NCBI GenBank assembly: GCA_902521655.1
Contig: CABYSM010000002.1
Span: forward strand, 3,575 to 67,574
DNA length: 64,000 nt
Direction of reading: 5' to 3'
Origin: an uncultured Pelagibacteraceae bacterium
Lineage (GTDB): Bacteria > Pseudomonadota > Alphaproteobacteria > Pelagibacterales > AG-422-B15
Position numbers and translations under genes: made by a program. Shown here in pieces: positions 1-64,000 of this stretch; the stretch's first letter is position 1; each line of letters opens with the position of its first letter. Below the pieces are notes generated by a model. The model saw only the letters and a list, made by a program, of their open reading frames with translations. It was not told the origin of the DNA and did not search any database.

Positions 1-282
1 CACAACAGGTTTATTTTCCATTTTGATAAGTTCTATTAGGTCATTTTTAAAAGTGTACCAAGATTTTAATTTGCTTGGATCAGCTTTTAGAGTTGTATTT
101 CCATGACCCCGCATATCATAAGTTATTACTTCGTAACTATCACTAATGTTTGATAATAGTTTATTGTAGACTTTGCCACTAAATCCATTTGCATGAGAAA
201 AGTAAAATTTATCTGCACCAGGATTTTCTTTCCTATATGTAACTATCTTTTTTGATTCTACTTCAAATTCTTTTTCTAACAT
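1..282 (-). CDS. alpha/beta-fold hydrolase, N-terminal part (runs off window start)
   Basis: Manual translation from ATG at 282: MLEKEFEVESKKIVTYRKENPGADKFYFSHANGFSGKVY...YDMRGHGNT..., open to position 1. HANGF and DMRGHG are alpha/beta-hydrolase motifs. Not in the ORF track. Confidence 0.8.
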   Translation of the reverse strand, partial: MLEKEFEVESKKIVTYRKENPGADKFYFSHANGFSGKVYNKLLSNISDSYEVITYDMRGHGNTTLKADPSKLKSWYTFKNDLIELIKMENKPVV

Positions 283-286
283 TTAC

Positions 287-712
287 TCAGTGACATGATT
301 CATTGTATTTTTTTAGCCTATAGTAATTATAGGGCAGCGGGGTTACAAACCCTGCTAAGAGCATGAAAGGTATAATAGTAATGGTTAATACACCTCCTGC
401 AAAAATAAGATCTGTTAAATTCATTGAAATCTCCATTGCTACCATGCTAATGAAGCTCATTTTGAAAGCGATATTCAAAGCTTCTGAAAAAGGAAAACTT
501 TTCATTAAAATAAAAGTTTCTAACAAAATACTTGTTACAAGTCCGTTGAATATGGCAATTAGCATCACAAGATAAATTGACAAGGAATGATCTATCATTT
601 GAAAGTAAAATATTGTACCAAAGTCTCCAATACTGCATCCAAGAAGACACCACAAAGTATTGTAGCTTGAAGTCTTCCATGTTGCTTTACAAGTCCAACT
701 AATACTAAGCAT
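287..712 (-). CDS. DUF4396-like membrane protein
   Basis: TLWCLLGCSIGDFG and SFISMVAME motifs, ~4 hydrophobic segments, C-terminal CH. ATG at 712 (MLSISW) preferred over the track start at 748 because it gives a short overlap with the upstream gene. Confidence 0.7.
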   Translation of the reverse strand: MLSISWTCKATWKTSSYNTLWCLLGCSIGDFGTIFYFQMIDHSLSIYLVMLIAIFNGLVTSILLETFILMKSFPFSEALNIAFKMSFISMVAMEISMNLTDLIFAGGVLTITIIPFMLLAGFVTPLPYNYYRLKKYNESCH

Positions 713-911
713 CAATTTTTTTAAATTCCTCTCGTCTTTCATCAGCATCTTTTAGTGCTAAGGCTTTTTCTTCATCGGACATTCTTAGCCAATTAGTGAT
801 TTCAAACTGCTCTCTAAAGCACCCAATACAGACCTTGCCGTCCATAAAAGCCTCATTATACTTACATATTTTGACGCATGGACTATCTACACGTGTTTCT
901 TTTTTAATCAT
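705..911 (-). CDS. DUF1289 family small Cys-rich protein
   Basis: SPCVKIC...CIGCFR...EITNW pattern typical of DUF1289. Confidence 0.8.
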   Translation of the reverse strand: MIKKETRVDSPCVKICKYNEAFMDGKVCIGCFREQFEITNWLRMSDEEKALALKDADERREEFKKIDA

Positions 912-970
912 ATAAAGCTTGATTTATTTATATATTACAATAAAAAGCAACTTCAATTTCAAATAATTAT

Positions 971-1684
971 ATGGCTCGTATTACCGTTGAGGATTGCATA
1001 AAACTTATTAATAATCAGTATGATTTGGTTATTCTTGCTAAAGAAAGAGCAGTTCAATTGGGTAGAGGAGCTACTCCAGCTGTTGACCCTGAAAACGACA
1101 AGAAGCCTGTAATAGCGCTCAGAGAAATCAGTGAATCTAAGATTACAGCCGAAGAGCTAAAAGAAAGTATTGTTTCTAAACTAAGACAGATTCCAGATTA
1201 TGAAGAAGAAGAGGAATTAGAGGAAGTGGATAATGATACGTTTAGACAGATGTATCAAGGCGGATTGTCCAAATCAGAAATGGAAAAATCTGCAACACGT
1301 AAATTTACTGCAAGATCCCCTAGAGTTGAAACGAGAGCTAAGCCAATTGAAGATATGGTAAGTGATGATGAGGCCTCACCTTTGAGTTCAGCGGGTATAA
1401 ATGAAACCCCAGATCTTAATGAAACCCCAGATCTTAATGAGACTCAGGATGTATTAGATACATCAGAAGTTGAATCTCCAATTATGGAAGGTATTGAAAC
1501 AGCTCACGAGGAAACAACTGATCAAACTACAGTTGATCCAATTGAGGAAAACCAACCTTCTGAAGAAGAAAGTTTTGCTGCAAGTGATCAGCTAGAAGAT
1601 AACAATGAAAATGAAGTTATTAATGTTGAAGAGTTGCCTGAAGTTACATCTGACATTGAAGAAGACAATCCTCCTAAAGAATAA
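971..1684 (+). CDS. rpoZ: RNA polymerase omega subunit with long acidic C-terminal extension
   Basis: MARITVEDC...YDLVILAKERA...NDKKPVIALREI is alphaproteobacterial RpoZ; followed by ~160 aa of mostly D/E-rich low-complexity sequence. Confidence 0.9.
   Translation: MARITVEDCIKLINNQYDLVILAKERAVQLGRGATPAVDPENDKKPVIALREISESKITAEELKESIVSKLRQIPDYEEEEELEEVDNDTFRQMYQGGLSKSEMEKSATRKFTARSPRVETRAKPIEDMVSDDEASPLSSAGINETPDLNETPDLNETQDVLDTSEVESPIMEGIETAHEETTDQTTVDPIEENQPSEEESFAASDQLEDNNENEVINVEELPEVTSDIEEDNPPKE
1400..1453 (+). repeat. 18-bp in-frame tandem repeat (two exact copies plus one degenerate) in the rpoZ tail
   Basis: aatgaaaccccagatctt twice, then aatgagactcaggatgta; encodes NETPDL-NETPDL-NETQDV. 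Confidence 0.9.
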
Positions 1685-1689
1685 TTACC

Positions 1690-2820
1690 ATGAACTTTGA
1701 CTTTTCAGATGATCAAAAGCTTTTGCGCGATCAAGCTAGAAAGTTTTTACAAGATAAATGCGACCGTAAGTCTGTAAGAAGTATTCTAGAAGATAATCAG
1801 AAAAACTATGATGCTGATCTTTGGTCTCAAATTTCTGAATTAGGTTGGACTGGTACTGCAATACCTGAAGAATATGGAGGACTTGGTCTAGGTATGTTGG
1901 AATTGTGTGTAATAGCTGAAGAGCTAGGCAGAGCTCTTGCGCCTACACCATTTTCTTCTTCGATATATATCTTTGCTGAATTTTTAAAATCGTATGGTAC
2001 GGATGAACAAAAGAAAAAATATTTACCACACATTGCATCTGGTGAAAAAATTGGGACATTTGCTTTATCAGAAACTAATGGGAAACCAAAACCCAACAAT
2101 ATCAGGACACAGCATGCTTCAGGTAAATTAAATGGATCTAAAAATCCCGTTTCTGATGGAGAGTCAGCAGACTATATCATTGTTGCAGCAAATTCTGACA
2201 GTAACTCAAATTATAATTCTCTCTCACTTTTTATTATTGATAGAAATGATCCAGGCTTAAATATTTCAAACTTAGACACCATCGATCCCACGAGACCAGC
2301 TTGCACATTAGATTTGAAAAATGTTGCATGTGAAAGACTCGGAGACGAAGGAAGTGGCTGGGAGATGATTGATAATATTTTTAATAGAGCAGCTGTTTTA
2401 TTCTCTTTCGAGCAAGTGGGTGGGGCACAAGTCTCACTTGATGAAGCAAAAAAATATTCACTTGAGCGATTCGCTTTTGGAAAGCAGATAGGTGCTTTTC
2501 AAGCTTTAAAGCATAAGATGGCGGACATGTACGTCAAAATTGAATTAGCAAGATCTAATGCCTACTATGGTGCCTGGGCACTAAGCACAGATTCAAATGA
2601 ATTGCCAATTGCCGCTGCTGGTGCAAGAGTGAGTGCCTCGGAAGCTTACAATTACGCGTCTCAGGAAAATATTCAAATACATGGAGGTGTTGGTTTTACT
2701 TGGGAATATGATTGCCACTTGTTTTATCGTAGATCCAAACTACTTTCTTTAAATATTGGTAGTATTCGTCAGTGGAAAGAAAATTTAATTTCAAATCTTG
2801 AAAAAAGGAATATAGTTTAA
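1690..2820 (+). CDS. acyl-CoA dehydrogenase family protein (short partner subunit)
   Basis: IPEEYGGLG, RFAFGKQIGAFQALKHKMADM, IQIHGGVGFTWEY. Confidence 0.9.
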   Translation: MNFDFSDDQKLLRDQARKFLQDKCDRKSVRSILEDNQKNYDADLWSQISELGWTGTAIPEEYGGLGLGMLELCVIAEELGRALAPTPFSSSIYIFAEFLKSYGTDEQKKKYLPHIASGEKIGTFALSETNGKPKPNNIRTQHASGKLNGSKNPVSDGESADYIIVAANSDSNSNYNSLSLFIIDRNDPGLNISNLDTIDPTRPACTLDLKNVACERLGDEGSGWEMIDNIFNRAAVLFSFEQVGGAQVSLDEAKKYSLERFAFGKQIGAFQALKHKMADMYVKIELARSNAYYGAWALSTDSNELPIAAAGARVSASEAYNYASQENIQIHGGVGFTWEYDCHLFYRRSKLLSLNIGSIRQWKENLISNLEKRNIV

Positions 2821-2822
2821 TA

Positions 2823-4106
2823 ATGGATTTTAACGACACACCTCAAGAAGCTGAATTTAGAAAAAAGGTAAGATCTTTTCTAGAAGCAAATGCAGAAAAA
2901 AGATCTAGTTTAGCTGCAAAGCCAAAGGGCGACTCAGGATCTTCTATTTCAAGTGCTGGAGCACCAGAAACTGTAAAAGGTGAAGATGCTGCAAAGGTAG
3001 CGTTAGACAATGCTAAAGAATGGCAAAGAAAAAAAGCTGATGCTGGATTTGCTGCTATTCTATGGCCAAAGGAATTCGGAGGTTACGGAGGAACACCTAT
3101 AGAGCAAGTTATATATGCTCAAGAAGAACACGACTATTTTGTTCACTCAGGATATTTTGAAATTGGAATAGGCATGCTCGGACCAACGATGATGGCCTGG
3201 GGAAAGGATGAGGACAAAAAAAGATTCCTTCCTAAAATGATTACAGGTGAAGAAATTTGGTGCCAATTATTTTCTGAACCCTCAGCAGGATCAGATTTAG
3301 CTGGTATAAGAATGAAGGCAGAAAAAGATGGTGATGAATGGGTATTAAATGGTCAAAAGGTTTGGACTTCAGGAGCTCATTTTGCCGATTACGGAATGAT
3401 TGTAGCACGATCTGACCCTACTGCCTTAAAACATAAGGGACTTACTTATTTTTATGTTGATATGAAAACATCAGGAATTGAAGCTAAGCCTATTAAACAA
3501 ATTTCTGGTTCAGCTAATTTCAATGAAGTTTTCTTTAATGATGTTCGCATACCTGACAGCCAAAGAATTGGCGCGGAGGGTGACGGTTGGAAAGTATCAC
3601 TTACTACACTAATGAATGAAAGATTAGCGGTAGGGGATCCTCCGGGCTTAGACTTTGATCAAATTTTTGAAGCCTCTAAAGAAATTGAAGTTGAGGATGG
3701 TCTTGCAGTAAAAAATAGTGAAGTAAGACAAAAAATGGCAGACTGGTATATCCAATCGCGCGGTTTGCAATATACTAAATACAGAAGTATGACTGCTTTA
3801 TCAAAAGGCCAAACGCCAGGACCAGAGCTCTCAATAAGCAAATTGGTCACAGCGTCGAAAATGCAAGATGTATCATCTTATGCACTGGATTTAATGGACA
3901 TGTCAGGCATGGTTCACCAAGATCAAAATCCAATTCTTAAAAACTTATTCCAAAACGGTTATTTTTTCTCTGCTGCCATGAGAATTGCTGGTGGTACTGA
4001 CGAAGTTTTAAGAAATATTATTGCGGAGCGAGTTCTAGGGCTACCGCAAGATGAAAGGTCAGATAAAAAACTGCCTTTCAATGAGTTACCGTCTGGTAAA
4101 AACTAA
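2823..4106 (+). CDS. acyl-CoA dehydrogenase family protein (catalytic-type subunit)
   Basis: WCQLFSEPSAGSDLA, NGQKVWTSGA, FNEVFF, TTLMNER, IAGGTDEVLRNIIAERVLGLP. Confidence 0.92.
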   Translation: MDFNDTPQEAEFRKKVRSFLEANAEKRSSLAAKPKGDSGSSISSAGAPETVKGEDAAKVALDNAKEWQRKKADAGFAAILWPKEFGGYGGTPIEQVIYAQEEHDYFVHSGYFEIGIGMLGPTMMAWGKDEDKKRFLPKMITGEEIWCQLFSEPSAGSDLAGIRMKAEKDGDEWVLNGQKVWTSGAHFADYGMIVARSDPTALKHKGLTYFYVDMKTSGIEAKPIKQISGSANFNEVFFNDVRIPDSQRIGAEGDGWKVSLTTLMNERLAVGDPPGLDFDQIFEASKEIEVEDGLAVKNSEVRQKMADWYIQSRGLQYTKYRSMTALSKGQTPGPELSISKLVTASKMQDVSSYALDLMDMSGMVHQDQNPILKNLFQNGYFFSAAMRIAGGTDEVLRNIIAERVLGLPQDERSDKKLPFNELPSGKN

Positions 4107-4116
4107 TATTAGTTAA

Positions 4117-4968
4117 GTGTTCAGTACAATCTTTAGCAATGTCGCATCAGGCGACTTGTTCTTTTCTATTTCCTTATTGATTAGTACAGGCATTTTTGCT
4201 GGTTTTATAGCAGGTCTTTTTGGCATTGGTGGAGGCGTCGTTGTAGTGCCCGCTCTATATTATATTTTTACTCTGGCTGAGGTAGATGAAAGTATAAGAA
4301 TGCACTTAGCAGTTGGAACATCACTTGCAAATATCGTCCCAATATCAATTATTTCTGCAGTAAGCCATGCTAGGAAGTATTCCGTAAATATAGATTTCTT
4401 AAAGTTTATATTTGTTTCAATAATTGTGGGTGTTACTTGCGGCTCTATTGCAGTATCTTATCTAGAGGGAAGCACACTAATTTTGATTTACTCAATAATA
4501 TTACTGTTTGTCGCTGCGCAGTTTTTTTTCTGGCAAGATAAATGGAGATTATCGTCTTCTTTTCCTAAAAATATGACTGGTCATGGACTCGGTTCAGTTA
4601 TTGGATTTCTTTCAGTGATCATTGGAGTAGGTGGCGGGTCAATAAGTATCCCTATACTTAAACTATATAATTTTGAAATTCACAAAGCGATTGGAACAGC
4701 AGCTGGAATTGGGACAATAGTTGCTGTACCTGGAACAATTGGATTTATGATTGCTGGCATACAAAACAATGTCGATTTGCCCTTATCCTTTGGTTATGTA
4801 AGTCTTGTAGGTCTTATATTAATTACACCTATTACGATAATTGGTGCGCCGATTGGAGTTAAGTTTGCCCATTACTTATCAAAAAGTAAGTTAAATCTTC
4901 TCTTTGGAATATTTATCTTGTTTATGTCAATTAGATTCTATTTAGAGTGGTTATCATTAACCAGTTAA
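4117..4968 (+). CDS. TauE/SafE (TSUP) family sulfite exporter-like membrane protein
   Basis: GLFGIGGGVVVVP, AVGTSLA and GVGGGS repeated motifs; ~8 TM segments; GTG start. Confidence 0.85.
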   Translation: MFSTIFSNVASGDLFFSISLLISTGIFAGFIAGLFGIGGGVVVVPALYYIFTLAEVDESIRMHLAVGTSLANIVPISIISAVSHARKYSVNIDFLKFIFVSIIVGVTCGSIAVSYLEGSTLILIYSIILLFVAAQFFFWQDKWRLSSSFPKNMTGHGLGSVIGFLSVIIGVGGGSISIPILKLYNFEIHKAIGTAAGIGTIVAVPGTIGFMIAGIQNNVDLPLSFGYVSLVGLILITPITIIGAPIGVKFAHYLSKSKLNLLFGIFILFMSIRFYLEWLSLTS

Positions 4969-6471
4969 TGTCTGATCATATTCGCCAACCTTACCTGTCT
5001 GGCCGAGAAGTTCATTTATATAATTAAAGATTAACTCAACTTCATTATTAGACTCATAGCTTTCAATAACAATGACTAAAGATGGTTTATTTGAAGAGGC
5101 TCTTACAAGTCCCCAGGACCCATTTGAAAGTCCAAATCGAATACCATTGATTGTCGTTATTTTCTCAATAGTTTGATTTCCAACTTTACCCCCTTTATCT
5201 TTTGTGTCTGTGATTCTTTTTATAATTGAATCTACAACTTGATACTTTTGACTTTCTTCGCAGAAAGGGGCCATCGTTGGTGACTGAAAAGTTTTTTTAA
5301 TTTCTAATTTCTTATCTGATAGTTTTTTAGTTATGTCATCAGTTAAATATTGAAGTACTAAACATGCAGATTTTAATCCATCATCAAAACCTAGTCCTAA
5401 TGGCTTGTTAATAAAAAAATGACCACTTTTTTCAAAACCACAAAGTGCGCCAATTTCTTTAACCCTTCTTTTTATATGAGAATGCCCTGTCTTCCACATA
5501 TCGACTGTACAATTATTTTTCTTAAGTATTGAACTTTCAAAATAAAGTCCAGTGGACTTCACATCGATTACAAATTTTGATCCTGGATTACCATCTGACA
5601 AAAACTCAGATAACAATAAACCTATTTTATCGGAAAATATTTCTTCCCCTTTATCATCTACTACACCAAGCCGATCACCATCACCGTCAAAAGCAAAGCC
5701 TATATCAGCATTATGCTTAATGACATTTTCTGATAAGTCCTTGAGCATTACTAAGTCTTCAGGGTTTGGATTATAGTGTGGAAATTTAAAATCTAAATCG
5801 CAGTGTAACTCAATCACTTCGCAGCCCAAATGACTTAGTATTTCCGGTGCAAACGCTCCGGCAGTTCCATTACCACATGCAACAACAACTTTGATTCCTT
5901 TTTTAATTTTTACACCTGAAGAGAGGTATTTAATGTATTCATCCTTCACTCCTCGAATAAATTGATAGATTCCATTATTTTCTATCTTTGCGTTATGATT
6001 GTTATCAACAATTTTTTTAATTGAGCTTACTTCTTCAGGCCCAAAAGTGAGTGATTTTTCTATTCCACATTTAATTCCAGTCCAGCCATTTTCATTATGA
6101 CTGGCAGTTATCATGGCTAAACTATCTGTATTTAAATGATGTTGAGCAAAATAAACCATTGGTGACACTGAAAGTCCGACATCCATTACTTTTAAGCCTG
6201 AGGATAATAAACCTTTAACGACATGATATTTTACTTCTTCGCTATACGATCTATAATCATGACCAACTACGACTGAAGATCCGCTTCCTTTTGCATCAGA
6301 TATATATTGGCCTAAGCCATAACCAAAAACCTCAAGGCCTTGTTTATTTATCTGATCTGGATAGAGCCACCTGGCATCATATTCTCTAAATCCATAGGGC
6401 GAAATATTTGCAGCTTCATGTTCTTCATCAAAGTCAAAACTGAGGCCAGATTGTGATTTAAATATTTCCAT
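4957..6471 (-). CDS. phosphomannomutase/phosphoglucomutase
   Basis: FREYDAR, ITASHN (phosphoserine), FDGDGDR (metal binding), GFEKSGH. Confidence 0.92.
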   Translation of the reverse strand: MEIFKSQSGLSFDFDEEHEAANISPYGFREYDARWLYPDQINKQGLEVFGYGLGQYISDAKGSGSSVVVGHDYRSYSEEVKYHVVKGLLSSGLKVMDVGLSVSPMVYFAQHHLNTDSLAMITASHNENGWTGIKCGIEKSLTFGPEEVSSIKKIVDNNHNAKIENNGIYQFIRGVKDEYIKYLSSGVKIKKGIKVVVACGNGTAGAFAPEILSHLGCEVIELHCDLDFKFPHYNPNPEDLVMLKDLSENVIKHNADIGFAFDGDGDRLGVVDDKGEEIFSDKIGLLLSEFLSDGNPGSKFVIDVKSTGLYFESSILKKNNCTVDMWKTGHSHIKRRVKEIGALCGFEKSGHFFINKPLGLGFDDGLKSACLVLQYLTDDITKKLSDKKLEIKKTFQSPTMAPFCEESQKYQVVDSIIKRITDTKDKGGKVGNQTIEKITTINGIRFGLSNGSWGLVRASSNKPSLVIVIESYESNNEVELIFNYINELLGQTGKVGEYDQTLTG

Positions 6472-6512
6472 TTTAAGTGTTGCGTATTTTTAAAGAATAT
6501 AACATATTTATA

Positions 6513-6700
6513 TCGTTGGTTCACGTAAAGTGAATAACAGGGAATAAGGTTTAAATCCTTAGCTGTACCCGCAACTGTAAATCCAGAGTTTGAATACAGA
6601 TGCCACTGATTTTATTGGGAAGGCGTATTCAAATTTTGACGGAGAAGTCAGGAGACCTACCAACAAAACATAGTCATCCACACGTGATCGGGATAATCAT
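6513..6700 (+). ncRNA. cobalamin riboswitch (class I/AdoCbl-type, with P6 extension and P13 kissing-loop hairpin)
   Basis: Hallmark motifs ggtt...aacagggaa..ggt..aaatcc....ctgtacccgcaactgtaa...gccactg...gggaagg...gtcaggagacct; tttgaatac/gtattcaaa extension helix; gtgat-CGGGata-atcat hairpin (6684-6700) complementary to CCCG (6568-6571); lies upstream of a TonB-dependent receptor. Confidence 0.93.
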
Positions 6701-6744
6701 TTGGGCACAATTTGTTTGCGGTGACTTCAAACTGGAGGCAAAAT

Positions 6745-8991
6745 ATGACTAAAAAATTAGTACTATCTGTATTTATATTTATAACTTTAATTAGTAATTT
6801 AAGTGCTGAAACACCAGAGATTCTAATAAACCCGAGCAGCGAAGAATATACTAGGTTGTCATCTGGTTTATCTGGATCAAACATAACTATTGTAAGTAAA
6901 GAAGATTTAAAGACACAGTATGGAAAAAACTTACCCCAAATATTAGAAACCTATTCAGGAATTAATGTACGCCGTCTCTATGATGGTGTTGGTGGAACAA
7001 ACTCATCATTAGACATAAGAGGATTTGGTGAAGCATCTAAATCTAATTCATTAATCTTAGTTAATGGTATTCGGTTGAATGATATTGATATGTCTAATGT
7101 AAATTTATCAAACATACCCATTGATTCCATTGAAAGGATTGAAATCATTAGGGGAGGTTCGGCAGGAACATTGTATGGTTCTGGGGCGATTGGTGGAGCA
7201 GTAAATATAGTTACCACAAATGATGTTTTGCAAAATCGTGGTGAACTATCCTTTGGATCATATAACAAAATAGGCGCTGACTTTTCATTGAGTAATCAAT
7301 TTGGTGAAAAAGGAGTAGTTTCTCTATCAGGATCTGGGTTTTCAAGCGATACCTTTCGTAATGCAGCAGATTATTTAGATGAAAACTTTATTTTGAATGT
7401 TAAAAATATTTTTGATCAAACTAAAATTAATTTAGATATTTTTTCATCTACCAGAGAACAAGATTTGCCAGGACCTCGAGTAAAAGGAGGTGCTGTTTAT
7501 AATTATCATTTTTGCAATCGGTATGAAGATAGTAAGACTGCAAAACATATTGGCGGATCTTTCGCTTCAAACGGAGATACATGCAACATTAATCAAAGAG
7601 ATGATTATTCAAACTTAGAAAATGAAAGAATAAATTTAGGTATTCTTCAAGAAATTGATAAAATAAACAAAATTTATCTGAATATCGGGTATAAGAAAAA
7701 AAACAATAAAGCTTTTCTTGCTGCCAATGGCAATACGAAAGAAACTGCAAATGATGGTGATAGATATCTAAACACAACAATTGATGGAAACATTTATAAT
7801 GCCAGATATGAAGCTAGAAACATTGAAGAGGCGTATACAAATATTTTAAGTATTGGTTTAGATCACGCGCACAGTTTTTACGACTCAAAACGTCATAGAA
7901 AAGAAGATGAACCAGTGGGACAAAATTATGATGCTGATCTTAAAGTTCAGTCTCTGTACTTTCAAAATACAACATATTTAAATGAAATAGATACTTCTTT
8001 ATCATTTGGATTGAGATCTGAAGAGTCTGAGTTTGGCGCAAGAGACGAGGTCAATAGGACTGTATCAGGTTTTATAGAATCCTATGAGGCAACTGACCAC
8101 GATACGTTAAACAGTTCCAGTACAAATCAAGCCTTGAATTTTGGTATAGAAAAAAAAGTAGACAAAAACTTTTCACTTTACGGTAATTATTCTGAATCCT
8201 TTAGAATACCAAATATTGATGAAAGAATCTTAGCAACTACGAGTGGTTCGTTTGCACTTAAGGACCAGGTGTCAGATGGAATTGAGCTAGGAATTATTTA
8301 CTCAAACGAATTCGTTAACTTCAATATTAATTACTTTGAAATTGATACTTTAAATGAAATTCAATACGATCAATCTGTAAATACAAACCTCGATCCTATC
8401 AAGCGTGAGGGCATTAATTTTGATTTTGAATTACAACCAGACAATAAAAATAAATTTTTAGCATCAATTGGCTATGTAAATGCTGAGTTTACCAGTGGGA
8501 CTCTATCTATGGGCACTGGTTCTTATGAATATTTCGGAACACGTTATTACAATAATAATGAAACTTATGGTTATTTGACTAACACTGCAGTAAATTATCT
8601 AGGTTCTGATGGCACAGCAAATCAATCAATAAGCTTAGCAGGACGAAAAGTACCATTGGTCTCTCCATTGACATACAATTTAAATTATATTCGACAGTTA
8701 GATAATAATATCGATTTAAATGTGGGCATTAATTATACAGATAAAAAATATGTTTCTAATGATCAGGAAAATATTGAACCACAAATCCCTGATTACTATA
8801 TTGTCAATTCATCATTAAGTTCAATAAATGGACCATACATTTTATCGTTTGGGGTAAATAATATGTTTGATGAGCAAATCTATGATTTTGCAGTTTCAAG
8901 TACTTTTCATGATGATGCTCATTATGGATTATCCAATGTATATCCATTACCAGGTAGAAATTTGTTTTTTAATTTAGGATATACTTTTTGA
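6745..8991 (+). CDS. btuB: TonB-dependent outer membrane receptor, probable cobalamin receptor
   Basis: Signal peptide, plug motifs (LDIRGFGE, ILVNGIRLN, IERIEIIRG...LYGSGAIGGAVNIVT), C-terminal PGRNLFFNLGYTF; directly behind the B12 riboswitch. ATG at 6745 follows ggagg (track start 6712 lies within the leader). Confidence 0.85.
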   Translation: MTKKLVLSVFIFITLISNLSAETPEILINPSSEEYTRLSSGLSGSNITIVSKEDLKTQYGKNLPQILETYSGINVRRLYDGVGGTNSSLDIRGFGEASKSNSLILVNGIRLNDIDMSNVNLSNIPIDSIERIEIIRGGSAGTLYGSGAIGGAVNIVTTNDVLQNRGELSFGSYNKIGADFSLSNQFGEKGVVSLSGSGFSSDTFRNAADYLDENFILNVKNIFDQTKINLDIFSSTREQDLPGPRVKGGAVYNYHFCNRYEDSKTAKHIGGSFASNGDTCNINQRDDYSNLENERINLGILQEIDKINKIYLNIGYKKKNNKAFLAANGNTKETANDGDRYLNTTIDGNIYNARYEARNIEEAYTNILSIGLDHAHSFYDSKRHRKEDEPVGQNYDADLKVQSLYFQNTTYLNEIDTSLSFGLRSEESEFGARDEVNRTVSGFIESYEATDHDTLNSSSTNQALNFGIEKKVDKNFSLYGNYSESFRIPNIDERILATTSGSFALKDQVSDGIELGIIYSNEFVNFNINYFEIDTLNEIQYDQSVNTNLDPIKREGINFDFELQPDNKNKFLASIGYVNAEFTSGTLSMGTGSYEYFGTRYYNNNETYGYLTNTAVNYLGSDGTANQSISLAGRKVPLVSPLTYNLNYIRQLDNNIDLNVGINYTDKKYVSNDQENIEPQIPDYYIVNSSLSSINGPYILSFGVNNMFDEQIYDFAVSSTFHDDAHYGLSNVYPLPGRNLFFNLGYTF

Positions 8992-9015
8992 TTATTAAAA
9001 GTTATAAAATGAGAT

Positions 9016-9531
9016 ATGAAGCTTAATAGCCATTTAATAACAGGGTTTGTTATAATATTAATGCTAGCTTTAAGCAGGCTTATACCACATCCACCCAACT
9101 TTACGCCAATACTTGGAATGGCTGTATTTTCTGGTGCTATAATTAATCACAAATTAGTAGCTTATATAATTCCTTTAGCTGCTATGCTTCTTAGTGATTT
9201 GTACTTAGGTTTTCATGCAAGTATGCCGATAATATATTTTTCTTTAGCAGTGTGCGTTCTTATAGGAACACTAATTGAGTCAAAAGTATCAATTCTAAAC
9301 TCTATTTTAAGTTTAAGTTTTGGTGTGCTTTTATTTTTTTTAATAACAAACTTTGCAGTATGGTATGGATCAGGAATGTACGAGTTTAATATTTCAGGTC
9401 TCATGACTTGCTACTTGATGGGGCTGCCTTTCGTTCAAAACACATTTATTTCAAGTATTTTGTATGGAATGGGAGCTTTCTTAATCTATGATATCATCAA
9501 TAAGCAGAGGATTTTTGGCAATAATGCTTAA
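9016..9531 (+). CDS. small integral membrane protein (DUF6580-like / ECF S-component-like), putative cobalamin uptake
   Basis: 171 aa, ~5-6 TM segments, RLIPHPPNFTP and FFLITNFAVW motifs; 24 nt downstream of btuB. Confidence 0.7.
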   Translation: MKLNSHLITGFVIILMLALSRLIPHPPNFTPILGMAVFSGAIINHKLVAYIIPLAAMLLSDLYLGFHASMPIIYFSLAVCVLIGTLIESKVSILNSILSLSFGVLLFFLITNFAVWYGSGMYEFNISGLMTCYLMGLPFVQNTFISSILYGMGAFLIYDIINKQRIFGNNA

Positions 9532-9596
9532 AAAATAGAGTTGAAATCAGTATTTTAAGGCATTATATATTTTAAAATTAAATATTAGGTGATTCC

Positions 9597-10799
9597 ATGG
9601 ATACAGCATTTTCAAGTGAAGATTTAAAATTTCAATCTGACGTAAGAGAATTTATTTCACACAACTACCCAAAAGAACTGAAAGACTCAATCGGTACAAA
9701 AAGAAAAACTGGAAAAGAGTTGTCCCGCGACGACTTAATGTCTTGGCATAAAATCTTAGGTAAACACAATGGCTGGTCAGCACCTGGATGGCCTAAACAG
9801 TATGGTGGAGCAGAATTTTCTCCAACGCAAAAATATATATTTGAGCAAGAGTGTGCTCGAGCTGAATGTCAATACATAATGCCTTTCGGTGTTAATATGG
9901 TTGGTCCAGTTATTTATACATTTGGCAATGACGAACAAAAAGCAAAACATCTTCCAGGAATTCTAAGTGGAGATGTATTTTGGTGCCAGGGATATTCAGA
10001 GCCGGGGTCAGGTTCTGATTTAGCATCTCTTAAAACAAGTGCAGTCAAAGAAGGTGATCATTATGTTGTTAACGGTCAAAAAACTTGGACTACTCTTGCA
10101 CAGCATGCAGATTGGATTTTTTGCCTAGTAAGAACAAACCCAGATGCAGAAAAACCTCAACAGGGAATCTCATTTCTTTTGATTGATATGAAAACTCCAG
10201 GCATCACTGTTCGCCCAATCAAGCTTATGGATGGATCTCATGAAGTTAACGAAACCTGGTTTGATAATGTAAAGGTACCAGTTGAGAATCTAATTGGACA
10301 AGAAAATATGGGCTGGACTTACGCGAAATTTTTATTAGCACATGAAAGATCAGGCATTGCGGGTGTAGCGAGGTCTAAAAAAGCTTTAGAAAGAATAAAG
10401 CAAATTGCTAGTGCCGAGATGTCTTATGGTGAACCATTAATACAAGATCCAGCATTTAAATCCAAAATAGCAAATGCTGAACTTGAGTTAAGTTCTTTAG
10501 AATATACTGAACTCAGAACTTTAGCGAAAGACTCAGCAGGTAAAGGTCCTGGGCCAGAGTCATCACTTCTGAAAATTAAGGGAACTGATATTCAACAAAT
10601 GGTTACTGAACTTGCGATGGAGGCGGTTGGGTATTACGCCAACCCTCATTTGGGCACTACATTGAGTAATGAATATGTAGGACCAGATTATGCAACCAAC
10701 TTATCAGGGTCATACTTTAATTTCAGAAAAGCATCTATTTATGGTGGCTCTAATGAAATTCAGAGAAATATTATCGCTAAGATGGTACTCGGATTATAA
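9597..10799 (+). CDS. acyl-CoA dehydrogenase, PimC-like large subunit
   Basis: FGVNMVGPVI, WCQGYSEPGSGSDLASL, GWTYAKFLLAHER, SIYGGSNEIQRNII. Confidence 0.9.
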   Translation: MDTAFSSEDLKFQSDVREFISHNYPKELKDSIGTKRKTGKELSRDDLMSWHKILGKHNGWSAPGWPKQYGGAEFSPTQKYIFEQECARAECQYIMPFGVNMVGPVIYTFGNDEQKAKHLPGILSGDVFWCQGYSEPGSGSDLASLKTSAVKEGDHYVVNGQKTWTTLAQHADWIFCLVRTNPDAEKPQQGISFLLIDMKTPGITVRPIKLMDGSHEVNETWFDNVKVPVENLIGQENMGWTYAKFLLAHERSGIAGVARSKKALERIKQIASAEMSYGEPLIQDPAFKSKIANAELELSSLEYTELRTLAKDSAGKGPGPESSLLKIKGTDIQQMVTELAMEAVGYYANPHLGTTLSNEYVGPDYATNLSGSYFNFRKASIYGGSNEIQRNIIAKMVLGL

Positions 10800-10804
10800 A
10801 ATTT

Positions 10805-10823
10805 TTGACATTTTAGCTGTCAA
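10805..10823. promoter_or_regulatory. inverted repeat TTGACA-N7-TGTCAA between the two acyl-CoA dehydrogenase genes
   Basis: ttgacattttagctgtcaa in the 41-nt gap; operator-like dyad or small hairpin. Confidence 0.4.
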
Positions 10824-10840
10824 TATATAGGACTATCTCC

Positions 10841-12019
10841 ATGAATTTTGATTATACAGAAGAACAGACTCTTCTTGAAAACATGGTCACCTCGTTTGTA
10901 AGGGATGACTATGACTGGGATACAAGATGCTCAATTGTGAAAACTGAAGAGGGATGGAAAGAAGAGAACTGGAAGAAGTTTGCTGAACTTGGACTTTTAG
11001 GTGTTCCTTTCGATGAGGATCAAGGTGGATTAGGCGGTGAAGCCACTGATATAATGATTGTGATGGAGCAATTTGGAAAAGGCCTTGTTGTAGAGCCCTA
11101 CATGCCCTCAATAATTCTAGCTGGAGGTCTCATCTCTAAACTTGGATCAGCAGATCAAAAAAATTCAATTATTCCAGAAATTATTTCAGGTGATAGACGT
11201 TATGTTTTTGCATACGCAGAGCCTCAGAGTAGGTTTGATTTATTTGATGTTAAATGCTCGGCAACACTTGACGGTGATAATTACATTATTAATGGATTTA
11301 AGTCAGTAGTCTTTGGAGCTGGAATGGCAACTCACCTAATTATTTCAGCAAGAACTGATGGAGATCAAAGGTCAAAATCAGGAATTACACTATTTTTGGT
11401 TGATATAAAATCTGATGGTATCACTTTGCAGAATTATCCAACAATAGATGAGTACAGAGCATCTGAAGTTGTTATTGAGAATTTAACTGTGTCGAAAGAA
11501 AATATTTTAGGCGAGCTGGGTAATTCTTATGAAGCAATAGAAGAACAAGTAGATTTATCTACAATTGCAATTTGCTCTGAAGCTGTCGGCATTCTACAAG
11601 TACTAAAAGACTCTACGAATGATTATTGTAAAAATAGAAAACAATTTGGGCAATCCATCAGTGCAAATCAAGCGATACAGCACCGCCTTGTTGACATGAT
11701 GATTGAATATGAGCAAGCAAAATCTATTCTTTATATGGCTATTACAGCAGACCTTAGTAATTCAGATGAAAGAAGAAAGGCTGCATCGGCTGCGAAAGCT
11801 CGTATTGGAAAAGCTATTAAATTTGTTGGTGAAAATGCTATTCAATTACATGGTGGTATGGGTGTTGTAGACGAGTATATGATCAGTCACTTTTTTAAAA
11901 GAGCAACAATGATCGGTATTCTTTTCGGCAATGTTGATTTTCATATGAAAAGATACACTGACTTGACTCAATCTAATATTCAGTCAATAAATGAAGACGA
12001 CGGAATTAATCTTTCTTAG
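10841..12019 (+). CDS. acyl-CoA dehydrogenase, PimD-like small subunit
   Basis: FAELGLLG, GKGLVVEPY, RKQFG, QAIQHRLVDM, IQLHGGMG. Confidence 0.9.
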   Translation: MNFDYTEEQTLLENMVTSFVRDDYDWDTRCSIVKTEEGWKEENWKKFAELGLLGVPFDEDQGGLGGEATDIMIVMEQFGKGLVVEPYMPSIILAGGLISKLGSADQKNSIIPEIISGDRRYVFAYAEPQSRFDLFDVKCSATLDGDNYIINGFKSVVFGAGMATHLIISARTDGDQRSKSGITLFLVDIKSDGITLQNYPTIDEYRASEVVIENLTVSKENILGELGNSYEAIEEQVDLSTIAICSEAVGILQVLKDSTNDYCKNRKQFGQSISANQAIQHRLVDMMIEYEQAKSILYMAITADLSNSDERRKAASAAKARIGKAIKFVGENAIQLHGGMGVVDEYMISHFFKRATMIGILFGNVDFHMKRYTDLTQSNIQSINEDDGINLS

Positions 12020-12031
12020 ATAAATAATTAC

Positions 12032-12934
12032 CTATTCTGATAGCTTTTTAAATATATGAGCAGTGTGTTCCGCTCCACTTCTAAGAGCTTTACTGTTTGT
12101 CATATTTGAAGCCTCTGACCACTTTTCAGCCAGCATATCAGCATTTAGATCATCTCCTTTAAGAGCTATTCCCTCAGAATGAACTATTTCAGCCATCGCA
12201 AAAACACCTGCTCCAGCAGAAATCATTACACCATCAGGTGCATCTTCAGAGGCCATGAATATTACTGCAGGAGATACAGACTCAGGCTTAAGGCTATCAA
12301 ATACTGCGTCAGGCATTCCAAGATTTTCTGTCATTCTTGTAGCTGCGACAGGCACGAGTGAATTTACTTTAATATTATTCTTTTGTCCTTCAATTCTAAG
12401 AGTATTCATTAATCCAACAACTCCCATTTTAGCTGATCCGTAATTAGACTGTCCAAAATTACCAAATATTCCTGACGAAGAAGATGTCATAACTATTCGA
12501 CCATATTTCTGTTCAACCATAATAGGCCATACAGCTTTAGTGCAATAGACAGACCCCATCATATGTACATCAACCACAAATTCAAAATCATCCAAGGTTA
12601 CTTTAGCAAAAGATTTATCTCTCAAGACACCAGCATTATTTACAAGGATATCAATTCTTCCATAAGCTGCCATTGCGTCATCTACCAGTTTTTTTACACC
12701 AGCTTTATCAGTTACACTTGATCCATTTGAAATTGCATCGCCACCCATAGCTTTAATTTCTTCAACAACCTTATCAGCTGCTTCACTTGATCCACCTGAT
12801 CCATCCACAGAGCCACCTAGATCATTAACAATAACTTTAGCACCTCTCTCAGCAAATTGAAGCGCATGGCATCTTCCTAATCCACCCCCAGCACCTGTTA
12901 CTATTGCTACTTTATCTTTAAAACTTATTGTCAT
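12032..12934 (-). CDS. SDR oxidoreductase (3-hydroxyacyl-CoA dehydrogenase / MFE-2-like)
   Basis: TGAGGGLG, VNDLGG, NNAGVLRD, FGNFGQSNYGSAK (YxxxK). Confidence 0.88.
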   Translation of the reverse strand: MTISFKDKVAIVTGAGGGLGRCHALQFAERGAKVIVNDLGGSVDGSGGSSEAADKVVEEIKAMGGDAISNGSSVTDKAGVKKLVDDAMAAYGRIDILVNNAGVLRDKSFAKVTLDDFEFVVDVHMMGSVYCTKAVWPIMVEQKYGRIVMTSSSSGIFGNFGQSNYGSAKMGVVGLMNTLRIEGQKNNIKVNSLVPVAATRMTENLGMPDAVFDSLKPESVSPAVIFMASEDAPDGVMISAGAGVFAMAEIVHSEGIALKGDDLNADMLAEKWSEASNMTNSKALRSGAEHTAHIFKKLSE

Positions 12935-12943
12935 TTTTAACTC

Positions 12944-13603
12944 CTATGTGATCAAATCTTTTAATTGAGAGAAATTATTTATCACCATATCAGCCTCTTT
13001 GTAAATATTTTTATTATCTGTATATCCATACTCAACTAAAACAACTGGCATATTTGCATTATGACCTGCATTTAAATCTGTAGCACTGTCTCCAATCATA
13101 ATTGAATCAGACTGACTAATTTTGAGGTAGTTACAGATTTCAATTAAAGGGAGAGGGTCTGGTTTACTTTTAATATACGTATCTCCTCCAACAAGAAAAT
13201 CAAAGTACTTTAATACATCTAACTTCTCTAAAAGCATGACACTTAATTTTTCCATTTTATTAGTGCACACTGCTAATTTAATTTCTCTAGATTTAAGAAA
13301 CTCTAAAACTTCTCTTACATTGTTAAAAAGTATGCTGTCATCATCAATGTTGTGCGTATAATGTAGTAAAAATATTTTTAACATCTCATTCAATTTTGCA
13401 TCATCGTGCTCAATATTTTTTGTAACAGCAGTTCGTCGTATTAATTCGCGCGCACCATAGCCGACCAGATTTCTTATTTCCTCTAGTGAGACTAATGGAT
13501 AGTCGAGTTCAGAAAGCATATAGTTCAGAGAATTTTTAAAGTCTGGAGCTGTATCTACCAGCGTGCCGTCGAGGTCAAAAATAAACAATTTTTTGTTTTT
13601 CAT
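12944..13603 (-). CDS. gph: phosphoglycolate phosphatase (HAD family)
   Basis: FDLDGTLVDT, TNK, KPDP, MIGDS; divergent from glmU as is common in alphaproteobacteria. Confidence 0.8.
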   Translation of the reverse strand: MKNKKLFIFDLDGTLVDTAPDFKNSLNYMLSELDYPLVSLEEIRNLVGYGARELIRRTAVTKNIEHDDAKLNEMLKIFLLHYTHNIDDDSILFNNVREVLEFLKSREIKLAVCTNKMEKLSVMLLEKLDVLKYFDFLVGGDTYIKSKPDPLPLIEICNYLKISQSDSIMIGDSATDLNAGHNANMPVVLVEYGYTDNKNIYKEADMVINNFSQLKDLIT

Positions 13604-13683
13604 AGTTAAATTAAAGTAAGCCTCTGAAATAAATTTTTACGATACAATTAATAACATATTGTTTATTTTTCATTCAAAATCCA

Positions 13684-14988
13684 ATGAATAATTTAGAAAT
13701 TGTAATACTTGCAGCTGGAAAGGGAACTAGAATGAATTCTAGTTTCCCAAAAGTATTGCACCCTTTGGGAGGGAAACCCATAATTGAACATGTTTTAGAT
13801 GCTGCACGATCTTTAAAGCCAGAGAAAATTCACTTAGTACTTAATAAAGAAATAAAAAATGAATTTGTTCACTTAAAAAATAAAATCAATTTAATAATAC
13901 AAAAAAAACAATTGGGAACTGGTGACGCTGTCAACGTGGCCATAAAAAGTTTTCAAAAAAATTCTAATATTCTTGTCCTTTATGGAGATGTTCCACTCAC
14001 GCATTCATCCACTTTAAAGAAAATAATTAAGTTCAAAAAAAATGAAATCAATATTCTTTGTTTTAATAAAGAAGAGCAAAATAATTATGGGAAAGTTGTA
14101 TTGGGAACTAATGGTTTGGTTAATGAGATAATTGAACAAAAAGAGCTTAAAAGAAAAGAGAACTTCTACTTATGTAATTCTGGTATTTTTTCAATACACT
14201 CATCACTTCTTCAAAAATTAATGCCAAAAATAAATAATAAAAATATGAAGAAAGAATATTATTTAACAGATATCTTCAAAATGGCATCAAATAGTGATAT
14301 CAAAATAAAGTCAGTAATTACATCTGAGAAAGAAGTTCAGGGTATCAATGATAATAAGGATTTAGCTATGGCAGAAAATGAATTTCAGGAAAATTTAAGA
14401 GCTAAACATCTTAAAGCCGGAGTAACAATGCATGACCCCAGTACTGTATATTTATCAGAAGACACAAAAATAGGAAAAGATGTAACTATTCACCCTTTTG
14501 TTGTGATTGGTAAAAATGTAAAAATCTTAAATGGGGCTGAGATTTATTCTTTTTCACATTTAGAAGACTGTAAGATTGGAAAGAGGACTAGCATAGGACC
14601 TTACGCCCGTATAAGACCTGGTACACAGATTAATGATCAGACAAAAGTTGGAAATTTCGTTGAAGTTAAGAATTCAATAATTGACACAAATTCAAAAATT
14701 AATCACCTATCTTATGTTGGAGACTCAATAATTGGAAAAAATGTTAATGTTGGAGCAGGAACAATAACATGTAATTATGATGGAAGAGCAAAATATAAAA
14801 CAGTTATTAAAGACAATGCCTTTATAGGATCAAACTCTTCACTTGTTGCACCATTAGAGGTTGGCAAAAATGCATACATTGGCTCTGGCTCAACGATAAC
14901 AAAGAAAGTTAAACAAGATAGTCTGGCTGTTGAAAGATCAGTTCAAATGGAAGTAAAAAATTGGGCCAAGAGAAAAAATAAAAAGTAA
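13684..14988 (+). CDS. glmU: bifunctional UDP-GlcNAc pyrophosphorylase / GlcN-1-P acetyltransferase
   Basis: ILAAGKGTRMNS..PKVLH, QLGTG, EYYLTD, GNFVEVKN, HLSYVGD, NYDG, hexapeptide repeats. Confidence 0.96.
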   Translation: MNNLEIVILAAGKGTRMNSSFPKVLHPLGGKPIIEHVLDAARSLKPEKIHLVLNKEIKNEFVHLKNKINLIIQKKQLGTGDAVNVAIKSFQKNSNILVLYGDVPLTHSSTLKKIIKFKKNEINILCFNKEEQNNYGKVVLGTNGLVNEIIEQKELKRKENFYLCNSGIFSIHSSLLQKLMPKINNKNMKKEYYLTDIFKMASNSDIKIKSVITSEKEVQGINDNKDLAMAENEFQENLRAKHLKAGVTMHDPSTVYLSEDTKIGKDVTIHPFVVIGKNVKILNGAEIYSFSHLEDCKIGKRTSIGPYARIRPGTQINDQTKVGNFVEVKNSIIDTNSKINHLSYVGDSIIGKNVNVGAGTITCNYDGRAKYKTVIKDNAFIGSNSSLVAPLEVGKNAYIGSGSTITKKVKQDSLAVERSVQMEVKNWAKRKNKK

Positions 14989-14992
14989 TTTT

Positions 14993-16816
14993 ATGTGTGG
15001 AATAGTAGGTATCACAGCAAATGAATCTGTTTCTTCAAATATAATTGGTGCCTTGAAGAAACTTGAGTACCGAGGGTACGATTCAGCCGGCATAGCTATT
15101 AATACTGAAAGTCAAATTCACCAAAAAAAAGCGAAAGGTAAGCTTGATAACTTAATACTATCCCTTCAAAAAGATGGTTTTGATGGAAAGGTTGGAATTG
15201 GCCACACGAGGTGGGCTACACATGGCGAGCCATCAGAAAGAAATGCCCATCCTCACTCGTCACGAAAAGTATCGCTCGTTCACAATGGAATTATTGAAAA
15301 TGCATCAGAGCTTAAAAGTAGAGCAGAATTAAAAAACTATAACTTTGAGTCTGATACTGACTCTGAAGTTATAACAGCGCTGATTACTCATTATCTGAAT
15401 GAAGGTCATGATCATATGGAGTCGGTTAAACAAACAATATCGCTTTTAGAGGGTTCTTATGCGCTAGCTATCATCTTTAGTGACCTTAAGGATAAAATAA
15501 TAGGTGCGAGAAATGGAAGTCCTCTGGTAGCGGGAACTGACGGTAACTCCAGCTCATTAGGGTCTGATTCAATAGCATTAAGCTCAATCGCAAAAAAAGT
15601 ATGTTACTTAGAAGATGGTGACATTGTTGTGCTAAGTAGAGAAAATGTTGAGATCTATAATTCATCAGGAGATAAAGCCAATAGAGAATTTGTTGATATT
15701 GGTATCATGGATACAGAAGTCAGCAAGGGATCATACAATCATTTTATGGAAAAAGAGATTCATGAGCATCCTAAGGCTGTTGGTGAAACATTTAGACAAT
15801 TCATTGATCATGATCAGGGGATAATTTCAGTTGATGATATAGGACTAAACTTCAATGATATTTCAAAGGTACATTTAATTGCCTGTGGCACAGCATACTA
15901 CTCTTGCTTGGTTGCAAAATATTACTTTGAACAATATGCTAGATTGCCCGTAGAGTGTGATATGGCATCTGAGTTTAGATACCGTGATCCTGTTCTTGAT
16001 AATAAGGCATTATATATATTTGTTTCTCAATCAGGTGAAACAGCTGACACAAAAGCGGCATTAGATTATTGCAAAGATGCTAAGGTTAGAACTCTCAGTA
16101 TTGTAAATGTTATGAACAGCTCAATTGCACGCGAAAGTGATTATTGTTTATATACTAAAGCGGGAGCAGAAATTGGCGTAGCTTCCACAAAAGCATTTAC
16201 GGCACAATTATCAGTTCTGTTATCAATGGCACTGCATTGTGGCACTAAGAATAACAATGTTACAATTGAGCAGAATAGAGAGATTTGCAAAGAAATTATG
16301 CAGGCTCCTCAAATTTTAGAGAAGGCAATAAAAAGATCGTATGAATTAAAAGAGACTGCAAAAGCTATAATAGACTCTAAAGGTGTAATGTATTTGGGAA
16401 GAGGTACTGCTTTTCCCCTAGCACTAGAAGGAGCACTCAAATTTAAAGAAATCTCCTATATACATGCGGAAGGTTATCCAGCTGGAGAGATGAAACATGG
16501 CCCACTTGCTTTAATTGAAAAAGATCTCCCTGTAGTGTGTATTGTTCCGCCAGGTCCTCTATTTCATAAAACAGTGTCAAATATTCAAGAGGTTATCGCT
16601 CGAGGTGGTAGAATATTAATGATAACAGATGATAAAAGCCTTGAGTCCAGTTCTGAAAATATATGGAAGATTTTTAGATTGCCAAAAACACCAAAATCAA
16701 TTGAAGCAATTGTATATTCTGTTCCAATACATATGTTGGCATATTACACAGCTGTTGAACTAGGCAATGATGTAGATCAACCCCGCAATCTTGCTAAATC
16801 AGTTACAGTTGAATAG
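14993..16816 (+). CDS. glmS: glutamine--fructose-6-phosphate transaminase
   Basis: MCGIVG, LEYRGYDSAG, HTRWATHG, SQSGET, PRNLAKSVTVE. Confidence 0.97.
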   Translation: MCGIVGITANESVSSNIIGALKKLEYRGYDSAGIAINTESQIHQKKAKGKLDNLILSLQKDGFDGKVGIGHTRWATHGEPSERNAHPHSSRKVSLVHNGIIENASELKSRAELKNYNFESDTDSEVITALITHYLNEGHDHMESVKQTISLLEGSYALAIIFSDLKDKIIGARNGSPLVAGTDGNSSSLGSDSIALSSIAKKVCYLEDGDIVVLSRENVEIYNSSGDKANREFVDIGIMDTEVSKGSYNHFMEKEIHEHPKAVGETFRQFIDHDQGIISVDDIGLNFNDISKVHLIACGTAYYSCLVAKYYFEQYARLPVECDMASEFRYRDPVLDNKALYIFVSQSGETADTKAALDYCKDAKVRTLSIVNVMNSSIARESDYCLYTKAGAEIGVASTKAFTAQLSVLLSMALHCGTKNNNVTIEQNREICKEIMQAPQILEKAIKRSYELKETAKAIIDSKGVMYLGRGTAFPLALEGALKFKEISYIHAEGYPAGEMKHGPLALIEKDLPVVCIVPPGPLFHKTVSNIQEVIARGGRILMITDDKSLESSSENIWKIFRLPKTPKSIEAIVYSVPIHMLAYYTAVELGNDVDQPRNLAKSVTVE

Positions 16817-16830
16817 ATAATTAATTATTA

Positions 16831-17355
16831 ATGAGTGAGTTTAAAAACTTAATAGTACTTGGACCATTAATATACGCTATCCATCACTTTGAAGAACATA
16901 TCATTTTCAATTTTAGGGAATGGAGAATAAAATATTTTTCTGACAATAATGCAATCCCAACCGAAGCCATCTTAATTATATTGTCATCATTGTTGCTACT
17001 TTTTATTTTTTTTCACCTAATTAAAAAAAATCGAGCAAGTGCACATCTTGTATTATTTTTTTTAATGACTACTCAGGTTGTTAATGCTTTTTTTCACATT
17101 TTTTTTAGCTTTTATTATAGTGATTTCAGTCCAGGAACAATCACGGGCATAATTCTCTATTTGCCAATAAATATTTTAATTATTTCAGCCGCATTCAAAG
17201 AGAGTTTTCTTAAAAGTTATATTGAATTAGCAATGATTGGACTATTCGGAATTGCAACCTTCTCTTTATTTGAATTATTTGGTCCAATTGTTATTGGCCT
17301 ATCAATAATAGTCTCTTTTTTATACTATACGTTTTTTAAAAATAAATTAGTATAG
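16831..17355 (+). CDS. HXXEE domain membrane protein
   Basis: IHHFEEH motif in the first TM, NAFFH and SPG motifs, strongly hydrophobic. Confidence 0.7.
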   Translation: MSEFKNLIVLGPLIYAIHHFEEHIIFNFREWRIKYFSDNNAIPTEAILIILSSLLLLFIFFHLIKKNRASAHLVLFFLMTTQVVNAFFHIFFSFYYSDFSPGTITGIILYLPINILIISAAFKESFLKSYIELAMIGLFGIATFSLFELFGPIVIGLSIIVSFLYYTFFKNKLV

Positions 17356-17360
17356 GTTCA

Positions 17361-18044
17361 ATGACAGTAACTCTTAAAACAGAAGGTGATGTATCAATCA
17401 TTCATATGGATGATGGTAAGGTAAATGTTTTTTCACCAGAGATGATTCAGAATTTTGAAAAAATCATGGATCAAATTCCAACTAATAAGGGTTCAGTTTT
17501 AATTACAGGAAGACCTGGTATGTTTTCAGCCGGATTTGATTTGAAGGTTATGATGTCGAGTCCTGAAAATGCTGCAGCTATGGTTAAGTCCGGATTCTTA
17601 ATGCTGAAAAGAGTTTTCTCATTTCCTCGTCCTGTAGTTGCTGCATGTAGTGGACACGCTATTGCTCTTGGAGCTTTTCTTTTATGCAGCAGTGATTACC
17701 GTGTTGGCTGTGAAGGTGACTTTAAGGTTGGGGCAAATGAATTAAGAAACAATATGATTGTACCAACACCTATTTTAGAAATTGCAAAATTTAAATTAAC
17801 AAAATCACACAAGCAAAGGGCACTTCTCAACGCTGAAATGTATTCAATAAAAGATTCTATTGAACCAGGATATATTGATGAAGTTGCAAGTCCCGAGAGT
17901 TTTTATGAAGTCGCACTAACAAAAGCAAAAGATTTAGCGACTTTGGCACACCCTCAATATGATCAAACCAAGAAACTCGATCAGGAAGACGTGTTGCCTA
18001 AAATTAGCAAGGGCATAGAACAAATCACCTCACCCGTTGGGTAA
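17361..18044 (+). CDS. crotonase / enoyl-CoA hydratase family protein
   Basis: MDDGKVN, FSAGFDL, PVVAACSGHAIALG. Confidence 0.88.
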   Translation: MTVTLKTEGDVSIIHMDDGKVNVFSPEMIQNFEKIMDQIPTNKGSVLITGRPGMFSAGFDLKVMMSSPENAAAMVKSGFLMLKRVFSFPRPVVAACSGHAIALGAFLLCSSDYRVGCEGDFKVGANELRNNMIVPTPILEIAKFKLTKSHKQRALLNAEMYSIKDSIEPGYIDEVASPESFYEVALTKAKDLATLAHPQYDQTKKLDQEDVLPKISKGIEQITSPVG

Positions 18045-18140
18045 ATCAAATTTATCTAATAAAATCAATATATTTAGCTAAGACTCTAGTAATTTAGGTT
18101 ATTTGGTACTATAAGGCTGAAAAATATAGAGTTTTTAAAA

Positions 18141-19520
18141 ATGAGTAAATGGAGCGCAAATAGTTGGAGAGGATACAAGGCAAAGCATATTCCTGAATAT
18201 CCAGATAAATCAGAGTTAGAAAAAACTGAAAGCCAACTAAAAACATATCCACCATTAGTTTTCGCAGGTGAAGCAAGAGATTTAAAAAGACATCTTGCTA
18301 AAGTCTCAGAAGGAAAAGCGTTTCTATTGCAAGGTGGAGATTGCGCAGAAAGTTTTGACGACTTTAATGCTGATTACATAAGAGATACTTTCAAAGTTCT
18401 TTTACAAATGTCTGTAACACTTACAGCAGCAGGTAATTGCCCTGTTGTTAAAGTTGGGAGGATGGCTGGACAATTTGCTAAACCAAGAAGTTCACCTAAA
18501 GAAGAAATTGATGGAGTTGAGTTAGATAGTTATAAAGGTGATATCATTAATGATATGGAGTTTACAGAGTCTTCTAGAATTCCTGATCCTCAAAGAATGA
18601 TTAGAGCATATACTCAATCAGCTGCAACTCTTAACTTGCTACGAGCTTTTGCAAAGGGTGGTTTTTCTGACCTTAATAAAGTTCATCAATGGAATATGGG
18701 TTTTGTTGATGAAAGTCCTCAAGGAAAAAAATTCAGAGAACTAGCTGATAAAATATCAGACACGTTATCTTTTATGGATGCCATAGGTATCTCATCTGGC
18801 AATACAAAAAGATTAAGAAATGTTGATTTTTTTACAAGTCATGAAGCACTCCTTTTGCCATATGAGGAATGTTTAACACGTACAGATAGTACAACTGGTG
18901 AAGTGTACGATACATCTGCTCACATGGTGTGGATTGGTGATAGAACAAGACAACTTGATGGAGCTCACGTAGAATTTTGTAGAGGTATTAAAAACCCTAT
19001 TGGAATTAAGTGTGGTCCAACTTTAGATCCCGATGAATTAAAGAAATTGATCGATGTATTAAATCCCGAAAATGAAGCTGGTAAAATTACCCTCATTTGT
19101 AGATTTGGGGTTGATAATGTTGAAGAGAAGTTGCCCAAACTAATTGGACCTTTTGCCAACTCAGATTACAACCTTGTTTGGTCATGCGACCCCATGCACG
19201 GTAACACTATGAAAGCCAATTCTGGCTTTAAGACCAGACCTTTCGAGAGAGTTATTCAAGAAGTTGAGTCATTTTTTGATATTCATCACTCTTTAGGAAC
19301 ATATCCTGGTGGAGTGCATTTGGAGATGACAGGGCAAAACGTGACTGAGTGCATTGGTGGTGCCCAAGCGATAAAAGATGAAGATTTATCTGCCAGATAC
19401 CATACTCATTGTGACCCTAGACTTAACGCAAACCAGGCATTAGAACTTGCCTTCTTAATATCTGACAAGCTCAGAGAATCTCAAGAACCTCAAAAGTCAA
19501 AAATTATAATTGCCAAGTAA
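18141..19520 (+). CDS. 3-deoxy-7-phosphoheptulonate (DAHP) synthase, class II
   Basis: [42 protein letters not shown]. Confidence 0.96.
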
Positions 19521-19555
19521 TTGCGACTAAATTAATTAGTTGTAATATCAGTCAA

Positions 19556-21202
19556 ATGACAGAAAAAATTTCATTATTAGTAGTTCAATCAAACCCAGTT
19601 GTTGGGAATATTGCATTCAACAAACAGATCGTTATTGACCACTTACAAAATAATAATTCTGATCTAATTTTATTTTCAGAGCTTATGTTAACTGGTTACC
19701 CGCCAGAGGATTTAATTTTGAAGCCTGCTTTTATGAAAAAAGTTCATGAAGCAGTTGATGAAATTGTAAATCTATCAAAAGGGAAGCACCCAACAGTTGT
19801 ACTAGGTACACCTTGGTTAGATGAAGGTAATTTATTTAATGCTGCGGTAGTCATTCATGATGGAAAGATCTTACATAAACATTACAAGATGGCACTTCCA
19901 AACTATGGGGTATTTGATGAAAAGAGAATATTTTCTAATGGAGAAAAAGTGAGTGTTATTGATTTTAAAGGTATTAATCTGGGGATATTTATTTGTGAAG
20001 ATATTTGGGTAAATCAAACCATCACTGAAATCGGTGAACAACAAATTGATCTTGCTGTTTCTCTCAATGCGTCTCCTTTTGATATTAATAAAATCAACGA
20101 AAGAGAAAAGAAAGCTATCGAATTTTCAAAATCTATTGCTGCACCTCTTATCTATGTTAATCAAGTAGGAGGTCAGGATGAAATAGTCTTTGATGGAAGC
20201 TCATTCCTGAATGATCAAGAAAAAGTTATCTACAAACTTAAGCACTGTCAGTCAGAGTCTAAGGAATTTTTATTTGATGAAGACCATAAATTTTTAATAG
20301 AAGATACGTTCTCTGATCATACAGATATGAATGATGTCATTTACTCCAGTTTAATCTTGGGTCTAAGAGATTATGTTGAAAAGAATAATTTTCCAGGCGT
20401 TGTGTTGGGAATATCAGGAGGTATTGATAGTGCTTTTAGTGCAGCCGTTGCCACTGATGCACTTGGACCTTCAAGAGTAAAAGGTATCTTAATGCCCTCA
20501 AAATATACAAGCATTGAGAGCAACAAAGATGCATCAGAATTAGGTAATAATTTGGGCATTGAACTCATGAACATATCTATCAATGAAATTGTCAATTCAT
20601 ACGACAACACACTTAATGATCTATTTTCTGGAACAGAAAAAGACATCACTGAAGAAAATATTCAATCGCGAACAAGAGGAGCGATTTTGATGGCCTATTC
20701 AAACAAATTTGGCCACATGGTTATCACCAATGGTAATAAATCTGAGGTATCTGTTGGCTATTCGACACTCTATGGAGATATGTGTGGAGGGTTCTCAGTC
20801 GTTAAAGATATTTATAAAACTGATTTATTTAAATTGTCAGAATGGAGAAACAAAAATAAGCCCTCTTTATCGTTGCTCAATAAAAATGAGATTATACCAA
20901 ATAATATTATAACTAAGGAACCTACCGCTGAATTAAAAGAAGATCAGAAAGACAGTGACTCACTTCCACCCTATGATGTATTGGATAAAGTATTGTACCA
21001 TCTTGTGGAAAAAGAAAGTTCAGTAAAAGAGATTGTAGATCAAGGATTTGATAAAGAATTAGTTAAAAGAATTCAAAATCTACTCTACAATTCAGAATAT
21101 AAAAGAAGACAAGCAGCACCAGGCGTGAAGATTTCTGAAAGAAATTTTGGCTATGACAGAAGATATCCGATCACGAACGCATTTAGAGATATGGAAAATT
21201 AA
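19556..21202 (+). CDS. nadE: glutamine-dependent NAD+ synthetase
   Basis: Nitrilase domain (ELMLTGYPPEDL, LPNYGVFDEKR, ICEDIW) plus SGGIDS, ENIQSR, GNKSE, EYKRRQA. Confidence 0.96.
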   Translation: MTEKISLLVVQSNPVVGNIAFNKQIVIDHLQNNNSDLILFSELMLTGYPPEDLILKPAFMKKVHEAVDEIVNLSKGKHPTVVLGTPWLDEGNLFNAAVVIHDGKILHKHYKMALPNYGVFDEKRIFSNGEKVSVIDFKGINLGIFICEDIWVNQTITEIGEQQIDLAVSLNASPFDINKINEREKKAIEFSKSIAAPLIYVNQVGGQDEIVFDGSSFLNDQEKVIYKLKHCQSESKEFLFDEDHKFLIEDTFSDHTDMNDVIYSSLILGLRDYVEKNNFPGVVLGISGGIDSAFSAAVATDALGPSRVKGILMPSKYTSIESNKDASELGNNLGIELMNISINEIVNSYDNTLNDLFSGTEKDITEENIQSRTRGAILMAYSNKFGHMVITNGNKSEVSVGYSTLYGDMCGGFSVVKDIYKTDLFKLSEWRNKNKPSLSLLNKNEIIPNNIITKEPTAELKEDQKDSDSLPPYDVLDKVLYHLVEKESSVKEIVDQGFDKELVKRIQNLLYNSEYKRRQAAPGVKISERNFGYDRRYPITNAFRDMEN

Positions 21203-22531
21203 ATGACAACAGTAACAAGATTTGCACCAAGTCCAACAGGTTTATTACATCTTGGAAACATCAGAACGGCATTAATTAATTGGCTATATGCACGAACCAA
21301 CAATGGGAAATTCATTTTAAGAATTGACGATACTGATTTAGAAAGATCGAAAGATGAATATATTTCACAGATAAAATATGATCTTGATTGGCTAGGGATT
21401 GATTATGATGAAACGTTCAATCAATCGTCTCGTTTCGACAGATACAGGGAGCAATTCGAGAAATTAAAAGCTGATGGCAGAATTTACCCTTGCTATGAAA
21501 CACCCGAAGAACTTGAAAGAAAAAGAAAATTGCTCATCGCAGCTGGCGGCAAGCAAGTGTATGACCGGTCAGCAATGGAATTAACAGACCAACAAAAGAA
21601 AGACTACGAAGCAGAAGGAAGAAAACCTCACTGGAGATTCTTATTAAAAACTGAACGTATGAAATGGGATGATTTACTTAAAGGTGAAATAGATATAGAC
21701 CTCACCAGTTTGTCTGATCCTGTTTTGTTCAGAGAGGACGGCGTTCCTTTATATACTTTTAGTTCAGCTGTAGATGATATTGACTACGATATAACCAACG
21801 TAATTAGAGGAGATGATCATACGAGCAATACGGCTGTTCAAGTAGAAATTATTAATGCGTTGGATCAAAATAAAATAACTTTTGCCCATCACGCCTTACT
21901 AAAAGCATCAAGTGGAGATAAATTATCAAAACGAGACAATGTCATATCCATTAGCAGTTTCAGGGAGGAGAATATGGAGCCTATATCAATACTAAGTTTA
22001 TTGGCGACCATCGGCACGTCTAATTCTATCGAATTAAAAGACAATATAGATCAAATAAAAAGTGAATTTAAACTGAGTACAATTTCAACGTCACCTGGTC
22101 GAATTGAAATTGATGTATTGAATGCTCTCAATAAAAAACAGGTTCAAAAATACAATTTTAGCGAGATCGAAGAGAGATTAAAAAAGATTGATGAAAAAAT
22201 TGATCAAAAGTTTTGGGAAACAATCAGAGGCAATCTGAATGTTGTTGAAGATATAAAACAATGGACGGACATTGTATTTAATAGTGAGACCATTAAGCCT
22301 TCTGATAAAGATTATATTAAGATTGCAATGGAATTGATCCCTGATGATCCATGGAATGATGAAACATGGGGACTATGGACTTCGGCCATAAAAGAGAAAA
22401 CTGGCAGAAAAGGAAAAGAGTTATTCTTGCCTCTTAGAGAAGCCTTTACAGGACTTAATCATGGTCCTGAAATGAAACTACTAATTCAATTACTGGGTAG
22501 AGATAAGATCATAGAAAGAGTTGAGTTGTAA
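21203..22531 (+). CDS. gltX: glutamate--tRNA ligase
   Basis: RFAPSPTGLLHLGN, RIDDTD, IRGDDH, KLSKR, HGPE. Confidence 0.93.
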   Translation: MTTVTRFAPSPTGLLHLGNIRTALINWLYARTNNGKFILRIDDTDLERSKDEYISQIKYDLDWLGIDYDETFNQSSRFDRYREQFEKLKADGRIYPCYETPEELERKRKLLIAAGGKQVYDRSAMELTDQQKKDYEAEGRKPHWRFLLKTERMKWDDLLKGEIDIDLTSLSDPVLFREDGVPLYTFSSAVDDIDYDITNVIRGDDHTSNTAVQVEIINALDQNKITFAHHALLKASSGDKLSKRDNVISISSFREENMEPISILSLLATIGTSNSIELKDNIDQIKSEFKLSTISTSPGRIEIDVLNALNKKQVQKYNFSEIEERLKKIDEKIDQKFWETIRGNLNVVEDIKQWTDIVFNSETIKPSDKDYIKIAMELIPDDPWNDETWGLWTSAIKEKTGRKGKELFLPLREAFTGLNHGPEMKLLIQLLGRDKIIERVEL

Positions 22532-23896
22532 ATGTCACTGAATTTATACGACACATTCTCAAACTCAAAAAAAAAGTTTGAACCAATTGATCCAAAAAAT
22601 ATCAGAATGTATGTTTGTGGTCCCACAGTATACGACTATCCACACGTAGGAAATGCAAGACCTGTCATTGTTTTTGATATTTTATTTCGAATTCTTCAAA
22701 ACTTATACGGTACAGAACGTGTAACATATGTGAGAAATATAACAGATGTTGATGATAAGATTATAAATGCTTCCCAAGAAAATAATGAAGACATCAACGA
22801 ATTAACTTCAAGAACCATTAATTATTTTCGCGCTGATGCGAAATATATAGGAGCAATGGAGCCCTCTTTTGAGCCCAGAGCAACAGATCACATAGATGAA
22901 ATGATCAATATTATTGAGACTTTAATTGAAAAAAATTATGCCTATGTTGCTGAGAATAACGTTCTTTTCTCATCTACTAAATTTTCTAAATACGGATCAT
23001 TATCAGGTAAAAACCTTGAAGAAATGATTGCTGGATCAAGAGTCGATGTTGAAAGTTATAAGCAAGAAGCCTCAGATTTTATACTATGGAAGCCTTCTAA
23101 AGATAACGAGCCTGGATGGGACAGTCCGTGGGGCAAGGGAAGACCTGGATGGCATATAGAGTGTTCAGCAATGAGTGAAAAATTATTAGGTAAAACATTT
23201 GATATTCATGGTGGTGGGCAAGATTTAATTTTCCCTCATCACGAAAATGAAATCGCTCAGAGTGAGTGTGCAAACGGGGAAAAATTTGCAAATTACTGGG
23301 TTCATAATGGCTTTGTTACTGTTGAAGGAAGTAAAATGGCAAAATCTGATGGAAATTTTGTAACAGTGAATGAGCTTAAAGAGAAATACCAAGGAGAGGT
23401 TATTAGATTAACCATGATACTGACTCATTATCGTCAGCCATTGAATTGGACTAATGATAATCTACAAGAAAGCAAAAAAACACTGGATAAGTGGTACCAA
23501 TATTTTTCTGAAGTGGATTTTAAGCCTGACTTAAATGTGAAGATTGATGAAAATGTAATGAACGCTCTAAATGATGACATGAATACGCCTCAGGCAATAG
23601 CTGAATTGCATAAATTATTCAAAAATTGTAAAAGTAATGATCACAATTCATTAAATCAATTTTTAATTTCGGCTCAATTTCTTGGATTGATGAATGATGA
23701 ACCTTCTCAATGGATATCATGGGGTAAAGAAAATATAAGCGTAGATCAAAATAAGATTGAGTCATTGATTGCTCAAAGAAATACCGCAAGAGCAAATAAA
23801 GATTTTGCTGAAGCTGATAGAATTAGAGATGAGTTGGAAAATTTAGGAATAGTACTAGAAGATAAAGGTACAGAAACCACATGGAAAACTAAGTAA
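22532..23896 (+). CDS. cysS: cysteine--tRNA ligase
   Basis: YVCGPTVY, HVGN, GRPGWHIECSAM, DIHGGG, FPHHENE, KMAKS. Confidence 0.97.
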   Translation: MSLNLYDTFSNSKKKFEPIDPKNIRMYVCGPTVYDYPHVGNARPVIVFDILFRILQNLYGTERVTYVRNITDVDDKIINASQENNEDINELTSRTINYFRADAKYIGAMEPSFEPRATDHIDEMINIIETLIEKNYAYVAENNVLFSSTKFSKYGSLSGKNLEEMIAGSRVDVESYKQEASDFILWKPSKDNEPGWDSPWGKGRPGWHIECSAMSEKLLGKTFDIHGGGQDLIFPHHENEIAQSECANGEKFANYWVHNGFVTVEGSKMAKSDGNFVTVNELKEKYQGEVIRLTMILTHYRQPLNWTNDNLQESKKTLDKWYQYFSEVDFKPDLNVKIDENVMNALNDDMNTPQAIAELHKLFKNCKSNDHNSLNQFLISAQFLGLMNDEPSQWISWGKENISVDQNKIESLIAQRNTARANKDFAEADRIRDELENLGIVLEDKGTETTWKTK

Positions 23897-25495
23897 ATGA
23901 AAGAAAAGTTATTTATATTTGATACGACATTGAGAGACGGAGCACAAACTTATGGCGTTGATTTTAACGTAGATGAGAAAAAAATTCTCGCATCAAAGCT
24001 TGATGCCTTAGGCGTTGATTATATTGAGGGTGGATGGCCTGGTGCAAATGAAACTGATACACAATTTTTCGCTGAAAAAATGGAATTTAAAAATTCTACG
24101 TTTACGGCTTTCGGCATGACCAAAAAGACAGGAAGGAGTGCTGAAAATGATCCTGGTTTAGCTGCCATGATTAACGTAAGTGCCCCATCAGCCTGCGTAG
24201 TGGGTAAGTCTTGGGATTTCCATGTAGATTTAGCGTTAGGAATTTCCAATGATGAAAACTTAGTAAATATTGCTGAGTCTGTTAACTTTTTATCAAGCAG
24301 CAAGAAGGAAGTTCATTTTGATGCTGAACATTTCTTTGATGGCTACAAAGCTAATCCTCAATATGCGATAAAGTGTTTAAAAGCAGCACAGGACAATGGA
24401 GCAAGGTGGATGGTTCTTTGTGATACCAACGGAGGCACATTACCCCATGAAGTAGAACAGATTGTCTCAGAAGTTGTAAAGGATATTCCAGGCGACCAAC
24501 TTGGTATTCACGCACATAATGATACTGGAAATGCTGTAGCAAATTCATTAGCTGCAGTTCATGCTGGGGTCAGACAAGTGCAAGGCACTATTAACGGACT
24601 TGGTGAACGATGCGGAAATGCTAATTTAATTACTCTTCTTCCTACCTTTGCTTTAAAGGATGAATATATCGATAAATTTGATTTATCTATCGATACTAAA
24701 AATCTTGGTCAGTTAACAGAACTTTCAAGACTGTTAGATGAAATATTAAATCGTGTACCCAATAGAACAGCACCTTATGTAGGCTCAGCAGCATTTGCGC
24801 ATAAAGGAGGATTGCACGTTTCAGCAGTAAACAAAGATCCTAAAACTTATGAACATATCGATCCTGAGTTGGTGGGCAATCATCGTCAAATAATCATTTC
24901 AGAACAATCAGGAAAATCAAATATTCTTGCGCGATTAAAGTCTACAGGAATTCAGATCAATGAGGATGATGAAACTATACAAAAAATTCTTGATCGAGTG
25001 AAAGAACGTGAATTTATTGGATATTCATACGATGGTGCAGATGCTTCATTTGAAATATTGGTGAAAAAGGTCATTGCTGAAATGCCCACTTATTTTGAAG
25101 TAGTTAATTTTAATGTGAACGTAAAAAATTCAGGTGGTGAAGGTAAAACAATATCAGATGCCGAAGTTAAATTAAAATTTGGTAAAGAAGAACTTATAGG
25201 TACGGGACAAGGTGTAGGACCAGTTAATGCATTGGACAATGCTTTGAGGAATAATTTTCAATCAAGTGGTTATGCTGAATTGATCAAGGATTTATCTCTT
25301 ATCGACTATAAAGTGAGAATTTTAAACACAGGAACCGATGCGATCACCAGAGTATCAATTGAGAGTTCTGATAAAGATAAAAAGAGTTGGTACACAATTG
25401 GTGTTTCAGAAAATATTATAGAAGCCTCCTTTAGGGCACTGATTGACAGTGTTGAGTACAAATTGATGAAAGAAAAGGCTACGGTTCTTAGTTAG
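23897..25495 (+). CDS. cimA: citramalate synthase
   Basis: DTTLRDGAQ, YIEGGWPG, FDAEHFFDG, HAHND, AFAHKGGLH, LeuA-type regulatory domain. Confidence 0.9.
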   Translation: MKEKLFIFDTTLRDGAQTYGVDFNVDEKKILASKLDALGVDYIEGGWPGANETDTQFFAEKMEFKNSTFTAFGMTKKTGRSAENDPGLAAMINVSAPSACVVGKSWDFHVDLALGISNDENLVNIAESVNFLSSSKKEVHFDAEHFFDGYKANPQYAIKCLKAAQDNGARWMVLCDTNGGTLPHEVEQIVSEVVKDIPGDQLGIHAHNDTGNAVANSLAAVHAGVRQVQGTINGLGERCGNANLITLLPTFALKDEYIDKFDLSIDTKNLGQLTELSRLLDEILNRVPNRTAPYVGSAAFAHKGGLHVSAVNKDPKTYEHIDPELVGNHRQIIISEQSGKSNILARLKSTGIQINEDDETIQKILDRVKEREFIGYSYDGADASFEILVKKVIAEMPTYFEVVNFNVNVKNSGGEGKTISDAEVKLKFGKEELIGTGQGVGPVNALDNALRNNFQSSGYAELIKDLSLIDYKVRILNTGTDAITRVSIESSDKDKKSWYTIGVSENIIEASFRALIDSVEYKLMKEKATVLS

Positions 25496-25498
25496 TAC

Positions 25499-26236
25499 AT
25501 GTCTTCAAATAATATTTCAATTATCTTGGTTGATACTCAACTTCCTGAAAATATAGGTCTGGTTGCACGTTCCATGTATAATTTTGGTTTTTCTGACCTG
25601 AGGTTAGTCAACCCTAAATTAGATTGGCCATCAGAGAAGGCACATGCGGTATCAGTCGATGCCAAATCTATTATAGAGAGTGCAAAAGTTTACACTACCC
25701 TGAGAGAGGCACTCAGTGATTCTACACTCTCCATTGCTTATACAGCTCGAAAACGCGATATGAGCAAACAGTTTACTGACAATAAATCTATTATTAAGGA
25801 AATACATGATGAATACAGTAATGATAAGTTAGCTGTTGTTTTTGGCGGTGAAGCTTCAGGCTTGACCAATGACCATCTTTCTTTAGTGACAAGGTGTGTG
25901 ACGATTGATACGCATGAGAACTTTTCATCTTTGAATCTTTCACATGCCGTCAATGTATTTTGTTATTCTATATTTTCATTAATGTATAATGATGAAAAAT
26001 TAGTTGATGAGAATTCACTGACGCGCGGCAATCAAAATGAACTGATGCATTTTTTTGATCATATTGAAGAAGAGTTGGAAAACAGAGGTTTCTTTCAACC
26101 CGAGGAAAAAATGCCAAAAATGAAGCAAAATCTTAGGAATATCTTTCACCGGGCTGATCTCAGCGATAGGGAAATTGCAACACTGAGAGGAGTAGTCACG
26201 GTTCTATCAGATTATAGGAAAACTGAGGAAATTTAG
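25499..26236 (+). CDS. trmJ: TrmJ/LasT family SPOUT RNA methyltransferase
   Basis: [12 protein letters not shown]...[29 protein letters not shown]. Confidence 0.82.
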
Positions 26237-26245
26237 TATTCTGGT

Positions 26246-26273
26246 TTGACAATATTCAGGAAAACAGTATAAA
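26246..26273 (+). promoter_or_regulatory. sigma70-like promoter for rpsD
   Basis: TTGACA-16nt-TATAAA, ending 16 nt before the rpsD ATG. Confidence 0.6.
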
Positions 26274-26289
26274 CCACGGATCACAATAT

Positions 26290-26907
26290 ATGACAAAACG
26301 AATAGCACAAAAACACAAAATCGATAGACGTCTAAGTGTTAACCTATGGGGAAGACCCAAAAGCCCTTTTAATTTAAGAAAATACAGACCTGGCCAACAT
26401 GGACAGAAGCATACTGGAAAACTATCTGACTATGGTGTTCAGTTACATGCTAAGCAAAAATTAAAAGGCTATTATGGCAACCTAAATGAAAGACAATTCC
26501 GCAATTGTTATAAAGAGGCCATCAGACAAAAGGGTGACTCAGGAGAAAATTTAATTGCGCTTCTAGAAAGAAGATTAGATACGATTGTTTATCGTTCAAA
26601 GTTTGTCCCAACTGTTTTTGCAGCACGACAATTCATCAATCATGGTCATGTCAAAGTAAATGGCAAAAGAGTAAATATTTCAAGCTATCGTGTTACTGAA
26701 GGCGATGTCATTGAAGTTAAAGATAAGTCTAAAGAAATGGCGATTGTTGTTGAAGCAATGAAAAGTCAGGAGCGTGATATCCCAGGTTATATTACCGTTG
26801 ATGAAAAGAAATGTTCTTCAACATTTATTCGAACACCTCAGTTTGCCGAAGTTCCATATGCAACGCAGATGGATCCAAAACTAGTTATCGAGTATTATTC
26901 TCGATAA
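26290..26907 (+). CDS. rpsD: 30S ribosomal protein S4
   Basis: [37 protein letters not shown]. Confidence 0.97.
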
Positions 26908-26914
26908 ATCCCAA

Positions 26915-28021
26915 ATGAGTGCATCGCACTTTTTTTCAAAAGATTACTTTCAAGCGCGAGATAGATTCATTAAATCTATTAATGAACTGAAGGGTCAAGG
27001 CCATCAAGTTAGTCATGATACACTTACTTTAGATTGCAAAGGACCTAATCAAGAAAATCTTTGCATCGATATTGCAACTATTGGTTCAATCGATAGCGAT
27101 AATCTATTACTATATAGTTCAGGCATTCATGGCGTTGAAGGATTTGCAGGTTCAGCTATTCAATTATCAGTTTTAGAGCAAATCAAAAATGCCAATCCAA
27201 TTACTGATTATTGCATAGTTTTTATTCATATCATTAATCCATACGGTATGGCATGGCACAGAAGGGTGAATGAAAATAATGTTGATATGAACAGAAACTT
27301 TATAAAGGATCATCAAGGCGAACCTGAAGGATATCAGAAAATAGATACTTTCTTAAACCCCAAGAGTATTCCAACAAAATTAGATATTATGTTTTTGCCT
27401 CGGGGTATTAGTTTATTGTTAAAGTACGGTTTCACCAATGTGAAGCAATGGTTTGCACAGGGGCAATATACGAGACCAAAGAGTTTACAATATGGCGGCG
27501 ATGCACTTCAACAGGGACCTAAGATGATTTTAGATTGGCTGAAAAAAAATCTTAATAATACAAAAAAGGTTTTTGGTATAGATTTACATACTGGATTAGG
27601 CAAATCAGGATATGACACTATACTTGTGCCTGATGATATCAAAGAAGATAAATATAATATACTAGTCTCACTTTTTGGTGACCATGTATCTCCACTTGAT
27701 CCAACACAAGGCGTGGGTTACCGAATAACAGGAGATATTCACTCAGGTATAGTAAAAGAGTTTTCATCAATTGAATGGTTAACAATCACCCAAGAGTTTG
27801 GAACATTTGGTCCCACAACTGTTTTCAAAAATTTAAGGGCTGAAAATAGATGGACACAAAACAATCAATTAAATGATGAAAAAGATATAATGAATCATTG
27901 GAGTAGAAAAAATCTATTAAACACATTCAATCCAAACAACAAGCGTTGGCAGCAAGATCTAATCAGTAGGGGCAATACTGTTTTTAAGTCTATTCAGGAA
28001 TATTTATCAAAGCTCGATTAA
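26915..28021 (+). CDS. DUF2817 / M14-like zinc metallopeptidase
   Basis: SGIHGVEG (HxxE), NPYG, RRVNENNVDMNRNF, DLHTGLG, EFGT. Confidence 0.82.
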   Translation: MSASHFFSKDYFQARDRFIKSINELKGQGHQVSHDTLTLDCKGPNQENLCIDIATIGSIDSDNLLLYSSGIHGVEGFAGSAIQLSVLEQIKNANPITDYCIVFIHIINPYGMAWHRRVNENNVDMNRNFIKDHQGEPEGYQKIDTFLNPKSIPTKLDIMFLPRGISLLLKYGFTNVKQWFAQGQYTRPKSLQYGGDALQQGPKMILDWLKKNLNNTKKVFGIDLHTGLGKSGYDTILVPDDIKEDKYNILVSLFGDHVSPLDPTQGVGYRITGDIHSGIVKEFSSIEWLTITQEFGTFGPTTVFKNLRAENRWTQNNQLNDEKDIMNHWSRKNLLNTFNPNNKRWQQDLISRGNTVFKSIQEYLSKLD

Positions 28022-28347
28022 TCGTGGGCGATATTTTTTTCTTTTAATACCTCTGATAATTCACCAGTTTTATGCATATCTAATATAATGTCACAGCCGC
28101 CAATAAATTCTCCCTTTACATAAAGCTGAGGAATTGTTGGCCAATTTGTAAAATCTTTTATTCCTTGTCTTAATTCGTCACTTTCTAGAACATTAACATC
28201 TTTATATTCGATATTCATAAATGATAGGGCATTTACAACAGCATTAGAAAATCCACATTCAGGTTGAACTTTGGTGCCTTTCATAAAAAGGACCACATCA
28301 TTTTGATCAACTATGTCTTTGATATTATTTTGTACTGTTTCGTTCAT
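28018..28347 (-). CDS. grxD: monothiol glutaredoxin Grx4
   Basis: FMKGT...CGFS, WPTIPQLYV.GEFIGGCD. Confidence 0.95.
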   Translation of the reverse strand: MNETVQNNIKDIVDQNDVVLFMKGTKVQPECGFSNAVVNALSFMNIEYKDVNVLESDELRQGIKDFTNWPTIPQLYVKGEFIGGCDIILDMHKTGELSEVLKEKNIAHD

Positions 28348-28425
28348 AACACTACAATTAACTGCTTTTAATATTTATTCAATAATAAATATTCTACAAA
28401 AAATTCCTTTAGTTCTGATTATTTA

Positions 28426-30630
28426 TTAATGAGATATTTGTTCAATGCTTGTTTCAAAACTGCGTTTCAATACAGAAACTTGTTGATCGCCTATATTTTT
28501 AATACTGATTTTGTCTCCACCAACTATGCCTATTTTTTCAAAATAAACATCATTATTATTAGCTAATTTTTGGCATTCATCATAATTATTGGGACTTACT
28601 TCTAATAAATAGCGAGACTGATCTTCTGCAAAGAAATAGCCATGAGGAAAATCTGTTTCAATTTCTATTGTTATTCCAAGATTTCCTGACATACACATCT
28701 CCGATATAGCTACTAAAATACCTCCTTCTCCAACATCATGTGCTGATGTAATTAATTTTTGTTTTATTGCATCCATTACAAAATTTCCATTTCTTAATTC
28801 AGTATCTAAGTTAATTTCAGGTGTTCCGCCTTCTTCTTTAGATTGGATAATAGATATATACTTTGAAGTGCCTAAGTGATTAGCTGTTTTACCTACCACG
28901 CATAGAAAATTACCATCTTCTTTTAATGAAAGAGTTTTTACATTTGATAAATCTTTGATTAACCCAACACCTCCAATAGCTGGTGTTGGATATATGCCTT
29001 CACCATTAGTTTCGTTATAGAGTGAGACGTTTCCTGAAACGACAGGATAGTTTAATTTTGAGCAAGCATCGCCCATGCCTCGAATACATTCTACAAATTG
29101 TCCCATGATTTCTGGTTTCTCGGGATTACCAAAGTTCATACAATCTGTAATTGCAATTGGAAGGGCGCCAGAAGCTATTATATTTCTCCATGTTTCAACA
29201 ACTGCATGCTTTCCACCTTCATAAGGGTTGTGTTTGCAATATACTGGAGAACAGTCTGTGCTCATGGCTAGTCCTTTATTTGTTCCGTGAACACGTACAA
29301 CTGCCGCATCGGACCCTGGTCTTACCACAGTATCTGCCATGACCATATGATCATATTGTTCCCAGATCCATTTTCGGCTACTAAGATCTGGATGCATAAT
29401 CATGGTATTTAAGTCGTTTAAAATACTATTCTGATCGAAGTCTTCTGGTTTGTATTCCTTAATTGGAGATGGTTCTTCAACAATGTAATCTCTTTGATAT
29501 TCAGGAGCATCTTCAACTAATATATTAATAGGTATGCTGGCTACTTCTTTGCCGCTCTTCATGAGAATAAGTCTTTTTGTATCAGTTACTTTGCCAATCA
29601 CCTCAAATTCGAGATCCCATTTCTTAAAAATATCTCTAGCCATTTCTTCTTTCGATGGATCGAGGACCATAAGCATCCGTTCTTGGCTTTCTGACAACAT
29701 TAATTCATATGCTGACATGTTTTTCGCACGCATTGGCACTTTTGAAAGATCAATTTCTAAACCCACATCACCTTTGGACGCCATTTCAATTGAGGAAGAT
29801 GTTAATCCAGCTGCCCCCATATCTTGAATTGCAATAATTGCTTCTTCTTTCATCAATTCAAGACAAGCTTCCAATAGCAACTTCTCAGTGAATGGATCTC
29901 CAACCTGTACAGTTGGTTTTTTGTCTTCTGAATCTTCATCGAATTCAGCGGATGCCATAGTTGCACCGTGAATACCATCACGTCCAGTCTTTGATCCTAC
30001 ATACACAACGGGGTTTCCAACTCCTGCTGCTGCGGAGTAAAAGATTTTGTCTTTCTTTGCGATCCCAACTGTCATGGCATTTACTAAAATATTACCGTTA
30101 TATGAAGGATGAAAATTGACTTCACCACCAACGGTTGGCACGCCAATACAATTGCCATATCCACCTATACCGCTGACAACGCCTGATAATAAATGTTTTG
30201 TTTTAGGATGGTTGGGCTCTCCAAATCTCAAGGCATTTAAATTAGCTACAGGGCGAGCACCCATTGTGAAGACATCTCGAAGTATGCCACCAACTCCAGT
30301 GGCCGCACCTTGATATGGCTCAAGGAAAGAAGGATGATTATGGCTTTCCATCTTGAAGACGGCGACATCTCCGTCATCGATATCAATGACTCCAGCATTT
30401 TCTCCTGGCCCTTGCACAACGCGTTCACCCGATGTTGGAAGTTTTTTGAGCCAAAATTTTGATGATTTATAAGAACAATGTTCATTCCACATAGCACTAA
30501 AGATACCCAGTTCAGTAAGATTAGGTTCTCTGCCTAAGCCTTCTACTATTTTCTCAAACTCATCAAGTTTGAGACCATGATTTTCAACAAGAGACTGCTC
30601 TGTTTGAAATTGCCAATTGTGGTTTGTCAT
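28426..30630 (-). CDS. purL: phosphoribosylformylglycinamidine synthase subunit PurL
   Basis: [35 protein letters not shown]. Confidence 0.97.
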
Positions 30631-31301
30631 TAATTTAAGATACTTTCAAAAATAGTCTTACCGTCTTCACATCCGTGTGCCAATTCAGCGGCTCTTTCTG
30701 GGTGAGGCATCATGCCTAATACATTTTTATTTTCATTAAGAATGCCAGCAATATTCTCAAGTGAACCATTAGGATTTGAATGTTCACTTACATTTCCATT
30801 TTCATCACAATACTGGAAGGCTATTTGGTCGTTGTCTTGAATTTTTTTTAATTGTTCAGAGGTTACAAAAAAATTACCTTCATTATGTGCTATTGGCATT
30901 TTTGCCACTTGAGCATTTTTTGTGAATACTGAACTTTGATTTTTGGGCTTAATTAATATGTCTCTGCATATAAAGCTCAGACTACTATTTCTCATCAACG
31001 CACCATCTAATAATCCACTTTCGATCAGAATTTGGAACCCGTTACAAATTCCCAATACAGGAACACCTTCTTTTGCCTTTTTTACAATATCTTGCATGAT
31101 AGGGGATGTTGATGCCATGGCGCCGCATCTTAAATAATCGCCGTAAGAGAACCCTCCTGGTACAACGATCAGATCAGATTGATTAATTGACGTTTCTTTG
31201 TGCCAAACCATTTGCGGTTGATGACTAGAAATATTTTTAATTGCTACCGCTACATCACGATCACAATTTGATCCTGGAAAAACGATAACATGTGACTTCA
31301 T
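30630..31301 (-). CDS. purQ: FGAM synthase glutaminase subunit
   Basis: [32 protein letters not shown]. Confidence 0.97.
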
Positions 31302-31305
31302 TAAT

Positions 31306-31545
31306 TTAATCTATCTCTACTTTATAATCTTCAATAACCAAGTTTGCCAAAAGCTTCTCGCACATTTCATTAATTTGTTTATTGGCTGTCTCTTTATTTT
31401 CGCTATCTAGTTTAATCTCAATAAATTTACCCTGCCTGACATCCGCTATGTTATTGAAACCTAATGACTTGAGGGAATTGGCAATAACTGAGCCTTGGGG
31501 GTCGAGAACGTCTTTTTTAAGTGTGATATAGATTTTGGCTAGCAT
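31306..31545 (-). CDS. purS: FGAM synthase subunit PurS
   Basis: VLDPQG, VRQGK, LLANLVIEDY. Confidence 0.96.
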   Translation of the reverse strand: MLAKIYITLKKDVLDPQGSVIANSLKSLGFNNIADVRQGKFIEIKLDSENKETANKQINEMCEKLLANLVIEDYKVEID

Positions 31546-31552
31546 TTAACCT

Positions 31553-32272
31553 TTAATGCACGATTCCTAATCGTGAGGCAACCTCTTCATAGGCACCCAT
31601 GAGGCTACCCAGGTTTCTTCTGAAAACGTCTTTATCTAGTTTCTGTTTTGATTTTATATCCCATAATCTGCATGAGTCAGGACTAATCTCATCTGCGAGT
31701 ACAATTTTTTTTGGATTTGAGGCTAGCCTCCCAAATTCAATTTTAAAATCTACCAGAATGATATTTTTCTTTTTAAATAAATTAGTGAGTAAAGAATTAA
31801 TTTTAAGAGACATGGCATCTATTTTTTTTAACTCTGATCTATTAGCCCAGCCAAATGTTTCTACATGATCTCTAGAAATCATTGGATCATCTAAACTGTC
31901 TTCTTTGTAATAATACTCTAATAATGGTTTTTTTAACCTGGTTCCTTCTTTTAGTCCTAATTTTTTAGCAATAGAACCAGCAACAATATTTCGAACAACA
32001 AATTCTATAGGAATGATCTGACATTTTTTTATCAATTGTTCTCGATCATTTAATCTTTTTTCAAAATGAGTTGGAATCTTTTTACTTTTAAGGAATTCCA
32101 TAATGTGCTCAGAAATTTTATTATTGATGACTCCTTTGCCTTTAAATATCTTATGCTTTTTTTTATTATAGGCAGTTGCATCGTCTTTAAAAATCTGAAT
32201 AAGTGTGTTTTTTTTTGGGCCTTTAATTAATTTTTTGGCCTTACCTTCATATAAAGTCTTCGATGATGTCAT
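31553..32272 (-). CDS. purC: SAICAR synthase
   Basis: LYEGKAK, FKDDATA, VVRN..AGS, LVDFKIEFG, DEISPDSCRLWD. Confidence 0.96.
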   Translation of the reverse strand: MTSSKTLYEGKAKKLIKGPKKNTLIQIFKDDATAYNKKKHKIFKGKGVINNKISEHIMEFLKSKKIPTHFEKRLNDREQLIKKCQIIPIEFVVRNIVAGSIAKKLGLKEGTRLKKPLLEYYYKEDSLDDPMISRDHVETFGWANRSELKKIDAMSLKINSLLTNLFKKKNIILVDFKIEFGRLASNPKKIVLADEISPDSCRLWDIKSKQKLDKDVFRRNLGSLMGAYEEVASRLGIVH

Positions 32273-32345
32273 TGCAGGTAGTGTAAAAATTTGTTATGAT
32301 AGAAATGTAATTCAAATTAATTCTAATTAAAAGTATAAAGAAACA

Positions 32346-32675
32346 ATGAAAAAACTAGATGAACGAAAAAAAGGTTTTGAGGGTAAATTTGCTCGAGATC
32401 AAGAGTTAGAATTTAAGATTTTGGCTCGGCGAAATAAGTATCTTGGTGTCTGGGCTGCAGAAAAACTTCGTTTATCGGGACCAGCAGTTGAAGAATATTT
32501 TGCAGAAGTAATCAAATCTGATCTTGAAGAGGATGGAGATATGGATGTTTTCAGAAAAGTTAGAAAAGATTTTGATGAAAAAGGAATATCCATAACTGAT
32601 GATGAACTTAGACAGAGTATGGACCAATTTTTACTTCAGGCAAAAGAAGAGATTATTGGTAAAGATAATATCTAA
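32346..32675 (+). CDS. DUF1476 / F1Fo-ATPase inhibitor subunit zeta
   Basis: DERKKGFEGKFARDQELEFK..ARRNKYLG.WAA matches the alphaproteobacterial zeta subunit; usual location divergent from purC. Confidence 0.85.
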   Translation: MKKLDERKKGFEGKFARDQELEFKILARRNKYLGVWAAEKLRLSGPAVEEYFAEVIKSDLEEDGDMDVFRKVRKDFDEKGISITDDELRQSMDQFLLQAKEEIIGKDNI

Positions 32676-32689
32676 TTATTACACTCCAC

Positions 32690-32935
32690 ATGTACATTAA
32701 ATATGCAACCACAAAAAAGTCTTCAAAAAAGAAAGTGGTAAAAAAGAGAACAGCCTCAAAAATTACAAAGAAAAAAAAACCTGTAACGAAAAAAAAGAAG
32801 CGTACCTCTAAACCCAAGCCTAAAAAGAATAATAGTAATGTAATTCGGGATGCTAGTTTAAATCAGCATTATTATGTAGGCGGTTATATTCTTATATTTG
32901 GAGTGTTTGCACTAGCTATTTATTATTCGCAATAA
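32690..32935 (+). CDS. small Lys-rich protein with C-terminal membrane anchor
   Basis: Very basic N-terminal half followed by hydrophobic YYVGGYILIFGVFALAIYY; fills the gap to the purB stop; start codon uncertain. Confidence 0.6.
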   Translation: MYIKYATTKKSSKKKVVKKRTASKITKKKKPVTKKKKRTSKPKPKKNNSNVIRDASLNQHYYVGGYILIFGVFALAIYYSQ

Positions 32936-32936
32936 A

Positions 32937-34229
32937 TTATTTAAATACTTTTTTAAAAATATAATCTGTTCTTCTTGTTGCGTGTTTAAGGTCTAATATT
33001 TTAGATATTTCTTTTTTATTTAAATATTTTTTTAATTCATTATCTGTATCCAGTACGGTTTCAAAATCTAGATCAGATTTCCATACTTTCATGGCGTTAC
33101 GCTGTACAATTTTATAGGCTTTCTCTCGAGATAATCCTTTTTGAGTCATCGCGAGCATAAGCCCCTCTGACATGGGTAGTTTTCTAAGTTTATCTAAATT
33201 ATTTTTCATATTTTTAGGATAAACAATAAGGTTTGCGATTACATTATTCAAACGTGCTAGTGCAAAATCAATGATGATGTTGGCATCAGGAGCCATTATT
33301 CTTTCTACACTTGAGTGCGAGATATCTCTTTCATGCCATAAAGAAACATTTTCTAAAGCGGGTATTGTGTAGCCACGAATTAACCTTGAAAGGCCAGTTA
33401 AGTTTTCAGTTAGTACAGGATTTCTTTTATGTGGCATGGCCGAAGAACCTTTTTGTCCTTTTGAAAAAAATTCTTCAACTTCAAGAACTTCTGTTCTTTG
33501 TAAATGTCTTATTTCTGTAGCAAGGCGCTCAATTGAGCTGGCAATAATTCCAAGAGTACTAAAATAAACAGCATGTCTGTCACGTGGGATAACTTGAGTA
33601 GATATAGTTTCAGCTTTCATACCTAATTTTTTTGCAACAAACTGTTCAACGCGAGGATCTATGTTGGCATAATTGCCTACAGCACCTGAAATTGCACACA
33701 CCGATATTTCTTCTGTTGCCTTTTTAAAACGCGCGTGATTTCGCTCAAATTCTGCATAGAAGTTTGCCATTTTTACACCAAAGGTTGTTGGTTCTGCATG
33801 AATACCATGGCTTCTTCCGATACAAGGCGTATTTTTATATTTAAGAGCTATTTTTTTGAGTGATTTAAGAAGCTGAGCCATTTCTTTTTCAATAATTTTA
33901 GATGACTGCATGAGTTGTATATTGAATGCTGTATCTAAAATATCTGATGAGGTTAAGCCTTGATGAAGAAAACGCGCAGGTGGTCCAGCGTATTCTGATA
34001 TAGATGTAAGAAATGCTATCACATCATGTTTGACTTTCTTTTCAATAATATCAATTCTCTTCTCATTTATTTTAGCTTTTGACTTAACTTTTTTACTTGT
34101 ACCCTTTGGAACAGTTCCCAATTTTTCCATAGCTTCGCAAGCATACAGTTCAATATCGAGCCAAATTTTAAATCTTGATTTAGAACTCCAGATATCAGTC
34201 ATGGGAGCTCTTGAATATCGAGGGATCAT
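32937..34229 (-). CDS. purB: adenylosuccinate lyase
   Basis: MIPRYSR, HDVIAF, GRSHGIHAEP, GSSAMPHKRNP, HERDISHSS. Confidence 0.97.
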   Translation of the reverse strand: MIPRYSRAPMTDIWSSKSRFKIWLDIELYACEAMEKLGTVPKGTSKKVKSKAKINEKRIDIIEKKVKHDVIAFLTSISEYAGPPARFLHQGLTSSDILDTAFNIQLMQSSKIIEKEMAQLLKSLKKIALKYKNTPCIGRSHGIHAEPTTFGVKMANFYAEFERNHARFKKATEEISVCAISGAVGNYANIDPRVEQFVAKKLGMKAETISTQVIPRDRHAVYFSTLGIIASSIERLATEIRHLQRTEVLEVEEFFSKGQKGSSAMPHKRNPVLTENLTGLSRLIRGYTIPALENVSLWHERDISHSSVERIMAPDANIIIDFALARLNNVIANLIVYPKNMKNNLDKLRKLPMSEGLMLAMTQKGLSREKAYKIVQRNAMKVWKSDLDFETVLDTDNELKKYLNKKEISKILDLKHATRRTDYIFKKVFK

Positions 34230-34253
34230 ATAAATACTTTTTTAATCTTTAAT

Positions 34254-35024
34254 TTATGGTTTATCAAGCCCTGCGGGAGATTTAGTAAAAATTTCAAATC
34301 CCTCTTTGGTTATGCCAATACTATGCTCAAATTGAGCAGATAAACTCTTATCTTTAGTTACAGCTGTCCATCCATCCTTCAGCATTCTTACATCATAATT
34401 GCCAACATTAATCATGGGTTCCACAGTAAAGAACATGCCTTCTTCAATTTGATCGCCAGTATTTTCTTTGCCGTAGTGCAATATATTTGGAAATTCATGA
34501 AAGACTTTACCGAGTCCATGCCCACAAAAATCTCTCACGACACTATAATTCTGTTTTTCAGCATAACTCTGTATTGCATAACCAATATCACCAAGACGGG
34601 ATTTTGGGCTTGCTGCTTTAATCCCTTCATGCATTGACTCAAAAGTGCAATCAATTAATTTCTGTGCTTTCGCATTTATTTTACCTACCGGAAACATCCG
34701 ACTGGTATCTCCATGCCAGCCATCAACGATAACAGTTACATCTATGTTAACGATATCTCCTTCTTCTAATATTCTAGAAGATGGAATTCCATGACAAATG
34801 ACATGGTTAATTGATGTACAAATAGACTTTGGAAAGCCCTTATAAAATAAGGGAGCAATCAAGCCACCATTTTTTGTAATGAACTCGAAAGCGAAGTAAT
34901 CAAGTTCGTCTGTCGACACTCCAGGCTTTACATGATCGACTAAAAGATCAAGAGTGGATGCGGCTAAATTGCCAGCTTTTCGCATGCCTTCAAAATCTTT
35001 ATTATTATGCAATGTATTATTCAT
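34254..35024 (-). CDS. map: methionine aminopeptidase type I
   Basis: CTSINHVICHGIP, NIDVT, HGDTSR, GHGLG..FHE, EPMIN, SAQFEH. Confidence 0.97.
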   Translation of the reverse strand: MNNTLHNNKDFEGMRKAGNLAASTLDLLVDHVKPGVSTDELDYFAFEFITKNGGLIAPLFYKGFPKSICTSINHVICHGIPSSRILEEGDIVNIDVTVIVDGWHGDTSRMFPVGKINAKAQKLIDCTFESMHEGIKAASPKSRLGDIGYAIQSYAEKQNYSVVRDFCGHGLGKVFHEFPNILHYGKENTGDQIEEGMFFTVEPMINVGNYDVRMLKDGWTAVTKDKSLSAQFEHSIGITKEGFEIFTKSPAGLDKP

Positions 35025-35724
35025 TAATGAGTTTTATTTTTTTATTTACACGAATTTTGTCACTTTCAAAAGAACAGTTATAACATATTATTTCTACTCC
35101 TTTTTCTATGACTTTTTTAAAGTTGTCATAGTATGCCTGATCAATATCACGCGCGATTTGAAATTTTTTGCAATCATCCCTTTGAATGAGAAATAACATT
35201 ACAGCTCTTGTATTGTTATTGGGTAGTTTTGAAAGTTCGATCAAATGCTTTGAACCTCTTTCTGTAACCGCATCTGGAAATTCAGCAGTTTCTTTTTTTC
35301 TTGATAAAGTTACATTTTTTACCTCTACATAAGTTTGTTTTTTGTCATCACTTAATAGAAAATCAATGCGAGAATTAGTTCCGTATTTAACTTCTCTTTT
35401 ATATGAATCGTATTTACCTAATTCAGGAATGAGATGCATTTCGATTGCATCTTCCACAATTCTGTTGGCTTTGTGCGTATTGACACCAACGTTTGCATTG
35501 CCAGATTTTATAATTTCAAGAGTATATTTTAACTTACGTTTTGGATCATCTGCTTTTGTAACAAAAACAGGATTGCCTTCTTCTAGGAGACCTTGCATGG
35601 AACCTGTGTTGGGACAATGTGCAGTTATGGTCTCTTTGTTATTATCAAGTTGAATATCTGCAAAAAATCTCTTATACCTTTTAATCAATCTCCCTGAGAT
35701 ATATTGATTAGCAATTTTTGACAT
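35017..35724 (-). CDS. sfsA: DNA/RNA nuclease SfsA
   Basis: RYKRFFAD, AHCPNTGSM, SRIDF, EVKNVTL, FPDAVTERG.KHL.EL. Confidence 0.93.
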   Translation of the reverse strand: MSKIANQYISGRLIKRYKRFFADIQLDNNKETITAHCPNTGSMQGLLEEGNPVFVTKADDPKRKLKYTLEIIKSGNANVGVNTHKANRIVEDAIEMHLIPELGKYDSYKREVKYGTNSRIDFLLSDDKKQTYVEVKNVTLSRKKETAEFPDAVTERGSKHLIELSKLPNNNTRAVMLFLIQRDDCKKFQIARDIDQAYYDNFKKVIEKGVEIICYNCSFESDKIRVNKKIKLINE

Positions 35725-35730
35725 GGTTTT

Positions 35731-36453
35731 ATGAAAGCATCACTTATAATTATTGGTAACGAAATTTTATCCGGTCGTACGCAAGATAAGAATCTATCAT
35801 ATCTCGCAAATTGGCTGAATGAAATAGGAATTCAACTAGCAGAAGTTAGGGTAATTAGAGATGAGGAAGAAATAGTTGTAGAGACGGTTAACTACCTTAG
35901 ATCAACTTATGATTATGTTTTTACGACAGGTGGCATTGGGCCTACGCACGACGATATTACTTCTTTGTGCATCGCCAAAGCTTTCGGAGTTGAACTAGAG
36001 ATCAATTCAGGAGCATTAGGTATTTTAAAGGAGTACTATAAAGATGGCGAATTGACTGATGCAAGAATGAAAATGACTAAAATGCCAGTAGGCTCTGAAC
36101 TTATTGAGAATCCAGTGAGTAGAGCGCCTGGTTTTAAAATGGACAATGTATTTGTATTAGCTGGGATCCCTAGCATCATGCAAGGCATGTTAGAAGGGGC
36201 GAGAAAACACCTAACTGTTGGTGAAGTGGTTAAGTCTAAATCAATTGATGTTTTTACACCTGAAAGCAACGTTGCTGACGCCTTAACTGATCTGCAAGAA
36301 AAATATTTTGAAGTTGAAATAGGAAGCTACCCTTTTAATAAGGACAATCGCTTTGGAACTTCTGTAGTTATGCGTTCTTCCGATGAGGAAAAACTTAAAA
36401 ATTGTGAGTCAGATTTAAAGGAATTAATGAAAAATTATGATACAAAGTATTAA
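35731..36453 (+). CDS. CinA-like molybdopterin-binding domain protein
   Basis: IIGNEILSGRTQD.N, TTGGIGPTHDDIT, AGIP, IGSYP. Confidence 0.88.
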   Translation: MKASLIIIGNEILSGRTQDKNLSYLANWLNEIGIQLAEVRVIRDEEEIVVETVNYLRSTYDYVFTTGGIGPTHDDITSLCIAKAFGVELEINSGALGILKEYYKDGELTDARMKMTKMPVGSELIENPVSRAPGFKMDNVFVLAGIPSIMQGMLEGARKHLTVGEVVKSKSIDVFTPESNVADALTDLQEKYFEVEIGSYPFNKDNRFGTSVVMRSSDEEKLKNCESDLKELMKNYDTKY

Positions 36454-36577
36454 TAATTTTTATCCACAATCAACTAAAATACTGATTTAATTATATATTA
36501 TTAGTTTTTTCTACTTTACTTAACCCGGTTTCTCAATAATAATTGCCTAATTTTATAAAATTAAGGGGAATATAATA

Positions 36578-37270
36578 ATGAAAGTATTAATGCTAAATCC
36601 CGGAGATCACGTAGCCATATCATTTTGGTTAATCTCTATGGCCATGGTTGCAGCTACAGCTTTCTTCTTTCTTGAAAGAGACAGAGTAGCAGCTAGATGG
36701 AAGACGTCCCTCACAGTAGCTGGTTTGGTTACTGGTGTTGCGGCGTGGCACTATTTCTACATGAGAGGCGTATGGGTCGCTACTGGTGACTCTCCAACAG
36801 TCCTTCGATACATTGACTGGTTGATCACTGTGCCTCTACAAATTGTAGAGTTCTATGTAATTCTTGCGGCAATGACTGCTGTTGCTTCAGGCTTATTCTG
36901 GAGACTGTTAATCGCATCTATCGTGATGTTGGTTGGTGGTTATCTAGGTGAAGTTGGAGCGATGAATGTAACACTAGCCTTCGTTATAGGAATGGCTGGA
37001 TGGTTATACATCATCTATGAGATTTTTGCAGGAGAAGCAAGCAAGGCAAGTGCTGGTAGTGGAAACGCTGCTGGTCAAGCTGCGTTTAACGCGTTGAGAT
37101 TGATCGTTACAGTAGGATGGGCGATTTATCCAATAGGTTATGCAGTAGGTTACTTTGGTGGCGGCGTAGATGCTGGTTCACTGAACTTAATCTATAACCT
37201 TGCTGACTTTGTTAACAAAATTGCATTTGGTATGGCTATTTATGTAGCTGCAGTATCAGACAGCAATTAA
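36578..37270 (+). CDS. proteorhodopsin, DTE proton pump with Gln at the spectral tuning site (blue-absorbing)
   Basis: 7 TM; RYIDWLITVPLQIVEF (D, T, Q105-equivalent, E); HY in helix B; DFVNK retinal lysine; aagggga RBS. Confidence 0.96.
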   Translation: MKVLMLNPGDHVAISFWLISMAMVAATAFFFLERDRVAARWKTSLTVAGLVTGVAAWHYFYMRGVWVATGDSPTVLRYIDWLITVPLQIVEFYVILAAMTAVASGLFWRLLIASIVMLVGGYLGEVGAMNVTLAFVIGMAGWLYIIYEIFAGEASKASAGSGNAAGQAAFNALRLIVTVGWAIYPIGYAVGYFGGGVDAGSLNLIYNLADFVNKIAFGMAIYVAAVSDSN

Positions 37271-37290
37271 GTTTCTGCAAAGCAGATAAT

Positions 37291-37319
37291 AAAAGGGGCC
37301 TTCGGGCCCCTTTTTTTTT
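37291..37319 (+). terminator. intrinsic terminator after proteorhodopsin
   Basis: aaaaggggcc-TTCG-ggcccc followed by a 9-T run. Confidence 0.9.
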
Positions 37320-37378
37320 ATACAAAATATTAAAGAACTAGTAGTTCATTAAATAAATAGTTATAAAATAAAAGAATT

Positions 37379-37466
37379 GGCCTCATGGCGGAATTGGTAG
37401 ACGCAAAGGACTTAAAATCCTTTGGGATTTATTCCCGTCCCGGTTCGAGTCCGGGTGAGGCCACCA
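37379..37466 (+). tRNA. tRNA-Leu(TAA)
   Basis: GGCCTCA/TGAGGCC acceptor, aaagga-ctTAAaa-tccttt anticodon arm, long variable arm, GTTCGAG, encoded CCA. Confidence 0.96.
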
Positions 37467-37522
37467 AATAATCAAATAATATTTATAAGTGAAATTTTTG
37501 CATAATTTGATATACATAAGCC

Positions 37523-38410
37523 ATGAGAAATTTTAAGGCTTATATTTACTCAATCTTTGCTATTTTTTTGTTAATTGGGATTTCAAATGCCTCTAATTTG
37601 GAAAATAGAGTTACTTCATATTTTAATGGCTTAGCTAATAGTTTAGGCACAAGTGTTTCATCATTATTGAGTGAAAATAGTAGGGTGAAGTACCTCGATT
37701 TAAACGTAGGTGTGCAAGAGCATTTAAAGCCAACTATATCTCTTACGAATGTAAATATGATATCAGAGTACGGCAATAGCGCTATTTTTAATCAAAACTC
37801 TCTTAATCTACATAATAATGATCAAACAATTAATCTAGGCATAGGACACAGAACTCTTCTAAACGACGATAAAGTTATATTTGGATTAAATATATTTTTT
37901 GATTATGCATTTGATGACTCACATCAGAGAAATGGAGCGGGCCTTGAGGTTATAAGTAGTGTTTTTGATTTGAGATCTAATATTTATGACGCCACATCTG
38001 GCATCGAAACAGTTTCGACAGGTAAAGATGAAGAGGCGATGGACGGATGGGACGCACGTCTTGATTATCATTTGCCAATTAAAGCAAATGCAAGACTATT
38101 TGTAGGATTATTTGAATTTGAAAATGCCGCAGGTTCATTTGAAGTTGAAGGTGAAAAATATGGTCTAAATCTAATTAGTAATAATCTTGATTTAGAAGTT
38201 GGATATATCGATGACAACAAAACAGGTGATGGTTCATTTGCAAATCTAAGTTATGTGATACCTCTTGGTAGTAATGGTTCTTTTTCCAATAACTCTTCTA
38301 ATTATTTTGAGTACGTATCTGTCGCTGATAGGATGTATGAACCTGTTAAAAGAGAAAATAAGATAAAAGTTGTAACAACAACATTAAATGTTAAGGCAAG
38401 TGGATTCTAG
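37523..38410 (+). CDS. inverse autotransporter (intimin/invasin-type) beta-barrel domain protein lacking a passenger
   Basis: Signal peptide; TINLGIGHR, FGLNIFFDY, HQRNGAGLE, DLRSNIY, EEAMDGWD and the ..MYEPVKRENKI linker motif; ends ~13 aa after the linker. Confidence 0.78.
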   Translation: MRNFKAYIYSIFAIFLLIGISNASNLENRVTSYFNGLANSLGTSVSSLLSENSRVKYLDLNVGVQEHLKPTISLTNVNMISEYGNSAIFNQNSLNLHNNDQTINLGIGHRTLLNDDKVIFGLNIFFDYAFDDSHQRNGAGLEVISSVFDLRSNIYDATSGIETVSTGKDEEAMDGWDARLDYHLPIKANARLFVGLFEFENAAGSFEVEGEKYGLNLISNNLDLEVGYIDDNKTGDGSFANLSYVIPLGSNGSFSNNSSNYFEYVSVADRMYEPVKRENKIKVVTTTLNVKASGF

Positions 38411-38413
38411 ATT

Positions 38414-39274
38414 ATGAATTATCATTTTAAAAAAATCTTTTTATTATCAATTCTATCTTTTTTTGCATCTATTACACTTTCAGCTGCAGATAGTCATGTT
38501 ACAGAATGCACTATAACTGGTGGTATTTTTGATAAAACGCAACCAATTGATAATGGCTATTGTGCGAGTGCGCCAAATACTTATGAAGTTATTGCTTATG
38601 AGATGTATCTTTGTACGGCAGAGCCTTCAGCCCCTACAACTTCATCTGTAATGGGACTAGGCAATTGCTTCAAAAATTGGGAGTCCCCATCAGGTGCTAG
38701 ATTATCTGTTGAACAAAATAAGACAATAGATGTTCCAGGTATCATGTCGAGACCTCCAAATGGAACATATACTCATGGTGTAATGACTATTGATAATACT
38801 TTCGGTATTACAATGGCAATGCAGTTTGATGAGGCTGTAACTGGACAAGATGGTACATCAGGTATTTATTGTGCCTCTGTTGCCGGTAGTGGAAATTATG
38901 GTTCATCAAATACTAGACCTTCTGCCAGCTCTACATGTGGATCATCAGCAATAACTCCAGGAAAATTTGTAGAAACTCTGACAAGTTTCGATGATACCTT
39001 CAATCCAAATGTAACTGCTACTAATTTAAACGGAACCTCTGCTTCAATAACCGGTTTCTTAATTGATACAAATGGTTACTTAGCTGAAAATGACGCTGAT
39101 GTTGATAAGCTAACGGGTTCCTTATCTTTCTCAACTCCTGTTAATTTTACAGACTCTACAACTACTCTAATGATGTCGTTTAATGTCGGTGAAGGCATGT
39201 CTTTATATAATGATGGATCAAACCAATTAACTTTTGGAAGCGGGCCGTTTCAGGCAATAATTTCTACTGATTAG
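38414..39274 (+). CDS. secreted hypothetical protein, Ser/Thr/Gly-rich, 6 Cys
   Basis: Sec signal peptide (MNYHFKKIFLLSILSFFASITLSA), beta-strand-like alternation; 3 nt after the barrel gene. Confidence 0.75.
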   Translation: MNYHFKKIFLLSILSFFASITLSAADSHVTECTITGGIFDKTQPIDNGYCASAPNTYEVIAYEMYLCTAEPSAPTTSSVMGLGNCFKNWESPSGARLSVEQNKTIDVPGIMSRPPNGTYTHGVMTIDNTFGITMAMQFDEAVTGQDGTSGIYCASVAGSGNYGSSNTRPSASSTCGSSAITPGKFVETLTSFDDTFNPNVTATNLNGTSASITGFLIDTNGYLAENDADVDKLTGSLSFSTPVNFTDSTTTLMMSFNVGEGMSLYNDGSNQLTFGSGPFQAIISTD

Positions 39275-39276
39275 TT

Positions 39277-40044
39277 TTAAAACTTAAATTGTTCATTTAG
39301 AATTCTTTCATCAAATGAATGATCTTGATCAAAAAGTAACTCGACCACTTTATCTATACTTTGATGAACATCGACAGATTTGATATCTCGAAATTCAGTA
39401 CTATCTGCAACAGCACTAACTGGTCTTTTTTTACTTTCAATAATTTCAAATTTTACATTTGATTCATTGTTTAATATTGCACCTTTCCATCTTCTAGGGC
39501 GAAAAGCGCTGATAGGGGTTAATGCGAGAACATCTGCATTAATTGGAAGTATAGGCCCATGCGCAGATAAATTGTAAGCTGTGCTTCCAGATGGAGTAGA
39601 AATTAACACACCGTCACAAATTAGTTCATCTAACCTTACTTTACCATCAACTGAAATTTTTATTTTGGATGCTTGGTGTGTTTCTCTAAGTAATGAAACT
39701 TCATTAATAGCGATTGCTTCATGAATTGAGTCATCAACACCAATAGCTTTCATTATCAAGGGAGATATTTTAATTGATTGAGATTGATTAATTCTATTTA
39801 ACAAATCGTTTTGATTTGAGGAGTTCATCAAAAATCCAATACTTCCGTAATTTAAACCAAAGAGAGGAAGGTCTTGAGACATGTGACTTTTTATGGCTTC
39901 AAGCATAAATCCATCACCGCCTAATACAACGATAACATCTGCATTATCTAATGAGTTTGTACCGTACTGTGCTTCTAAAACCTTTTTTTGTTCAATAGCT
40001 TCATTATTACTCGACGCCAAAAAAACTGGTTTATTCAAATTCAT
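39277..40044 (-). CDS. nadK: NAD kinase
   Basis: LGGDGFML, GSIGFLMN, AINE, DGVLISTPSGSTAYNLSA.GP. Confidence 0.94.
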   Translation of the reverse strand: MNLNKPVFLASSNNEAIEQKKVLEAQYGTNSLDNADVIVVLGGDGFMLEAIKSHMSQDLPLFGLNYGSIGFLMNSSNQNDLLNRINQSQSIKISPLIMKAIGVDDSIHEAIAINEVSLLRETHQASKIKISVDGKVRLDELICDGVLISTPSGSTAYNLSAHGPILPINADVLALTPISAFRPRRWKGAILNNESNVKFEIIESKKRPVSAVADSTEFRDIKSVDVHQSIDKVVELLFDQDHSFDERILNEQFKF

Positions 40045-40123
40045 ATTAATTTGCCTACTAAAAAGTAATTCTTTATCTTAAAATACCTATTAATTGAACA
40101 TCAAAATTAATTAATAAATACAT

Positions 40124-41617
40124 ATGTCATTAAGTGGTTATATTCTCTCAATAGATCAAGGGACAACTAGTTCAAGAGCCTTAATTTTGAATGAATTAGG
40201 CCAAATACTTGCTCAAAAAAATATTGAGTTTAAGCAATATTATCCTGAAAACGGATGGGTTGAGCATGATCCAGTTGAAATATTAAAAACAACAACAGAC
40301 GCAATTAAGCAAGTTTTAGCAGAGCTTAAAATAAATGCACAAGATGTTGTCGTAGCAGGCATAACCAACCAAAGGGAAACAATTGTCGCTTGGGATAAAT
40401 TGACTGGCAAACCAATTTACAATGCCATTGTTTGGCAGGATAGACGGACAGAAAATTATTGTAATGAACTAAAAGAAAAAAATTACATAGACACCATAAA
40501 ATCAAAAACGGGATTAGTCATTGATCCATATTTTTCTGCTACAAAAATTAAGTGGATTATAGAAAATATTGAGGAAGCAAAAGAATGTCTCAACAAAGGG
40601 GACTTATTAGTTGGAACAATCGATACATGGTTGATATGGAATTTTACAAAAGGATCAGAACATTCTACCGATGTAACAAATGCATCCAGAACAATGCTTT
40701 ACAATATTGCTGATGATCAATGGGATGAAGAGTTATTGGATATATTTGTATTGCCAAAGAGCATGCTTCCTAATGTTAAAAACTCAGTTGATGATTTTGG
40801 TAAAATTGCACCTGACTTTTTTGGAAATGAAATTCAAATTGGTGGAGTTGCTGGAGATCAGCAGGCAGCTTCTGTTGGTCAATCTTGCTTTAAAGAAGGT
40901 ATGGTAAAATCAACTTACGGCACAGGCTGTTTTTTACTTATGAATACAGGGGATAATATTTTAAATTCTAAGTCAAACCTTCTTTCTACAGTAGCATATA
41001 ATATTAAGGGAAAAAAAAGTTACGCAATTGAAGGCAGTATATTTAATGCTGGAACAGTTGTGCAATGGATGCGTGATGAATTAGAATTTTTTAATAACGT
41101 TTCAGAGGTTGAGAGCTTAGCCAGTAAAAGCTCTAATGAGATACATTTTGTACCAGCATTTACTGGACTAGGAGCTCCTTATTGGAGATCAGATATCCGA
41201 GGTCAAATTTCTGGTATTACGAGGAATACCTCAAAAGCTGATATTGCTATGGCGGCTCTTAAATCTGTTTGTTTTCAAACTAGAGATTTATTTGAGTGTC
41301 TTTTAAATGACTCAAATCTTACAAGAGAGAAGTTTATAATTCGTGTTGATGGTGGAATGACAAGCAATAATATGATGATGCAATTTTTGTCTGATATTCT
41401 GCAGGTAAAAATAGAAAGACCGGTGAACCAAGAATCTACAGCAATTGGAGTGGCGTACTTAGCAGGCATTTATGCTGGCATATACAAAGATGTTGCAGAC
41501 GTAGAAAAATTGTGGAAAACTGATCAGATATTTGAGCCGAAAATTTCAATTGATCAAGCTGAACAATTCTATGACGGCTGGAAGAAAACAATAGAAAGAT
41601 TAATAAGCGATGGTTGA
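40124..41617 (+). CDS. glpK: glycerol kinase
   Basis: DQGTTSSR, GITNQRET, WQDRR, DPYFSATK, TDVTNASRT, GDQQA, TYGTGCF, PAFTGLGAPYW. Confidence 0.94.
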   Translation: MSLSGYILSIDQGTTSSRALILNELGQILAQKNIEFKQYYPENGWVEHDPVEILKTTTDAIKQVLAELKINAQDVVVAGITNQRETIVAWDKLTGKPIYNAIVWQDRRTENYCNELKEKNYIDTIKSKTGLVIDPYFSATKIKWIIENIEEAKECLNKGDLLVGTIDTWLIWNFTKGSEHSTDVTNASRTMLYNIADDQWDEELLDIFVLPKSMLPNVKNSVDDFGKIAPDFFGNEIQIGGVAGDQQAASVGQSCFKEGMVKSTYGTGCFLLMNTGDNILNSKSNLLSTVAYNIKGKKSYAIEGSIFNAGTVVQWMRDELEFFNNVSEVESLASKSSNEIHFVPAFTGLGAPYWRSDIRGQISGITRNTSKADIAMAALKSVCFQTRDLFECLLNDSNLTREKFIIRVDGGMTSNNMMMQFLSDILQVKIERPVNQESTAIGVAYLAGIYAGIYKDVADVEKLWKTDQIFEPKISIDQAEQFYDGWKKTIERLISDG

Positions 41618-42359
41618 TGTAAAAAATTCAGTTTCAAAGGAAGAATGGGATGTAAGAGTAGATCTAGCAGCCTTTTATAGAACAATACCTTACTTTGGTT
41701 GGGATGATTTAATTTTTACTCATATATCTGCAAGAGTACCTGGTACTGAAGATCATTTTTTAATAAACCCATATGGGTTTTTGTTTGACGAAATAACAGC
41801 TTCAAATCTAGTAAAAGTTGATATTAATGGCAAAATTATCAGTGAGACTAACAATCCCATTAATCCCGCTGGATTTATTATTCATAGTGCAATTCACGAA
41901 GCAAGAAGCGATGCCCATTGTATTGTTCATTTACATTCAGATGATGGTGTTGCGGTTGCTTCATTAAAAGATGGTCTATTACCCTTGGCGCAAACTGGAA
42001 TGCTTGTTCGCAATCAAATCGCTTATCATGATTATGAAGGTGTCGCTCTCCTTGAAGATGAAAAAAAACGACTTGTTGCTGATTTAGGCGACAAAAATTT
42101 AATGATTTTACGTAACCACGGTACTTTAGCTGCAGGTAAAAATGTTGCCGATGCATTTACTTATATCTACTTTTTAGAAAGAGCGTGTACTTACCAAGTT
42201 CGTGCAATGGCTGGTAAATTAGAATTAAATAACCCATCACCAGAGGCAATCGAAACTACCAGACAGCAAGGCGAAGCTACTCAGGGCATGGCCGGAGCAC
42301 TTTTATGGCCTGCAGTCAGAAGAAAGATGGAAAAATTAGATCCATCGTTTATGAATTAA
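41610..42359 (+). CDS. class II aldolase / adducin family protein
   Basis: THISARVP, FLINPYG, GFIIHSAIH, HLH, LRNHG. Confidence 0.9.
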   Translation: MVDVKNSVSKEEWDVRVDLAAFYRTIPYFGWDDLIFTHISARVPGTEDHFLINPYGFLFDEITASNLVKVDINGKIISETNNPINPAGFIIHSAIHEARSDAHCIVHLHSDDGVAVASLKDGLLPLAQTGMLVRNQIAYHDYEGVALLEDEKKRLVADLGDKNLMILRNHGTLAAGKNVADAFTYIYFLERACTYQVRAMAGKLELNNPSPEAIETTRQQGEATQGMAGALLWPAVRRKMEKLDPSFMN

Positions 42360-42450
42360 AAATCGATAATAATTGACGTCCTATCCATTTACAGACATAG
42401 TCTCATTCGGAAAAATCGAATATTTAATACAAGTACAATAGGAGTAATTA

Positions 42451-43650
42451 ATGAAAATATTATGCATTTTATATGACGACCCAAAAGGTGGAATGCCATC
42501 AAAGTATGCTTTGGATGATCTTCCTAAATTAGATAAATATCCTGATGGCATGACTCTTCCATCACCTAAAGCAATCGATTTCACACCTGGTGAATTATTA
42601 GGATGCGTTTCAGGTGAACTTGGTCTAAGAAAGTTTTTAGAGGATGCTGGTCACACACTTGTTGTAACATCTGATAAAGATGGAGACGGTTGTAAAGCTG
42701 ATAAGGAATTAGTTGATGCAGATGTGGTGATATCTCAACCGTTTTTTCCATACTATCTAACAAGGGAAAAGATGGAAACAGCTCCAAATCTTAAAATGGC
42801 GATAACCGCAGGAATTGGATCAGATCATGTTGATTTACAAGCAGCGATGGATCGTAAGGTAGATGTTGTAGAGGTGACTTTTTGTAACTCTAGATCTGTA
42901 GCTGAGCATATTGTTATGATGGTTTTATCTTTAGTCAGAGATTATCATAATCAACATAGAATTATTAATGAAGGTGGATGGAACATTGCTGATGCTGTTC
43001 AGCGCTCTTATGACCTTGAGGGTATGCACGTTGGAACTGTGGCAGCTGGCCGTATCGGTTTAGATGCTCTGAGAAAATTAAAACATTTTGATGTTCATAT
43101 GCATTACTTTGATAGACATAAACTTCCTGATGAGGTTGAGAAAGAATTAAATCTTACTTTTCACGAGTCAGTCGAGTCTATGGTTAAGGTTTGTGATGTA
43201 GTTACAATCAATTGTCCATTACATCCAGAAACCGAGCATATGTTTAACGATGAATTAATAGGCAAGATGAAAAGAGGAGCATACATTGTAAATACAGCTA
43301 GAGGTAAAATTTGTGATAAAGATGCAATTGCTCGTGCACTTGAATCTGGTCAGCTCAGTGGTTATGCAGGAGATGTATGGTTTCCTCAACCAGCACCAAA
43401 TGATCATGTATGGAGAACAATGCCTCATCATGGGATGACTCCACATACCTCAGGAACGTCATTATCTGCACAAGCAAGATATGCTGCAGGTGTAAGAGAA
43501 ATCCTTGAGTGTTTCTTTGACGGATCACCGATAAGAGATCCATATCTTATTGTTCAAAATGGCGAACTAGCTGGTATGGGGGCTCACTCCTACAGTAAAG
43601 GCACTGCAACAGGTGGCTCTGAAGAAGCGGCTAAGTACCAAAAAAAATAA
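42451..43650 (+). CDS. fdh: NAD-dependent (metal-independent) formate dehydrogenase
   Basis: PGELLGCVSGELGLR, ISQPF.P.Y, GIGSDH, AAGRIG, DRH, NTARG, GDVWFPQPAP, HTSGTSL. Confidence 0.95.
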   Translation: MKILCILYDDPKGGMPSKYALDDLPKLDKYPDGMTLPSPKAIDFTPGELLGCVSGELGLRKFLEDAGHTLVVTSDKDGDGCKADKELVDADVVISQPFFPYYLTREKMETAPNLKMAITAGIGSDHVDLQAAMDRKVDVVEVTFCNSRSVAEHIVMMVLSLVRDYHNQHRIINEGGWNIADAVQRSYDLEGMHVGTVAAGRIGLDALRKLKHFDVHMHYFDRHKLPDEVEKELNLTFHESVESMVKVCDVVTINCPLHPETEHMFNDELIGKMKRGAYIVNTARGKICDKDAIARALESGQLSGYAGDVWFPQPAPNDHVWRTMPHHGMTPHTSGTSLSAQARYAAGVREILECFFDGSPIRDPYLIVQNGELAGMGAHSYSKGTATGGSEEAAKYQKK

Positions 43651-43660
43651 TTATTTTTTC

Positions 43661-43688
43661 TATAGGACGGAAGAAATTCCGTCCTATA
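43661..43688 (+). terminator. strong hairpin after fdh (terminator or stabilising element)
   Basis: tataggacggaa-GAAA-ttccgtcctata perfect 12-bp stem; no U-tract on the + strand. Confidence 0.55.
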
Positions 43689-43692
43689 TAAT

Positions 43693-44319
43693 ATGAATAT
43701 GAGTACTGTATTCAAAAATTATTTTTCTCATTCAACCGTTGTAGGCTTTATTCTGATGGCTGTATTAGGAGTATTTTATATATTTAATACAGGTCTTATA
43801 AATGACTATCTAATCTGGATATTTATTCCAATCCTTCTTGCTCCATTTTATGAATGGTATGTTCACAAATATCAGTTACACGTTGAACTTACAAAGAAAG
43901 ATGGTTGGTATAGAAGATACCAAATAGTTCTTCATCATGGACATCATCGCGATCCTGATAATATAAAACTCCAGTTCGCACCTTGGAGATATTTAATCTA
44001 TACATATGGTCAGGTTTATTTTTTTTATTCATTAATTTTTTGGAGTTTTGGTGCTGCTATTGTCCCATTTACCGGACATCTGATTTACCATCTTTGGTAC
44101 GAATGGATTCACTTAGCACACCATTCAAAAAACTATAAACCTCTAACTAAAGTCGGTAAAAGTCTTCGTGACGCGCATATGAGCCACCACTTTCATAATG
44201 AAAATTATAATTGGGGCATTACTAACATGATTGGTGATTATTTTTTTAAAACCCTGAAAGATAACAAATCTATTACTAAAAGTCCTACGACTAAGTCAAT
44301 TAACGGTTATACAGACTAA
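43693..44319 (+). CDS. sterol desaturase / fatty acid hydroxylase superfamily protein
   Basis: Four His boxes (HKYQLH, HHGHH, HLAHH, HMSHH) with TM segments and N(W/Y)G..N..D. Confidence 0.85.
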   Translation: MNMSTVFKNYFSHSTVVGFILMAVLGVFYIFNTGLINDYLIWIFIPILLAPFYEWYVHKYQLHVELTKKDGWYRRYQIVLHHGHHRDPDNIKLQFAPWRYLIYTYGQVYFFYSLIFWSFGAAIVPFTGHLIYHLWYEWIHLAHHSKNYKPLTKVGKSLRDAHMSHHFHNENYNWGITNMIGDYFFKTLKDNKSITKSPTTKSINGYTD

Positions 44320-44331
44320 ATAAATTTTAAA

Positions 44332-44407
44332 TGGTGCCCCCACACGGACTTGAACCGCGAACCTATTGATTACAAATCAATTGCTCTACCAATTGAGCTA
44401 TAGGGGC
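44332..44407 (-). tRNA. tRNA-Thr(TGT)
   Basis: Reverse complement gcccctatagctcaattggtagagcaattgattTGTaatcaataggttcgcggttcaagtccgtgtgggggcacca. Confidence 0.96.
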
Positions 44408-44478
44408 GCATTAATGTATGAATCTTTTTAAAATTATAAGCTTTATTTGTCTATATTTATTTATATTATGAAGGTTAC

Positions 44479-44577
44479 ATGAAAAAATTTTTAGAGTTTA
44501 TTGGTGGCCAGATAGCCCTTGCTTATCTAGTGGTATTTTTCATTCTTGTGTTAGCGATGATTTCACTAGCACTTTAG
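44479..44577 (+). CDS. putative 32-aa single-pass membrane microprotein
   Basis: MKKFLEFIGGQIALAYLVVFFILVLAMISLAL*, preceded by gaagg; below the ORF-track cutoff. Confidence 0.5.
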   Translation: MKKFLEFIGGQIALAYLVVFFILVLAMISLAL

Positions 44578-45339
44578 GATTGAGTTAGAAATATCGTGAA
44601 ATGCGATTGCCGCAGTATTGGATACATTTAAACTTTCTAATTCATCATTTATGCCAATTTTGATTATTTCATCGCATAGAGAATTTGTTATCCTTCTTAG
44701 ACCTTTATTTTCTGAACCTAAAATAATGACTACTTTTTTTGGAAAATTTATTTCTTTAAGAGATTTTTCAGCATCCATTTCTAAGCCATAAATCCAATAA
44801 CCAGTTTCTTTTAATTTTTTTATACAAGAACTTATATTTTTAATTTTTGTAAAAGGAACTTTATCAACTCCACTAGATGCAGCTTTCGTGAGAAATGAAT
44901 TCTCATTTACAGAATTATCTTGAGTGAGTATTATGCCGTCAAGTTTAAATGCTAAGGCAGAGCGAAAAATTGCTCCAACATTTTGCGAATCTTCTAATTG
45001 ATCAAGTAAGGCGATGATTGAATATTCCTTATGACAGTAGTTTAGAAATTCCTTAAGCTCAGGCATCTTAAGCTTTTCTACTTTAAGGCAAATTCCTTGA
45101 TGGTTTGAAACGCCTCCCAATAGACTTTCAATCTCTACTCTAGTTTTCTTCCTTTTTGCAAATTTGAGTTTTTTTATGTCTACTTCTTGAATGAGCTTTT
45201 TTTCAGCTTCAATTGTAAAGTTTATCTCATATTTTACTCTATTATTATTGTTTAGAGCCCCAACAACTGCATGATGTCCATAAATCCAGTAGTCTGAATT
45301 TTGCCTTTTTTTAGGGAATTTTTTAAATCTATTCTTCAT
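44566..45339 (-). CDS. rlmB: 23S rRNA (G2251-2'-O)-methyltransferase
   Basis: IYGHHAV, NHQGI, LDQLEDSQNVGAIFRSA, LGSENKGLR, ESLNVSN; divergent from tRNA-Tyr. Confidence 0.88.
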   Translation of the reverse strand: MKNRFKKFPKKRQNSDYWIYGHHAVVGALNNNNRVKYEINFTIEAEKKLIQEVDIKKLKFAKRKKTRVEIESLLGGVSNHQGICLKVEKLKMPELKEFLNYCHKEYSIIALLDQLEDSQNVGAIFRSALAFKLDGIILTQDNSVNENSFLTKAASSGVDKVPFTKIKNISSCIKKLKETGYWIYGLEMDAEKSLKEINFPKKVVIILGSENKGLRRITNSLCDEIIKIGINDELESLNVSNTAAIAFHDISNSILKC

Positions 45340-45491
45340 GTATTTAAGAATTTAGCATTTTTAATTTATTTAGGTTCAAAAATATTAATATTTATTGATT
45401 TAGGGTCTTTTTTTACATATAAGTCACCCCTTAAGGTTCAATAGACTATGTCTAGGGAAACTTATCTTGAGATGTTGATAAAACTTTCTCG

Positions 45492-45576
45492 GGAGGGGTG
45501 CCCGAGTGGTTAAAGGGGACGGGCTGTAAACCCGTTAGCTATGCTTACGTTGGTTCGAATCCAACCCCCTCCACCA
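45492..45576 (+). tRNA. tRNA-Tyr(GTA)
   Basis: GGAGGGG/CCCCTCC acceptor, acggg-ctGTAaa-cccgt, long variable arm, CCA. Confidence 0.96.
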
Positions 45577-45610
45577 CGAAAAGGTACCTTATGGTAGCTT
45601 GAAGGAACAA

Positions 45611-45684
45611 GCGGGTGTAGCTTAGTGGTAAAGCTCCAGCCTTCCAAGCTGATTACGAGGGTTCGATTCCCTTCACCCGCTCCA
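45611..45684 (+). tRNA. tRNA-Gly(TCC)
   Basis: GCGGGTG/CACCCGC acceptor, cagc-ctTCCaa-gctg, GTTCGAT, CCA. Confidence 0.96.
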
Positions 45685-45720
45685 AAATTAAAGTTGTTTA
45701 AAAACTGAGAGGACAAAAAA

Positions 45721-46911
45721 ATGGCTAAAGAAAAATTCGATCGTAGTAAACCGCATTGTAATGTTGGAACTATTGGTCACGTGGATCATGGTAAAACTAC
45801 TTTGACCGCAGCAATTACAAAAGTATTATCTGAATCTGGTGGCGCAGAATTCACTGCATACGATGCAATAGATAAAGCACCAGAAGAAAAAGAGCGTGGG
45901 ATTACAATTTCTACAGCACACGTTGAATATACAACTGATGCAAGACACTATGCTCACGTAGATTGTCCAGGTCACGCTGACTACGTTAAGAACATGATAA
46001 CAGGAGCGGCTCAAATGGATGGAGCTATCTTAGTTGTTAATGCAGCTGACGGTCCTATGCCACAAACACGTGAACACATTTTATTAGCACGTCAAGTTGG
46101 TGTTCCAGCAATTGTTGTTTACCTAAACAAAGTTGATCAGGTTGATGATGCTGAATTGCTTGAACTTGTTGAAGTTGAAATAAGAGATATTCTTAATGAA
46201 TATGATTTTCCTGGTGATGCAACTCCCATTGTTAAAGGATCTGCATTAGCGGCAGTTGAGAGCAGAGATGATGAGATTGGTAAGAATTCTATTGCAGAAT
46301 TAATGAAAGCTGTTGATGAATTTATCCCACAACCAGAAAGAGATAAGGATAAGCCATTCCTTATGCCAATTGAGGACGTATTTTCAATTTCTGGAAGAGG
46401 AACAGTTTGTACCGGTAGAGTAGAAAGTGGAATTGTTAAAGTTGGAGAAGAACTTGAGATCGTTGGTATTAAAGATACTCAAAAAACCACTTGTACTGGA
46501 GTAGAGATGTTCAGAAAGCTTCTAGATACTGGAGAGGCTGGAGATAATATCGGTGCTCTTTTAAGAGGCGTTGAGAGAGACCAAGTTGAGAGAGGCCAAG
46601 TGCTTGCTCATCCTGGAACTATCACTCCTCATACAAAGTTTAAATGTGAAGCTTATGTTCTTAAAAAAGAAGAGGGTGGACGACATACACCTTTCTTTAC
46701 AAACTACAGACCTCAGTTCTATTTCAGAACAACAGATGTAACTGGTGTTTGTCAGCTTCCTGAAGGTACTGAGATGGTTATGCCGGGAGATAATATTTCA
46801 ATGGAAGTTGAAATGATTGCTCCAATAGCAATGGATAAAGGGGTGCGCTTTGCGATAAGAGAAGGTGGTCGTACGGTTGGCTCTGGCGTTGTAACGGAAA
46901 TTATTTCATAA
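45721..46911 (+). CDS. tuf: elongation factor Tu
   Basis: [30 protein letters not shown]. Confidence 0.99.
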
Positions 46912-46915
46912 CTGG

Positions 46916-46991
46916 AGGAGTGTAGCTCAACTGGTAGAGCACCGGTCTCCAAAACCGGGGGTTGGGGGTTCGAGTCCCTTCGCTCCTGCCA
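46916..46991 (+). tRNA. tRNA-Trp(CCA)
   Basis: AGGAGTG/CGCTCCT acceptor, ccggt-ctCCAaa-accgg, GTTCGAG, CCA. Confidence 0.96.
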
Positions 46992-47006
46992 TTTAAGAAA
47001 AGAATT

Positions 47007-47195
47007 ATGAAACCTTTGAAGTTTATACAGGAAGTGAGAAGAGAAGGAGGTAAAGTAACATGGCCTTCTTCAAGGGAAACTCTTACGGGATCAGTGATGG
47101 TCGTCATTATTACTGCTTTTGCTGCAGTATTTTTCTTGATAATAGACCAAATTTTTAGCTTCGGACTCGATAGACTGATAGGACTGGCTGTTTAA
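47007..47195 (+). CDS. secE: preprotein translocase subunit SecE
   Basis: FIQEVRREGGKVTWPSSRE plus one TM; ATG at 47007 (track start lies inside tRNA-Trp). Confidence 0.93.
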   Translation: MKPLKFIQEVRREGGKVTWPSSRETLTGSVMVVIITAFAAVFFLIIDQIFSFGLDRLIGLAV

Positions 47196-47729
47196 ATGAC
47201 TCACAGATGGTATATTGTGCACGCTTATTCTGGTTTTGAAAAAAAAGTCGCAGCAGCTATTTTAGATAAAGCTAAAACTAAAAATATAGAAGCAGCATTT
47301 AGTGAGATCATTGTTCCCACTGAAGAGGTTGTAGAAGTCAAAAAAGGCAAGAAGAGAAATGCTGAAAGAAAGTTTTTCCCTGGTTATGTATTAACCAAGA
47401 TGGAAATGACTGATGAAACATACCATATGGTCAAGGAACTACCAAAGGTCAGTGGTTTTTTAGGCCATACACAAGGTAAGCCCTCGGCGGTGCCTGAAAG
47501 TGAGATAAATAAGATTTTACAAGACATAGAAGAAGGTGTAACTAGTCCAAAACCTTCTATTACATTTGAAGTGGGCGAGCAAGTCAGAGTAAGCGATGGA
47601 CCTTTTGCCTCATTTAATGGATTAATAGAGGAAATTGATGAAGAAAGATCTAGGGTTAAAGTTTCTGTTTCAATATTTGGACGATCTACACCAGTAGAGC
47701 TTGAATACACACAGGTAGAAAAGGCATAA
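47196..47729 (+). CDS. nusG: transcription termination/antitermination factor NusG
   Basis: [19 protein letters not shown] motif [18 protein letters not shown]. Confidence 0.98.
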
Positions 47730-47730
47730 A

Positions 47731-48159
47731 ATGGCAAAAGAAATTGAAGGAAAGTTAAAGTTACAAGTGCCAGCTGGACAAGCAAATCCGTCTCCACCAG
47801 TTGGACCAGCCCTCGGACAAAGAGGTATTAACATTATGGACTTCTGCAAGGTATTTAATGAGAAAAGTAAAGGGGAGCAGCCTGGAGTTATGTTGCCTGT
47901 TGTGGTTACATATAACACTGACAAAAGTTTTAGCATTGAAATTAAGCTACCACCGGCATCATTTTTTATTAAAGAAGCATTAAAAATAAAAAAAGGATCT
48001 AAAGAGCCTGGTAGAGATATGATTTCAACTATTTCTACATCACAATGTAGGGATATTGCAGAAAAGAAATTAAAAGATCTAAACGCAAATACTATTGAGC
48101 AAGGTACTAAAATCATTATTGGTTCTGCAAAATCAATGGGTATTGAGGTAACAAGCTAA
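47731..48159 (+). CDS. rplK: 50S ribosomal protein L11
   Basis: [25 protein letters not shown]. Confidence 0.98.
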
Positions 48160-48842
48160 TGAACAAAAGAATGAAAGATATTTTGAGTCAAAATGATTTT
48201 TCGAAATCATACAATTTAGTTGATGCTATTGAGCTAGCAATAAAGTCTTCAACCACTAAATTTGATGAAACAATTGATATATGCATGAATTTAAATATTG
48301 ATCCTAAAAATGGAGAGCAAAATGTGCGGGGTAAATTAAAATTACCAAAGAGTTTAGGCAAACAAGTCAAAGTGTGCGTTATTGTTCCTGAAGATAAGCA
48401 GCAAGAAGCAAAGGATGCTGGAGCTGACATAGTAGGATCTGACGAACTTGTCCAAAAGGTTGAAGGAGGCTTCACAGACTTTGACAGGTGTATAGCTTCA
48501 CCAGATATGATGTCAAAAGTTGGTAAATTAGGAAAGGTTCTGGGCCCAAGAAATTTAATGCCGAATCCTAAACTGGGCACTGTTACGAATGATATAAAAC
48601 AAGCAATTGCTGATGCGAAAGCAGGAGAGATCGAATATAAAAGCAATGAAACTCTAATACAGGCGGGCATAGCAAAATCAAGTTTTGCAAAGGAAGATAT
48701 TCAAAAGAATATACAATTTTTTGTTGAGAAAATTTCAAAAGATCGACCTTCTGGTGTAAAAGGTGATTTTTTAAAAAAAATATATATAAGTCCAACAATG
48801 GGACCAGGTGTTAGTGTTGATATAAATACTATAGACGGATAA
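48159..48842 (+). CDS. rplA: 50S ribosomal protein L1
   Basis: KFDETID, LGPRNLMPNPKLGTVT, SPTMGPG. Confidence 0.97.
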   Translation: MNKRMKDILSQNDFSKSYNLVDAIELAIKSSTTKFDETIDICMNLNIDPKNGEQNVRGKLKLPKSLGKQVKVCVIVPEDKQQEAKDAGADIVGSDELVQKVEGGFTDFDRCIASPDMMSKVGKLGKVLGPRNLMPNPKLGTVTNDIKQAIADAKAGEIEYKSNETLIQAGIAKSSFAKEDIQKNIQFFVEKISKDRPSGVKGDFLKKIYISPTMGPGVSVDINTIDG

Positions 48843-48845
48843 ATT

Positions 48846-49352
48846 ATGAAGAGAGAGCAAAAAGAAATTTTTATTAAGAATTTAAAAACTATTATAGGAG
48901 AGAATAGTTTAATTCTTGTTTTTCATTACAGAGGTATGTCTATGAGTGAAATGACAGATTTGAGAGTTCAGTCATTCAATACTGGCTGCAATATAAAAGT
49001 TACAAACAATAGACTTGCTAAATTAGCGCTACAGGAAACTGATAAAGTTGAATTATCTGACTTATTTGATGGACCAACAGCCATAGCGTATGCTAATGAT
49101 CCAGCTTCATTAACAAAGCTTGTTGTCGAATTTGCAAAGAATAACAATAACTTAGTTATCCAGGGTGGAATAATGGATAATGAAATTTTAAGTGTTGAAA
49201 AAATTGAAATTTTATCTAAATTGCCATCTCTCGAGGAAATAAGGGCACAATTAATAGGTTTAATAAACTCACCTGCGCAGAAAATAGCATCAGTATTGAC
49301 TGCACCATCAGGTGATTTAGCAAGAGTATTTAACGCGTACAGTTCGAAGTAA
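48846..49352 (+). CDS. rplJ: 50S ribosomal protein L10
   Basis: YRGM, NRLAKLA, GPTAIA, LPSLEE; position in operon. Confidence 0.95.
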   Translation: MKREQKEIFIKNLKTIIGENSLILVFHYRGMSMSEMTDLRVQSFNTGCNIKVTNNRLAKLALQETDKVELSDLFDGPTAIAYANDPASLTKLVVEFAKNNNNLVIQGGIMDNEILSVEKIEILSKLPSLEEIRAQLIGLINSPAQKIASVLTAPSGDLARVFNAYSSK

Positions 49353-49382
49353 TATTTTAATTAAGTAAGAAAGGGAATAAAA

Positions 49383-49760
49383 ATGGCTGACCTCCAACAA
49401 ATAGTTGATCAACTATCAGATCTAACAGTTATAGAAGCTGCAGAGCTTTCAAAGTTATTAGAAGAAAAGTGGGGGGTATCTGCCGCTGCACCTGTAGCGG
49501 TAGCCGCTGCTGGAGCTGCACCTGCAGGAGATGCTGCAGAAGAAGAAAAAGATGAATTCACAATCGTCTTAGCAGCCGCTGGTGATAAGAAGATAAATGT
49601 AATTAAAGAAGTTAGAACAATTACAGGCTTAGGATTAAAGGAAGCAAAAGATCTAGTAGAGGGTGCTCCAAAAGAATTGAAGACAGGAGTATCAAAAGAT
49701 GAAGCAAATGGTTTCAAGGAGAAACTTGAAGCAGCCGGCGCGACTGTAGAACTTAAATAA
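49383..49760 (+). CDS. rplL: 50S ribosomal protein L7/L12
   Basis: [36 protein letters not shown]. Confidence 0.98.
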
Positions 49761-49779
49761 ATTAAATAAATATTTTACT

Positions 49780-49804
49780 TAATAGTTTGTTACGCAAACT
49801 ATTA
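49780..49804 (+). promoter_or_regulatory. hairpin between rplL and rpoB
   Basis: taatagtttg-ttacg-caaactatta 10-bp inverted repeat. Confidence 0.5.
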
Positions 49805-49807
49805 TGA

Positions 49808-52800
49808 ATGGGTGAATATACATTAGTGGTTAATACATTATCATTTACTGAGAGAAAAAGAGTTCGTAAAAACTTTGGAAAACTCAAAGAAGTTTCGAAA
49901 TTTCCTAACCTTATTGAAATACAAAAAAAATCTTATGAAGAGTTTCTTTTGGAGGAAGTTCATCCATCAAAAAGACCAGATCGTGGACTCCAAAAAGTGT
50001 TCAAAAGTGTTTTTCCCTTAGAAGACTTTTCTGGTTCTGCTAGAATAGAATATATTGAATATTGCCTTCAAGAGCCAAAGTTCGATGTTGATGAATGTCG
50101 TCAAAGAGATAAGTCTTACGCTGCTCCATTGAATGTGAAGTTACGACTTATTGTTTTTGATATTGATGAAGAAACTGAGTCTAGGACAGTAAAGGATATA
50201 AAAGAACAAGAAATATACCTTTGTGATCTACCGCTAATGACTCAAAAAGGAACATTTATTACTAATGGTACTGAGAGAGTCGTTGTAAGCCAAATGCATC
50301 GTAGTCCAGGTGTATTTTTTGATCATGATAATGGCAAAACACACTCAAGTGGAAAGCTCCTTTTTGGAGCAAGAGTAATACCTTATAGGGGTTCATGGTT
50401 AGATATTGAATTTGATCACAAAGACATTTTGCATTGTAGGATTGATAGAAAGAAAAAAATACCAATTACGACTTTCTTAATGTCAATGGGAGTAAAAAGA
50501 GATGAGATACTAAATTTATTCTACAGCACTGAAATTTATAATTTCAATGTTAAAGACGGTAAATGGAAGTTTAATTTTAACCCAAAAAATATTAAAACCG
50601 GTAAACTGCAAAAGAGTCTAATTAATGCAGCTGATGGAAAAGTTGCTGTTAAACAAGGAACAAAAATAAATCCAGCTATAGCAAAAAAATTATACAATGA
50701 TGGACTTAAGAATTTACTTATAGATGATGACGAACTAATTGGAAAGTTTGTCGCAGATGATATAATTAATGAGAAAACTGGTGAAATTTACTTAGAAGCC
50801 TCAGATGAAATTACACAAGAGTCTTTAGAAAAAATTAAAGAGCTAAAGATTAATAAACTACCAATACTTGAAATTGACGGGATAAACGTTGGCTCATTCA
50901 TAAGGGATACGTTAAGAATCGATAAGAACTTAAGTCCAGAAGAAGCAGTTGTTGAAATATATAAAGTACTTAGGCCAGGTGAACCACCCAATTTGGAAAC
51001 AGCGTTTGAAGTATTTAATTCATTGTTTTTTAAATCAGAAAAGTACGATCTTTCTGATGTTGGTCGTGTCAAAATTAACTATAGGTTAAACCTTGACTGT
51101 CCAGACTCAATCACAGTTTTAAGAACTGATGACATTATTGAAGTAGTAAAGACTGTTATGGATTTAAGAACTGGTAAAGGTGAGGTTGATGATATCGATC
51201 ATCTTGGAAACAGAAGAGTAAGATCTGTGGGTGAGCTTGTTGAAAATCAGTTTAGAATGGGTCTTATAAGAATGGAAAGATCAATTAAAGAAAGAATGAA
51301 TTCACTTGAAGTTGATGCTGTCACACCGCAAGATATAATAAATGCCAAGCCATTAGTTGCTTCTTTAAAAGAATTTTTTGGAACATCACAACTTTCTCAG
51401 TTTATGGACCAGACAAATCCACTTGCAGAGATAACTCATAAAAGAAGGCTTTCGGCCCTTGGACCAGGCGGCTTAAGTAGAGAAAGAGCGGGTTTTGAGG
51501 TAAGAGATGTTCATCCTACTCACTATGGAAGAATTTGCCCAATCGAAACACCAGAAGGGCCAAATATAGGATTAATAAACAGCTTGGCATCTCATGCAAG
51601 AGTGAATCAGTACGGGTTTATTGAAAGTCCTTATAGAAAAGTTGTAAACGGTAAAGTTACAAACGATGTTGAATACTTGCCTGCAATGGAAGAGGCCGAC
51701 TATACGATTGCTCAGGCAAATAGTGAGATTGATGAAAAAGGCAATTTTGCAACAAAACTAGTTTCGTGTAGGCGTGATGGAGATTTTGTAATGACTATTC
51801 CTCAAGAAATTAACTACATGGATGTATCACCAAAACAAGTTGTCTCTTGTGCAGCTTCATTAATACCATTTCTTGAGAATGACGATGCGAACAGAGCTTT
51901 AATGGGTTCTAATATGATGAGGCAAGCTGTTCCTCTTATTCAAGCAGAGTCCCCTCTTGTTGGAACAGGAGTAGAGAAAGTAGTCGCAATAGACTCAGGT
52001 GTAACTATTATTGCAAACAGAGATGGTATTGTAGATAAAATAGACGGCAAGAGAATTGTTGTTAGAGTTACAGAAAAAATACAAACAAATGAATCTGGGG
52101 TTGACATTTATACGTTATTAAAGTTCCAAAGATCAAACCAAAGTACCTGCATTAATCAAAGGCCATTAGTTAAAGTTGGTGATAAAGTTTCCAAAGGGGA
52201 TATTATTGCTGATGGTCCGTCAACACACTTAGGGGAATTAGGTTTAGGTAGAAATGTGGTAGTCGCTTTTATGCCATGGAGAGGATATAACTTTGAGGAT
52301 TCTATACTGATATCAGAAAAGATTGTTCAAGAAGATAAATTTACCTCAATTCACATTGAAGAATTTGAGGTAATGTCCAGAGATACAAAATTAGGCTCAG
52401 AAGAGATTACGAGAGATATACCAAATGCTGGTGATGAATTATTACGTAATCTTGATGAAGCGGGTATTGTTTATGTTGGCGCGGATGTAAATCCTGGTGA
52501 TATTCTTGTAGGCAAAGTAACTCCTAAAGGTGAAAGTCCAGTAACACCTGAGGAAAAGCTTCTAAGAGCAATATTTGGTGAAAAGGCTACAGATGTAAAG
52601 GATACATCACTTAAACTACCACCAGGGTCAAGTGGCATTGTTGTTGATGTAAAGGTTTTTAACAGATATGGAATAGAAAAAGATGATAGAGCTCTTTCAA
52701 TTGAGAGAGATGAGATAGAAAAGCTTGCGAATGACCGCGAGGCAGAATTAGGAATTCTAAATAGAAATATAAAAGAAAGATTAAGAAACATAATTAAAGG

Positions 52801-53929
52801 CAAAAATATATCAGAGTTTCCTCAGGATATAAGTGATCAGAAATTGCTTGATGAAAGTGAAATTAGCACTGTAAAGCTTGACTCACTGTGGAAAGTGAAG
52901 CTTCAGAATGATAAAGATCAAGAGGATATAAATAATTTAAAAAAACAGTATGATGTAGCAAGATTTGCAATTCAATCACGTTTTGATAACAAGGTTGATA
53001 AGGTTCAAAGAGGAGACGAATTGTTACCTGGCGTGATGAAAATGGTTAAGGTTTTTGTTGCCGTTAAAAGAAAATTACAACCTGGTGATAAAATGGCTGG
53101 TCGACACGGAAATAAAGGTGTCATAAGTAAAATCGCTCCTGTAGAAGATATGCCCTATCTGGAGGACGGAAGGACTGTTGACATTGTTTTAAATCCTCTA
53201 GGTGTGCCTAGTAGAATGAATGTCGGACAAATATTAGAAACACATTTGGGATGGGCATGTGCTGGTATTGGAGAGATCATCAATAAATCAATTGCTCAGT
53301 ACAATGCAACAAATGACCATTCACATATCGGCAAATCCTTGGAAAAAGTTTATGGATCTGAACAGTATAAAAATGAAATAGCACCTTTGACTAAGTTGGA
53401 GCAAAAAGAACTTGCGATGAATATTTCTTCAGGAGTTCCAATTAAAACTCCTGTTTTTGATGGAGCATCCGAGAACGAAATATCTGAGATGTTAGAAGTT
53501 GCAGGTTTTGATAAAAGTGGACAAACTCATTTATGGGATGGCTTAACTGGAGAGCAGTTTGAGAGAAAAGTAACAGTAGGCTATATCTATATGTTGAAAC
53601 TTCATCATTTAGTAGACGATAAAATACATGCAAGGTCAATTGGCCCTTACAGCCTTGTAACTCAGCAACCATTGGGTGGTAAAGCACAATTTGGTGGTCA
53701 GAGATTTGGGGAGATGGAAGTTTGGGCGCTTGAGGCCTATGGTGCCGCATATACTTTACAAGAAATTTTGACCGTAAAGTCAGATGATGTTGCTGGAAGA
53801 ACTAAAGTATATGAAACCATAATACGAGGTGAGGATGTATTCCAATCTGGAACACCTGAATCATTTAACGTTTTGATTAAAGAGATACGATCTCTTGGAC
53901 TTAACATAGAATTATCGAACTTAAACTAG
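49808..53929 (+). CDS. rpoB: RNA polymerase beta subunit
   Basis: [45 protein letters not shown]; the true start may be GTG at 49826. Confidence 0.99.
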
Positions 53930-53939
53930 GAAATTATAT

Positions 53940-56900
53940 ATGAGCCAGTCTTTAATGAATATTTTCAATCCTGCCGCGTCTAGGGATGATTTTAACCAAG
54001 TTAAAATCTCTATTGCAAGTCCTGAGAGAATTTTATCCTGGTCATATGGTGAAATAAAAAAACCTGAAACAATTAATTATAGAACATTTAAGCCAGAAAG
54101 AGACGGTCTATTCTGTGCAAGAATATTTGGTCCAATAAAAGATTATGAGTGCTTATGTGGGAAATATAAGAGAATGAAATTTAAAGGCATAATCTGCGAA
54201 AAGTGTGGTGTTGAAGTAACAAAAAAAGACGTAAGAAGAGAACGCATGGGTCACATTCAACTTGCCGCTCCAGTTGCCCATATTTGGTTTTTAAAATCTT
54301 TACCAAGTCGTATTGCACTAATGATGGATATGAAATTAAAAGATTTGGAAAAAGTTCTTTATTTCGAAAAATTTATGGTAACTGAACCTGGGTTAACACC
54401 ATTGATTCAAAATCAGCTCTTGGACGAAGAGGAATTAGAAAATGCAAAAGAAGAATATGGCGTAGACTCTTTTTCTGCAGGAATCGGAGCAGAAGCCGTA
54501 AGAAAAGTTTTAGAAAGAGTTGAACTCGAGGCTGAACTTGAATTATTGAAGTCAAAACTTGCTGAAACCAAAGCAGTCGCACTCTCTGAAAAGCTAGTTA
54601 AACGAATTAAAATATTTGAAGCCTTTATATCCTCAGGAAATAGACCTGAATGGATGATTTTAACATCCGTACCAGTAATCCCACCAGAACTTAGACCACT
54701 TGTTCCTTTGGATGGAGGAAGGTTTGCTTCGTCTGATTTAAACGACTTGTATAGAAGAGTTATAAATAGAAATAATAGATTATCGAGACTTATAGAATTA
54801 AGAGCCCCAGATATTATTATTAGAAATGAAAAGAGAATGCTGCAAGAGTCAGTAGATGCATTATTTGATAATGGACGCAGGGGCCGTGTAATTACAGGAA
54901 CAAATAAACGACCTCTCAAATCACTTGCAGAAATGCTTAAGGGTAAGCAAGGCCGATTCAGGCAAAATCTTCTAGGAAAAAGAGTTGATTACTCTGGTAG
55001 ATCAGTAATAGTTGTTGGGCCAGAGCTAAAATTACACCAGTGTGGCCTGCCTAAAAAAATGGCAATAGAATTATTTAAACCATTTATATACGCACGTTTG
55101 GAATCATTGGGTCTCGCAACTACATTAAAACAAGCCAAGAAAATGGTTGAAAAAGAAAGACCAGAGGTCTGGGATGTACTTGACAGAGTCATAAGAGAGC
55201 ACCCAATTATTTTAAATAGAGCACCAACACTTCACAGGTTGGGTGTTCAAGCTTTTGAACCAACTTTAATTGAAGGAAAAGCAATTCAACTGCACCCTCT
55301 AGTTTGTACAGCATTTAATGCAGATTTTGATGGTGATCAAATGGCAGTGCATGTGCCCCTTAGCTTAGAAGCACAGTTAGAGGCAAGGGTTTTAATGATG
55401 TCTACAAATAATATATTAAACCCAGCTAATGGTAAGCCTGTAATTGTTCCAAGTCAGGATATTGTCCTAGGTATTTATTTTCTATCTCAGGAAAAAGATA
55501 ATGAACCTGGTCAGGGAGCTGTATACAAAGATATTTTTGAAGTTCAACAAGCTATTGAAAATGGTGTAACAACGGTACATGCAAAAGTTGAAGCAAGAAT
55601 TAATTACATTAATTCTGACGGGAATGTTGATACAAAAAGAATTAGTACAACACCTGGTAGAATGCTTTTATGGAACTTAATACCCCAACATAAAGATCTT
55701 GATCCAAAGCTTGTCAATCGTCTTCTTGGTAAGAAAGAAGTTTCGAGCTTAATTGATACCGTCTACAGATACTGCGGACAAAAAGATACAGTCATATTTG
55801 CTGATCGAATAATGGCACTTGGTTTTCATTACGCATATAAAGCTGGTATCTCTTTCGGCAAGGATGACATGATAATACCTGAGACAAAAGAAAAAATGGT
55901 TACAGAAACATCAGTACAAATTGAAAAATATGAAAAGCAATATAATGATGGTTTAATTACTAATAGAGAAAAATATAATAAAGTAATTGATGCCTGGGCA
56001 AAATGTACCGATAGAGTTGCACAAGAAATGATGAATGAAATTTCTTCTGTCAAAATCGATGAAACAACTAAAAGAGAACTTCCTATTAACTCTATATATA
56101 TGATGGCAAATTCAGGAGCCAGGGGTTCAGCGGCTCAAATGAAGCAGCTGTCAGGAATGCGTGGCCTTATGGCCAAACCATCCGGAGATATAATTGAGAC
56201 TCCTATCATATCAAATTTTAAAGAGGGTTTAAATGTACTCGAATATTTTAATTCTACACATGGAGCAAGAAAAGGGCTAGCTGATACCGCATTAAAGACA
56301 GCTAATTCTGGCTACTTGACTAGAAGACTATGTGATGTTGCGCAAGATTGTACTATTTCAGATCACGACTGCGGTACTGATAATGGTGTGTGGATATCCG
56401 ACGTAGTCGAAGGTGGAGAGGTAATAATATCAATAGCAGACAGATTACTTGGTAGATTTTTGCAAAAAGATATTGTTCATCCAGTTACTAATGAAATTGT
56501 AGCAAAAAAAGATGATTATATGGACGAGGTACTTGCTGAGAAGGTTGAAACAGCTGGTATTCAGAATGCTTATATTCGATCTCCATTAACTTGTGATAGT
56601 AAAAAAGGAATCTGTGTGAAGTGCTATGGACGAGATCTTGCTAGAGGGTTCATGGTTAATGAGGGTGAAGCTGTAGGGATGATTGCAGCTCAATCTATTG
56701 GTGAGCCTGGAACACAGTTAACTATGAGAACATTTCATATTGGAGGAGCTGCACAAATTAATGATCAATCTTTTATTGAAATTAATACTGATGGAATTTT
56801 CAAAATCCTAAATAAGAACACAGTTGAAGATAGTAATCAGAACTTAATTGTTATGGGAAGAAACTGTCAATTAGCGATTCATGATGAAAATAATAGAGAG

Positions 56901-58130
56901 CTTGCTAACTATAAAGTTCCTTATGGAACAAAAATTCTTGTTGAAGAAGACTCAAAAGTGTCTTCCGGAACTAAAATTTGTGAATGGGATCCATTTACAA
57001 ACCCAGTTATTTCTGAAAAATCGGGAACAGCTAATTATGTGGATATGGAAGAAGGTATTTCTTTAATAGAAGAAACTGAGGAAAAAACAGGATTAACATA
57101 CACTAAAGTTAAGGATTGGAAGCTTGACTCCAAAGGAGTTGATCTTAAACCAAGAATTACTCTAAGAGATAAAAAAGGTGAAGTCATACTCCTAGCAAAT
57201 GGCAATGAAGCTAGATATTTCTTACCACCTGATTCTATTTTATCGGTCGCTGATGGCTCAGAAGTGCATGCAGGTGATGTTTTAGCTAGAACGCCTAAGG
57301 CAGCATCTAAAACTAAAGATATTACTGGTGGATTGCCTAGGGTTGCTGAATTGTTTGAAGCAAGAAAACCTAAAGATCATGCAATCATATCTGAAATATC
57401 AGGTATTATTTCTTTTGGAAAAGACATAAGAGGCAAGCAAAAAGTAATCATTACCCCTGAGGAAAGTGAAAATGATCCTGTAGAAGTTTTAATTCCAAAA
57501 GGCAAACATATAGCTTACCAAGAAGGTGAAAGTATTGAAAAAGGAGATTACTTACTTGATGGAAATCCTGATCCACATGATATCTTGGAAATCTTAGGTA
57601 TTGAAGCTTTAGCAGATTATCTAATTAATGAAGTTCAAGAAGTTTACAGGCTTCAAGGTGTTTTAATTAATGATAAGCATATTGAGGTTTTATGTAGGCA
57701 GATGCTTCAAAAAGTAAGCATTACTGATGTTGGTGACAGTTCTTTCATTAAAGGTGAAGAAATTGACAGATACGAATTCTTAATTACAAATGAACAGCTT
57801 ACTGCTGAAGGCAAAAAACCAGCCGTAGGTAAACCGGTTCTTTTAGGTATAACAAAAGCTTCTCTTCAAACTAGGTCATTTATTTCTGCTGCCTCATTCC
57901 AGGAAACGACGAGAATACTTACGGATGCATCGATTAAAGGAAAAGTAGACAGACTAGAGGGCCTTAAAGAGAATGTTATTGTAGGAAGATTAATACCTGC
58001 AGGAACAGGAAGAATCTTTAACCAGATTGAAAATCAAGCAAAAAATCTTGATAAAGAGGCTAAAATTGAAATTGAAGCAATGCAAGCCGCTAAAGAGCAG
58101 GAAACAGCAGAAATTCAGGAAAATTCTTAA
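53940..58130 (+). CDS. rpoC: RNA polymerase beta' subunit
   Basis: [36 protein letters not shown]. Confidence 0.99.
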
Positions 58131-58139
58131 TAATATATG

Positions 58140-58167
58140 TTGACCAAAGCAGACTATTAAGTATTAT
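58140..58167 (+). promoter_or_regulatory. sigma70-like promoter for the rpsL operon
   Basis: TTGACC-16nt-TATTAT just after the rpoC stop. Confidence 0.55.
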
Positions 58168-58182
58168 TCGGCATTCTTAAAT

Positions 58183-58218
58183 AGTAGGCGGTAGAGAAAT
58201 CTAAACGCTACTTTTTTT
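58183..58218 (+). terminator. hairpin plus U-tract in the rpsL leader (rpoC terminator or premature terminator)
   Basis: agtaggcg-g-taga-GAAA-tcta-aa-cgctact followed by a T run. Confidence 0.6.
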
Positions 58219-58270
58219 AGACTTTTTTTTAATAGTTAACTTTTTATTAGTTTCTAACTGGAGATACTGT

Positions 58271-59115
<845 letters not shown>

Positions 59116-59117
59116 CA

Positions 59118-61193
59118 ATGACAAGAGAGTATTCATTAAATAATTATAGAAATATTGGCATCATGGCGCACATAGATGCTGGAAAGACAACTACTACTGA
59201 GCGAATACTTTATTATACAGGAAAAAGCCATAAGATCGGTGAAGTGCATGATGGCGCGGCCACAATGGATTGGATGGAGCAAGAACAAGAACGTGGAATA
59301 ACTATTACATCTGCGGCAACTACTTGTTTCTGGAATGATCATAGGATTAATATTATTGATACTCCTGGACACGTTGATTTCACCATTGAAGTTGAGCGTT
59401 CTTTAAGAGTGCTCGATGGGGCAGTTGCAGTATTTGACGGAGTAGCTGGTGTGGAGCCACAAACCGAAACTGTTTGGAGACAAGCAAATAGATATAATGT
59501 ACCGAGGATGTGTTTCGTTAACAAAATGGACCGTACAGGTGCAGACTTTTATAAATGCTTAGACATGATCAAAGATCGACTTCAGGCAAATGCATTAGTT
59601 TTACAGATACCTTACGGAAGTGAATCAAATTTAAAAGGTGTGATTGATTTAGTTAAGAATAAAGCAATCGTTTGGGCAAATGAGGATCTTGGAGCTAAGT
59701 ATGAATACACAGATATTCCTGAAGAATTAAAAGATACAGCTGAAAAATATAGATCTGAAATGGTAGAAATGGCTGTAGAACAAGATGAAGAAGTTCTTGA
59801 AAAGTATTTAGATGGCGATGAACCAGATGAAGAAACTCTAATCAAGTGTATTAGAAAAGGAACAATTAATTTTGAGTTTGTTCCAATTTTAACTGGAAGT
59901 GCTTTCAAAAATAAAGGTGTTCAACCTTTGTTAGATGCAATTGTGAATTTTATGCCTGACCCTAGCGAGGTTCAGCAGGCAACTGGTAATATTCCAGGAA
60001 AAGAAGAAGAGGAAGTAAGAAAAGCATCTGACGATGAACCTTTCTCTGCATTGGCATTCAAAGTAGCCAACGACCCTTTCGTAGGTTCTCTTACGTTCAC
60101 TCGAATATATTCTGGTAAATTAGAGGCTGGTTCGACAATTTTAAATTCTGTTAAAGGTGATAAAGAAAGAATTGGCCGTATGCTTTTAATGCACGCTAAC
60201 AATAGAGAAGATATAAAAATTGCTTATGCTGGCGATATAGTCGCTATTGCTGGCTTAAAAGACACAATAACTGGTGAGACTTTATCAGATGCCCAAAAAC
60301 CAATTATTCTAGAGTCAATGGATTTTCCGGATCCAGTTATTGAAATTGCTGTTGAGCCAAAGACAAAAGCTGATCAGGAAAAAATGGGAGAAGCATTGGC
60401 AAGATTAGCAAAAGAAGATCCATCATTCAGGGTTACCTCAGATGAAGAATCTGGACAAACAGTAATAAAAGGAATGGGTGAACTTCATTTAGATATCATT
60501 GTGGATAGGATGAAGAGAGAGTTCAACGTAGAGGCTAATGTAGGAGCCCCACAAGTTGCTTACAGAGAAACCATTTCTAAAAATATGGAAGTAACATATA
60601 CACACAAAAAACAAAGTGGTGGCGCGGGTCAATTTGCTGAAGTAAAGATAATTGTTGAGGGTTGTGAGCCGGGAACTGGAAGAATATTTGAAGATAAAAT
60701 TAAAGGTGGAAACATTCCTAAGGAATATATACCGGGTGTAGAGAAAGGTATAGAAGGAGTGGCCGATACCGGTGTTATTGCTGGTTTCCCAATAATTGAC
60801 TATAAGGTGACTCTTATAGATGGAAAATATCATGATGTGGACTCAAGTAGCCTTGCATTTGAAATAGCTGGGCGAATGGCGTTTAAGGATGCTTGTCAAA
60901 AAGCCAATCCAAAGTTATTAGAACCAATAATGAGAGTTGAAGTTGTTACACCTGAAGAGTTTATGGGAGATGTAATAGGGGATTTAAGTAGCCGAAGAGG
61001 TCAAGTAAGTGGAAGTGAAGCAAGAGGCAATACAACAGCTATTAGCTCAATGGTGCCACTGGCTAATATGTTTGGATATGTAAACACTCTACGATCTATG
61101 ACCCAGGGAAGAGCTCAATATTCAATGTTTTTTGATCATTATGAGCAGGTTCCACAAAATGTACAGGATGAGGTAAAAGCGAAGTTCGCTTAA
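59118..61193 (+). CDS. fusA: elongation factor G
   Basis: [27 protein letters not shown]; ATG at 59118 (MTREYSL) preferred to the track start at 59109. Confidence 0.99.
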
Positions 61194-61201
61194 TTATAAT
61201 A

Positions 61202-61510
61202 ATGGAAAATCAAAATATTAAAATCAGACTTAAAGCATTTGACCACGGGGTATTGGACAAATCATCTGTTGAAATAGTAGATACAGCAAAACGAACTGGT
61301 GCAATGGTTAAGGGACCAATTCCACTTCCTACTAATAATGAAAAATTTACTGTTTTAAGATCTCCTCACGTAAATAAAAAAAGTAGAGAGCAATTTGAGA
61401 TAAGAACGCATAAACGCTTAATAGAGATTGTTGATCCAACCCCTCAAACAGTTGATGCACTTATGAAATTGGATTTAGCATCGGGAGTTGATGTAGAAAT
61501 CAAGTTATAG
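61202..61510 (+). CDS. rpsJ: 30S ribosomal protein S10
   Basis: [27 protein letters not shown]. Confidence 0.99.
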
Positions 61511-61512
61511 AT

Positions 61513-62202
61513 ATGAGAACAGGAATTATCGCAAAAAAAATAGGTATGAGTAACTTGTATACGCAAAGTGGAACAAATATTCCAGTGACTGTCTTGCATA
61601 TTGATCAATGTCAGATAGTTGAAAGAGTTGACTCTACAGACACTAATGCTGACAAAGTTTTAGTCGGAGCATGTAAATTAAAAAAGGTTAATAAGGCTCA
61701 AAAAGGATTTTTTGAAAAGAAAAAGAGTGAGGCCTTTAGGTATCTCAGAGAATTTTCAATAGATAAAGACACTGAATTAAAGTCAGGAGACCAATTGAAT
61801 GCTAGTCATTTTCAGGAAGGCCAATTTATCGATGTGTCTGGTTTCACAAAGGGTAAAGGATTTGCTGGAGTGATGAAAAGACATAACTTTTCAGGCTTGA
61901 GAGCCTCACATGGAGTTTCTGTATCTCATAGAAGCGCTGGTTCAACAGGACAGTGTCAGGATCCTGGTAAGGTCTTTAAAGGAAAAAAAATGGCTGGACA
62001 GTATGGCGATGTTCATAAAACACTGCAAAATTTACAAGTAGTAAAAGTTGATGAAGCGAAAAATATTATTTGCGTAAAGGGAGCTACTCCTGGTGCGCGA
62101 GGAACATGGCTAGTGGTTGAAGACTCTATCAAGAGAAATGATATTAAAGAAGTTGAAGGTACTTCTGCACAAGCAGAAAAATCAACTAAAAAGGATAAAT
62201 AG
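61513..62202 (+). CDS. rplC: 50S ribosomal protein L3
   Basis: KGKGFAGVMKRHNF, SHGVSVSHRSAGSTG. Confidence 0.98.
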   Translation: MRTGIIAKKIGMSNLYTQSGTNIPVTVLHIDQCQIVERVDSTDTNADKVLVGACKLKKVNKAQKGFFEKKKSEAFRYLREFSIDKDTELKSGDQLNASHFQEGQFIDVSGFTKGKGFAGVMKRHNFSGLRASHGVSVSHRSAGSTGQCQDPGKVFKGKKMAGQYGDVHKTLQNLQVVKVDEAKNIICVKGATPGARGTWLVVEDSIKRNDIKEVEGTSAQAEKSTKKDK

Positions 62203-62204
62203 GA

Positions 62205-62825
62205 ATGCAACTAGAGCTAAATAAAATGAACGGCAAGAGCACAGAATCTATGGAGCTTAATGAAGCCATCTTTAATTTAAAACCAGATTTTTCAGTTATT
62301 AGTTCTCTTGTAAGATGGAATGAGTCTAATAAAAAACCTCTTCGCGCTAGGACCAAAAATCGTTCCGAAGTTGCAGGTACAACACAGAAATTGGGTAGGC
62401 AAAAAGGTGGTGGTGGAGCAAGACATGGTTCTAAGAAGGCAAATATATTTAGAAGTGGTGGTATGGCACATAATCTAAGGGGAGTAAGATCATTAAAGAA
62501 ACTTCCAAAACGCCTAAGAAACCTGGCTGTTAAGCATATATTATCCGAAAAAGTAAAATGTAATGATCTAATTTTAATCGATGAACTCAAGATCGCTGAG
62601 CCAAAAACTAAGATCTTAAAGAACTATTTGGACAAACAAAAAATTAACTCTGCACTGTTTTTAGAAGGGGATACGCCTAACCAAAATTTGTCTCTCGCAG
62701 CAAGAAATCTAAAGGACATTAAGTACTTGAGTGTTAAATCTGTGAATGCTCTTGATCTTTTGAGACATCAGAAATTGATCATAAGTAAAGATGCATTAGC
62801 CCAACTAGAAAAGAATTATAAATAA
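62205..62825 (+). CDS. rplD: 50S ribosomal protein L4
   Basis: TKNRSEV, RQKGGGGARHGS, ARNL. Confidence 0.96.
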   Translation: MQLELNKMNGKSTESMELNEAIFNLKPDFSVISSLVRWNESNKKPLRARTKNRSEVAGTTQKLGRQKGGGGARHGSKKANIFRSGGMAHNLRGVRSLKKLPKRLRNLAVKHILSEKVKCNDLILIDELKIAEPKTKILKNYLDKQKINSALFLEGDTPNQNLSLAARNLKDIKYLSVKSVNALDLLRHQKLIISKDALAQLEKNYK

Positions 62826-62826
62826 A

Positions 62827-63120
62827 ATGACTAGTATTAAAGATTTTAAAACAATTATTAAGCCTATTATTACTGAGAAGTCTTCTTTGGGTGCAGAATT
62901 TAATCAAGTTACTTTTCAAGTTGATAAAACTAGCAATAAGAAAGAAATAAAAACTGCAATAGAAAATATATTTAAAGTAAAAGTAAAAAAAGTGAACACT
63001 TCAATAGTAAAGGGTAAGCTAAAAGCATTTAGGGGTTCGCTTGGAAAACGCTCTGATTACAAGAAAGCTTTTGTAACTCTTGAAGAAGGTCAAACAATTG
63101 ATTTGAATGCGGGAGTATAA
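62827..63120 (+). CDS. rplW: 50S ribosomal protein L23
   Basis: PIITEKS, F.VKVKKVNT, KKAFVTL. Confidence 0.97.
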   Translation: MTSIKDFKTIIKPIITEKSSLGAEFNQVTFQVDKTSNKKEIKTAIENIFKVKVKKVNTSIVKGKLKAFRGSLGKRSDYKKAFVTLEEGQTIDLNAGV

Positions 63121-63126
63121 TAAAAA

Positions 63127-63969
63127 ATGCCTTTAAAAAAATTCAGACCAAATACACCGGGAACACGCGGATTAACACTTGTTGATAAAAAAGGTTTATG
63201 GACTGGTAAACCAGTGAAGTCTCTTACTGTTGGCCTTTCGAAAAAAGGTGGAAGAAATAATACAGGCAGAATTACAATGAGACGAAAAGGTGGTGGACAC
63301 AAAGCAAAATATAGAATTATTGATTTTAAAAGAAATAATACAGGTAGTGCAACTGTTGATAGAATTGAATATGATCCGAATAGATCTTCTTACATTGCAC
63401 TAATTACATACACTGACGGAACAAAAAACTATATATTGGCACCAAAGGATTTAAAAGCTGGTGACCAAGTTATATCCGGTGAAAAAAAAGAAATCAGGAT
63501 TGGCAATTGCATGCCCATGTCTGACATCCCAGTTGGAATAGATATACATAATATTGAGTTAAAAATTGGAAGTGGTGCACAGTTAGCTAGATCTGCTGGT
63601 TCCTCTACACAGATTGTTGGCAAGTCTGACGGATACGTAGCCATTAAGCTGCCCTCTGGTGAGCAAAGAAAAGTAAGAGAAGAATGCAGAGCTACAATTG
63701 GTGTTCTGTCAAATATTGATAAGAAAAACCAAAAATTAGGAAAAGCTGGAAGAAAAAGATGGTTAGGCGTTAGACCATCAGTAAGAGGTGTGGCTATGAA
63801 TCCAATTGATCACCCTCATGGTGGAGGAGAAGGTAAAACATCTGGCGGTCGAGATCCTGTTACTCCATGGGGAAAACCAACTAAGGGAAAAAAGACAAGA
63901 AATAATAAAAGAACGGATAAATTTATTATTAAGAGAAAAACTGACAAAAAAGCAAGGATAGAGGTTTAA
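63127..63969 (+). CDS. rplB: 50S ribosomal protein L2
   Basis: [34 protein letters not shown]. Confidence 0.99.
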
Positions 63970-63971
63970 AA

Positions 63972-64000
63972 ATGACGAGATCTGTTTGGAAAGGGCCATT
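63972..64000 (+). CDS. rpsS: 30S ribosomal protein S19 (first 9 codons; runs off window)
   Basis: ATG at 63972 gives MTRSVWKGP, immediately after rplB. Confidence 0.9.

Follow-up and report, generated by a model that had tools for sequence, protein, structure and literature searches.

Type Ve inverse autotransporters normally hold the β-barrel and the passenger on one chain. In type Vb systems (TpsB/TpsA, e.g. FhaC/FHA) the transporter and the cargo are separate chains encoded side by side; the Omp85 barrel TpsB has 16 strands and POTRA domains, and a TPS domain is present in TpsA. Separate chains are also encountered with inverse-autotransporter (IAT) barrels. In ZirT/ZirS/ZirU of Salmonella, SinH/SinI, IatB and Yfr4, the operon encodes an IAT barrel and, downstream of it, at least one Sec-exported protein devoid of a barrel, and the barrel was proposed as the platform or translocator of such partners (Gal-Mor 2008, PMC2270342; Heinz 2016, PMC4943183; Goh 2019, PMC6714894). 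The ‘two-partner inverse autotransporters’ appeared in a 2016 paper by Heinz et al., whose accessible text also states that the assembly of intimin and FdeC in E. coli involves the TAM (PMC4943183). Barrel-only Int/Inv family members were described by Tsai et al. in 2010 in α-proteobacteria, cyanobacteria and chlorobi (PMC3008723). The available part of that paper suggests that bare barrels may translocate or anchor non-covalently linked passengers, and reports that the genome context of most short members gave no function-indicating relationship.

The locus described here lies in a window of 64,000 nucleotides (the whole stretch of DNA analysed) from an uncultured Pelagibacteraceae bacterium. 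It comprises two genes, ORF1 and ORF2, whose coordinates and sizes (Table 1) agree with those of the preliminary description.

Table 1. Features of the gene pair and its upstream neighbours, in positions of the window.
Feature	Position	Strand	Basis
Rhodopsin gene, upstream	36578-37270		PF01036, E 2e-46
Terminator-like hairpin ending the rhodopsin gene	37291..37314	+	10-bp stem, 6 GC pairs, then T run
tRNA-Leu(taa), conserved upstream neighbour, outside the module	37379..37466	+	ARAGORN and Rfam tRNA
ORF1, passenger-less type Ve β-domain protein, 295 aa	37523..38410	+	PF11924; 4E1T/4E1S profile matches
ORF1 signal peptide, residues 1 to ~23	37523..37591	+	Hydrophobic N-terminus; model helix 2-21; cleavage judged by eye
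Predicted 12-strand barrel, residues 55-247	37685..38263	+	AlphaFold2 model; alignment with invasin and intimin barrels
Linker region, residues 248-284: helix 268-272, V275/R277/N279, surface strand K280-V284	38264..38374	+	
Tail at the C-terminus, a candidate strand for docking ORF2: residues 285-295, T-T-T-L-N-V-K-A-S-G-F	38375..38407	+	
ORF2, separately exported partner, unnamed superfamily, 286 aa	38414..39274	+	Homologue clusters, no Pfam, all-β model
ORF2 signal peptide, residues 1 to ~24	38414..38485	+	Helix 3-20 in model; cleavage judged by eye

ORF1 falls in the family of inverse-autotransporter barrels, as had been proposed from its motifs. The Pfam IAT_beta model (PF11924) matches with an E-value of 3.3e-29 and 102.8 bits (cut-off 22.3), and residues 38-279 correspond to profile positions 31-279 of 279. 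A profile built from 30 barrels of the family matches, over the whole length, the β-domains of invasin (4E1T, E 1e-24) and intimin (4E1S, E 1e-20). In the profile alignment, the crystallised domains stop at the motif equivalent to V275-K-R-E-N-K-I-K-V-V284 of ORF1, which consequently contains the barrel, the pore linker, the surface strand and only 11 further residues; its end lies 16 residues past the Pfam match. The stop shortly after the linker (about 13 aa in the preliminary description) therefore stands, and so does the lack of a passenger, as the Pfam scan finds no domain beyond IAT_beta, whether an Ig-like or lectin passenger or IgSF (Big or fibronectin) domains.

The AlphaFold2 model of ORF1 shows twelve strands of 10-15 residues in a block with pLDDT mostly 75-92. 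The model as a whole is moderate (pLDDT 73) and was read only for secondary structure and confidence; in the linker region it contains a helix (268-272) and a strand (283-286). V275, R277 and N279 are unchanged across the 30 aligned barrels, and a helical N-terminal segment with no assigned role (residues about 24-50) is conserved in the same alignment and present in the model. The intimin residues equivalent to the linker region form the pore linker and an outer β-sheet, according to the accessible part of PMC13078405.

The junction between the two genes reads TAG ATT ATG, i.e. a gap of 3 nt, as first described, with both ORF on the same strand and in the same frame. The shared frame, with TAG ATT between, would agree with one ordinary inverse autotransporter whose gene was cut in two by a recent nonsense mutation, has a stop that is read through, or was misassembled. 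The probability of such a broken gene is practically negligible. The orthologues of ORF1 are all about 295 aa, the 120 listed of its 401 relatives at E<=1e-3 span 280-307 aa, and the split, which the preliminary description feared could be recent, is ancient and stable in two phyla. Of 76 pairs, 49 are out of frame, against 27 in frame, and translation through the in-frame TAG can therefore be rejected. Every allele seen has an ORF2 start and signal peptide of its own, and both genes are under purifying selection, with dN/dS about 0.1 (about 0.08 for the barrel and 0.11 for the partner). No barrel-partner fusion was found, the sole long protein among the 150 matches listed being a homologue with cadherin-like domains (P0368), and a search for longer, fused forms of ORF2, in itself weak evidence, gave none.

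The two genes are obligatorily linked. In Pelagibacterales, a gene of the partner superfamily is next downstream on the same strand in 76 of the 78 barrel ORF, and the spacing is -47 to +14 nt in 75 of these 76 pairs. In the opposite direction, 74 of 80 partner loci have the barrel directly upstream; five of the others lie at contig ends and one has an intervening second partner, the barrel being upstream of both partner genes. No ORF2 homologue was found apart from an IAT barrel where the DNA permitted a check, which answers the earlier concern that such homologues could occur independently of barrels. In Prochlorococcus the partner gene follows all 22 barrels examined, in 20 loci, and the pair is also present in high-GC picocyanobacteria and in four other α-proteobacterial genomes. 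The module is present in as many as three copies in some hosts. In one SAR11 relative (L085) the barrel bears a Big_12 passenger (E 5e-22) and is followed by two partner genes.

The partners form one superfamily, with three subtypes in Pelagibacterales and groups that align with each other in hhalign (A1-A3, 98.6%, E 1e-15; A3-A4, 99.8%, E 5e-30), and the barrel tree requires only two changes of partner type. Adjacency, strand and spacing are held while the barrels diverge below 30% identity, across the three partner subtypes and two phyla, with the module at differing genomic locations. This conservation excludes a chance association, and an accidental adjacency of two unrelated envelope genes is consequently a highly improbable explanation. 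The A1 profile matched none of 400 other genomes in a phylum-level sample, and the module had no match in phage records and viral contigs. A single occurrence in Methylophilaceae (one of 101 genomes), which may come from a transferred gene or a contaminated single-cell assembly, was left out of the range.

Upstream of the pair, the terminator-like hairpin closes the rhodopsin gene, and the pair is therefore not part of the rhodopsin transcript. The pair sits behind tRNA-Leu, as noted previously, and this tRNA is upstream in all 11 orthologous loci (L003-L013). Eight loci of other module copies have tRNA-Met in two cases (L015, L018) and no tRNA in six. The tRNA-Leu as an integration site was ruled out by the 11/11 synteny, the flanks of 83-99% identity, the ordinary GC content and the housekeeping neighbours; its position reflects conserved synteny and is no sign of mobility.

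The model of ORF2 is all-β (pLDDT 92.3) with an N-terminal hydrophobic helix at residues 3-20. Residues 22-27 fall under pLDDT 50, and the signal peptide is the most variable segment among 21 alleles. Both the signal peptide and the six cysteines recognised in the preliminary description were recovered. The cysteines (C32, C50, C67, C85, C153 and C175) are each kept in at least 90% of 100 homologues and occur in close pairs, 18-22 residues apart, and three disulfides are likely. Closely spaced cysteine pairs are a pattern tolerated by autotransporter passengers.

Homologues of ORF2 form 358 clusters at E<=1e-3 in a library at 50% identity. ORF2 has no Pfam family (the scan included the TPS domain) and no meaningful NCBIfam match, and neither the PDB sequence-profile searches with partner groups A1, A3 and A4 nor the PADLOC search gave a match. 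The ESM Atlas feature matches of the partner (ORF2, P0015) are unnamed clusters; the leads to DUF3060 (0.92) and DUF4382 (0.90) from the same source were unsupported by Pfam scans of 100 members. Homologue P0368 contains three cadherin-like domains ahead of the partner domain and no barrel, its genomic context being cut at a contig end. In the literature, no description was found of the partner, nor of the pair in SAR11 or Prochlorococcus, though these barrels or the operons they belong to may be listed in the supplements to Tsai 2010 and Heinz 2016; the sole paper that pairs ‘SAR11’ with ‘inverse autotransporter’ is about a sponge symbiont. The partner family thus appears undescribed. The earlier claim of an undescribed module would hold for this family and not for bare barrels or two-partner systems, which, as far as the accessible texts go, are already published (PMC3008723; PMC4943183).

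At the tRNA-Leu locus, barrel identity ranges over 86-98% for 22 of 23 species (65% in the other one), while the partners fall into identity classes of ~94, 83-84, 72-75 and 65-68%. In one orthologous locus (L013), the flanks and the barrel are 94-99% identical and most of ORF2 (38401-39150) is 61-69% identical; dS reaches 3.0 in the partner versus 0.09 in the barrel. In RNA-library contigs from three studies, the sequence passes into a different partner allele precisely where the ORF2 start codon lies; these contigs and the L013 comparison place a recombination break there. Partner alleles are therefore swapped beside a constant barrel, and these discrete old alleles agree with the variable-antigen behaviour proposed in the preliminary description. 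Such exchange suggests, indirectly, that the partner is exposed. The RNA-library contigs left parts of ORF2 uncovered; the expression of ORF1 and ORF2 is weakly supported, and a contig spanning both genes does not establish a single transcript.

The C-terminal tail of the barrel is the candidate point of contact. Counted from the V[KR]RxN motif, the C-terminus lies 20-25 aa away in 142 of 144 distinct barrels, and 105 end in G-[FYVN]. Tail residues 289-295 have pLDDT under 50 when ORF1 is folded alone. The tail pairs in alignment with the first Big_12 strand of the passenger-bearing relative and, by this comparison, occupies the place of a passenger's first Ig strand; homology with intimin would make it extracellular. 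In Pelagibacterales loci, the tail class agrees with the partner type in 37/37, 19/19 and 17/17 cases, with classes that were set post hoc, after data inspection, and a correlation that amounts to about two independent events because barrels and partners co-diverged. The inter-protein mutual information of the tail has a z of 1.08 (Neff 41) and of 0.87 +/- 0.07 after within-clade re-pairing. Most of the signal survives the re-pairing and it is thus mainly phylogenetic.

The location of ORF2 may be viewed in a different way. ORF2 has a Sec signal only, with no recognisable outer-membrane or lipoprotein signal, and the pore of the barrel is expected to be filled by its own linker. No secretin was found in two genus genomes of 99-100% completeness and no TamB in five related genomes; one Omp85 is present in each genome examined, and DsbA homologues are present. 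These genomes thus revealed no other export route for the partner, which also speaks for a role of the barrel. The lack of secretin and TAM in the genus, the signal, the filled pore and the conserved N-terminal helical segment would suit a periplasmic partnership, in which ORF2 binds the periplasmic face of the barrel or the N-terminal helix (~24-50) and is not displayed, acting as an accessory, plug regulator or envelope-structural factor. The available text of Heinz et al. also places ZirT-like C-terminal domains in the periplasm, as a proposal (PMC4943183). On the other hand, recombination that exchanges old allele classes beside a constant barrel is what exposed molecules typically show and would be unusual for periplasmic ones, the partner type tracks a presumably extracellular tail, and adhesin domains of cadherin type precede the partner domain in one homologue. 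A periplasmic location is accordingly considered unlikely.

The pair probably forms a minimal two-piece cell-surface system. The more specific proposal has roughly even chances: the two genes would be a module dedicated to the outer membrane, a pared-down ‘two-partner’ version of type Ve secretion, with the partner kept at the surface by the barrel. ORF2 would most likely act as a “passenger” without covalent attachment, which the barrel holds or exports. Sec would export ORF1, and BAM would assemble it into an intimin-type barrel of 12 strands. The barrel's own linker would plug the pore and emerge outside as a short strand followed by the tail of fixed length (~11 residues). ORF2, produced at matching levels from the tightly coupled gene, would be exported by Sec and fold into a disulfide-bonded all-β domain, which the barrel would hold non-covalently at the cell surface. 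Docking of ORF2 would fall to the tail as a strand, perhaps together with the outer loops; the partner would then be the exposed variable component and the barrel the constant anchor. The barrel may also assist the partner's membrane crossing during barrel assembly, for which we know of no mechanism in the case of a separate chain. If the linker plugs the 12-strand pore as in intimin, a folded partner of 260 residues with three likely disulfides cannot pass later. The physical binding of ORF1 to ORF2, the surface location of ORF2, the tail's role and the route of export are inferred.

Export may follow another course. The linker and the tail could act as a reversible plug, with ORF2 threaded through the barrel and released to the sea water as an exoprotein. 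The close cysteine pairs, under the rule given above, would suit threading, and two or more partner genes can accompany one barrel. A precedent is the ZirT-dependent secretion of ZirS (PMC2270342), and a plug-displacement cycle was modelled by Heinz et al. (PMC4943183), both as given in the accessible parts of these sources. Secretion of this type is nevertheless quite unlikely here.

The barrel-held partner can be extended to a wider proposal, which is possible but doubtful. The pair would represent a minimal surface display common to two phyla, in which a bare barrel donates its C-terminal strand and BAM suffices without TAM or secretin. The partner, with no recognisable relative of solved structure, would be a major variable antigen whose old alleles are kept by frequency-dependent selection from phages or grazers. 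The hosts would be the ocean's most abundant bacteria, namely SAR11, Prochlorococcus and other picocyanobacteria.

The pair represents a natural, widespread and stripped-down split type Ve system with an uncharacterised partner family and fold. Given the tiny genomes with few dispensable genes and the up to three copies, the module likely matters for the envelope of bacteria that dominate the surface ocean. If exposed, the partner would be a candidate target for recognition by phages or grazers, and its allele classes would give an easy readout of ‘constant diversity’ dynamics in SAR11. The pair also offers studies of secretion mechanics a small system (roughly 270 and 260 mature residues, no TAM) for the anchoring or passage of a separate chain at a 12-strand barrel, and the bare barrel with its docking tail could double as a compact surface-display scaffold.

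Among the known systems, ORF1 resembles intimin and invasin in its signal peptide, N-terminal 12-strand barrel, V-x-R-x-N pore linker and surface strand. Unlike them, it carries no passenger on the chain, which stops 11 residues past the surface strand, and no LysM domain; in contrast with E. coli intimin and FdeC, the five related genomes lack a detectable TamB. The encoding of two chains side by side is shared with type Vb, but the only domain of ORF1 is IAT_beta and a TPS domain is missing from ORF2. Donor-strand systems (chaperone-usher pili and the type V pilins of Bacteroides) also count among the closest known systems. The bare barrels of Tsai et al. are probably the same as those of the ORF1 family, although the conserved downstream partner superfamily is absent from the available portion of that description (PMC3008723). 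With the ZirT/ZirS type, the pair has in common an IAT barrel gene encoded together with a barrel-less protein exported by Sec. ORF1 is missing the IgSF domains proposed there to bind the substrate, whereas the SAR11 relative L085 has one and shares the ZirT/ZirS-type layout, its Big_12-bearing barrel being followed by two partners.

ORF1 is a type Ve beta-domain, complete yet bare. Its match to the Pfam IAT_beta profile (PF11924; E 3.3e-29) spans positions 31-279 of the 279 in the profile, and a profile of 30 barrels aligns end-to-end with the crystallised beta-domains of invasin (4E1T, E 1e-24) and intimin (4E1S, E 1e-20). Both crystallised constructs end at the motif equivalent to ORF1 residues 275-284, where V275, R277 and N279 are invariant among the 30 barrels. 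In intimin, according to the available text of PMC13078405, the equivalent residues sit in the pore-traversing linker and the next strand lies outside, paired to loops 4 and 5. The AlphaFold2 model of ORF1 (mean pLDDT 73.3), read as secondary structure and confidence, contains the signal-peptide helix, a low-confidence helix (23-49), twelve long strands between residues 55 and 247 and, after the barrel, a short helix (268-272) and a strand (283-286); pLDDT falls below 50 in the last seven residues. ORF1 contains no passenger, and past the surface strand there is only the 11-residue tail T-T-T-L-N-V-K-A-S-G-F. The inverse-autotransporter barrel proposed in the preliminary description is borne out by the PF11924 search.

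A recent nonsense mutation in a once fused gene would leave a similar arrangement. This explanation is ruled out, since the 120 listed ORF1 relatives (82-99% identical) are 280-307 aa long, only 27 of 76 barrel-partner pairs are in frame, a start of their own and a hydrophobic N-terminus occur in all partner alleles seen, and pairwise comparison gives dN/dS values near 0.08 (barrel) and 0.11 (partner). No longer fused form containing ORF2 was found, which is weak evidence in the same direction.

The partner ORF2 is an exported all-beta protein whose family has no name. Pfam, NCBIfam and PADLOC searches gave no match, and 100 family members scanned singly gave isolated chance-level matches only. 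The family comprises 477 clusters at 90% identity and 358 at 50%; among the 150 matches listed, full-length members have approximately 260-380 aa and the shorter ones are partial proteins. The six cysteines are near-invariant and arranged as three closely spaced pairs, and DsbA homologues are encoded in the genome. AlphaFold2 models ORF2 with confidence (pLDDT 92.3, pTM 0.84), as a signal-peptide helix (3-20) followed by 17 strands. Partners in Pelagibacterales loci fall into three types, homologous by profile-profile comparison (A1-A3 98.6%, A3-A4 99.8%; A1-A4 86%, N-terminal part only), and all types have a C-terminal strand of the form Pro-x-hydrophobic-x-hydrophobic. The only long protein among the best 150 of the 358 representatives (P0368, 705 aa) starts with a signal peptide and has three cadherin-like beta-sandwich domains (PF12733) ahead of a C-terminal partner domain; at its locus (L169), the DNA upstream of the gene ends at the contig end.

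Features at the barrel-partner locus (window numbering)
Feature	Position	Strand	Remarks
Rhodopsin gene, proteorhodopsin-type	within 36578-37314 (terminator included)		upstream of ORF1; PF01036, E 2e-46
Strong terminator-like hairpin and T run	37291-37314		3' end of rhodopsin gene
tRNA-Leu(taa)	37379-37466		upstream of ORF1
ORF1	37523-38410	+	295 aa
ORF2	38414-39274	+	286 aa, same strand as ORF1
NAD kinase gene	begins 2 nt past ORF2 end		convergent to ORF2

The two genes meet at the sequence TAG ATT ATG, their remaining neighbours are housekeeping genes and the GC content is typical of the region. The source genome is small (1.0 Mb, 43 contigs, 76% complete), and near-identical proteins and loci are labelled Pelagibacteraceae (SAR11 group) in their sources. 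The Rfam search gave no above-threshold match other than the tRNA; two weak sub-threshold sRNA-family matches that overlap the rhodopsin terminator are probably due to chance. All 11 orthologous loci compared have the tRNA-Leu upstream; its position therefore reflects synteny, and its interpretation as a mobile-element scar is ruled out.

The linkage of the two genes is nearly invariable. IAT_beta was detected in 67 and ORF2-like genes in 42 of 151 sampled Pelagibacterales genomes, and no IAT_beta match lay in an open frame longer than 513 aa. Loci were fetched from Pelagibacterales genomes, ORFs were called and the next downstream gene was scored. A partner-superfamily gene follows 76 of 78 barrel ORFs, at a spacing of -47 to +14 nt in 75 of the 76 pairs. 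The remaining two are a barrel truncated at a contig end and a chimeric remnant (L052, G011:C1:993500-1000000). In the latter, a 270-aa ORF (3936-4748, minus strand) fuses the N-terminal half of a barrel to the C-terminal half of a type-B partner, and looks like a deletion remnant of the module. Occurrence of ORF2 homologues apart from such barrels, which would speak against the proposed pairing, was surveyed from the partner side with one genome per species (80 loci). A barrel is directly upstream in 74 loci, five loci lie at contig ends and in the remaining one (L161) a second partner is directly upstream, with a barrel heading both; the survey therefore fails to refute the linkage. Barrel and partner form an obligatory unit. 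More elaborate arrangements also occur. A 16-kb cluster (L036, G049:C1:962000-978000) holds two barrels, five full-length partner genes, two of them upstream of a barrel, and one short partner-like fragment, and also encodes a DUF2860-like protein and a FecR-domain protein. Several of its partners, and one of locus L035, are extended at the C-terminus by a basic motif, K-x-K-R-R-R-G-A-W-R or similar.

Outside Pelagibacterales, 301 other alpha-proteobacterial genomes were sampled, and the pair is present in 4 of the 31 that bear IAT_beta; one SAR116 and one Rhodobacteraceae assembly also carry it. In Prochlorococcus the module is patchy: of 121 sampled genomes 32 have IAT_beta, every time within a frame of 357-407 aa, and in 20 fetched loci a partner gene follows 22 of 22 barrels. 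One Prochlorococcus locus contains three tandem modules (L185, G846:C1:200500-209500), and in two others (L184 and L161) one barrel precedes two partner paralogues. In picocyanobacteria of 52% and 61% GC, the GC content of the pair agrees with that of the host genome, which indicates residence and not contamination of single-cell assemblies. The occurrence in Methylophilaceae is doubtful. A 1.1-Mb assembly with this title (G823, locus L156) has two barrels and three partner genes, the partner is absent from the 100 other sampled genomes of the family (1/101 overall), and gene transfer or a mixed single-cell assembly may be responsible. The pair was found in none of 400 other genomes of a phylum-level sample, nor in phage records and viral contigs.

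The partner is the variable half of the module. At the tRNA-Leu locus of 23 species, the barrels are 86-98% identical to ORF1 (one 65%) and the partners form identity classes near 94, 83-84, 72-75 and 65-68%, several genomes having a 96-98% barrel alongside a 66-68% partner. Between the window and locus L013, nucleotide identity is 94-99% in the rhodopsin end, tRNA and barrel, drops to 61-69% over 38401-39150, the greater part of ORF2, and rises again beyond it. Partner dS is as high as 3.0 against a barrel dS of 0.09, which rules out fast drift as the source of this diversity and indicates old alleles moved by recombination. ORF1 is covered by contigs of four metatranscriptome runs from three studies. 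Contigs of runs X16, X17 and X20 diverge from the window exactly at 38416, in the ORF2 start codon, and run into another partner allele. The window's own ORF2 allele is also among the contigs, and one X17 contig bridges the ORF1-ORF2 junction, which denotes presence in RNA libraries and not proof of a single transcript. The junction (38410-38416) is thus a recombination break at the ORF2 start codon in genomes and RNA-library contigs, and the signal peptide (38414-38485) is the most divergent part among partner alleles.

Sequence comparison shows constraint on the barrel tail. In 142 of 144 distinct passenger-less barrels, 20-25 residues separate the V[KR]RxN motif from the C-terminus, and 105 of the 144 end in G-[FYVN], with the strand-like pattern F/L-T/N-V-K-A-G/S-G-F; cyanobacterial barrels have a similar pattern. 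Tail class agrees with partner type without exception (37/37, 19/19 and 17/17), which amounts to about two independent events because the classes were set after data inspection and the barrel tree divides as the partner types do, with 2 changes. In an exploratory mutual-information scan of 97 pairs (Neff 41), the tail ranked top of 20 barrel segments, with the partner C-terminal strand among the regions best coupled to it, and re-pairing within clades retained most of the tail signal (z 0.87 +/- 0.07 vs 1.08 observed). The tail is disordered in the model of ORF1 alone.

A SAR11 relative (L085, G116:C1:1-5500) encodes a barrel (2141-3544, minus strand) with two Big_12 Ig-like repeats as passenger, followed by two tandem ORF2-family partners (1227-2141 and 309-1208, both minus strand). 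Its Ig-like domain begins 12 residues past the same barrel motif and the first strand aligns with the ORF1 tail, which therefore occupies the place of the passenger's first strand. This locus is possibly an intermediate between ZirT-like and bare-barrel modules.

Secretin (PF00263) was not found in two genomes of the window's genus (G002 and G004, 99-100% complete); two genomes of the sister family (G049, G069) have one. TamB was not found in any of five genomes, each with a single Omp85, and IAT barrels there must therefore assemble without TAM. With no secretin, no TamB and one Omp85, BAM and the barrel are the only visible export route if the partner is outside. The favoured reading, given about an even chance, is that ORF2 would be a non-covalent passenger anchored by the ORF1 barrel, which may also be its exporter. 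A partnership of the two proteins within the periplasm is considered unlikely. Release of ORF2 in the manner of ZirS, whose secretion is ZirT-dependent (available text of Gal-Mor et al. 2008, PMC2270342), is slightly less probable still. The mechanism with ORF2 as anchored passenger is plausible but unproven.

The two genes make up a real envelope module that is conserved across phyla. The preliminary description proposed that it may be undescribed, which is too strong. No published description of the pair or of the partner family was found for SAR11, Pelagibacter or Prochlorococcus, although supplementary tables may list these barrels. The one co-occurrence of SAR11 and inverse autotransporters found in the literature is a sponge symbiont paper, and the accessible part of a 2025 SAR11 pangenome paper (PMC11796062) lacks the words 'autotransporter' and 'outer membrane'. 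Barrel-only homologues and two-partner systems are already published. In alpha-proteobacteria, cyanobacteria and chlorobi, according to the accessible sections of Tsai et al. 2010 (PMC3008723), the Int/Inv homologues consist of the barrel alone, with functions 'completely unknown' and, for most short members, no informative genome context; it was suggested there that these barrels may translocate or anchor non-covalently linked passengers. As far as the available text of two reviews extends (2019, PMC6555100; 2026, PMC13721041), type Ve is presented only in its one-chain form. 'Two-partner inverse autotransporters' were named by Heinz et al. 2016 (PMC4943183), in the available text of which the family is almost restricted to Gammaproteobacteria, and analogous IatB and SinH loci were noted by Goh et al. 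2019 (PMC6714894, text available in part). The two-partner barrels of Heinz et al., as far as that text describes them, keep Ig-like domains, whereas the module here joins a bare type Ve barrel to a dedicated partner whose family appears undescribed.
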